Virus record (IMG/VR): IMGVR_UViG_2529293042_000032
Span: 1-7,728 of that record
DNA: 7,728 bases
Source: a virus
Lineage: Duplodnaviria > Heunggongvirae > Uroviricota > Caudoviricetes
Strand: one strand, 5' to 3'
Shown: positions 1 to 7,728 of the stretch, one piece after another
Layout of the letters: the number at the start of each line of letters is the position of its first letter
Position numbering within the stretch: position 1 is the stretch's first letter
Program-made: the position numbers and the translations under genes
The notes under the pieces: model-generated
What the model was told of the DNA's origin: nothing
Database searches by the model: none
Seen by the model: the letters and a program-made list of their open reading frames with translations, nothing else

Positions 1-168
1 TCAAGCATTATGCAGGCTGTTTCTTTTTATCACCGGCCACAGCAATACCACAATGCCGCAGACCAGCACCCCATCCGCCAGCACCGACATGATTCTGCTG
101 GTGAAATCCACCATCACCACCAGAAACAGCAGGAGTGCAGCCACAGCCAGGCGCAGTTTTACCGTCAC
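1..168 (-). CDS. Small hydrophobic protein, 55 aa, two predicted transmembrane segments, function unknown
   Basis: Minus ORF GTG(168-166) to TGA(3-1): MTVKLRLAVAALLLFLVVMVDFTSRIMSVLADGVLVCGIVVLLWPVIKRNSLHNA. GGAGA Shine-Dalgarno 7 nt upstream. GTG overlaps the upstream TerB-like stop in a GTGA junction. Below the length cutoff of the ORF track. Window edge coincides with its stop codon. Confidence 0.55.
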   Translation of the reverse strand: MTVKLRLAVAALLLFLVVMVDFTSRIMSVLADGVLVCGIVVLLWPVIKRNSLHNA

Positions 169-596
169 AGGTGATTCTCCAGACGAAGACCCAGAACACC
201 GGCAATCTCTTCCAGCACCTTGCGCTCTTCCGGCTCAATTTCGCCGTCTGCCTCCGCAATGGCCACCGCCACATCCAGCACATCTTCCGCTTCACGCGTA
301 TCGTGTTTCACATCCTCAATCTCACGTAACGCCGCACGACGACCAGTTTTAAAGTTCGTATCCAGCTGACCGATAATGGTTGCGCTAATCGCATTAATTT
401 CTGACGTAAACGCGTACAGCGCAGGCTGATTACGCAGTACCTGTTCGATCTTCGCTTTCTCGGATGCCTCACATTCACCATCTGCACAGGCCACCAGGTA
501 TGCGGCGTTAATCACCACCTGTGCCAGATCGCGTTTTTCAAACTTTTTAATTTCCGTTGCCGCTCTGCGGGCTTTTTTACCAAAAATACCAAACAT
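165..596 (-). CDS. TerB-domain (tellurite-resistance TerB-like) protein, 143 aa
   Basis: ATG 596-594 with AGGA SD upstream, stop TGA 167-165. Two ADGE-x-E repeats (ACADGECEASEKAKIE and AEADGEIEPEERKVLEEI) typical of the TerB fold. The 215-aa version in the ORF track would read through the tRNA genes and is rejected. Confidence 0.8.
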   Translation of the reverse strand: MFGIFGKKARRAATEIKKFEKRDLAQVVINAAYLVACADGECEASEKAKIEQVLRNQPALYAFTSEINAISATIIGQLDTNFKTGRRAALREIEDVKHDTREAEDVLDVAVAIAEADGEIEPEERKVLEEIAGVLGLRLENHL

Positions 597-725
597 CGTG
601 ACGTTCCTTTGGGTGGGTGAGCCAACGCCCGGGAGCGATCTGCCCACAGAGAAAGTCACACTGACCACTCCGTAAGCTCCCCCCGAAAGGCTCTGTGGTT
701 GGTATGCGCCGGGCGTGGTGCGGAT

Positions 726-750
726 ACAAAAAAGGTCCGCCGAAGCGAGC
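726..750 (-). terminator. Candidate intrinsic terminator after the tRNA cluster
   Basis: Minus-strand RNA stem GCUCGC/GCGGAC (one mismatch, one G-U) with UUCG tetraloop followed by U6 (plus-strand A728-A733), 15 nt past the tRNA-Arg 3' end. Confidence 0.35.
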
Positions 751-764
751 GTGGAAAATAAGTG

Positions 765-840
765 TGGTGCGTTGTAGTGGGTCGAACCAGTGACCGATTG
801 CTTAGAAGGCAATTGCTCTGTCCGGCTGAGCTAACAACGC
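765..840 (-). tRNA. tRNA-Arg (anticodon UCU), T-arm non-canonical as read
   Basis: 76 nt manual cloverleaf: acceptor GCGTTGT/ACAACGC, D-stem GCTC/GAGC, anticodon stem ATTGC/GCAAT with loop CUUCUAA, CCA encoded. T-loop reads TTCGAC (6 nt, one short) in a CCC run. Confidence 0.65.
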
Positions 841-853
841 AGAATACCGATAA

Positions 854-929
854 TGGACCGCCATCGGGGACTCGCCCCCGCGCAACCAGCTTGTTATGGT
901 GTCGTTCTCTCCTGATGAGCTAATGGCGG
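854..929 (-). tRNA. tRNA-like sequence, degenerate (possible pseudo-tRNA)
   Basis: 76 nt lying between the two clear tRNAs. Perfect 7-bp acceptor stem CCGCCAT/ATGGCGG, T8-A9, GCTC D-stem start, encoded CCA. No convincing anticodon stem-loop; T-arm stem CGGGG/CCCCG with loop GCGAGT lacks TTC. Confidence 0.3.
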
Positions 930-936
930 TTTGTGA

Positions 937-1012
937 TGGTGGCCCTTGCTGGATTTGAACCAGCGGCCTGGCGATTATGAGTCGCTCGCTCTCACCACTG
1001 AGCTAAAGGGCC
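937..1012 (-). tRNA. tRNA with anticodon CAU (Ile2 lysidine-type likely; Met not excluded)
   Basis: 76 nt canonical cloverleaf: acceptor GGCCCTT/AAGGGCC, D-arm GCTC-AGTGGTGA-GAGC, anticodon loop CUCAUAA, T-arm GCTGG-TTCAAAT-CCAGC, CCA encoded. Resembles enterobacterial ileX-type tRNA from memory. Confidence 0.75.
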
Positions 1013-1021
1013 GGGAGCAGA

Positions 1022-1050
1022 ATAATAACGGTCCGTAATTAATTCCGCAA
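1022..1050 (-). promoter_or_regulatory. Candidate sigma70 promoter for the tRNA cluster
   Basis: Minus strand TTGCGG-N17-TATTAT ending about 10 nt upstream of the tRNA 5' end. The -35 is weak and overlaps the upstream terminator U-tract. Confidence 0.25.
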
Positions 1051-1074
1051 TAAAAAACCCGCTCAATGGCGGGT
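1049..1074 (-). terminator. Intrinsic terminator downstream of the Q-like gene (tR'-like)
   Basis: Minus-strand RNA hairpin ACCCGC-CAUUGA-GCGGGU followed by UUUUUAUU, about 80 nt after the Q-like stop codon. Confidence 0.6.
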
Positions 1075-1151
1075 TCTGGTAAAGTTCATGCGTTTGGTTC
1101 GCCTCGCGATACAGCTTTGCGAAGCTTACCGGAATTGAAGCAGTTTTTACG

Positions 1152-1718
1152 TCAAAAAGCAATAACTTTTTTCTCTATACCAAAAGCCATAACCATTGGT
1201 TTGTACAAAATAAATTCTGCCACCTTTAGCCAATGCTCAATGCGTCTTTCACAGGTTCTTAAACTCCATTCCGGATGTGCATCATTCAGCAATTCAGCCA
1301 TTTTGCGCTTAGTCATCCCCCGCCCCACATAACGCTGACTCAGAACATTGAGCAGCCCGGGATAACCTGCCAGTACTTCACCAATAACCCTATCGATTAT
1401 TAACGCCTCTGAATCGGTACAATGTGCCAGCCAGCTTTTTTGATTGCCGTTGATCATATCCCGCAAAAAAGCCTCAAGTTCAGGTTTGTCCAGACCCGCT
1501 TTTTTCATCCTCCGGAGCGCCTCGTTAATTGCCGTTTTTGTCAGCTTTTTAGAGGTCAGTAATTGGTTGAACATATTTCCCGTCTTACCGTCGCCAATAT
1601 ACGACCAACGCCCCCACATACGCAGTTTCCCCTGGATCCAGACACTTTCCAGCGTTTTCAGGCGTAAATGCTCACCGCTTTTGCCTGTAATTTCCGGGTA
1701 TATCATATTTATGCTCAC
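1152..1718 (-). CDS. Putative late-gene antiterminator Q-like protein, 188 aa
   Basis: GTG 1718-1716 (alternative ATG 1706-1704) to TGA 1154-1152. Sits directly after rusA and directly before a strong terminator and the tRNA cluster, the canonical Q slot. Assignment by synteny, not by search. Confidence 0.5.
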   Translation of the reverse strand: MSINMIYPEITGKSGEHLRLKTLESVWIQGKLRMWGRWSYIGDGKTGNMFNQLLTSKKLTKTAINEALRRMKKAGLDKPELEAFLRDMINGNQKSWLAHCTDSEALIIDRVIGEVLAGYPGLLNVLSQRYVGRGMTKRKMAELLNDAHPEWSLRTCERRIEHWLKVAEFILYKPMVMAFGIEKKVIAF

Positions 1719-2073
1719 TCACTTTCAATTTTGTAAATCTTCACGCCCAGCCGCCCACCAGAAACGAGCTAGCCGCGCACAATATTGATTTCATCAAACT
1801 GCTCGTCGTCTATGGGAAGTCCGGCATGCGTCAGCGCATCCAGTGGTGCTTTCAGGATATTGTCCAGGTCACGACGGCGCTTATCCGGTGGCTCTGCAAT
1901 AATCTTTATCGCCAGCCTTCCGGACAGGTTAATTTCAGCCGCTGCTGGCGAACAATAAGTGCCACATCCCGGCGATAACGCTCACCGGCTTTTGATACAA
2001 AATATGTGCTGCCACGACGTCGCCAGTAGGTGTTCACCGTCGGCGGGTAAGGCAAAACAAACTCTATACGCAT
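1715..2073 (-). pseudogene. rusA: RusA-like Holliday junction resolvase, disrupted by a frameshift and an in-frame TAG
   Basis: ATG 2073-2071 (GAGG SD) reads MRIEFVLPYPPTVNTYWRRRGSTYFVSKAGERYRRDVALIVRQQRLKLT then hits TAA 1908-1906. The RusA motif continues in another frame (GRLAIKIIAEPPDKRRRDLDNILKAPLDALTHAGLPIDDEQFDEINIVRG), meets TAG 1771-1769, then LVSGGRLGVKIYKIESE to TGA 1717-1715. Span is 359 nt, not a multiple of 3. Confidence 0.65.
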
Positions 2074-2085
2074 CAGTAACCTCTT

Positions 2086-3190
2086 TTACCCGAGCACGCC
2101 GGTTGCAAAGGCGTGATCAAGAAAACGAAAAATTAAATCAACCTGGGAACCATGCTTTTCTTCGAACGCCAGCGGATCCGCATGAAGCTCGTTGTGATGC
2201 TCCCGACACAGCGGTAGCGTGAAAATATCGTGGGATTTTGTTCCCATTCCGCCCTGACCATGACCAATCAGATGATGAGGATCGTCCGCTGGCCTTACCA
2301 CAACACGCACACGGCTGTGTCTTTACCCAGCGTGTGTATTTCTCATTTACCCAGCGGCGACGTTTAGGTCGTTTCATGAAGGATTCCGGAGACTCCGGAT
2401 CAACGGCAATGCTGACCACCGTCTTTTCCTGTGGTGGGTTCTGTTGCTGGTGGGTGTGAGGCGGTAGCGCAATATTTTTTGTGCGCTGCTTCAGTATGCT
2501 GGTGGCGGTCTGTTCTCCCGGTATGATGTCGCTTTCACGGTATACGGAGCGGATTTTTTCCGCCGGTAATCCCAGAGAGCGACGCGATACTGCCTCAGGT
2601 AATGCGTCCACCACCTGATTGCAGACTGCCCACCAGGATAATTCAGCCAGCGATAATTCCCGCTCCTGCGTGCCATTCATTACATGGCGTATGACGTCAA
2701 TCATCCAGGCTGTCAGATTTTGTTGAGTAAGTTGCTCAAGTGATTCGGAGGTCTGGTCGCGCAGCTGGTTGTCGCAGTGCCAGCACAACACCATTGCGCC
2801 AGCACCGTAACTGTGAATAACGGTTTCGCTGTGATGATAATCGCCGTGTGGCCACTGGCAGGATTTCACGTGACGTAATAACCAGTCAGACAGTGCACCA
2901 GCGCCGCCAGCTGCACGAATCACCCGCTCATCGCTGAAAAATGGCAGCAGTGATTTATCTTCCGCCAGCGGCTGGCGAACAGCAGGAACCGCTCCAGATG
3001 GCAGCGCCCGCATGTTTTTCGGTTCCGGCTCCACCAGCACCCTGCCGCGATGAAAAACTGGCAATGATTCACGACCGGGCTTAAGGACCACCAGCCCGAG
3101 TTCCGGAACCAGAACAGGTCGAAGTAATACCCGCACATTACCTCCAGACGCGCTGACGGTAGCAGGCATGTGTCCGTGGCAGATGTGCAC
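2086..3190 (-). pseudogene. YdfU/DUF968-like Cys/His-rich protein, apparently frameshifted in its C-terminal domain
   Basis: Long frame (GTG 3190 or ATG 3169) carries MKRPKRRRWVNEKYTRWVKTQPCACCGKA then low-complexity sequence to 2138. The conserved continuation DDPHHLIGHGQGGMGTKSHDIFTLPLCREHHNELHADPLAFEEKHG is in the +1 frame, ending TAA 2088-2086. Switch near 2290-2296 (GGCC run). Layout resembles E. coli Qin YdfU (about 350 aa) from memory. Confidence 0.45.
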
Positions 3191-3410
3191 GAACAGGAAG
3201 ATATACAGAAACGGTCCAGGTCAGACGATCAGCGTTCAGACTCCGCTCCACACGGACACCGCGACGCAGATACGCCTCTTGAAGCATATCTGCCTCATCG
3301 ATCGTACAGAACAGATAGTGAAACCAGCCATACTGAGGCGCACGAAAACGCCTCCCCTGCTTAATTTCCGGGTCGGCTTCAGAATTGTGGGATTTTATGT
3401 GTTGTGTCAT
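3138..3410 (-). CDS. Hypothetical protein, 90 aa
   Basis: ATG 3410-3408 with GGAG SD 6 nt upstream. Starts MTQHIKSHNSEADPEIKQGRRFRAPQYGWFHYLFCTIDEADMLQEAYLRRGVRVERSLNADRL. The last 30 residues look low-complexity. Overlaps the start of the next ORF. Confidence 0.4.
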   Translation of the reverse strand: MTQHIKSHNSEADPEIKQGRRFRAPQYGWFHYLFCTIDEADMLQEAYLRRGVRVERSLNADRLTWTVSVYLPVRAHLPRTHACYRQRVWR

Positions 3411-3459
3411 CGGATTCTCCGGTGACAGCAGGTGTCAGTTGTTCAGGCTGACTGCGCGA

Positions 3460-3488
3460 ATTGTAAGGCAATACGCCGGAATGTACAA
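3460..3488 (-). promoter_or_regulatory. Candidate sigma70 promoter (TTGTAC-N17-TACAAT) for the nin-like/Q operon
   Basis: Minus strand -35 TTGTAC (3488-3483) and -10 TACAAT (3465-3460) with 17-nt spacer, between the upstream terminator and the 3410 start. Confidence 0.3.
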
Positions 3489-3514
3489 ACAGAAAACCCG
3501 TCAGTAAGACGGGC
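3486..3514 (-). terminator. Intrinsic terminator after the YgiW-like gene
   Basis: Minus-strand RNA CCCGUC-UUACU-GACGGG followed by UUUUCUGUUUG, 18 nt past the stop at 3534-3532. Confidence 0.55.
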
Positions 3515-3531
3515 TTAACAAGCAGGGGCGG

Positions 3532-3876
3532 TTACTTTAATAATTTCAGTGCCTTTACATCAACTTCAACACTGCTCAGGTCTTTATCAATTTCACCCTC
3601 AATTCTTACTTTGTCTTTCGGAGAAACATTCTGACCGGCCCATATGCTGTCATCGATATCCGTGACAATTGTCCCGCTATTGTCACGAAACTCATAACGT
3701 TCATCACCCACTTTTTTAACGATGCTCCCTTCAAGGATAACCCATGCATCATCCTTCAGTTCTTTTGCCTGCGCTACTGTTGAACGCTCTGCTTCAGGCC
3801 CTTGGAAACCGCCCTGCTGTGCAAAAGCGCCAAAAGACACACCAGAAATAAGTGCTGCAATCAATACCTTTTTCAT
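3532..3876 (-). CDS. YgiW/YdeI (BOF) family OB-fold periplasmic protein with signal peptide, 114 aa
   Basis: ATG 3876-3874 with AGAGGA SD. N-terminal signal MKKVLIAALISGVSFGAFA. Family pattern QGGF.GP...STV.QAK.L.DD..V.L.G.IV.K..D..Y.F.D..G.I..DIDD..W present. Confidence 0.8.
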   Translation of the reverse strand: MKKVLIAALISGVSFGAFAQQGGFQGPEAERSTVAQAKELKDDAWVILEGSIVKKVGDERYEFRDNSGTIVTDIDDSIWAGQNVSPKDKVRIEGEIDKDLSSVEVDVKALKLLK

Positions 3877-3995
3877 TCATAGTCCTCTTTCAGAGATGAA
3901 CATTCAAACAGCATTTTCAGTATGGTAAAGCGCGGGTGCGTTGAGGATGCCTGACACATCAGAGGTGGCGGGAGATTACTCCCCCGCTTGGTCTC

Positions 3996-4151
3996 TTACT
4001 TCTCAGATTCGTAGTCTACGAAGACAGCGACCTCCGTCTGACCGGTTCGGATTCGCACCTCGCAGAGGTCTTTCCTCGTTACCAGTGCCGTCACTATGAC
4101 GGTTAAACAGATGACGATCAGGGCGATTAACATCGCCTTTTGCTGCTTCAT
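3996..4151 (-). CDS. hok: Hok/Gef family membrane toxin, 51 aa
   Basis: MKQQKAMLIALIVICLTVIVTALVTRKDLCEVRIRTGQTEVAVFVDYESEK with AAGGAG SD. Single TM segment followed by LTRKxLCE[IV]R...EVA.F..YES signature. An in-frame upstream ATG at 4208 would give 70 aa. Confidence 0.8.
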   Translation of the reverse strand: MKQQKAMLIALIVICLTVIVTALVTRKDLCEVRIRTGQTEVAVFVDYESEK

Positions 4152-4441
4152 AGCCTGCTTCTCCTTGCCTTTCGGCACGTAAGAGGCTAACCTACATGTG
4201 TTCAGCATGGATTGAGCCTCAGATTAATGTTAAGCGTCTTGCCGGACGCGTAATGTTAACTGGGGCTTTTCTCTATCTGCCGTTGGTGTTCATGCCCGAG
4301 GCAGATAGCCTCAAGCACCCGCAGCAATTCTACTTAACTCTCCTTTTCCCGCAAACCGTTTTTATCTCCAGCGACAAATCGAATACACAACCAGCACCAC
4401 CGCCATTACTGTTCCTACATTTGCGAATGCTTCAGGCCAGG

Positions 4442-4837
4442 TCATTGATTCACCTTCTGCTCAATATTTTTAAGGTCATTTTCCGCATACAGTATTGCAG
4501 TTCTTGCTGCCCGCAACCGTGCTTTGGTGTTCTTTTCTTCACGCTCGAGGCTGGCAACAGATTCTCGGAGCTGATCGTGTCTGTTATGAAGCTGTCTAAT
4601 CTCTCTCACCACAGCCTCACCATCGTTCGCACACCGCAGAACATACTGAAAAGGGTCCACAACACATCCGCACTGCAAGCACAGGATAACGTGATCCTGT
4701 TCATGAACCTCAATGGCCCGATGCTTACAGCTCTGTTGTGTGTAGTTTTTTCTGCCAGTTACTGTAATGTTCAGCAGCTTCTCTTCATCGCGCTTTGGCT
4801 GCACCAGTGTGATGATATTATCGCCTTCATTTTCCAT
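4442..4837 (-). CDS. Cys-rich zinc-ribbon-like protein with C-terminal coiled coil, 131 aa, function unknown
   Basis: ATG 4837-4835 with AGGAGG SD 7 nt upstream; start shares one base with the upstream TGA (TGATG). Cys cluster SCKH..ILCLQCGC..RCAN then heptad-like C-terminus. The 156-aa version in the track lacks an SD and overlaps the upstream gene. Confidence 0.55.
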   Translation of the reverse strand: MENEGDNIITLVQPKRDEEKLLNITVTGRKNYTQQSCKHRAIEVHEQDHVILCLQCGCVVDPFQYVLRCANDGEAVVREIRQLHNRHDQLRESVASLEREEKNTKARLRAARTAILYAENDLKNIEQKVNQ

Positions 4838-5736
4838 CAGTTCACCTCCTGCGGCGGTTCTGGTAGCGGCATCCAGTGTGACGGTTTCCACGACGCACCA
4901 GGAATTATCCACCCATCATTAGCGTCAGGATGCCCCGGGATGTAAGTCGCCCACTTCATTCGCCAGTCACCTTTCCTGTCAAACTCCACGGCAACAAGAA
5001 CGGCTGTTTTGGTATCCGGCATTCGCTCACTACAACTTATCCAACCATCCGGAGTTACCGGAGAGTTGCCAGACAGCGCATTCTGCAACCGTTCCAGCTT
5101 AACGTATTCCTGAACCCTGTTTCCGTCGCACGCCTGAAGCCATTGCTCAGCCTTTTGCGCATCAGTGTGAAAGGCACAAGTGCGACCGTCATCAAATTGC
5201 ATTTCGTAGAGGTTAGCAATCTGTTCAAACTGCGTGTGTGGCAACTTGTAAGTTTGGCTTACGAGTTCGGCTTCCAGTTCTGCTATGCGCTTCTCTGATG
5301 CTTCAAGTAACGCCTGCTTATCGCGTAGCGCTTCTTCCAGTTCAGCAACATGGCATTCACTATCAATAAGGTTGTTCTCTGCTGCTCCCAGCTCAACTCT
5401 CAGCTTCCCAACCGTAAGCGCAATCTCCTCGTTCTCCTGGTCGCGGCGTTTGATGTATTGCTGGTTTCTTTCCTGTTCATCCAGCAGTGCCAGCACGGTA
5501 GCCGGGTTAGCCTCTGCTATGAATTCAGCGTTTGCATAAGCCTGATCATCTGATTCAATCAGGCAGTTAACATGACATTCCGCAATCACGCCACCGGGTT
5601 CTCCTTTCCATTTTTGGCAAACAAAAACTCCTGTTAAATTGCCGTGCTGGTTAACAGATGTATGCCCTACGATGTAGCTTCCTTTAGTTGCTTTCTCTGC
5701 CTTTTCACGCAGTGCCTGATAATTAATTTCGCTCAC
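4837..5736 (-). CDS. Ea22-like N-terminal domain / DUF551-like C-terminal domain protein, 299 aa
   Basis: GTG 5736-5734 (AGAGAGG SD) overlapping the TraR stop in a GTGA junction. N-terminus MSEINYQALREKAEKATKGSY...NPATVLALLDE, central coiled coil, C-terminus DGWISCSERMPD...VLVAV...WMPLPEPP. Assigned from memory. Confidence 0.65.
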   Translation of the reverse strand: MSEINYQALREKAEKATKGSYIVGHTSVNQHGNLTGVFVCQKWKGEPGGVIAECHVNCLIESDDQAYANAEFIAEANPATVLALLDEQERNQQYIKRRDQENEEIALTVGKLRVELGAAENNLIDSECHVAELEEALRDKQALLEASEKRIAELEAELVSQTYKLPHTQFEQIANLYEMQFDDGRTCAFHTDAQKAEQWLQACDGNRVQEYVKLERLQNALSGNSPVTPDGWISCSERMPDTKTAVLVAVEFDRKGDWRMKWATYIPGHPDANDGWIIPGASWKPSHWMPLPEPPQEVN

Positions 5737-5954
5737 TTCGAACCTCTCTGTTTACTGATAAGCTCCAGATCCTCCTGGCAACTTGCACAAGTCCGACAAC
5801 CCTGAACGGCCAGGCGTCTTCGCTCATCTATGGGATCGCCACACTCGCAACAATGAGTAGCAGATGGGGCATTACTATCGGATTTGTATTTTTGCAGGGA
5901 GAGATTGCGCTGCAATTCTTCGATTTCAGCGGCGTTGTCGATGATATCTGCCAT
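5733..5954 (-). CDS. TraR/DksA-family C4 zinc-finger protein, 73 aa
   Basis: ATG 5954-5952 with AGGAAAGGA SD. Two CxxC pairs (CCECGDPI...CRTCASCQ) in the TraR arrangement. Confidence 0.8.
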   Translation of the reverse strand: MADIIDNAAEIEELQRNLSLQKYKSDSNAPSATHCCECGDPIDERRRLAVQGCRTCASCQEDLELISKQRGSK

Positions 5955-5974
5955 TTTCCTTTCCTTCAGGCATG

Positions 5975-5999
5975 AAAAAAGGAGCCGAAGCTCCTTTGG
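5975..5999 (-). terminator. Intrinsic terminator between the AntA-like gene and the traR operon (possibly bidirectional)
   Basis: Plus AAAAAA-GGAGC-CGAA-GCTCC-TTTGGTTTT. On the minus strand the GGAGC/GCUCC stem with UUCG loop is followed by U6. Sits in the 47-nt gap between the 6002 stop and the 5954 start. Confidence 0.5.
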
Positions 6000-6001
6000 T
6001 T

Positions 6002-6631
6002 TTAGAATTCGAATTGCCTTGCCCGCAGGCTTTTCAGCATTGGTCTGGCCCGCTGAACTACGAAACTCGACTGGTCAAGCCGTGCCGCCTCTCTCAGTAG
6101 CACATCTCTGTTCTTCGTCACCATGTAGATGGTCTCAAACGCAATGTCATACAGCTTGTTCGTGTATGAGGAGTTCAGCTCTTTCATGATCGGATACAGG
6201 TGTTTGCTGAGGTCCTGGGCTTTTTCCATCCAGAGTTGCATGTAGCAGAGGAGGATGATTTCCTCGTCTGTGAATTGTTGCTGTGGTTCTGCTTGTGCCG
6301 ACTGCATGTTGCGAAGTTTCTTTTCGCACTCGATGAAGTATCTGCGTATCTGTCGGCCTTTTTCGTTACGCTCTACCATCGCCGTTTCTTTGGCTGTATC
6401 GAGGGTAAGGTGGTAGTCTTTTTTCCCTCGCCCATAACCTATTTCCCGTTTCTGGGAAATAGCTATATAGTCCTGATTTTCAACGAATCCGTACTCTTCA
6501 ATACGTTCTGTAATCCACGATGCAAAGCGTTTACCTACTCCAAGAAAAGTATGTAAATCACGGGCATTAACGAGAAGAGTGGTTTCGTTGGCGATAGTGC
6601 CGTTGAATACGGGGATGCGTTGACTGGTCAT
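6002..6631 (-). CDS. AntA/AntB-type phage antirepressor-like protein, 209 aa
   Basis: ATG 6631-6629 with AGGAGG SD 6 nt upstream. N-terminal LLVNARDLHTFLGVGKRFASWITERIEEYGFVENQDYI and HLTLDTAKETAMVERNEKGRQIRRYFIECEKKL match the AntA-type antirepressor N-domain as I recall it. Confidence 0.65.
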   Translation of the reverse strand: MTSQRIPVFNGTIANETTLLVNARDLHTFLGVGKRFASWITERIEEYGFVENQDYIAISQKREIGYGRGKKDYHLTLDTAKETAMVERNEKGRQIRRYFIECEKKLRNMQSAQAEPQQQFTDEEIILLCYMQLWMEKAQDLSKHLYPIMKELNSSYTNKLYDIAFETIYMVTKNRDVLLREAARLDQSSFVVQRARPMLKSLRARQFEF

Positions 6632-6659
6632 GATGACCTCCTTATTTGTTTAGTTTATA

Positions 6660-6682
6660 ACCGCCAGTTAGTAGCTGGCGGT
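6660..6682. repeat. Perfect 8-bp inverted repeat (ACCGCCAG-N7-CTGGCGGT) 10 nt upstream of the antA SD
   Basis: Read directly: arms 6660-6667 and 6675-6682, loop TTAGTAG. Confidence 0.6.
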
Positions 6683-6849
6683 CGGGTGTCAACTGAGCCA
6701 AATAAGAAGCTCTGGGCATATTCCCCTTGCGGGTGTTGTATTACGCCTCTCCACCCGACCTTTGTACGGATGTAACTATGCCAAATTGCAGGCATAAAAA
6801 AGCCGCAAAGCTATCGGGTGCGGAGACCGCTTATTTGTTCAGTGCGGTC

Positions 6850-6879
6850 AGTATGCGATAGCTCTGGAGGATTTGTCAA
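6850..6879 (-). promoter_or_regulatory. Candidate sigma70 promoter with consensus -35 (TTGACA-N18-CATACT) for the antA transcript
   Basis: Minus strand TTGACA at 6879-6874, CATACT at 6855-6850. Would give a leader of about 210 nt that contains the 6660-6682 palindrome. Confidence 0.3.
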
Positions 6880-6926
6880 TCAGCGGAATATTGATGAACG
6901 GGTAACGGTAAATGCCTCATCCAGAA

Positions 6927-6963
6927 AATTAACGCAAATTCGCATCGCAAACTTGCGTTAATT
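6927..6963. promoter_or_regulatory. Perfect 11-bp inverted repeat AATTAACGCAA-N15-TTGCGTTAATT, operator-like
   Basis: Read directly: arms 6927-6937 and 6953-6963. A third ACGCAA-like half-site (TCGCAAA) lies in the spacer. Confidence 0.45.
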
Positions 6964-6994
6964 ATCTGAAATATCAAGTTAAATCCCCTTAAAT

Positions 6995-7080
6995 GTTTGG
7001 GGCACTATTGGGGCAAAATGTGGTTGTTTGGGGCACTATTGGGGCAAAATGTGGTTGTTTGGGGCATATTTGGGGCAAAA
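6995..7080. repeat. Tandem direct repeat, 31-bp unit x about 2.8, giving six TTGGGGCA motifs
   Basis: Units 6995-7025 and 7026-7056 are identical (GTTTGGGGCACTATTGGGGCAAAATGTGGTT); a variant partial unit runs 7057-7080. Motif starts at 6997, 7008, 7028, 7039, 7059, 7070 (spacing alternates 11 and 20 bp). AAAGAACG x2 follows at 7080-7098. Confidence 0.75.
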
Positions 7081-7186
7081 AAGAACGTATAAAGAACGGT
7101 GTAAAATTGATTTCTTCATGGTCAAAATGAGGTGTAACAGATTGAAAAATATATGCTCTTGGACGATCTTCGGTAATTCTGTGTTT

Positions 7187-7249
7187 TTAATGCTTCATGG
7201 TTTCAATATGTCCGTACATGGAATAATAAAGCACCAGAACTTTAGCCAT
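7187..7249 (-). pseudogene. wrbA: 5' fragment of host wrbA (codons 1-18) truncated by prophage insertion
   Basis: Minus ATG 7249-7247 encodes MAKVLVLYYSMYGHIETM, matching the WrbA N-terminus from memory, then diverges into KH-stop (TAA 7189-7187). Confidence 0.7.
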
Positions 7250-7620
7250 TTCTAACCACTCCTCGTGTTATCTCTATTCCGTAGCGATTCGCTACCACTT
7301 ATTTAAAGATAAGACGTCCTTTTCAGAGTGCAAATTTCACAACCACTTATTTGATTTATAACAACTTTCACAAGCACGCAATTTTGTCGCAAAATGACAC
7401 ATTTTTATCTCATCGCGTTTTTTTAATCATAAGAGCGGCTTATGGATAATTATTGGAGATGATATCTATTCTCGCTAAGAAGCTGTTGCAGGATATTACC
7501 AAACGCGGGTAGAAACACGTCAGTTCACTAAGCTTAGTCCCACGTAGCGAAAATATGGCAGCCGCCATACGCCGCGTTAATTCTAGCAATATGATGTCTA
7601 TACCCAGACGGAGGTCAGTA

Positions 7621-7728
7621 ATGGCAAACCATCGAGGCGGTTCCGGCAATTTTGCAGAAGACCGCGAAAGAGCATCAGAAGCAGGTAAAAAAGGTGGCAA
7701 GAGCAGTCACGGCAAAAGCGACAACTAG
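7621..7728 (+). CDS. ymdF: KGG-repeat general stress protein (YmdF/YciG family), 35 aa, single-repeat form
   Basis: ATG 7621 with GGAGG SD 6 nt upstream, stop TAG 7726-7728: MANHRGGSGNFAEDRERASEAGKKGGKSSHGKSDN. Lies next to wrbA as ymdF does in E. coli K-12. Window edge coincides with its stop codon. Confidence 0.8.
   Translation: MANHRGGSGNFAEDRERASEAGKKGGKSSHGKSDN

Follow-up and report, generated by a model that had tools for sequence, protein, structure and literature searches.

The two genes at the start of the sequence analysed here, a stretch of 7,728 nucleotides from a virus of the Caudoviricetes (IMG/VR record IMGVR_UViG_2529293042_000032, positions 1 to 7,728; hereafter, the window), are, as we conclude with high confidence, a copy of the phage accessory pair tciA-tciB carried by a lambdoid prophage. 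These names were reportedly given to the genes of phage P1 by Lobocka et al. in 2004. The GenBank record of P1 shows tciA, a homologue of TerB, and tciB, along with the 35-aa tciC, flanked by tRNA genes within the ban operon, which C1 controls, and the record of phage JLK-2012 annotates the two genes discussed here as tciA and tciB. In a tblastn comparison, the TerB protein of the window is 39.9% identical to P1 TciA over 143 aa (E=2e-20), and the small protein encoded next to it is about 50-58% identical to P1 TciB, the two sharing the common core VDFTS...SVL.DG..V...WP..K.

The gene pair and its counterpart in phage P1

Both genes are located on the minus strand. The tciA homologue (165..596; ATG at 596..594, TGA at 167..165) encodes a single-domain TerB-family protein of 143 aa and is followed by the tciB homologue (1..168; GTG at 168..166, stop at 3..1), which encodes a hydrophobic DUF3927 protein of 55 aa and whose stop codon forms the edge of the window. 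As read from the sequence, the ribosome-binding region of the TerB gene (597..610, minus strand) contains AGGA at 608..605, 8 nt before the ATG, and at the coupling junction (165..180, minus strand) a GGAG at 180..177 is followed by an 8-nt spacer and then by the GTG that overlaps the TGA of the TerB gene as GTGA (168..165). The first-pass annotation, which had described a TerB-fold protein joined to a tiny membrane protein by such an overlap, was therefore right about both reading frames and the way they are connected.

Profile searches confirm the TerB domain and supply a family for the small protein. The TerB ORF matches Pfam TerB (E=1.2e-11, 45.4 bits against a curated cutoff of 24.4), the PHROG 632 'tellurite resistance' over the full length (5.7e-68) and, with residues 15-137, the TerB of K. 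pneumoniae (PDB 2JXU), nearly full length (E=4.5e-7); the 55-aa ORF matches Pfam DUF3927 (E=4.3e-17) and the PHROG 1470 'TciB-like' (4e-30). Over the C-terminal TerB repeat, there is also weak similarity to DjlA (5.5e-7) and to DUF533 (1.9e-5), in both cases below the family cut-offs, and an NCBIfam search with the TerB protein yielded sub-threshold similarity to DjlA only. The TerB protein contains two ADGxxxxxE motifs, and the residues D23, D39, E46, E66, E92, D95, D117 and E124 are invariant across 8 phage TerBs; the N-terminus of TciA (MFGIFGKKARR) is conserved, hydrophobic and polybasic.

Comparison with phage JLK-2012 reveals purifying selection on both genes. For the small ORF, dN/dS is 0.174/0.653 (0.27) in the annotated frame and exceeds 1.5 in both other frames, and for the TerB gene it is 0.0155/0.268 (0.06); because of these values, both genes are real coding sequences, and the small ORF, which the first-pass annotation had allowed might not be translated, evolves in the manner of a gene.

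The resemblance to P1 tciAB extends to the organization of the locus: in both cases, a TerB-family protein of about 141-143 aa is followed by a DUF3927 protein of 54-55 aa with an overlap of 1-4 nt (of the GTGA type in the window and of the ATGA type, 1 nt, in P1), tRNA genes are adjacent, and the function of either pair has been assigned by homology alone. The two loci differ in that tciC (35 aa, PHROG 23152) is present in P1 only, whereas the relatives of the window have an STnc100-type sRNA in that place, and in the mode of expression, the P1 pair being driven from the C1-controlled ban operon and the window pair being part of a Q-dependent late operon. The window pair possesses all the defining features of P1 tciAB except for the P1-specific tciC.

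The first-pass annotation did not recognise the pairing as a described system, yet described it has been. Apart from being homologous to tciA and tciB of P1, the two genes have PHROGs of their own (632 and 1470), and RefSeq (PGAP) routinely labels them 'tellurite resistance TerB family protein' and 'DUF3927 family protein'. Of the 5426 complete E. coli genomes, 840 contain the 596-bp pair, which is found at 3940 places altogether; a positive genome carries 6 copies in the median and 10 at most, and the positive genomes are mostly those of O157:H7 and other Shiga-toxin-type strains. One of the outcomes that the first-pass annotation had itself named as refuting its reading, namely, that the pair is commonly annotated or a known operon, has therefore come about. 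The pair is thus already known as an annotated entity and, given that it has been named, is covered by Pfam and PHROG families and carries a standard label in RefSeq, finding it once more in itself matters little. What deserves attention is its location, its persistence in diverse phages and its possible function.

The pair in the late operon and the site of the Shiga toxin genes

Upstream of the pair, all on the minus strand, lie the gene for the late antiterminator Q (1152..1718; Pfam DUF1133, 3.7e-105, and Phage_antitermQ, 5.9e-8), a tR'-type intrinsic terminator 3' of Q (1046..1077), which consists of a 9-bp stem (-13.1 kcal/mol) and the U-run UUUUUUAUU, and a group of tRNA genes. The latter begins with an ileZ-like tRNA with the CAT anticodon (937..1012), which is detected by ARAGORN and Rfam and annotated as tRNA-Ile in RefSeq relatives, and ends with an argO-like tRNA-Arg (TCT) (765..840; ARAGORN; Rfam, 56.6 bits). 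Between the two is a degenerate, argN-like pseudo-tRNA (841..936) that aligns with argN of the Stx2a phage 1447, shows many changes in the anticodon arm and is not called as a tRNA by either ARAGORN or Rfam. Altogether, the alignment with phage 1447 identifies this region as the ileZ-argN-argO cluster.

The tRNA-Arg is followed by a weak hairpin with a U6 tract (728..751, minus strand), which was not called by a consensus scan. The terminator that the first-pass annotation had placed between the tRNAs and the pair is therefore present as far as the hairpin and the U6 (751..728) are concerned, but is slight, with a stem of just 4 bp and an RNAfold energy of -4.2 kcal/mol. In the alignment, it corresponds to a weakened copy of the 7-bp hairpin located 3' of argO in phage 1447 and, because it is such a degraded copy of the post-argO hairpin of Stx2 phages, it is part of the shared tRNA cluster and not of the cargo.

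The homology between the window and phage 1447 ends just past this hairpin, and at that point phage 1447 has stx2A-stx2B and then a homologue of the esterase. The placement of the pair in a post-Q cargo slot, proposed in the first-pass annotation, was accordingly correct: in the Stx2 phage, stx2AB occupies the matching site after the tRNA cluster. Because the homology stops right after the post-tRNA hairpin, at stx2AB, tciAB and stxAB are alternative cargos of one site in the Q-dependent late transcript. The stxAB cassette of Stx2 phages shares the insertion point, with ileZ-argN-argO on one side and the nanS-p esterase and lysis genes on the other, but the proteins and their functions are unrelated, so that the cassette is a positional analogue only.

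The close relatives of the window, which are 97-99.7% identical to it, originate from Shiga-toxin-type (STEC) strains, O157:H7 among them, and in these relatives tciB is followed by STnc100 (the Rfam match begins 5 nt past the tciB stop, at 104.7 bits), the SASA/nanS-p esterase, a class II holin, ydfR and lysozyme. No sigma-70 promoter was found upstream of tciA on the minus strand, either by scan or by eye, and the leader (590-770), evaluated as a structured RNA, folds no better than shuffled sequences (z=0.22) and has no Rfam match. Judging by its position, the pair would be expressed from a Q-dependent late transcript that runs through Q, tR', the tRNAs, tciA, tciB, the STnc100-type sRNA, the nanS-p esterase and the holin/endolysin genes and, given that no promoter of its own was found, tciAB in lambdoid phages would be made mainly after induction.

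Linkage of TerB and DUF3927 across phages

So how general is the association between the two genes? Co-occurrence in other prophages, which the first-pass annotation had left as a question, turns out to hold far beyond this prophage, in lambdoid, P1-like, N4-like and jumbo phages and in nearly all the divergent representatives sampled. TerB is encoded directly upstream of DUF3927 in 80 of the 80 IMG/VR loci recovered with the small protein, all of them close relatives. An abutting or overlapping pair is also present in P1, P7, SJ46 and other P1-like phage-plasmids, and the pair is found, furthermore, in Klebsiella temperate phages and prophage, in the virulent N4-like phages Pollock, FSL SP-058/076, TR2 and UTK0002, and in jumbo Erwinia phages, such as ChrisDB. 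Among eight divergent, metagenomic DUF3927 representatives picked at random, TerB is immediately upstream in seven, and the contig of the eighth is too short to judge. In 11 pairs from unrelated phages and contigs, the junctions of the two genes range from -3 to +11 nt (that is, from a 3-nt gap to an 11-nt overlap), and the overlapping or abutting arrangement is retained at TerB identities down to about 20-27% and TciB identities down to about 12-31%. The linkage between TerB and DUF3927 is ancient.

The DUF3927 family itself is small because, when its profile was compared with 1.84 billion representative proteins, only 119 clusters were obtained, all of them about 50-60 aa; a search of genome contigs with a narrow profile gave 3 loci. 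There is no genuine TerB-DUF3927 fusion among the 119 clusters. Three longer matches that had the appearance of natural fusions are frameshift or chimeric ORFs, in one of which the C-terminus of TerB continues out of frame into TciB.

The two genes also part company in some phages. DUF3927 is found without TerB in phages 434 and 2B8 and in an E. albertii prophage, where the upstream gene encodes a 247-aa polytopic membrane protein. The post-Q module of 434 and 2B8, which consists of a PHROG 1521 membrane protein, DUF3927 and a 62-aa membrane protein, occupies the same slot as the pair in the window (Q, terminator, ..., esterase, holin), and its DUF3927 protein is 74% identical over residues 21-51; the difference is that TerB is replaced by the 247-aa polytopic membrane protein, for which there is no Pfam family. 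Conversely, TerB is encoded without DUF3927 in the Pseudomonas and Vibrio phages examined. In Pseudomonas phage AF, an unannotated 73-aa ORF with a single transmembrane segment overlaps the TerB stop by GTGA.

Could it be, then, that the two proteins act independently, their genes being linked by history only, with TciB serving as a generic membrane subunit for other partners and TerB as a free-standing cytoplasmic factor? The 434-type arrangement and the absence of co-phylogeny make this a serious alternative. The pairwise identities of TerB do not correlate with those of TciB in the 11 pairs (r=0.19, p=0.16), which implies that the genes have recombined against each other and that a tight co-evolving interface is not evident; the different upstream partner of DUF3927 in 434 and 2B8, the solitary TerB of Pseudomonas and Vibrio phages and the lack of fusions all fit independent action as well. 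We nevertheless regard it as rather unlikely, considering that the overlapping or abutting junction has been kept in lineages in which both TerB and TciB are highly diverged and that TerB is the immediate upstream neighbour in seven of the eight randomly picked divergent DUF3927 clusters.

A third conserved partner was sought and rejected: P1 TciC, Pollock gp29, ChrisDB gp8/gp9, the 62-aa protein of 434 and the metagenomic neighbours belong to different PHROGs or to none. The conserved module thus consists of two genes only. A functional link between the pair and tRNAs was considered as well. Although the pair has tRNAs beside it in lambdoid, Klebsiella, P1 and jumbo Erwinia phages, none flank it in N4-like phages or in the other metagenomic contigs; the adjacency likely reflects a shared accessory hot-spot rather than such a link. 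The location of the pair also differs between the phage types: lambdoid phages have it in the late operon, P1 has it in the ban operon under repression by C1, and N4-like phages have it among the early/middle genes. With expression timing differing in this manner, a single shared role is not guaranteed.

A putative membrane-associated TerB complex

What could such a pair contribute to the phages that carry it? The sequence of TciB has two hydrophobic maxima, at about residues 5-20 and 30-47, both ends are basic (K4 and R6 at the N-terminus, K48 and R49 at the C-terminus), and two near-invariant aspartates, D21 and D32, flank a short amphipathic linker. This hydropathy and charge distribution would fit the two-TM topology given in the first-pass annotation; the AlphaFold2 model of the TciB monomer, by contrast, is all-helical, with one uninterrupted helix spanning residues 3-54 (pLDDT 90.7) in place of a hairpin.

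The reading that we prefer, and that we consider plausible if somewhat short of probable, is that the pair produces a translationally coupled, membrane-associated TerB complex that serves the phage at the inner membrane as a non-essential accessory. The tciB GTG lies inside the tciA stop, and this overlap (GTGA) would couple the synthesis of the two proteins so that they are made together. TciB would then insert into the inner membrane and probably form a helical hairpin there, with the basic ends in the cytoplasm and D21 and D32 near the outer face, and TciA would be a cytoplasmic protein working at the membrane with TciB.

There are two parallels to such a complex among known proteins. The classical ter operon has terC, the gene for a membrane protein with which TerB works, right behind terB, and in DjlA and YebE the TerB-like domains are anchored to the inner membrane by transmembrane segments of their own; the proposed TciA-TciB complex would parallel both arrangements. 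The likeness to TerB-TerC of terZABCDE(F) lies in a single-domain TerB, alike in size and fold family (2JXU), whose gene directly precedes that of an integral membrane protein. The difference is that the membrane partner here is a 55-aa DUF3927 protein, which has no detectable similarity to TerC (E up to 1), and that TerD, TerE, TerZ and TerA genes are lacking; no terC or terD/E/Z neighbours were found in the window or in the 6-9 kb flanks of close relatives. With DjlA and YebE (DUF533), the pair shares a TerB-type domain held at the membrane and the weak similarity of the C-terminal repeat, but here the membrane segment is a separate polypeptide and there is no J domain.

The functional evidence in the literature comes from P1, where tciA, tciB and tciC scored as non-essential in a CRISPRi screen (PMC10695390), and TciA peptides were detected in virion preparations derived from P1 lysates (PMC9024508), so that TciA is expressed in lytic growth. 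In searchable literature, we found no experimental or functional study of tciA, tciB or DUF3927. In more general terms, phage-borne Ter components have been proposed to function in the competition with superinfecting phages by Iyer et al. (2021), who also list standalone TerB genes in Erwinia jumbo phages (PMC7824862), and a role in competition or superinfection has been suggested elsewhere, too (PMC7371120).

Against this background, the most likely role of the pair would be, speculatively, that of a non-essential accessory which acts on the cell envelope after infection or induction and provides protection against a second phage, pore-forming colicins or membrane/ion stress. The phenotypes of the full ter operon are tellurite resistance, phage inhibition and colicin resistance, and an envelope-protection role would parallel the latter two. 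That the pair protects the envelope or excludes other phages or colicins in the infected or induced cell is our leading hypothesis, which we hold with modest confidence; a putative stress or envelope role in the broad sense is possible.

Several other functions have to be weighed. The first-pass annotation had speculated on abortive infection, in which TerB would sense infection and the small membrane protein would kill or depolarise the cell such that the lysogen population is protected. Small hydrophobic proteins are indeed common effectors, TerB-type domains are known from the literature on the Shango defence system, one divergent pair, on a bacterial chromosome, has an AIPR-domain gene and an SbcCD-like pair in its vicinity, and phage inhibition by the ter operon is cited in one article (PMC7371120). 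We nonetheless find a defence function of this kind very improbable. In PADLOC-DB v2, which includes Shango and TerY-P, the best match of TerB is PDC-S48, at a meaningless E=0.007 and 13.4 bits, and TciB has no match; there are no helicase, ATPase or kinase neighbours of the pair in the window or in close relatives. Moreover, the pair is part of a Q-dependent late operon and none of the searches revealed a promoter of its own, so that it should be silent in a lysogen before induction; strictly virulent N4-like and jumbo phages carry the pair, tciABC scored as non-essential in P1, and 6-10 copies per genome are tolerated.

No better prospects, in our estimation, has lysogenic conversion, whereby the pair would endow the host with resistance to tellurite, metals or oxidative stress, as implied by the database name 'tellurite resistance'. 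This possibility draws on the presence of the TerB domain, on the enrichment of the pair in EHEC/STEC strains, which are typically tellurite resistant, and on its location in a moron slot that is otherwise used by stx. Yet terC, terD, terE and terZ are missing nearby, and terB alone is not regarded as sufficient for tellurite resistance (PMC8421299). A promoter that would serve such a trait was not found either, and virulent phages with the pair would gain nothing from tellurite resistance of the host.

Least probable of all the readings considered here is the other speculation of the first-pass annotation, a lysis-timing accessory (an antiholin or holin modulator) that would affect the holin/endolysin cassette farther downstream, because, even though in lambdoid prophages the pair shares the late transcript with the class II holin, which it precedes by about 2.6 kb, and TciB resembles small holins in size and hydrophobic layout, the sRNA and a 1.85-kb esterase gene intervene before the holin, no lysis genes adjoin the pair in P1 (ban operon, tRNAs), in the virulent N4-like Pollock (early/middle genes) or in the jumbo phage ChrisDB (tRNAs), Stx phages lyse normally with stxAB in place of the pair, and the first segment of TciB is strongly hydrophobic, unlike what would be expected of a membrane-exiting pinholin segment. 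In its features, the pair matches neither the ter operon nor known defence systems nor the components of lysis cassettes.

Returning to the membrane-associated complex that we favour, a bolder version of it can be envisaged, although we consider it improbable. Under this version, tciAB would be a minimal, self-sufficient two-gene 'Ter' unit, in which a TciB oligomer forms a cation-binding site or small pore in the inner membrane, lined by its two near-invariant aspartates, TerB, as a protein of the metal-binding type, gates it or senses from the cytoplasm, and the two alone bring about phage exclusion and colicin resistance.

Whatever the exact activity of the pair, few accessory cassettes of lambdoid prophages in EHEC/STEC are repeated as often, with up to 10 copies per genome, it sits exactly where Stx phages carry the Shiga toxin genes, and as a coupled pair it is conserved across at least 4 unrelated phage lineages. 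Knowledge of what tciAB does would, furthermore, help to explain the part played by the TerB domain, also in the classical ter operon. Should the pair prove to be a two-gene 'Ter' unit, it alone would confer on the infected cell the phage exclusion and colicin resistance long attributed to the seven-gene ter operon, and this would explain both the retention of the pair by lambdoid, P1, N4-like and jumbo phages and its 6-10 copies in the stx slot of EHEC genomes.

A candidate small RNA downstream of tciB

In L001, a relative whose sequence extends past window position 1, the region just beyond that position contains a minus-strand Rfam match to the STnc100 sRNA (8824-8996; 104.7 bits, with a gathering score of 47). 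The match starts 5 nt after the stop codon of the DUF3927 gene, in the interval that separates tciB from the nanS-p esterase gene, and the same arrangement is found in the closest O157:H7 relative (L108). This match could represent a 3'-UTR-derived sRNA that is produced from the tciAB transcript. Prophage sRNAs of the PasD group have been described as related to STnc100, and TerB is listed as a typical neighbour gene of PasA and PasC (2026 preprint, PMC13192938).

The tRNA neighbourhood and the region adjoining Q

The middle tRNA of the ileZ-argN-argO cluster is represented in the window by a degenerate argN copy (841-936, minus strand), recognized by alignment to argN of the Stx2a phage 1447, from which it differs by a heavily changed anticodon arm; neither ARAGORN nor Rfam calls a tRNA at 841-936. 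More generally, tRNA genes are found around or beside tciAB in three unrelated phage types, namely lambdoid/Klebsiella phages, P1 (L003) and jumbo Erwinia phages such as ChrisDB (L006), with L002, L010 and L093 as further loci, and adjoining tRNA-Asn and tRNA-Thr genes are common to P1 and JLK-2012, a phage with genes annotated as tciA and tciB. No tRNAs occur near tciAB in N4-like phages and in several metagenomic contigs.

In L108, Q is separated from the tRNAs by a segment of approximately 1.1 kb (7048-8094) that carries a small ORF and a gene with an HTH domain. The corresponding stretch of the window (1013-1151) lacks this segment, so that tR' and the tRNAs come immediately after Q. A hairpin terminator with a 9-bp stem and a U-run (-13.1 kcal/mol) is located at 1046-1077 on the minus strand. 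The consensus terminator scan reported no minus-strand sites despite this clear hairpin and its U-run, and negative results of that scan are unreliable here.

Additional loci in the window

A hok/sok type I toxin-antitoxin locus occupies 3996-4320 on the minus strand, with the Hok-family ORF at 4208..3996 and sok at 4320..4146 (Rfam, 113.5 bits). Between the DUF968/RusA genes and hok lies a minus-strand ORF of the YgiW/YdeI (NirD/YgiW/YdeI stress-tolerance) family with a signal peptide (3532-3876), which looks like a further moron-type cargo gene. Furthermore, an intergenic minus-strand match to sRNA-Xcc1 (6672-6760; Rfam, 69.1 bits against a gathering score of 53) is found upstream of the antirepressor-like ORF 6631..6002.

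Alternative gene neighbours of TerB and DUF3927

In Pseudomonas phage AF (L008), the TerB stop codon is overlapped by the GTG start of a 73-aa ORF (1932-2153, plus strand) that is missing from the annotation and encodes a single hydrophobic segment. The resulting GTGA junction is identical to that of tciA and tciB in the window; the 73-aa ORF shows no similarity to DUF3927. In the alternative post-Q module of phage 434 (L005, 2112-3344), also present in L091 and L092, the place of TerB upstream of DUF3927 is taken by a 247-aa polytopic membrane protein that belongs to PHROG 1521 and matches no Pfam family, and a 62-aa membrane protein is encoded downstream of DUF3927. Finally, a divergent TerB-DUF3927 pair on a bacterial chromosome (L096 and L097; 1.99-Mb contig) adjoins an SbcCD-like pair, with an AIPR-domain gene next in order in L096 and an H-NS gene in that place in L097, a setting that may be a defence island or a prophage remnant.

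Follow-up and report, generated by a model that had tools for sequence, protein, structure and literature searches.

An ileZ-argN-argO tRNA cluster of a lambdoid prophage with a dead argN and an apparent mixture of two natural allele families

Introduction

The stretch of viral DNA analysed here, 7,728 nucleotides long (IMGVR_UViG_2529293042_000032:1-7728; hereafter the window), carries on its minus strand, at positions 765-1012, three consecutive tRNA-shaped units of 76 nt. One of the units looks canonical, one impaired and one degenerate. The locus raises two questions: which genes these units represent, and whether the peculiarities of the last two belong to the organism or to the assembled sequence.

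The ileZ-argN-argO cluster of Stx phages, and the idea that it supplies tRNAs for rare codons, have been known since the 933W genome. In the 933W record (AF125520), ileZ is annotated as 'codon recognized: AUA', argN as 'CGH; CGG?' and argO as 'AGA; AGG?', and the elements follow each other in the order Q, pR', qut, two terminators, a putative promoter pT, the tRNAs, a terminator and stxAB. The three tRNAs have likewise been described adjoining stx2a (PMC7946995). In the literature searched, the gene names ileZ, argN and argO returned nothing relevant, and two papers on Stx phages made no mention of these tRNAs.

Results

The block is the tRNA cluster of Stx-type lambdoid phages

ARAGORN called two tRNA genes in the block, one with a CAU anticodon (937-1012) and one Arg-UCU gene (765-840), and none at 854-929. 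Covariance searches were run with the Rfam tRNA model RF00005, which has a cut-off of 29 bits, and permissive thresholds were used for the middle unit; two units scored above the cut-off and one below. The units and their neighbours, with the evidence for each, are as follows.

1-168, minus strand: DUF3927 gene (Pfam DUF3927, 4.3e-17)
165-596, minus strand: TerB-family gene, in the stx slot (Pfam TerB, 1.2e-11)
728-752, minus strand: homolog of the 933W 'terminator upstream of the stx genes' (933W alignment)
765-840, minus strand: argO-type tRNA-Arg(UCU), 76 nt, with A73 (ARAGORN; Rfam, 56.6 bits)
841-853, minus strand: spacer TTATCGGTATTCT, 13 nt (sequence; common to many clusters)
854-929, minus strand: degenerate argN-derived unit, 76 nt (Rfam, 18.8 bits; no ARAGORN call; alignments to argN and to the type A relic described below)
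930-936, minus strand: spacer TCACAAA, 7 nt (sequence; the variant typical of type A clusters)
937-1012, minus strand: ileZ-type tRNA, anticodon CAU, 76 nt (ARAGORN; Rfam, 72.5 bits)
1022-1050, minus strand: putative pT homolog, TTGCGG-17 nt-TATTAT (aligns to the 933W 'pT; putative tRNA promoter')
1052-1077, minus strand: terminator-like 9-bp hairpin with a U-run, at the tR' position (-13.1 kcal/mol, z = -2.77)
1152-1718, minus strand: Q-like late antiterminator gene (Pfam DUF1133, 3.7e-105; Phage_antitermQ, 5.9e-08)

When the whole block was aligned pairwise to positions 21039-21439 of AF125520, we obtained 90% column identity over 400 nt with the three units collinear, and the alignment took in the pT region and the terminator that follows argO. 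Such a full-length alignment shows that the tRNA block is no chance pattern. Moreover, since the 933W record names the genes and the window aligns with it, the block can be identified as the ileZ-argN-argO cluster of Stx-type lambdoid phages, as the original prediction had proposed from three units following a Q terminator; indeed, a Q-like gene and a hairpin lie upstream. The window thus almost certainly holds an ordinary ileZ-argN-argO cluster of a lambdoid prophage, with a dead argN.

With 933W and other Stx1 and Stx2 phages, the window shares the gene order, the short spacers and the site between the segment of Q, pR', qut and terminators and the stx slot, and its ileZ and argO differ very little in sequence from the Stx2a-phage genes. 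It differs from 933W in four respects: argN has neither the UCG anticodon arm nor the TTC of the T-loop; argO, whose T-loop is 6 nt long, has a C/C mismatch and A73; genes for TerB and DUF3927 stand in place of stxAB; and the terminator after argO is weak. Prophages of O157:H7 and of E. coli E2863 have a matching layout, with TerB and DUF3927 in the stx slot, and in these PGAP annotates tRNA-Ile and tRNA-Arg.

The Q-like gene is called in the source contig with a start at 1706 (184 aa), and many E. coli prophages encode exactly this protein, as judged from longest-contig blocks of the gene index. The hairpin at 1052-1077 is weakly matched by the Rfam model Trp_leader in its terminator half (E = 0.031), and a consensus promoter/terminator scan of 600-1250 called nothing, this hairpin included. 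Its alignment to 933W suggests that the element at 1022-1050 is a homolog of the putative tRNA promoter pT.

The surroundings of the cluster vary among related prophages. In all other loci listed with the exact Q-like protein (L001, 1548-2594; L134-L143, 3280-4326), a moron of about 1.2 kb, composed of a 65-aa ORF and an AraC-type HTH gene, lies between Q and ileZ; the window is without the moron and has an E2863-type terminator segment instead. At the 5' end of the TerB gene (573-578), otherwise near-identical prophages carry a poly-A run of 6 or 7. With six (window, E2863), the ATG gives a product of 143 aa; with seven, the ATG frame apparently stops early, and the 142-aa protein annotated by PGAP apparently starts at a TTG three bases downstream. 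In relatives, STnc100 and the anti-sRNA AgvB, the latter with a weak match to AsxR, lie just past the point where the window and its contig end, at 2541-2795 of L125 (the E2863 prophage, downstream of DUF3927) and at 2039-2211 of L127.

ileZ is intact and rare codons are enriched in the window

In the window copy of the cluster, ileZ alone is clearly intact. The CAU tRNA had been predicted to fold canonically, and both the ARAGORN call and the Rfam score agree: the unit forms a canonical cloverleaf with a 7-nt T-loop, in which the sole mismatch, A27/C43, is common to all copies. ARAGORN labels this tRNA Met by its anticodon; PGAP calls the identical sequence of NE92 tRNA-Ile. On the annotations of NE92 and 933W, the gene is probably a tRNA-Ile2, predicted to read AUA after lysidine modification.

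In the ORFs of the window, the rare codons ATA, AGA and AGG reach 12.2, 11.4 and 6.5 per 1000, respectively. The average usage of these three codons in E. coli is several-fold below these values. This enrichment fits the usual view that the tRNAs support translation of prophage genes. In an E. coli K-12 host, the corresponding rare-codon genes are ileX and ileY (tRNA-Ile2, k2CAU) and argU (tRNA-Arg UCU). These have the same anticodons as the phage genes and, likened in this way, presumably the same decoding of AUA and of AGA/AGG; we take the phage genes to be paralogs distinct from ileX, ileY and argU, grouped in the late operon.

The 933W annotation, together with general knowledge, suggests how the cluster may work. 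The late transcript would yield the tRNAs once Q overrides the terminator, pT may act as a second source with its own promoter activity, and host tRNA-processing enzymes would excise the tRNAs from the transcript. The cluster would then supply decoders of codons that are rare in E. coli and enriched in prophage genes, namely AUA and AGA/AGG, and intact clusters would also decode CGA/CGG.

The middle unit is a dead argN and resembles a widespread relic

The middle unit scores well under the Rfam cut-off (E = 0.24). It keeps all seven pairs of the acceptor stem (CCGCCAT/ATGGCGG), the five T-stem pairs and the 3' CCA, its T-loop has 6 nt (GCGAGT), and the would-be anticodon arm, ACACC-ATAACAA-GCTGG, makes three of five pairs. 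The prediction of a unit with preserved acceptor stem and CCA and with no working anticodon arm therefore stands, on the missing ARAGORN call and the Rfam score. It had also been expected that this unit should carry a CCU anticodon reading AGG, and this part has to be abandoned: ARAGORN identifies the canonical middle gene, argN, as tRNA-Arg(UCG), an anticodon that the window unit lacks, and no CCU is to be expected because argN is annotated for CGN codons and AGG is listed, marked by a query, under argO. Taking the window unit itself as a CCU tRNA was rejected as well; the loop AUAACAA could read AAC, but the stem is broken.

With the ileZ 3' end as anchor, we gathered 128 clusters, the window included, from E. 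coli genomes and IMG/VR. The middle position was occupied as follows.

68 of 128 clusters: canonical argN (UCG)
32 of 128 clusters: an 80-nt degenerate form, here called type A, with GACAC(G/C)ATAACAGGGTTGTTGGTG and the T-loop GCGGGT
19 of 128 clusters: a Lys-UUU type
3 of 128 clusters: an argN::argO fusion
3 of 128 clusters: a unit with the anticodon arm deleted
1 of 128 clusters: a unit with the anticodon point-changed to UCU
2 of 128 clusters: the window itself, and locus L022 with a different tRNA array

Among 5,426 complete E. coli genomes, type A occurs over its full length at an identity of at least 95% in about 1,600 (~30%) and at an identity of at least 99% in 1,276; it never receives a tRNA annotation from PGAP. 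Its carriers are non-Stx lambdoid prophages, for example that of O157:H7 strain 4276, that of E. coli E2863 and phage mEp460. We considered whether type A might be a class II tRNA or a Leu-UAA tRNA and rejected both, as it has neither U33 nor a proper stem.

The window unit has in common with type A the altered 5' anticodon stem and loop (ACACC ATAACA, within a derived segment ACAC(C/G)ATAACA) and the shortened T-loop that lacks TTC (6 nt, GCG(A/G)GT), together with the TCACAAA spacer, the CCA and an unbroken acceptor stem. Type A is longer (80 nt): its D region has three additional bases, its 3' stem is altered (GGGTTGT) and it contains one more G. Of the sequence that defines type A, the window unit carries just the ACACCATAACA segment and the GCG-GT loop; its D region, 3' stem half and variable loop show the canonical argN states. 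The unit is thus a dead argN that derives from a very common natural dead allele, and it reads as a probable hybrid or intermediate of type A and canonical argN.

A degenerate middle member is in itself ordinary. This follows from the frequency of type A; from a natural recombinant in an Stx2e prophage, in which the 5' half of type A is joined to a canonical T-arm and which is annotated tRNA-OTHER; and from stx2i prophages, in which 'tRNA-pseudo' and 'tRNA-XXX' variants of the Ile-Arg-Arg array were reported in a 2026 paper (PMC13641118). Another natural recombinant in complete genomes combines a canonical 5' half with a type A-like T-loop.

The slot after ileZ is very labile in the IMG/VR loci (e.g. 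L003, L022, L023, L032, L016). Its variants comprise Lys(UUU)-Thr(UGU)-Gly(UCC) arrays, an Arg(CCG) variant, argN with a UCU anticodon, argN::argO fusions joined at a shared anticodon-loop CCTTC, and units without an anticodon arm.

The preserved parts of the middle unit could also mean that it, and type A with it, is maintained as a non-decoding tRNA-like RNA, kept for its acceptor/T-arm minihelix and CCA. Such a putative RNA could mark the late transcript for processing by RNase P or RNase E, or, as a decoy or sponge, could draw off tRNA-binding enzymes or tRNA-targeting nucleases. In keeping with this, acceptor stem, T-stem and CCA are intact in both the window and type A, the changes cluster in the anticodon arm and the T-loop, type A is conserved at the 99% level in the 1,276 complete genomes given above, and it can fold in a cloverleaf-like manner with a new 7-bp hairpin replacing the anticodon arm. 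When we looked for selection on type A, the whole ileZ-to-argO block was near-invariant, spacers included, and its flanks were mosaic, so that the block offers no neutral comparator inside. The high identity is what would be expected of recently spread prophage DNA, the short spacers being equally conserved. Moreover, the middle-unit variants fold with ordinary minimum free energies (z = -1.3 to -1.9), although unmodified tRNAs do not fold to cloverleaves anyway; type A variants break the acceptor stem (ATGACGG) and carry T-loop indels with no compensation; the slot has been lost in many independent ways; and the T-loop is without the conserved TTC that the tRNA elbow needs. We therefore regard a maintained tRNA-like RNA as very improbable, and a dead argN remains the preferred reading of the middle unit.

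The argO T-arm combines two compensated alleles

The argO unit scores above the Rfam cut-off, at 56.6 bits as against 63-72 bits in its relatives, and Rfam flags one deleted T-loop position, in agreement with the 6-nt T-loop that had been noticed at the outset, as well as a non-standard T-stem pair. Its T-arm, ACTGG TTCGAC CCACT, also contains a C50/C64 mismatch that had been overlooked. The T-arm hairpin is weakened to -1.2 kcal/mol, compared with -5.0 to -5.6 in relatives, and the cloverleaf fold to -15.8 compared with -22.0. Among about 85 loci, this argO allele is unique.

The original prediction had placed the missing base in a CCC run, as a lost C. The loop is indeed one base short; the absent base is more probably an A or T at position 59/60 than a C, as the T-loops of related alleles read TTCGAAT, TTCGAAC or TTCGACT.

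Natural argO T-arms come in two mutually compensated forms, ACTGG TTCGAAC CCAGT with A73 and AGTGG TTCGACT CCACT with G73. When these parental arms are aligned as ACTGGTTCGAAC-CCAGT and AGTGGTTCGA-CTCCACT, every column of the window arm corresponds to one parental state. The window T-arm is an exact column-wise mix of the two, with four informative columns alternating within 16 nt, and this alternation accounts for the C/C mismatch as well as for the 6-nt loop.

The whole cluster alternates between two allele families

The pattern seen in the argO T-arm extends over the cluster. In a three-way alignment of the window with allele families P1 (O157-4276) and P2 (E2863), the sequence upstream of ileZ is P2 and that downstream of argO is P1, and both flanks are clean and unmixed. 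Inside the cluster, the window alternates between P1 and P2 about 16 times within about 240 nt, with 0-2 private bases. Consistent with this, exact-match tiling from other alleles requires 20 segments for the window, against a median of 3-4 for other alleles. All features peculiar to the window copy are thus a column-by-column mix of the states of two natural allele families. The hybrid features are the middle unit, the pairing of argO C50 from one allele with C64 from its compensated counterpart, and the 6-nt T-loop.

The combination was found nowhere else. The window middle unit is unique among the surveyed clusters; exact-pattern scans for the argO and middle-unit signatures gave no hit in IMG/VR or in JGI metagenomes, and the argO signature was absent from GTDB representative genomes. 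Two matches to the middle-unit signature, in GTDB Prevotella and Anaerolinea MAGs, were discarded as chance 20-mer matches with no tRNA cluster. Over the cluster, the closest complete E. coli genome is 95.1% identical.

The terminator homolog that follows argO (728-752) was also considered as a candidate for hybrid breakage. Its hairpin has an energy of -4.2 kcal/mol, compared with -14.6 in E2863 and -14.8 in 933W; the natural NE92 allele reaches -4.4. We rejected this candidate because the natural P1 allele is equally weak.

The cluster lies near the end of a draft contig with private indels

The window is 100% identical to the draft contig AIFG01000019.1 (GCA_000249295.2), and its position 1 is contig position 139, which places the tRNA cluster about 0.9-1.15 kb from the contig end. 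In O157-type genomes, the cluster is present in up to 13 copies per genome.

Between 1816 and 3633 (about 1.8 kb), the window shows zero substitutions and two 1-nt indels relative to an O157:H7 prophage. The first, TTT to TT at 1929, frameshifts rusA, and the second, C to CC at 2293, frameshifts a DUF968 gene; neither occurs in any of 426 E. coli records at least 99% identical. In the gene index, the frameshifted RusA product (1906-2073) and the exact TerB protein of the window are each found in one contig, AIFG01000019.1. The region 3485-7728 is 99.9% identical to the rutG-adjacent prophage remnant of EDL933, with no indels over 4.2 kb, which indicates that the assembly is not error-prone everywhere.

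The background switches cleanly at 3562-3634, inside the BOF/YgiW gene (3532-3876), between the rutG-adjacent remnant (EDL933-like) and a different O157 prophage type. Gene-index neighbourhoods of the BOF and Q-like proteins were read as longest-contig blocks. In all other genomes listed or grouped with those listed, the exact BOF protein adjoins a giant LPD38/MuF gene at the rutG locus (10 places and 19 similar ones, of 35 contigs read), and none of these genomes has BOF next to DUF968-rusA-Q-tRNA.

Further elements were noted in this half of the window. A hok/sok toxin-antitoxin module occupies 3996-4320 on the minus strand (Rfam sok, 113.5 bits at 4146-4320; Hok/Gef ORF at 3996-4208). A match to Rfam sRNA-Xcc1 (69.1 bits, cut-off 53) lies at 6672-6760 on the minus strand, just upstream of an Ant antirepressor gene (6002-6631). 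Finally, a tandem repeat of 31 nt (TGTTTGGGGCACTATTGGGGCAAAATGTGGT; 2.8 copies, 96% matches) at 6994-7080, near the boundary between prophage and rutG, could be an iteron or an operator-like array.

The indels at 1929 and 2293 bear on the simplest account of the argO lesion, that the T-loop deletion alone is a homopolymer base-calling error in an otherwise correct cluster. Both are private 1-nt changes at short runs and count in its favour. With one base put back, however, the C50/C64 mismatch and the hybrid middle unit would still be there; the CCCC run implied by repair with a C occurs in no related allele; and the deletion falls exactly where the parental loops differ (AAC versus ACT), which better fits a mixed consensus. 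We thus consider an isolated base-calling error unlikely.

The window-specific lesions of the cluster would instead probably reflect an assembly consensus in which two paralogous clusters were collapsed or merged into a chimera. The lesions are confined to a site near the end of one draft contig that bears other signs of repeat-induced error, namely private errors and an unprecedented junction, and the pattern is too fine for ordinary recombination, with only parental states and with compensated pairs broken. Among the observations that argue against an artefact are the clean, unmixed flanks of the cluster and the natural occurrence, in E2863, of an arrangement in which Q is directly followed by terminator and tRNAs.

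The main competing account is real recombination or gene conversion between paralogous clusters, canonical argN by type A, in one polylysogenic genome, with patchy mismatch repair leaving the mosaic. Natural intra-argN recombinants in closed genomes make a real recombinant plausible, and the up to 13 cluster copies of O157-type genomes provide ample substrate. Moreover, all states in the window are natural allele states, and the middle gene has died in independent ways, by fusion, by deletion and as type A, which shows that selection on the slot is relaxed. The host prophage would be decaying, as its frameshifted rusA and DUF968 genes suggest, and so would tolerate a broken argO T-arm and a dead argN; such frameshifts are typical of cryptic prophages. 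If real, the window could, with very low probability, preserve a true evolutionary intermediate of the compensated argO T-stem alleles, from C-G through C/C to G-C. The scale of the mosaic speaks against such an origin: about 16 switches in about 240 nt, with four alternating informative columns in the 16-nt T-arm, are far finer than normal recombination tracts. The alleles, the TerB variant and the RusA frameshift are absent from all collections searched, although E. coli is heavily sequenced. Two indels with zero substitutions in 1.8 kb make an unusual mutation spectrum, a large chromosomal rearrangement, absent from the other genomes read, would be needed to explain the BOF junction, and the cluster sits about 1 kb from the contig end. 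We hold gene conversion to be the less probable account, and a consensus of two paralogous clusters remains the reading that we favour for the window-specific lesions.

Discussion

For biology the finding matters little: the cluster is a known one and dead middle genes are commonplace in it. Neither the 'impaired' argO nor the precise form of the middle unit should be relied on without read-level confirmation. The lesson for data quality is that multi-copy prophage tRNA clusters at draft contig ends can emerge as column-wise hybrids of paralogs, and that these hybrids, through their broken compensated pairs and shortened loops, look like 'impaired' tRNAs. Annotators may note that a conserved tRNA-shaped argN relic goes unannotated in about 30% of complete E. 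coli genomes.

Follow-up and report, generated by a model that had tools for sequence, protein, structure and literature searches.

Probable layered decay of a RusA-family resolvase gene upstream of an intact Q gene in an Sp11-type prophage region of Escherichia coli O157:H7 DEC3C

Does a broken resolvase gene in a prophage remnant impair the antiterminator gene that follows it? This question is raised by a stretch of viral DNA of 7,728 nt (the window), in which a rusA-like frame directly precedes a Q-like gene. The original prediction held that rusA carries two independent lesions, that its natural stop codon overlaps the start codon of Q, and that its early termination could lower the expression of Q and help to keep the remnant silent. 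The explanation that we favor is a layered decay of a RusA-family resolvase gene upstream of an intact Q gene. The pair would belong to a defective lambdoid prophage of the Sp11 type in the O157:H7 strain DEC3C and would lie at the end of its nin region that is distal to the promoter. As a whole, this explanation has a probability of about 80%. The features are compiled in Table 1.

Table 1. Features of the rusA-Q region and gene order of the window (all on the minus strand)
Feature	Position	Strand	Description
rusA pseudogene	1715..2073	-	ancestral gene of 119 codons plus TGA; repaired frame matches the RusA family
55-aa rusA product, the sole translatable one	1906..2073	-	stop codon TAA 1908-1906; deposited as EHU75335.1, DEC3C
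-1 frameshift site	1929..1930	-	A-run AA versus AAA in all relatives, codons L48/N49
Private missense change L87P	1814..1816	-	CCC (Pro) replaces CTC (Leu); changed base 1815
In-frame TAG, Gln102 (CAG) to stop	1769..1771	-	carried over from the Sp11-type allele
Ancestral rusA stop codon TGA	1715..1717	-	end point of intact 119-aa alleles
rusA-Q junction	1707..1722	-	weak Shine-Dalgarno-like GUGAGUGAG (1722-1714) and 8-nt spacer (1714-1707)
Intact Q-like antiterminator gene, 184 aa	1152..1706	-	start codon ATG 1706-1704
DUF968 gene, frameshifted by one extra C at 2293 (private)	2086..3136	-	GGC to GGCC, near codon 282
Right-hand genes, read from right to left		-	antirepressor, TraR/DksA-like, ead/DUF551
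Next genes leftward		-	131-aa ORF, hok/mok, BOF (YgiW-like) gene
Then		-	90-aa ORF, DUF968, RusA, Q
Left of Q		-	tRNA-Ile(CAU), tRNA-Arg(UCU), TerB, DUF3927

Contig AIFG01000019.1 of the draft genome of E. coli DEC3C (GCA_000249295.2) contains the window with 100% identity, and the first base of the window lies 138 bp from the end of that contig. The DEC3 group is presumably O157:H7, and the database matches agree with this assignment. The gene order is DUF968-RusA-Q-tRNA-Ile-tRNA-Arg-TerB-DUF3927, and in the related loci holin and lysozyme genes follow. Q is flanked by the nin region on one side and by the tRNA/lysis late region on the other, which is the position of a lambdoid Q gene. In prophage Sp11 the pair corresponds to ECs_2194/ECs_2193 of strain Sakai (annotated as "phage endonuclease" and "phage antiterminator") and to EDL933_RS09995/RS10000. 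From position 1098 to 3562 the window is 99.8% identical to Sp11 of EDL933 and Sakai and differs only at 1109, 1815, 1929/30, and 2293. The 2.4 kb in common include the derived TAG at codon 102, the rusA-Q junction, the 184-aa Q protein, and the DUF968 neighbor. In contrast to Sp11, the window has the additional -1 frameshift, L87P, and the +1 insertion in DUF968, it lacks about 1.2 kb between Q and tRNA-Ile (genes for a 65-aa hypothetical protein and an HTH protein), and its right flank is a remnant near ymdF/rutG instead of the Sp11 replication genes. Sp11 flanks are thus not present on both sides. The left part (1-1043) is not Sp11-like, its best identity to any complete genome being 97.4%, and the copy may therefore belong to a different, though related, prophage and not to Sp11 proper. 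The short spacer between Q and tRNA-Ile (1013-1152) has 98% identity to another EDL933 prophage at 2.15 Mb.

On the minus strand, the RusA-like ORF opens with ATG 2073-2071, and this start codon is preceded by an AAGAGG ribosome-binding site. Insertion of one nucleotide restores a frame of 119 codons that ends with TGA 1717-1715, in agreement with the predicted repair and length. The alignment with prophage Sp11 of Sakai and EDL933 pinpointed the indel to the A-run at 1929-1930 and not to 1915-1925, so that the frame breaks 5-15 nt away from the place originally proposed. The repaired 119-aa conceptual translation matches the Pfam family PF05866 with 58.8 bits (cut-off 22.8) over profile positions 1-123 of 124, while the actual 55-aa ORF reaches 20.7 bits and stays under this cut-off. 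It also matches the RusA structure 1Q8R with E=1.6e-22 and is 92-96% identical to intact homologs of 119-126 aa. D70, D72, and D91 of K-12 RusA are essential catalytic aspartates. They align with D69, D71, and D90 of the repaired frame, and these residues are invariant in 22 homologs. The respective codons are found only downstream of the frameshift, and therefore no product of the window contains them. An uninterrupted ORF of about 119-126 codons is not present, because the frame is interrupted by the frameshift at codon 49 and the TAG at codon 102 and has Pro at codon 87. Judged by its sequence, rusA counts as a pseudogene. It carries more than one lesion, and no functional protein would be possible from it.

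A member of the family for comparison is RusA of the cryptic K-12 prophage DLP12 (PDB 1Q8R, 2H8C), which belongs to the same Pfam family and aligns over residues 5-116 including the catalytic aspartates. As in the window, the K-12 gene is a resolvase gene upstream of Q in a defective lambdoid prophage. K-12 rusA is intact but poorly expressed, and it is activated by upstream IS insertions. In contrast, it is the coding sequence itself that is broken in the window.

The in-frame TAG at 1771-1769 was correctly foreseen and is seen in the restored rusA frame. At this position most aligned homologs have Gln, and three have Lys, Leu, or Val. Sp11 of Sakai and of EDL933 carries the TAG, and rusA is annotated there as a 101-aa RusA. 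A prophage copy of an O111:H- strain, in contrast, is identical through the whole junction except for CAG at codon 102. The intact 119-aa RusA (WP_001217447.1), together with a DUF1133-type Q, is found in E. coli O111:H- 110512 and in other O111, O145, and O103 strains. This allele represents the ancestral state, with CAG at codon 102, TGA, an 8-nt spacer, and the ATG of Q, and it contains neither the nonsense codon nor the frameshift nor L87P. A 41-mer centered on the TAG was found in 260 of 5,426 complete genomes, and its CAG counterpart in 124. The eight rows sampled from the TAG set were O157:H7 or strains labelled only as E. coli. The CAG set includes O145, O111, and O103 strains. Also in this set is PV15-279, a beta-glucuronidase-positive O157:H7 strain that falls outside the cluster of typical O157:H7. 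The sampled rows suggest that the TAG is confined to the typical O157:H7 branch. Its presence in Sp11 of Sakai and EDL933 and in 260 complete genomes characterizes it as an old nonsense mutation. Both forms of the protein are abundant: at least 999 contigs encode the 101-aa form, and at least 1000 encode the exact intact form of 119 aa.

An AlphaFold model of an intact homolog (pLDDT 83) contains beta-strands at residues 54-60, 93-100, and 109-115 and a helix at residues 70-83, and it is the last strand that is cut away by the TAG. It could be argued that the TAG is no lesion at all, that the 101-aa RusA is a functional short form, and that the 62 nt after the TAG are a spacer. All three catalytic aspartates are indeed encoded upstream of the TAG, the 101-aa protein is listed as an ordinary CDS by PGAP and in the Sakai annotation, and the allele persists in the 260 genomes. 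However, persistence is also expected for a neutral mutation in a clonal lineage, and an otherwise identical CAG allele exists in the 124 genomes. In addition, both the Pfam profile and the alignment with 1Q8R continue past the TAG to residue 113-116, the reading frame beyond the TAG has retained the codons for the conserved GGRLGVKIY strand, and the strand 109-115 belongs to the core of the model. A functional short form is therefore quite improbable. Inactivation of the truncated 101-aa protein by the TAG is putative. Regarding annotation, what pipelines list as an intact 101-aa "RusA" in hundreds of O157:H7 genomes is an allele of a 119-aa gene that has been shortened by a nonsense codon.

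The frameshift and L87P have a different distribution. The missing A changes TTAAAC to TTAAC on the minus strand (TTT to TT at 1929-1930 on the plus strand, codon 49), and AAA was found at this site in all copies aligned, namely Sp11 of Sakai and EDL933 and four others. None of the 5,426 complete E. coli genomes contains a 28-mer that spans this allele. Codon 87 encodes Leu, Val, or Ala in all homologs that cover it (17 of the 18 aligned; the remaining one, P0087, ends before). A third private change lies outside of rusA, in the DUF968 gene, 365 nt from the rusA frameshift; after removal of the extra base a 349-aa protein is obtained that is identical to WP_001265229.1 of Sp11. The Pro87 allele and the DUF968 insertion allele are likewise absent from the 5,426 complete genomes, and the TAG query, which was found in 260 of them, was the positive control of these searches. 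In the whole collection, the 55-aa rusA product and the 332-aa product of the frameshifted DUF968 gene are each present on one contig. The postulated independence of two lesions holds only in the sense of these differing histories, the TAG being inherited and the frameshift private to the contig, but L87P as a third lesion had been overlooked.

The decay of rusA would accordingly be layered in time. The first step would be the change from CAG to TAG at codon 102, common to the 260 complete genomes, by which the last beta-strand would be lost. The upper layer would consist of the -1 frameshift at codon 49, which would remove the whole catalytic core, and of L87P, both restricted to this assembly. 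The frameshift, L87P, and the DUF968 frameshift are confined to this contig, so they may be sequencing errors. For the rusA frameshift and the DUF968 indel, very recent strain-private mutation and sequencing error are about equally likely, and the frameshift thus has an even chance of being real.

The stronger version of this alternative is that the -1 frameshift, L87P, and the DUF968 insertion are all sequencing or assembly errors of the 2012 draft of DEC3C and that the true sequence is the Sp11 allele with the TAG only. We regard the odds of this as balanced. In about 15 billion proteins and 5,426 complete genomes, no contig but this one carries any of the three changes, both indels alter the length of a base run, and the sites lie 2-2.4 kb from the contig end in multi-copy prophage DNA. 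Four private differences, two indels and two substitutions, are concentrated in 2.5 kb, whereas 30 complete O157 genomes among the matches listed are mutually identical across the same approximately 2.4 kb, and the adjoining single-copy 6.6 kb are identical to EDL933 except for four mismatches at the junction. The far-left part of the window is a fine patchwork of paralog alleles, as a collapsed repeat would give, and the window joins two modules that are joined in no complete genome. However, the base runs are short, just 2-3 bases, and such lesions do accumulate in defective prophages. Furthermore, the divergent N-terminus of TerB on the same contig stays in frame, and its changes are partly synonymous and look natural. 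The five other copies examined are invariant at 1815, 1929-1930, and 2293, so mixed reads of the sampled paralogs would not create the changes. For the same reason, gene conversion from paralogous copies, or a mixed consensus of them, is not supported as an origin of the three changes. The additional frameshifts of DEC3C should not be taken as biology ahead of read-level support.

The structure of the contig is mosaic. A crossover is located at 3562-3634; the sequence to its left is of the Sp11 type, and the sequence to its right is identical to an EDL933 remnant that is located between 933W and ymdF/rutG. A distance of about 510 kb separates the two modules in EDL933, where they have inverted orientation. 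The overall arrangement of the window is present in no complete genome, the best coverage being 57%. Prophage-mediated inversions are well documented in O157:H7 (PMC8743559), and the join, which is absent from finished genomes, is either a mis-join in a chimeric contig or a strain-specific prophage-mediated inversion of this documented kind. At least three paralogous copies of O157 prophages are represented by alleles in the patchwork at 1-1043, which also has ten private changes. A search for a second assembly with the same copy, based on the TerB allele (165-596), found this allele on this contig only. A collapsed-repeat consensus artefact at the private sites is not directly demonstrated, because these sites do not coincide with differences between the paralogs. 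In comparison with argO of Sp11, the tRNA-Arg(UCU) gene in this part (765-840, minus strand) has a G to C mismatch in the T-stem, a 1-nt deletion in the T-loop, and a change of the discriminator base from G to A; this points either to a possibly degenerate tRNA or to errors in the sequence.

Full-length RusA could in principle still be produced by recoding, via a programmed frameshift at the A-run or via read-through of the TAG by a suppressor tRNA, and two tRNA genes are indeed located just downstream of Q. These encode Arg-UCU and a tRNA of the Ile/Met type with a CAU anticodon, and neither is a suppressor. The A-run context CUGAAAUUAACC does not contain a slippery heptamer of the type X XXY YYZ, and the deletion is missing from every relative, so there is no conserved signal. 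The chance that recoding rescues rusA is practically negligible.

Eight nucleotides past the ancestral stop codon of rusA, an intact gene of the Q family (DUF1133) would start with the ATG at 1706. The Q protein matches DUF1133 (PF06576) with 349.3 bits and Phage_antitermQ (PF06530) with 33.1 bits (cut-off 26), and the exact 184-aa protein is encoded on at least 1000 contigs. It had been proposed that Q starts with GTG 1718-1716, which overlaps the stop codon TGA 1717-1715. The overlap does exist, but several observations exclude this GTG as the start codon. In the GTG-ORF, the match to the DUF1133 profile does not begin before residue 5, and gene callers as well as PGAP place the start of the 184-aa protein at ATG 1706-1704. 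The predicted duplex with the 3' end of 16S rRNA has -4.7 kcal/mol for the ATG versus -0.9 kcal/mol, without Shine-Dalgarno pairing, for the GTG. In addition, the N-terminus MIYP is kept behind unrelated upstream DNA, in loci in which Q follows a DUF1364 gene, and in an ETEC copy the 8-nt spacer between TGA and ATG differs while the coding DNA past the ATG is unchanged. Therefore, the true arrangement is TGA, 8-nt spacer, ATG, and the GTGA overlap is coincidental.

Downstream of Q, a GC-rich hairpin (AACCCGC-N6-GCGGGTT) followed by a T-run was noticed by eye at 1040-1065 on the minus strand, 87 nt past the stop codon of Q, and it is a candidate terminator of the tR' type. It was not listed by a terminator scan, and no promoter-like site was found by scanning.

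The corrected start codon leaves the question whether the translation of Q is coupled to that of rusA. The gap between the rusA stop and the Q start is also 8 nt in two related loci in the intact state, one of them the ETEC copy, and stop/start overlaps of 4-8 nt are found in five loci with other Q types or other upstream genes. The close spacing that coupling calls for is thus present in the intact relatives. The Shine-Dalgarno pairing of the Q ATG is the weakest among the window genes checked (-4.7 versus -5.6 to -12.9 kcal/mol), and therefore a dependence on upstream translation is plausible. On the other hand, the predicted minimum-energy fold leaves the start region of Q unpaired, so that initiation could take place independently. 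Reportedly, Kroger and Hobom described the lambda ninR genes in 1982 as a chain of interlinked genes. Tight packing, with stop codons a few nt from the next start, is found in every relative examined, and the spacing at the rusA-Q junction is this usual interlinked packing of nin-region genes. In contrast to lambda ninR, this type of Q has an 8-nt gap instead of an ATGA overlap, and the coupling of the pair is only predicted. On these grounds translational coupling between rusA and Q appears plausible.

An effect of the early termination on transcription could also be envisaged, via Rho-dependent polarity in the untranslated stretch of 199 nt. This is unsupported: with 57 G against 43 C, and with a C/G ratio of at most 1.35 in any 78-nt window, the stretch is rich in G and not in C, and a Rho-loading signal is not obvious. 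An in-frame GTG at 1744-1742, 24 nt past the TAG, opens an ORF of 9 codons (1744-1715, minus strand) that ends at the ancestral TGA, and re-initiation at this GTG could return ribosomes to the rusA-Q junction.

The original model goes one step further and proposes that the early termination of rusA lowers Q via coupling and helps to silence the late genes. In its favor are the 8-nt stop-start distance with this Q and the 4-8-nt overlaps elsewhere, the weak Shine-Dalgarno pairing, and the interlinked organization known from lambda. However, the true start is an ATG with a weak Shine-Dalgarno sequence of its own in a region predicted to be unstructured, a C-rich Rho-loading stretch is absent, and the 9-codon mini-ORF could even bring ribosomes back to the ancestral stop. 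Moreover, the TAG allele is unchanged in 260 complete genomes, and no compensating change has occurred at the junction. Q is indeed preceded by a gene that now terminates early, but this is common to the 260 genomes and not specific for the remnant. Sp11 of strain Sakai has a disrupted repressor and a disrupted integrase, and it is therefore unable to excise, replicate, and package; circularization, replication, and packaging were not found (PMC2669165). In the window, the early region of the prophage is entirely absent. Therefore, the silence of the element needs no contribution of rusA, and the model in its full form is unlikely. The claim that rusA termination helps to silence the remnant is not supported, since Sp11 is already immobile for other reasons, and uncoupling is not what silences the prophage.

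The preferred reading, the layered decay upstream of an intact Q, is compatible with a partial dependence of Q translation on rusA translation, but any loss would have begun with the lineage-wide TAG. The TAG would be the first uncoupling lesion, and because it is fixed in the 260 complete genomes, it does not set this remnant apart. Uncoupling, if it occurs, would be older than DEC3C and would apply to the whole typical O157:H7 lineage. One could go further and regard the Q102-stop change as a selected taming step that uncouples Q and lowers read-through into the tRNA/late region, with DEC3C a further step, but this is very unlikely. In our opinion the observations represent ordinary prophage gene decay, and the genes are already annotated in public records. 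The biological weight is small. Defective lambdoid prophages are numerous in O157:H7, and pseudogene decay in one of them is routine.

The opposite situation was observed in another O157 prophage, of E. coli strain 272 (2127185-2127873), in which rusA is intact (119 aa) and the downstream Q is annotated as frameshifted. At the right end of the window, a 31-bp tandem repeat with 2.8 copies (consensus TGTTTGGGGCACTATTGGGGCAAAATGTGGT) is present at 6994-7080. It is identical in EDL933 and sits in a non-coding stretch of 0.9 kb between the antirepressor gene and the ymdF-like gene. The latter (7621-7728, plus strand) encodes a 35-aa KGG-repeat protein up to the window end and is annotated as "general stress protein" in EDL933. 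YmdF of K-12 has 57 aa, and the ymdF-like protein of the window appears to be one repeat unit shorter.

What the first reader, a model, noticed from the sequence alone, without database searches (positions are those of the whole stretch)
3877..4441. Hok-family toxin locus sits where xis/int would be, with no relBE partner and unverified Sok/Mok elements
The 51-aa ORF is an unmistakable Hok/Gef toxin with its own SD. It is preceded by a 230-bp untranslated leader containing a 9-bp inverted repeat (4273-4281 / 4300-4308) and an in-frame upstream ATG giving exactly 70 codons, and followed by a stable 3' hairpin (3968-3987). I could not confidently locate a Sok antisense promoter or terminator on the plus strand. 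If Sok is missing the toxin must be silenced some other way or be inactive.
Basis: partly seen in the sequence, partly recalled or inferred. Interest (0 to 1): 0.5.

Follow-up and report, generated by a model that had tools for sequence, protein, structure and literature searches.

The report
Known hokW/sokW phage toxin-antitoxin locus

Summary
Window 3877-4441 is 100% identical to the hokW/mokW/sokW locus of Stx2 phage 933W and of Sp5 (VT2-Sakai). Those records have annotated a SokW antisense RNA since 1999. It maps to window 4200-4270 on the plus strand. A 2021 paper (PMC8621323) showed that HokW is toxic, that sokW expressed from its own promoter neutralises it, that a sokW -10 mutant loses protection, and that both RNAs appear on northern blots. 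All of that paper's primers and probes map exactly onto the window.

I located each element directly:
- Sok promoter: TTGCCT (4165-4170), 17-nt spacer, TAACCT (4188-4193), start at G4200.
- SokW RNA: 14-nt 5' tail, hairpin 4214-4267, then a U-tract.
- hok mRNA: begins near 4320; its 5' end pairs with 3934-3946 (fbi).
- mok: start codon 4208-4206; its start region is masked by 3947-3966.
- Sok target: a loop (CUGAACA, 4205-4199) complementary to the SokW 5' end.

The Rfam model RF01794 scores 113.5 bits, the same as the curated K-12 hokC and hokB loci. Relatives at 86-94% identity conserve every element.

The suspicion that Sok is missing is refuted, and so is the "where xis/int would be" placement. 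Verdict: already known, low interest.

The parts
3996..4151 (-). hokW: 51-aa membrane toxin CDS
   Evidence: ORF list. Pfam HOK_GEF at 79.8 bits. 100% DNA identity to the annotated hokW of 933W and Sp5. 47 of 51 residues identical to K-12 HokD. Toxicity and inner-membrane localisation shown for the identical gene.
3996..4208 (-). mokW: 70-codon overlapping reading frame whose translation is needed for hok translation. Start codon 4208-4206; SD GAGG at 4219-4216.
   Evidence: ORF list. Annotated as mokW in 933W and Sp5. The ATG is invariant in 11 aligned loci. Translational coupling is inferred from R1 hok/sok as summarised.
4200..4270 (+). sokW antisense RNA (antitoxin). The 3' end lies somewhere in the U-tract 4267-4276.
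   Evidence: misc_RNA annotation in 933W and Sp5, mapped by offset. The northern probe YO-592 corresponds to plus-strand RNA 4200-4229. The curated K-12 sokC starts at the homologous G and ends in the homologous GGGGCTTTTCTCTAT. Fold: 14-nt 5' tail plus hairpin, -31.5 kcal/mol, z = -5.2.
4165..4193 (+). sokW promoter: -35 TTGCCT (4165-4170), 17-nt spacer, -10 TAACCT (4188-4193), start at G4200. It overlaps the hok SD on the other strand.
   Evidence: Sequence. The promoter-less mutant in the paper replaces 4188-4194, derived from primers YO-421 and YO-422. sokC and sokB share the same architecture. The -35 is invariant and the key -10 positions are conserved in relatives.
4214..4276 (+). SokW terminator hairpin (4214-4267) followed by UUUUCUCU
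   Evidence: Folds: -28.5 kcal/mol on the Sok strand against -18.5 for the mirror hairpin on the hok strand. The hairpin plus GGGGCTTT tail is conserved, including in the shortened hokC-type and PPompW-type versions.
4327..4354 (-). Putative hok/mok mRNA promoter: TTGCGG (4354-4349), 16-nt spacer, TAGAAT (4332-4327), start near G4320
   Evidence: Read from the sequence. The -10 TAnnAT and the following GCGGGTGCTTGAGGCT are conserved across relatives. Position 1 of the Rfam model aligns to 4320. The start site is inferred, not mapped.
4262..4320 (-). hok mRNA 5' end with the tac stem.
   Evidence: Inverted repeat with 20-nt arms. First helix of the Rfam consensus. The fold constrained to the tac stem (-58.0) is nearly isoenergetic with the MFE fold, which has a local 5' hairpin (-60.7).
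4183..4220 (-). Sok-target hairpin with the 7-nt loop CUGAACA (4205-4199, YUNR motif CUGA). The loop is complementary to the first six nt of SokW.
   Evidence: Local fold at -12.2 kcal/mol. The same helix is in the Rfam consensus. The loop and tail sequence is the most variable part of the locus among relatives.
3968..3987 (-). Stable 3' hairpin just after the hok stop codon (8-bp stem, GUAA loop). It probably acts as a block to 3' exonucleases.
   Evidence: Present in the MFE of both the full-length and the truncated RNA. The homologous position is kept in relatives. Its role is inferred from R1.
3947..3966 (-). Downstream complementary box that pairs with the mok start and Sok-target region (4208-4190) in the full-length mRNA
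   Evidence: Pair table of the MFE fold. 67% invariant columns in relatives.
3934..3946 (-). fbi (fold-back inhibition) element that pairs with the mRNA 5' end, 4320-4309
   Evidence: MFE of the 401-nt RNA: -158.8 kcal/mol, z = -6.1, with 5'-3' closure. 12 of 13 columns invariant in relatives, and retained in K-12 hokD.

Best explanation
This is an intact hok/mok/sok-type (type I) toxin-antitoxin cassette, identical to hokW/mokW/sokW of Stx phages 933W and Sp5.

Proposed mechanism, step by step:
1. A weak promoter near 4354-4327 makes a stable mRNA of about 390 nt on the minus strand, starting near 4320 (inferred).
2. In the full-length RNA the 5' end pairs with the fbi element (4320-4309 with 3934-3946). 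The mok start region pairs with a downstream box (4208-4190 with 3947-3966). The RNA can then neither be translated nor bind Sok (predicted by folding; shown experimentally only for R1).
3. Slow 3' trimming back toward the hairpin at 3968-3987 releases the 5' end. The 5' end refolds into the tac stem, and the target hairpin 4220-4183 is exposed (inferred from R1).
4. The unstable SokW RNA of about 71 nt is made from TTGCCT-17-TAACCT and starts at G4200 on the plus strand. Its single-stranded 5' tail pairs with the CUGAACA loop, then forms a duplex across the mok SD and AUG. This blocks mok translation, and therefore the coupled hok translation. The duplex is partly cleared by RNase III, and Hfq helps. 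The antitoxin activity, the promoter and the partial RNase III and Hfq dependence were shown for the identical sequence.
5. When SokW disappears, HokW is made, inserts in the inner membrane and stops growth or kills the cell (shown). In Sp5 lysogens this happens on RecA-dependent prophage induction. It advances lysis and roughly doubles phage release (shown).
For: - Identity: 565 of 565 nt match 933W, VT2-Sakai and more than 40 other Stx phage records. The mokW, hokW and sokW annotations map to window 3996-4208, 3996-4151 and 4200-4270.
- Experiments on the identical sequence: toxicity, sokW antitoxin activity, a promoter-less mutant, partial RNase III and Hfq dependence, northern blots, membrane localisation and the phage-release phenotype. 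All primers and probes map exactly to the window.
- Covariance model: RF01794 scores 113.5 bits (gathering score 59) at 4146-4320 (-), against 118.3 and 109.7 bits at the curated K-12 hokC and hokB loci and nothing at the truncated hokD.
- Folds: SokW z = -5.2. Full-length mRNA z = -6.1 with 5'-3' closure and masking of the mok start region. The target loop is complementary to the SokW 5' end, and the Sok-strand hairpin is 10 kcal/mol more stable than its mirror image.
- Conservation: the promoter boxes, start site, hairpin, U-tract, mok ATG, hok SD and fbi are all conserved in relatives at 86-94% identity. The curated sokC and sokB share the same promoter architecture and start position.
Against: - The strict sigma-70 and terminator consensus scans find nothing in 3800-4600. 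The Sok promoter matches only 7 of 12 consensus positions, and the U-tract starts 4 nt after the stem.
- The MFE of the 3'-truncated RNA does not by itself reproduce the Rfam active fold. 3' processing and refolding have not been shown for hokW.
- No intrinsic terminator lies between fbi (3934) and the next gene start (3876). The nearest is at 3516-3494, after the ygiW-like gene, so the mRNA 3' end is undefined. Relatives such as hokD do have a terminator right after fbi.
- RNase III and Hfq are only partly required.
- In this window the cassette sits in a hybrid prophage context not seen elsewhere, so the phage-release role shown for Sp5 may not apply to this genome.
Confidence: 0.96

Rival explanations
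1. One reading: a Sok-less hok gene. The toxin would have to be silenced by some other means, for example mRNA fold-back alone, or be inactive.
For: Consensus scans find no promoter or terminator on the plus strand. RefSeq/PGAP annotates only the Hok CDS at such loci and never a sok RNA. A real Sok-less relative exists: K-12 hokD.
Against: The SokW promoter, start site, hairpin and U-tract are all present and conserved. The identical sequence produces a detectable sokW RNA whose promoter mutation unmasks toxicity. RF01794 scores as high here as at curated intact loci.
Confidence: 0.01
2. A decayed, non-functional relic, like most K-12 chromosomal hok loci, carried along in a degraded or rearranged prophage.
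For: The surrounding window shows decay relative to an intact O157 prophage: 1-nt indels in the RusA gene (1928) and the DUF968 gene (2293). The overall arrangement is a hybrid not found in 5,426 complete genomes.
Against: Positions 3563-5378 have no difference from functional 933W. The 565-bp region of the finding is identical to the functional Sp5 locus. Every regulatory element is intact.
Confidence: 0.02
3. Same parts, different role in this genome. Here the cassette would act mainly as an addiction or stabilisation module, or as an abortive-infection module, for a defective hybrid prophage, and not as a helper of phage release.
For: The cassette behaves as a self-contained unit of about 1 kb (27-aa ORF, hok/sok, ygiW-like gene, terminator) found in two different prophage positions. 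Hok loci of this family occur in 4,710 of 5,426 E. coli genomes, at up to 10 copies. R1 hok/sok is reported to stabilise plasmids and to reduce T4 plating.
Against: Deleting hokW-sokW from Sp5 had no effect on normal growth, and no stabilisation or defence phenotype has been reported for hokW. Nothing in the sequence distinguishes between these roles.
Confidence: 0.2

Closest known systems
hokW/mokW/sokW of Stx2 phage 933W (AF125520) and Sakai prophage 5 / VT2-Sakai (AP000363, AP000422); Takada et al. 2021, PMC8621323
   Same: Identical sequence over 3877-4441, and no difference from 933W anywhere in 3563-5378. The upstream neighbours are the same out to attR, the wrbA remnant and ymdF.
   Different: Downstream of the cassette the window switches, inside the ygiW-like gene (between 3562 and 3634), to the allele and neighbours of a nin-region copy from another O157 prophage. 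The cassette itself does not differ.
hok/mok/sok of plasmid R1 (the family prototype)
   Same: - Hok/Gef toxin with an overlapping mok frame.
- An antisense RNA of about 65-70 nt covering the mok start region, with its promoter overlapping the hok SD.
- 5'-3' fold-back closure, a tac stem, a target hairpin with a YUNR loop, and RNase III involvement.
   Different: - Only 44% amino-acid identity.
- Carried on a prophage, not a plasmid.
- The reported phenotype is help with phage release on induction, not post-segregational killing.
- 3' processing has not been shown, and there is no terminator directly after fbi.
K-12 hokD (relF) downstream of relBE in the cryptic prophage Qin
   Same: The toxin is 92% identical. 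The 3' hairpin, downstream box and fbi are the same. The nin-region neighbourhood (rem-like ORF, DUF968/ydfU, Q) matches the left half of the window.
   Different: In hokD, homology stops at the hok SD. relE occupies the place of the leader, mok and sok, and RF01794 finds nothing there. The window copy has the full leader, mok and sok, and no relBE.
K-12 hokC (gef)/mokC/sokC and hokB/mokB/sokB
   Same: Same architecture, with comparable Rfam scores. The curated sokC start is exactly homologous, and the first 9 nt of SokC and SokW are identical (GUUCAGCAU).
   Different: The Sok hairpin is 18 nt shorter in sokC. The sokC -10 (CACTCT) is poorer than that of sokW (TAACCT). These are chromosomal loci and not phage-borne.

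Membership tests
hok/mok/sok type I toxin-antitoxin family | Small (about 50 aa) Hok/Gef-family hydrophobic toxin | tested here: met
   Pfam PF01848 at 79.8 bits against a cut-off of 22. 92% identical to HokD. The NCBIfam Hok subfamily hit (53.6 bits) falls below its curated cut-off of 73, which I take to reflect that model's narrow scope.
hok/mok/sok type I toxin-antitoxin family | Overlapping mok reading frame that starts upstream of hok and ends at the same stop codon | tested here: met
   70-codon ORF 3996-4208, in frame with hok. The ATG is invariant in relatives. Annotated as mokW.
hok/mok/sok type I toxin-antitoxin family | Cis-encoded antisense Sok RNA of about 55-75 nt, complementary to the mok translation-initiation region and made from its own promoter | tested here: met
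   The promoter, start site, hairpin and U-tract are located and conserved. The RNA and its promoter were demonstrated experimentally for the identical sequence.
hok/mok/sok type I toxin-antitoxin family | Conserved hok mRNA leader structure (tac stem, Sok-target hairpin) | tested here: met
   RF01794 full-length match (model positions 1-157 of 157) at 113.5 bits, equal to the curated K-12 loci. Target hairpin with a YUNR loop.
hok/mok/sok type I toxin-antitoxin family | Fold-back inhibition: the 3' end (fbi) pairs with the 5' end of the full-length mRNA | tested here: met
   The MFE fold pairs 4320-4309 with 3934-3946, z = -6.1. fbi is 92% invariant in relatives. This is a prediction only; there is no structure probing.
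hok/mok/sok type I toxin-antitoxin family | Activation by slow 3' exonucleolytic processing and refolding of the mRNA | not testable with these tools
   The paper saw two shorter hokW RNAs of unknown identity. The MFE of a truncated RNA does not on its own give the active fold. The tac-stem fold lies within 2.7 kcal/mol of the MFE.
hok/mok/sok type I toxin-antitoxin family | Stable toxin mRNA with an unstable antitoxin RNA; RNase III cleaves the duplex | not testable with these tools
   From the literature on the identical locus: sokW RNA vanishes after mitomycin C while hokW mRNA persists, and the antitoxin activity depends partly on RNase III and Hfq.
relBE-hokD (relF) operon of the Qin prophage | hok gene lies directly downstream of relE, with no leader, mok or sok of its own | tested here: not met
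   No relBE in the window. The full leader, mok and sok are present. So it is not a member of that arrangement.

The most novel reading that the evidence does not exclude
The position of the cassette may itself be the trigger that the 2021 paper left unexplained. In 933W, N, xis and int all read on one strand toward attL. The genes antA through L0139 and hokW read on that same strand away from attR. Only after excision and circularisation would the N-antiterminated leftward early transcript continue from int across attP into antA and on to hokW. No convincing terminator stands in the way. That transcript is hok-sense, so it would collide with or occlude the sokW promoter, and it would also titrate SokW. 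This would explain why sokW RNA disappears and HokW appears only on RecA-dependent induction. The geometry resembles lambda sib/int retroregulation. This is inference only.
Probability: 0.25. Interest if true: 0.45.

Novelty: already known. Interest (0 to 1): 0.08.

Why it matters
For the scan, the value is a clean negative: this is a textbook, experimentally validated hok/mok/sok cassette and not a Sok-less toxin.

Three practical lessons follow:
- The Rfam family called "sok" (RF01794) actually models the hok-sense leader. Its hits fall on the hok strand, and the real Sok gene is nested on the opposite strand.
- RefSeq/PGAP annotates only the Hok CDS at thousands of such loci, so Sok looks absent from standard annotation.
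- Sok promoters and terminators fail simple consensus scans.

The only open biology is how prophage induction removes SokW. The geometry of the locus suggests an excision-dependent read-through model that can be tested.

Tried and rejected
- The simple sigma-70 and terminator consensus scan over 3800-4600 found nothing. I rejected it as evidence of absence, because curated sokC and sokB promoters are equally weak.
- MFE folding of the 3'-truncated mRNA and of the isolated leader did not reproduce the Rfam active structure. It gave a local 5' hairpin instead. Scoring the tac-stem fold showed that the two are nearly isoenergetic. This is left as inconclusive for the refolding step.
- I looked for the source of the hybrid arrangement. 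No complete E. coli genome or phage record covers 80% or more of the window. Exact-protein look-ups returned only the two parental contexts. The exact 147-nt crossover haplotype has no hit in IMG/VR or in the fetched loci. One call failed on pattern syntax. A real recombinant and an assembly join cannot be told apart.
- I looked for a hokW mRNA terminator between fbi and the next gene. There is none, and that stretch does not fold better than shuffled sequence (z = 0.15).
- Covariation in the Sok hairpin gave only 2 compensatory pairs among 8 distinct sequences. The relatives are too similar for a strong test, and covariation would not separate the two strands anyway. The asymmetry in hairpin stability between the strands is more informative.
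- NCBIfam Hok models score below their curated cut-offs. I did not pursue this, since Pfam and 92% identity to HokD are decisive.

Full report
**What is in the sequence**

On the minus strand, a 51-aa ORF (3996-4151) is preceded by AAGGAG and embedded in a 70-codon in-frame ORF (3996-4208). The protein is a Hok/Gef toxin (Pfam PF01848, 79.8 bits) and is 47/51 identical to K-12 HokD. It is the core of a repeat with 20-nt arms, 4262-4281 / 4300-4319. The 3' hairpin at 3968-3987 forms in every fold of the mRNA. The sequence-level observation therefore holds, with one correction: the leader is not 230 bp of untranslated RNA. The transcript most likely starts near 4320, which gives a leader of about 169 nt. 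Positions 4321-4441 hold the hok promoter, a small conserved ORF and the end of the upstream gene.

**Identity**

Window 3877-4441 is 100% identical to more than 40 Stx-phage records, including 933W and VT2-Sakai/Sp5. The 933W record annotates mokW, hokW and a "SokW antisense RNA". With the offset of 124 nt these map to window 3996-4208 (-), 3996-4151 (-) and 4200-4270 (+). The Sp5 record carries the same three features. Across 3563-5378 the window has no difference at all from 933W.

**Experimental status**

Takada et al. 2021 (PMC8621323) worked on this exact sequence. They reported the following:
- HokW arrests growth when induced.
- A clone carrying sokW under its own promoter is not toxic.
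- Mutating the sokW -10 restores toxicity, and sokW supplied in trans partly rescues.
- Protection depends partly on RNase III and Hfq.
- Northern blots detect both RNAs.
- After mitomycin C, sokW RNA disappears while hokW mRNA persists. HokW then appears in the inner membrane in a RecA-dependent way.
- Deleting the locus delays lysis and halves phage release.

I mapped all of their primers onto the window and every one matches exactly. The sokW probe corresponds to plus-strand RNA 4200-4229. The promoter-less mutation replaces plus-strand TAACCTA at 4188-4194.

**Locating Sok independently**

The plus strand reads TTGCCT (4165-4170), a 17-nt spacer, TAACCT (4188-4193), six more nt, then G4200. 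From 4200 the RNA folds into a 14-nt single-stranded tail and one long hairpin (4214-4267), followed by UUUUCUCU. The fold is -31.5 kcal/mol with z = -5.2, and none of 200 shuffles folds as well.

The curated K-12 sokC starts at the exactly homologous G (GTTCAGCAT...) and ends in the homologous GGGGCTTTTCTCTAT. Its promoter is TTGACC-17-CACTCT. sokB has TTGCCG-17-TAAGAT. The strict consensus scan found nothing because these promoters match only about 7 of 12 positions and the U-tract begins 4 nt after the stem. That is a limit of the scan and not evidence that Sok is absent.

**The Rfam result and a caveat**

RF01794 ("sok") matches 4146-4320 at 113.5 bits (gathering score 59), but on the minus strand, and the alignment ends at the hok AUG. 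At the curated K-12 loci the same model also hits the hok strand (118.3 bits at hokC, 109.7 bits at hokB), with the real sokC and sokB genes nested on the opposite strand. It finds nothing at hokD. The model therefore describes the hok leader in the sense orientation. A full-length hit means an intact leader and Sok region, and the Sok gene is its reverse complement.

**mRNA architecture**

The 401-nt RNA from 4320 to 3920 folds at -158.8 kcal/mol, z = -6.1. Its features are:

| Feature | Coordinates or value |
|---|---|
| fbi closure | 5' end 4320-4309 pairs with 3934-3946 |
| Masking of mok AUG and Sok target | 4208-4190 pairs with 3947-3966 |
| Target hairpin, folded locally | 4220-4183, loop CUGAACA (4205-4199) beginning with the YUNR motif CUGA |
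| Match to SokW | the loop is complementary to the first six nt of SokW |
| Leader folds | tac-stem fold -58.0 kcal/mol; MFE with a local 5' hairpin -60.7 kcal/mol |
| Long hairpin by strand | -28.5 kcal/mol on the Sok strand; -18.5 on the hok strand |

The near-equal energies of the two leader folds fit a refolding switch. The stability difference in the long hairpin arises because G·U pairs on the Sok strand become C·A mismatches on the hok strand. The MFE of a 3'-trimmed RNA does not by itself give the active fold, so the processing and refolding step remains an inference from R1.

**Conservation**

I aligned eleven loci: the window, seven phage and plasmid relatives at 86-94% identity, the O157 nin-region copy, and K-12 hokC. 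Results for the ten close loci, leaving out hokC:

| Element | Invariant columns |
|---|---|
| Sok -35 | 100% |
| hok SD to AUG | 94% |
| fbi | 92% |
| hok CDS | 85% |
| 5' end / tac arm | 81% |
| Sok -10 | 67% (TAAYCT, key positions kept) |
| Sok 5' tail | 36% |

The most variable patch in the transcribed part of the locus is the Sok 5' tail and its target loop (mean pairwise difference 0.33). This is what a specificity determinant should look like in genomes that carry several hok/sok copies. Copies at 80% identity or better occur in 4,710 of 5,426 complete E. coli genomes, with a median of 2 and up to 10 per genome. RefSeq annotates only the Hok CDS there.

**relBE and position**

K-12 hokD aligns with the window only from the hok SD onward. 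Upstream of that point relE replaces the leader, mok and sok. The absence of relBE here is therefore the normal state. As for position, in 933W and Sp5 the cassette lies next to attR, with int and xis at attL at the other end of the prophage. In other O157 prophages the same cassette sits in the nin region, in the order P, DUF551, hok, ygiW-like gene, 90-aa ORF, DUF968, RusA, Q. It is not where xis and int would be.

**Context oddity (not part of the finding)**

The window is a hybrid. It carries the nin-type alleles up to about 3562 and the 933W alleles from about 3634, so the crossover lies inside the ygiW-like gene. No complete E. coli genome or phage record covers 80% or more of the window. 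Exact-protein look-ups return only the two parental contexts. The exact crossover haplotype is absent from IMG/VR and from all fetched loci. It may be a rare inter-prophage recombinant or an assembly join across the repeated cassette of about 1 kb.

**Open point and the most novel reading**

The 2021 paper could not say which induction step removes sokW. In 933W, N, xis and int read toward attL, and antA through hokW read away from attR on the same strand. After excision, the leftward early transcript would therefore run across attP into hokW, head-on against PsokW. No convincing terminator lies in between. This is inference only, and I give it about 25%.

**Verdict**

This is an already known, intact hokW/mokW/sokW locus. 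The suspicion of a missing Sok and the positional claim are wrong. Interest is low.

Noticed in passing
window 3485-4878; crossover between 3562 and 3634: The window is a hybrid of two prophage contexts. Nin-region alleles of an O157 lambdoid prophage lie to the left, and 933W/Sp5 attR-end alleles lie to the right, with the crossover inside the ygiW-like gene. No complete E. coli genome, phage record or IMG/VR contig has this arrangement or the exact crossover haplotype. It is either a rare inter-prophage recombinant or an assembly chimera.
   Followed up: partly
window 4362-4445 (-): An unannotated 27-aa hydrophobic ORF (MTWPEAFANVGTVMAVVLVVYSICRWR). Its ATG overlaps the stop codon of the upstream 156-aa gene (ATGA). 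It stays open in the diverged nin-type copy, with 21 of 27 residues identical and synonymous changes present. Homology between the two contexts begins at its SD, so it travels with the hok cassette. No family hit.
   Followed up: partly
window 6672-6760 (-): A full-length Rfam sRNA-Xcc1 (RF02221) match at 69.1 bits (gathering score 53), directly upstream of the AntA antirepressor gene (6002-6631) on the same strand. A promoter-like site lies at 6879-6850. RefSeq does not annotate it in the 382 genomes that carry this region. In APSE phages the same family sits upstream of an ORF6N-domain gene, which hints at a cis-acting leader of antirepressor-type genes.
   Followed up: partly
window 3876-3934 and 3494-3516 (-): There is no terminator between the hok fbi element and the ygiW-like gene. 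Relatives such as K-12 hokD have one right after fbi. The first good terminator, at 3516-3494, follows the ygiW-like gene, and homology with 933W starts just behind it at 3485. The 3' end of hokW mRNA is therefore undefined, and the mobile unit looks like a moron of about 1 kb.
   Followed up: partly
window 4200-4213 (+), compared with L002 553-566: The Sok 5' tail and its target loop form the most variable part of the locus among relatives. Even so, SokW and K-12 SokC share an identical first 9 nt (GUUCAGCAU). This raises the possibility of cross-recognition between SokC and hokW mRNA in K-12 hosts.
   Followed up: no
window 1928 and 2293: There are 1-nt indels relative to an intact O157 prophage. 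The RusA ORF is cut to 55 aa (1906-2073), and the DUF968 gene is split into ORFs 2138-3190 and 2086-2310. This reflects prophage decay or sequencing errors.
   Followed up: no
window 6994-7080 (+): A 31-bp tandem repeat (2.8 copies, 96% matching; unit TGTTTGGGGCACTATTGGGGCAAAATGTGGT) lies about 120 bp from the att core (about 7200-7206). These may be integrase arm-type binding sites.
   Followed up: no
window 765-840 and 937-1012 (-): Two phage-borne tRNA genes lie downstream of the Q-like antiterminator (1152-1718): tRNA-Arg (anticodon tct) and a CAT-anticodon tRNA that ARAGORN calls Met and RefSeq calls Ile in the O157 relative. The window lacks the HTH-domain gene that the relative has between the tRNAs and Q.
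   Followed up: no

Follow-up and report, generated by a model that had tools for sequence, protein, structure and literature searches.

The 7,728-nucleotide stretch of viral DNA analysed here, hereinafter the window, contains an attachment arm of the Stx2 phage 933W. Judged from its sequence, window 6632-7206 is the int-distal arm of the 933W attP (the arm called P in lambda), present here as attR at the wrbA junction. The six TTGGGGCA repeats of this arm are most likely arm-type sites that the 933W integrase contacts through its N-terminal arm-binding domain. The analysis establishes the location of the repeats in an att arm, the occurrence of the motif on both arms, its conservation throughout the integrase family, and the domain architecture of Int. 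Int binding itself, the use of the pairs in each reaction, and the role of IHF are proposed by analogy.

Comparison with the att arms of wrbA-integrating phages, which the first-pass annotation of the window had suggested, identifies the region. Both 933W, at its right end, and several other Stx2 phages match window 6640-7200 with 100% identity, and the longer segment 3485-7206 aligns with the 933W right end at 99.8% identity. The annotated attR core, GTTTCAA, is the last 7 bp of the 933W record and falls at window 7200-7206. This core overlap falls within an attP/attB identity segment, CATGGTTTCAA(T)ATGTC, at 7196-7212 (no strand assigned). To the right of the core, wrbA retains its first 50-odd bases (minus strand; 5' remnant at 7207-7255, ATG at 7255), and ymdF follows, as in the Sakai Sp5 record. 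The wrbA start codon opens a 22-codon hybrid ORF (7187-7255, minus strand) that ends at a phage-supplied stop codon (7187-7189); because the hybrid ORF stops in phage DNA, the insertion disrupts wrbA.

The circularly permuted 933W-type record AP004402 has the order antirepressor-like gene, palindrome, repeat array, core, int (444 aa), and xis. Because this order puts int and xis directly across the core from the array, the array belongs to the int-distal arm. The first-pass annotation had noted the absence of an integrase or excisionase ORF from the interval separating the array from the first phage gene, which ends at 6631, and we confirm this; it had explained the absence either by the array being the integrase-distal arm or by a deletion of int and xis. 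The former explanation is supported by the gene order of circular 933W-type genomes. The latter is unnecessary: in the standard 933W prophage, int and xis lie ~61 kb from the array, at attL, and the lack of an integrase in the window is expected because both genes belong to the other prophage end.

This first phage gene is L0142 of 933W, an AntA/AntB-type antirepressor homologue (6002-6631, minus strand). Only circularisation of the phage makes it contiguous with the int transcript, and it is then the first gene encountered downstream of int past attP. A promoter-like site, TTGACA-18-CATACT, is present at 6850-6879 on the L0142 strand, and the L0142 leader (6672-6760, minus strand) matches the Rfam family sRNA-Xcc1 (RF02221) at 69.1 bits, above its gathering score of 53 (E about 1e-12). 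Further away, a sok antitoxin RNA (RF01794, 113 bits) occupies 4146-4320 on the minus strand and is part of the hokW/sokW module annotated in 933W.

TTGGGGCA occurs exactly six times in the whole window, always on the plus strand, at 6997, 7008, 7028, 7039, 7059, and 7070 (span 6997-7077). By chance 0.36 copies would be expected, and none of 200 shuffles gave six. The spacing is 11/20/11/20/11 bp, and TRF reports a 31-bp unit in 2.8 copies at 6994-7080, so the alternating spacing and 31-bp period described at first pass hold exactly. The tandem unit, TGTTTGGGGCACTATTGGGGCAAAATGTGGT (x2.8, 6994-7086, plus strand), carries the label 'arrangement g/gg, region III' in the GenBank entry AP004402; GenBank records call it merely a repeat. 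Identity is 100% between units 1 and 2 and falls to 71% for unit 3; the six motifs thus represent three copies of a two-site unit rather than six independent events. A search of Rfam with the array and the palindrome gave no match.

The whole array lies 123-203 bp from the attR core and divides into three putative arm-type site pairs on the plus strand. Pair 1 (6997 and 7008, 11 bp apart; 6997-7015) is 203-185 bp from the core, and the 31-bp unit that holds it is missing from the two-unit phages Sakai, phi315, and phi191 (alignment A1). Pair 2 (7028 and 7039; 7028-7046) is kept in Sakai, Min27, phi315, phi191, and Fels-1. Pair 3 (7059 and 7070; 7059-7077) is the core-proximal pair, 141-123 bp from the core. 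In alignment A1 the 31-bp unit is present in two copies in Sakai Sp5, phi315, and phi191, in three copies in 933W and the window, and in four copies in Min27. Two-unit and three-unit alleles both occur among complete E. coli genomes, and the two-unit phages stand in the records as complete phage genomes. The identity of units 1 and 2 indicates a recent duplication, so not all six sites need be in use.

The same motif is found on the other arm. In AP004402, the int-proximal arm carries TTGGGGCA and CTGGGGCA on one strand at a distance of 11 bp, located 64-82 bp past the core and inside the 3' end of int, and all eight 933W sites on the two arms have one orientation. GGG(G/A)CA pairs likewise stand on both arms in the relatives with readable arms, namely Fels-1, Rac, VT1-Sakai, and the IMG/VR contig L044, whose cores are different. 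Specifically, Fels-1 of Salmonella, with a core that differs from that of 933W, has two distal pairs (spacing 11/20/10) and one proximal pair. Rac of E. coli K-12, which is inserted in ttcA and has an Int 44% identical to 933W Int (alignment A2), has distal GGTGGCA/GGGGCA and GGGGCA/GGGGCA pairs and one proximal pair. VT1-Sakai, inserted in yehV, has three distal sites and one proximal pair, and L044, an intact metagenomic attP, has two pairs on one arm and one pair on the other. In the Yersinia phage YP3 the proximal pair is present and no distal array was found.

Arrays were also found in Rac and in IMG/VR loci whose arms otherwise defy alignment. Successive pairs are 31 bp apart in 933W, in Fels-1, and, as 12+19, in Rac; in L044 they are 41 bp apart. 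Because 31 or 41 bp corresponds to three or four helical turns, all sites would lie on the same face of the helix. The architecture of the array tracks the integrase family, not the insertion site.

When another 80 Int-family loci from IMG/VR were examined, 78 had the pattern GGG[GA]C[AG]-N4-5-GGG[GA]C[AG] at the int end; outside the int end it has no occurrence in the 648 kb scanned. The hexamers are constant among these int ends and the 5-nt spacer is variable. The proximal pair is translated as a variable C-terminal Int tail, xAPxxPQ, in 933W, Fels-1, VT1-Sakai, and YP3. In Rac, the pair lies beyond the intR stop codon and is non-coding, which shows that the proximal pair is not a coding artefact, and the xAPxxPQ tail looks like a by-product of the DNA sites. 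These observations relate to positions 3631-3649 of locus L001 and about 1475-1492 of locus L013. Because the pair overlaps the int 3' end in most relatives, coding constraint could add to its conservation, and Rac alone separates coding constraint from conservation of the sites.

The cognate integrase matches this layout in its domains. 933W Int has an N-terminal Arm-DNA-bind_2 domain (Pfam PF12167, E 6e-26) followed by the Phage_integrase catalytic domain, and 933W Xis, a DUF1233 protein (Pfam), is encoded together with int directly across the core in AP004402. 933W Int is a tyrosine integrase of the IntBPP-1/IntR subgroup and a carrier of Arm-DNA-bind_2; the integrase of a Stx2a phage has been assigned to the arm-binding IntBPP-1 subgroup (Smyshlyaev et al. 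2021). An AlphaFold model (mean pLDDT 77), computed for an N-terminal fragment of a 73%-identical homologue and not for 933W Int itself, predicts three β strands and a helix, followed by a helical domain. A sequence search of the PDB with Int returned only catalytic and core-binding domains of distant recombinases. In the literature covered, we found no description of arm sites for 933W, IntR, or PF12167 integrases, and no binding or footprint data for any member of the 933W Int family.

The repeats therefore have the attributes by which arm-type sites are recognised. They lie near the core, occur on both arms, follow the integrase family, and are accompanied by an Int with an N-terminal arm-binding domain; the core CATGGTTTCAA has no likeness to the TTGGGGCA motif. 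The first-pass suggestion of recombinase arm-type sites in an att arm is thus supported by the identity with 933W attR and by the same motif pair on the other arm.

Phased repeats in an att arm may also serve an excisionase. Lambda Xis and P2 Cox polymerise on phased direct repeats and bend the arm. RDF sites usually lie on the arm that becomes attR (X1, X1.5, and X2 in lambda) and are normally limited to one arm. The array, whose repeats are phased at about one helical turn on the arm becoming attR, might accordingly be a platform on which 933W Xis (DUF1233) polymerises to bend the arm, a reading that we consider unlikely. The same pair is present on the other arm of the relatives examined and at nearly all of the IMG/VR int ends described above, which argues against Xis. 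Evidence on both sides comes from Rac, for which excision and the binding of XisR to attR have been shown experimentally (PMC4632033). The 294-bp attR fragment bound by XisR includes the Rac array, as the Xis reading would have it. However, in the same EMSA experiments XisR shifts the fragment AttR and not the fragment AttM (Liu 2015, PMC4632033), and mapping of the published primers (PMC4632033) places the complete GGGGCA array in both fragments, with AttM extending to the core. A fragment that comprises the complete Rac array and all the DNA from there to the core thus goes unbound by XisR, and the excisionase alone does not recognise the array; the assay rules out XisR alone, not Int-assisted binding of Xis. 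Given the presence on both arms and the AttM result after primer mapping, Xis sites were rejected as an identity for TTGGGGCA. The first-pass proposal of Xis or IHF sites does not fit this motif, and an IHF-like site and a conserved box are found elsewhere in the arm.

The repeats could instead be mainly transcriptional operators, through which a phage regulator or Int would control L0142 or int read-through. The array is upstream of the antirepressor-like gene and the promoter-like site (6879-6850) is on the same strand; arm sites of KplE1 reportedly double as intS operators. This reading is very improbable as the main function, since the array is ~120 bp upstream of the promoter-like site, is kept beside unrelated downstream genes (dinI in VT1-Sakai, no gene in Rac), and has a pair on the other arm that operators leave unexplained. 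Operator activity is compatible with the arm-type reading, and the two do not exclude each other. A neutral, slippage-prone minisatellite with no sequence-specific function would account for the identity of units 1 and 2 and for a copy number of two, three, or four units among phages. It has only a slight chance of being correct, because 23 of 24 hexamer positions are the same between Fels-1 and the two-unit allele whereas the spacers are about half identical, and because arrays stand in Rac and in IMG/VR loci with otherwise unalignable arms, so that the motif is kept in independent lineages. The hexamers are kept while the spacers diverge across phages, and slippage alone does not account for such motifs. 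Replication-origin iterons, also raised at first pass, found no support: the repeat architecture suits them and nothing else does. There is no initiator gene nearby, the genes neighbouring the array are ant-like, TraR-like, Ead/Ea22-like, and hok/sok, and in relatives the array invariably accompanies int and att. With this gene context the iteron candidate was ruled out, and its probability is close to nil.

Apart from the putative arm-type sites, the arm contains three elements between the array and the core. Two copies of AAAGAACG, 11 bp apart (7080-7087 and 7091-7098, plus strand), stand right after the last arm site in a position that resembles lambda X1/X2; they had been reported at first pass together with an 11-bp perfect inverted repeat (6927-6937/6953-6963), and both features are there. 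Only the first AAAGAACG copy is kept in Fels-1, neither is present in L044 or VT1-Sakai, and the Rac equivalent lies in the non-binding AttM fragment; on these grounds the two copies are not assigned as Xis sites. A scan for the IHF consensus (at most one mismatch) gave a single match in the arm, TTTCAATCTGTTA at 7135-7147 (minus strand), which agrees with WATCAANNNNTTR at 12 of 13 positions and has an A/T-rich 5' flank; at a whole-window rate of 0.9 matches per kb, it is not significant alone. Rac attR has a near-identical IHF-like site, TTTCAATGTGTTA, at the equivalent distance from its core, and for this reason the site is retained as a candidate. The third element is a core-proximal box of ~40 bp at 7153-7192 (plus strand; ATGCTCTTGGACGATCTTCGG...TGTGTTTTTAATG, also written ATGCTCTTGGACGATCTTCGG...TTTTTAATG), which directly adjoins the core. 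The box (ATGCTCTTGGRCGWTYTT...TTTTTAA) is found beside different cores in Fels-1, VT1-Sakai, and the IMG/VR loci L044, L074, and L082. Because the cores are unlike, the box must be recognised by something shared, and it is a candidate site for Xis or a host factor.

A working model can be proposed from these elements. The six TTGGGGCA motifs would be three tandem pairs of Int arm sites, located on one face of the helix by the 11-bp distance within a pair and the 31-bp distance (three turns) between pairs. By analogy with lambda and L5, Int would be heterobivalent, with its N-terminal domain on the arm sites and its CB and catalytic domains on the core at 7200-7206. A bend made by a host protein, probably IHF at 7135-7147, together with the box at 7153-7192, would fold the arm back onto the core, and the distal arm sites and the P' pair would then build the intasome that controls integration and excision.

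The palindrome lies on the far side of the array from the core. The perfect 11-bp inverted repeat, AATTAACGCAA (6927-6937) and TTGCGTTAATT (6953-6963), widens to imperfect 22-nt arms (6922-6943 and 6947-6968) within a long inverted repeat at 6920-6970 (minus strand), a candidate terminator or RNase III (sib/tI-like) element or palindromic protein site. The minus-strand RNA is predicted to form a 23-bp stem of -27.9 kcal/mol (z -7.5), and the plus-strand RNA reaches -18.1 kcal/mol; the minus-strand fold is better because of G.U pairs. Both int and the antirepressor-like gene have the minus strand as their sense strand, and the hairpin is past att as seen from int, so it would join int transcripts only in the circular phage, as in the logic of lambda tI/sib. 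In phi315 and phi191 the palindrome has three substitutions, two of which make up a compensatory change from G-C to A-U. A conserved hairpin distal to the array was not found in the wider family: the palindrome is confined to the 933W lineage, and the other relatives examined have nothing comparable. In Rac, the place immediately distal to the GGGGCA array (locus L012, about 3236-3275) is taken by a hairpin of another kind, which resembles a terminator, has TTTTT after it on the int-sense strand, and may be a tI analogue.

The palindrome is probably not part of the intasome. Possibly, and only tentatively, it acts like lambda tI/sib as an int-sense RNA hairpin that ends or processes int transcripts reading through attP, as they can only once the phage is circular; alternatively, the palindrome may be a site for a protein. 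A broader proposal, which we put forward as a rather unlikely one, would make the att arm something beyond an inert support for the intasome and joins several of these elements: the number of pairs would tune integration and excision of Stx phages, the hairpin would be a sib-like position-dependent switch, and L0142 would be transcribed from the int/pL side only after circularisation. If this were true, expression of L0142 after circularisation would be a feed-forward step in induction, lost upon a prophage rearrangement like that in the window.

The window as a whole is a hybrid. Positions 1-3484 are not 933W; with genes for TerB, DUF1133, and DUF968, they represent the stretch from nin to the late region in another lambdoid prophage, and ~1.4 kb of YgiW-hok homology (3485-4878), which the two prophages share, connects them to the attR end of 933W. 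In strain 86-24, the two halves of the window are 510 kb apart and in opposite orientation, and the arrangement of the window was not found among the complete E. coli genomes in the collection. The hybrid is likely either a prophage-mediated inversion or an assembly chimera across the repeat. A genuine inversion would put attR in the opposite orientation to attL, and the Stx prophage would then be unable to excise as one piece. The first-pass annotation had held that the element would be unable to excise if int and xis had been deleted. Excision may still be compromised in this genome, for a different reason: the putative inversion at 3485 would bear out that concern in part.

The array is an ordinary and expected feature of a well-known phage, a standard part of a lambda-type site-specific recombination module, and nothing is missing from the window, since the place of int and xis is at the opposite end of the prophage. 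The concept of site-specific recombination is unchanged by the finding. What is modestly new is that the putative arm sites of the 933W/Rac/Fels-1 integrase subgroup are given an explicit consensus and architecture. For this widespread and biochemically uncharacterised subgroup (933W/Stx phages, Rac, Fels-1), the consensus of TGGGRCA pairs, 11 bp apart on both arms, is testable. It may help to define where prophages end and to make sense of the unequal stability of Stx phages from strain to strain.

The arm is reminiscent of the lambda P arm. Both are int-distal arms that become attR and carry short repeated sites unrelated to the core; in both systems the same motif recurs on the P' arm beside the int 3' end, and an IHF or IHF-like site stands between the arm sites and the core. 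As in lambda Int, the N-terminal domain of 933W Int is predicted to have three strands and one helix and is combined with core-binding and catalytic domains. Unlike lambda Int (PF09003), 933W Int belongs to the PF12167 subgroup, and, also unlike lambda, its putative sites have the TGGGRCA motif and form 11-bp pairs in one to four tandem copies, all eight sites being co-oriented. The lambda P1 and P2 sites lie nearer to the core than the 933W array does (123-203 bp). Paired use of arm-type sites has a precedent in mycobacteriophage L5, whose attP arm-type sites are reportedly used as adjacent pairs, P1/P2 and P4/P5. L5 thus has closely spaced arm-type pairs on both arms, as is predicted for 933W, whereas its integrase subgroup and host are unrelated and its pair numbers differ.

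Another close parallel is the IntR/XisR system of Rac, which has an Int and a Xis (DUF1233/YdaQ) homologous to those of 933W, GGGGCA pairs on both arms, and the IHF-like site at the same distance from the core. Rac differs from 933W in its target (ttcA instead of wrbA) and core, in the non-coding location of its proximal pair, in having the T-run terminator-like hairpin instead of the long palindrome, and in the lack of a recognisable core-proximal box. The 933W palindrome, in turn, resembles lambda tI/sib in its position past att from int, on the int-sense strand and linked to int only in the circular phage. Its 23-bp stem would be long enough for RNase III, as in sib, although it is a candidate only, and, as in tI/sib, a U-rich stretch follows the upper stem and the lower stem would form only on read-through. 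Unlike lambda tI/sib, the 933W palindrome is not conserved in other family members and has no clean U-tract.

Follow-up and report, generated by a model that had tools for sequence, protein, structure and literature searches.

Genes and features of the window

The stretch of DNA analysed here (hereafter the window, 7,728 nucleotides) carries, from left to right, a segment of a lambdoid prophage, the right arm of another prophage, of the 933W type, and a piece of host chromosome that begins inside the gene wrbA. It is the reverse complement of positions 139–7866 of a draft contig of 71,885 bp (AIFG01000019.1, from GCA_000249295.2).

The leftmost part (1–3562, minus strand) is a nin–Q segment that encodes TerB, a tRNA-Arg, a tRNA-Met/Ile2, Q (DUF1133), RusA, a DUF968 protein and a 90-aa hypothetical protein. 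It is closest to the prophage located at 1.90 Mb in EDL933 and to the homologues of that prophage (99.2% identity over 1098–4460), and the Q gene of the window belongs to this prophage, not to the 933W type. Relative to the closest prophages, the window has 1-bp indels at 1929 (TT versus TTT) and 2293 (CC versus C), which frameshift rusA (about 1769–2074) and the DUF968 gene (2087–3136), respectively; these indels could be either sequencing errors or the mark of real pseudogenes. Regarding the tRNA genes, tRNA-Arg(tct) and tRNA-Met(cat) both lie within 765–1098, and the equivalent tRNA of related prophages is annotated as tRNA-Ile in RefSeq. An 85-bp stretch (1013–1098) replaces 1,245 bp of the closest prophage, which there contains a gene for a helix–turn–helix (HTH) protein and a small open reading frame. 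Another prophage of EDL933, at 2.155 Mb, is identical to the window over 967–1291, while 415–966 matches neither of the two.

The genes of the 933W-type arm are all on the minus strand. The first one from the left, a YgiW/YdeI-family (BOF) gene (3532–3876), holds the point where the sequence passes from one prophage to the other. It is followed by the hokW/mokW toxin gene and its sok antisense region (3996–4320; 933W annotation, and an Rfam match to sok, RF01794, of 113.5 bits), a gene for a hypothetical protein (933Wp77, 4442–4912), and genes for an Ead/Ea22-like DUF551 protein (933Wp78, 4837–5736), a DksA/TraR-like zinc-finger protein (933Wp79, 5733–5954, according to the 933W annotation) and the anti-repressor Ant (933Wp80, 6002–6631, with the Pfam domains AntA and P22_AR_C).

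Beyond ant, the phage DNA is non-coding up to the junction (6632–7199) and 100% identical to 933W; this stretch is the phage arm of the attachment site, equivalent to the P arm of lambda. This arm also contains, immediately before the start codon of ant, a match to the Rfam family sRNA-Xcc1 (RF02221; 6672–6760, minus strand) that extends over the full length of the model and scores 69.1 bits, the gathering score being 53. Between this sRNA-Xcc1-like element and the TTGGGGCA repeats described below, we also noted a 22-nt inverted repeat (6922–6968) whose arms are 86% complementary and separated by a 3-nt spacer. Promoter and terminator scans of 6600–7728 returned counts at or near chance level.

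The host part of the window consists of the 5′ end of wrbA, the divergent intergenic (promoter) region of wrbA–ymdF (7250–7620), which is 100% identical to the host flank of VT2-Sakai and to O157:H7 strain Z1826, and ymdF (7621–7728, plus strand), present as the short O157-type allele of 35 aa. Compared to K-12, this allele has a 66-bp in-frame deletion: in K-12, whose protein has 57 aa, the 22 missing codons lie between the two RASEAGKKGG repeats. The same 35-aa allele occurs in O157:H7 Sakai and in Z1826, and is thus typical of the lineage.

The prophage–host junction in wrbA

A minus-strand open reading frame of 20 codons (7249 to 7187) straddles the junction. Its product, MAKVLVLYYSMYGHIETMKH, reads MAKVLVLYYSMYGHIETM followed by KH and a stop; the last two codons and the stop codon are phage DNA. 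Residues 1–18 are identical in WrbA from O157:H7 strain Z1826 and from a K-12 derivative; in these two proteins, MAKVLVLYYSMYGHIETM is followed by ARAVAEG... at the point where the window has KH and the stop. The original prediction was that this frame starts with the exact N-terminus of WrbA and diverges from it at codon 19; both statements hold, with 18 of 18 residues matching K-12 and O157:H7. At the DNA level, the host-derived part of wrbA comprises codons 1 to about 15 (7207–7249, minus strand, the B′ side of the attachment site) and is identical to the intact gene of Z1826 and K-12. Phage DNA supplies the third base of codon 17 and the whole of codon 18 (ATG) and preserves Thr-Met by chance, so that the divergence of the protein becomes visible only from codon 19 on.

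When the window is aligned against the wrbA–ymdF region of E. coli, as the prediction had called for, identity to the host starts at 7196, with 7199 mismatched. This mismatch is the only one in 533 bp of host flank compared to Z1826, and 7025–7728 is 100% identical to VT2-Sakai. The host flank is therefore what is expected of this locus, namely the beginning of wrbA, the sequence upstream of this gene, and ymdF. The locus itself is common, since 7196–7728 aligns to wrbA–ymdF in about 5,300 complete E. coli genomes (some match is found in 5,418 of the 5,426 searched). On the other side, the phage DNA corresponds to the right end of a phage genome: positions 5700–7206 are 100% identical to 60164–61670 of 933W, and over the longer interval 3485–7206 (3,722 bp) the identity is 99.84%, with 6 mismatches.

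The two identities overlap by a few bases, and the exact position of the crossover emerges from the comparison of four sites: attR in the window (...TTCATG GTTTCAA TATGTCC...), attB in O157:H7 Z1826 (...GCCATC GTTTCAA TATGTCC...), attL in VT2-Sakai (...GCCATC GTTTCAA CATGTCT...) and attP, reconstituted from the end plus the start of the 933W record (...TTCATG GTTTCAA CATGTCT...). The 7-bp GTTTCAA, at 7200–7206 in the window, is the sole stretch that is identical in all four, and makes up the crossover (overlap) region of attR; in the wrbA sense it is TTGAAAC and reads aTT GAA AC, in codons 15–17. The same heptanucleotide is annotated as the "attR core" at 61664–61670 of NC_000924, where it forms the last 7 nt of the record, so that the 933W genome record terminates at position 7206 of the window. 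A junction had been proposed at about 7195, with phage DNA on its left and host DNA on its right: the sides are correct, while the position was 5–11 bp to the left of the true core.

The flanks of the core are themselves partly identical (CAT-n-core-n-ATGTC), and the published integration site in K-12, CATCGTTTCAATATGTC, matches the core and its flanks (bioRxiv 10.1101/2022.08.08.503262). Judged from these sequences, attP (CATG-GTTTCAA-CATG) and attB (CATC-GTTTCAA-TATG) would both have the organization seen in lambda, an overlap of 6–8 bp between inverted core-type sites. Two other short repeats involve the boundary of the core: TTCATGGT recurs 79 bp to the left of the core (7107–7122 and 7186–7201), and the core region has an inverted counterpart of 11 nt, ACAGATTGAAA, 53 nt to its left (7137–7147 and 7201–7211). 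Each may be an additional site for Int or an accessory protein, or may have arisen by chance.

Which end of the prophage is present can be deduced from the records of complete elements. In those of 933W and VT2-Sakai, int and xis adjoin attL, together with the 3′ part of wrbA; in VT2-Sakai, wrbA carries the annotation 'divided by the insertion of prophage', an att site is marked at either end, and int adjoins attL. Since int and xis are found at the other junction in these records, the window contains attR, the int-distal end (P-O-B′ in lambda), and there is indeed no integrase beside the junction in the window. The prediction that the window contains one prophage end is thus confirmed and can be made specific.

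The 933W record (NC_000924/AF125520, from EDL933; Plunkett et al. 1999) has the same GTTTCAA core at the same position in wrbA, and the same genes ygiW, hok/sok, p77, ea22-like, dksA-like and ant. VT2-Sakai, or Sp5 (AP000422; Makino et al. 1999), shares the att site, the host flank and the short ymdF, but its ea22/DUF4752 region is a different one, at 98–99% identity. The att cores annotated in these two records agree with the literature (PMC7430833; bioRxiv 10.1101/2022.08.08.503262) on the point, also made in the original prediction, that wrbA is the integration site of 933W-type Stx phages. Taken together, we conclude with a probability of about 0.96 that 7200–7206 is the attR crossover core of a 933W/Sp5-type (Traversvirus) Stx-converting prophage inserted in wrbA. 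Both flanks, the 7-bp core and the end of the prophage are identified by direct observation, and no evidence speaks against the assignment. An attR in wrbA was already known (Plunkett et al. 1999; Makino et al. 1999), and as far as the att site is concerned, the window yields nothing new.

Regarding the toxin, there is no stx gene within the window, and the toxin type and the completeness of the prophage are beyond its reach. It may be asked whether the element in wrbA is a Stx2 phage at all, or a stx-negative or Stx1-converting relative that has the same int/att module and right arm. The arm matches Stx1a-converting phages (26 records) as well as Stx2a-converting ones, which, with the absence of stx from the window, leaves some room for this idea. 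We nevertheless consider it unlikely, since the arm is 100% identical to 933W over 5700–7206 and 99.84% identical over 3.7 kb, while the figures for VT2-Sakai and the Stx1 phages are 98.4–98.6%.

The junction is also far from unique. A 121-bp probe centred on it is fully covered in 214 of the 5,426 complete E. coli genomes, the others matching the wrbA half only, and the same right arm is present in 241 phage records, which include both Stx2a- and Stx1a-converting phages. The possibility that the junction is artefactual, or resembles wrbA by chance (owing, for instance, to a chimeric contig or a wrbA-like paralogue), is effectively refuted, and is negligible in our view, considering that these 214 genomes, and curated records of phages and prophages whose att sites are annotated, contain a junction identical at every base, and that 520 bp of host flank match O157:H7 at 100% identity.

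The following integration mechanism would account for the junction. The tyrosine integrase of the phage would recombine attP (...TTCATG GTTTCAA CATGTC...) with attB (...GCCATC GTTTCAA TATGTC...) in codons 15–17 of wrbA, by strand exchange across the 7-bp overlap common to attP and attB, which is standard for a tyrosine integrase and is assumed here from the enzyme family. The gene wrbA is thereby split: the promoter and the first 15 codons or so stay at attR, fused to phage DNA that is read for a few more codons up to a stop and gives the 20-aa remnant, while the other 180 or so codons would be found at the opposite junction, beside int and xis, outside the window and outside contig AIFG01000019.1. 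The sequence expected for attL in the lysogen is ...GCCATCGTTTCAACATGTCT.... As read from the sequence, the wrbA promoter now drives the 20-codon remnant. Since the insertion splits wrbA, WrbA is inactivated in the lysogen.

The phage arm also contains candidate arm-type sites for the integrase. A 31-bp unit is repeated in tandem at 6994–7080 (plus strand, 2.8 copies), and gives six direct TTGGGGCA motifs, at 6997, 7008, 7028, 7039, 7059 and 7070; within the window, the exact 8-mer is confined to these repeats. In the int-side arm of 933W, TTGGGGCA is present at 71–78 of the record and CTGGGGCA at 82–89, on the same strand; this pair has the 11-bp spacing seen in the window and lies 64–82 bp past the core. 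The six TTGGGGCA repeats, 120–200 bp from the core, may therefore be arm-type Int sites, direct repeats in both arms being the expected layout. The copy number of the 31-bp unit varies: it is 2.8 in the window and in 933W, and VT2-Sakai has one extra unit with TTGGGGCA.

This organization resembles that of the lambda-type att sites (attP being P arm-core-P′ arm, and attR P-O-B′), in which a 7-bp overlap also has short, imperfectly inverted flanks, direct-repeat motifs are present in both arms, and int and xis lie at attL, as in the 933W type. The likeness does not extend to the sequences: the core and the motifs are unrelated to those of lambda, the integrase of the 933W type is Rac/Qin-like according to the annotation of the record, and the sites proposed here are predicted.

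From this junction, the host can be recognized as a lysogen of the O157:H7 type whose wrbA is occupied by a 933W/Sp5-type prophage. In O157:H7 lineages I and I/II, wrbA is the site of the stx2 prophage, and its attB was identified by Plunkett et al. 1999 (PMC7430833); an occupied wrbA is a standard typing marker for the Stx2a phages of these lineages.

A switch between two prophages

It had been predicted that all the DNA to the left of the junction is phage DNA. This is correct, and the identity to 933W is 100% over 5700–7206, but the DNA comes from two phages: the 933W-type sequence extends only from about 3634 to 7206 (about 3.6 kb) and gives way, within 3563–3633, to that of the second prophage, whose Sp9/CP-933O-like nin–Q region is oriented as it would be in no intact prophage. 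Beyond the right arm, collinearity with 933W is lost. In 933W, a huge gene with an LPD5 domain, and tail genes, lie to the left of ygiW, where the window has the genes DUF968-rusA-Q-tRNA-TerB. We rejected the possibility that an intact 933W spans the window, considering that 1–3484 is unmatched in 933W, which has the LPD5-domain gene there instead.

The switch occurs inside a ygiW–hok module that is common to both types of prophage (3485–4460, 976 bp), the two versions of which are 97.3% identical, with 26 differences. The distribution of the latter is simple. The 4 positions of the module at which the window differs from 933W are all at 3518–3562, and the 22 at which it differs from the CP-933O-like copy are all at 3634–4456. 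According to this SNP map, the alleles are therefore of the Sp9/CP-933O type to the left of the interval 3563–3633 and of the 933W type to its right. EDL933 has one copy of the module at about 1.3915 Mb and the other at about 1.9023 Mb, on opposite strands, which means that the switch falls inside a 976-bp repeat that occurs once in each prophage, in opposite orientations.

The hybrid joint has no counterpart in the collections searched. No place covers at least 80% of 2900–5400 in the 5,426 complete E. coli genomes or in 50,697 phage records, and an exact 158-nt pattern that is specific to the hybrid has no match in IMG/VR. The YgiW protein encoded across the switch is widespread (in 4,774 blocks of the collection), but every place that was examined has the normal 933W layout and is uninformative on the hybrid.

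Misassembly or inversion

Two explanations of the joint are about equal in our view. The first one, to which we give even odds, is that the joint is an artefact of assembly: the assembler would have passed from the right arm of 933W into the nin region of the other prophage by way of the near-identical ygiW–hok module, and stopped at the next repeat. The position of the joint supports this idea. The window lies within the terminal 7.9 kb of the draft contig AIFG01000019.1, which ends 138 bp beyond position 1 of the window, inside repeated prophage sequence, and the joint is about 3.7 kb from that end. In the last 1.3 kb, alleles of at least three prophage copies alternate in a fine mosaic, rusA and DUF968 are both frameshifted by the 1-bp indels (1929 and 2293), and the joint is present in no other genome searched. 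Against this idea, a collapsed repeat would show mixed alleles rather than one clean switch, and the identical stretch in which the switch falls, being 71 bp long, could be phased by individual reads of about 100 nt. In the lambdoid prophages of O157, mosaics of this kind also occur as genuine features.

The second explanation, which we hold to be possible, at somewhat below even odds, is a real rearrangement, by recombination between the inverted ygiW–hok modules of the Stx prophage in wrbA and of a Sp9/CP-933O-like prophage. Using EDL933 coordinates, recombination between the modules would invert about 511 kb; it would leave attR on the Q/late region of the other prophage, and the Stx prophage in two parts. 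The gene order of the window is exactly that predicted for one of the two joints of such an inversion, the modules are 97.3% identical over 976 bp and inverted in EDL933, and there is one clean switch of alleles, with 4 SNPs on the left and 22 on the right and no switching back. There are also precedents, since inversions between prophage repeats of O157:H7 have been documented and verified by PCR (PMC7430833). In these cases (Iguchi et al. 2006; Stanton et al. 2020, PMC7430833), an inverted repeat of two lambdoid prophages likewise leads to chimeric prophages. However, the case of PMC7430833 involves Sp6 and Sp14 and is near-symmetric about the replication terminus, while the putative one described here would involve the Stx prophage of wrbA and a Sp9-like prophage that lie, by EDL933 coordinates, within one replichore. 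The absence of the joint from the 5,426 complete genomes and from the phage collections also argues against a real rearrangement, as does the fact that it is seen from one joint alone, near the end of a draft contig.

Two other scenarios were rejected. A deletion against CP-933M/Sp4, the prophage to the left of wrbA, is incompatible with the strand of its Q, which is the wrong one for a deletion, and that prophage has no ygiW module. Nor can the window be a single odd prophage inserted backwards in wrbA, considering that the junction is of the P-arm/attR type and that there are no int, repressor or replication genes between the att site and the nin–Q region.

An artefactual joint would be a reason for caution with prophage regions located at draft-contig ends. 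The complete reading of the rearrangement, namely that the switch is real and that the Stx prophage in wrbA of an O157-like strain has been split by an inversion of about 0.5 Mb against a Sp9-like prophage and is not excisable, is one that we put forward tentatively, with more doubt than confidence. If it is true, attL and attR would be far apart and inverted with respect to one another, and excision by Int and Xis would no longer be possible; the Stx prophage would then be locked in the chromosome as two chimeric halves, which bears on the mobility of the toxin phage.
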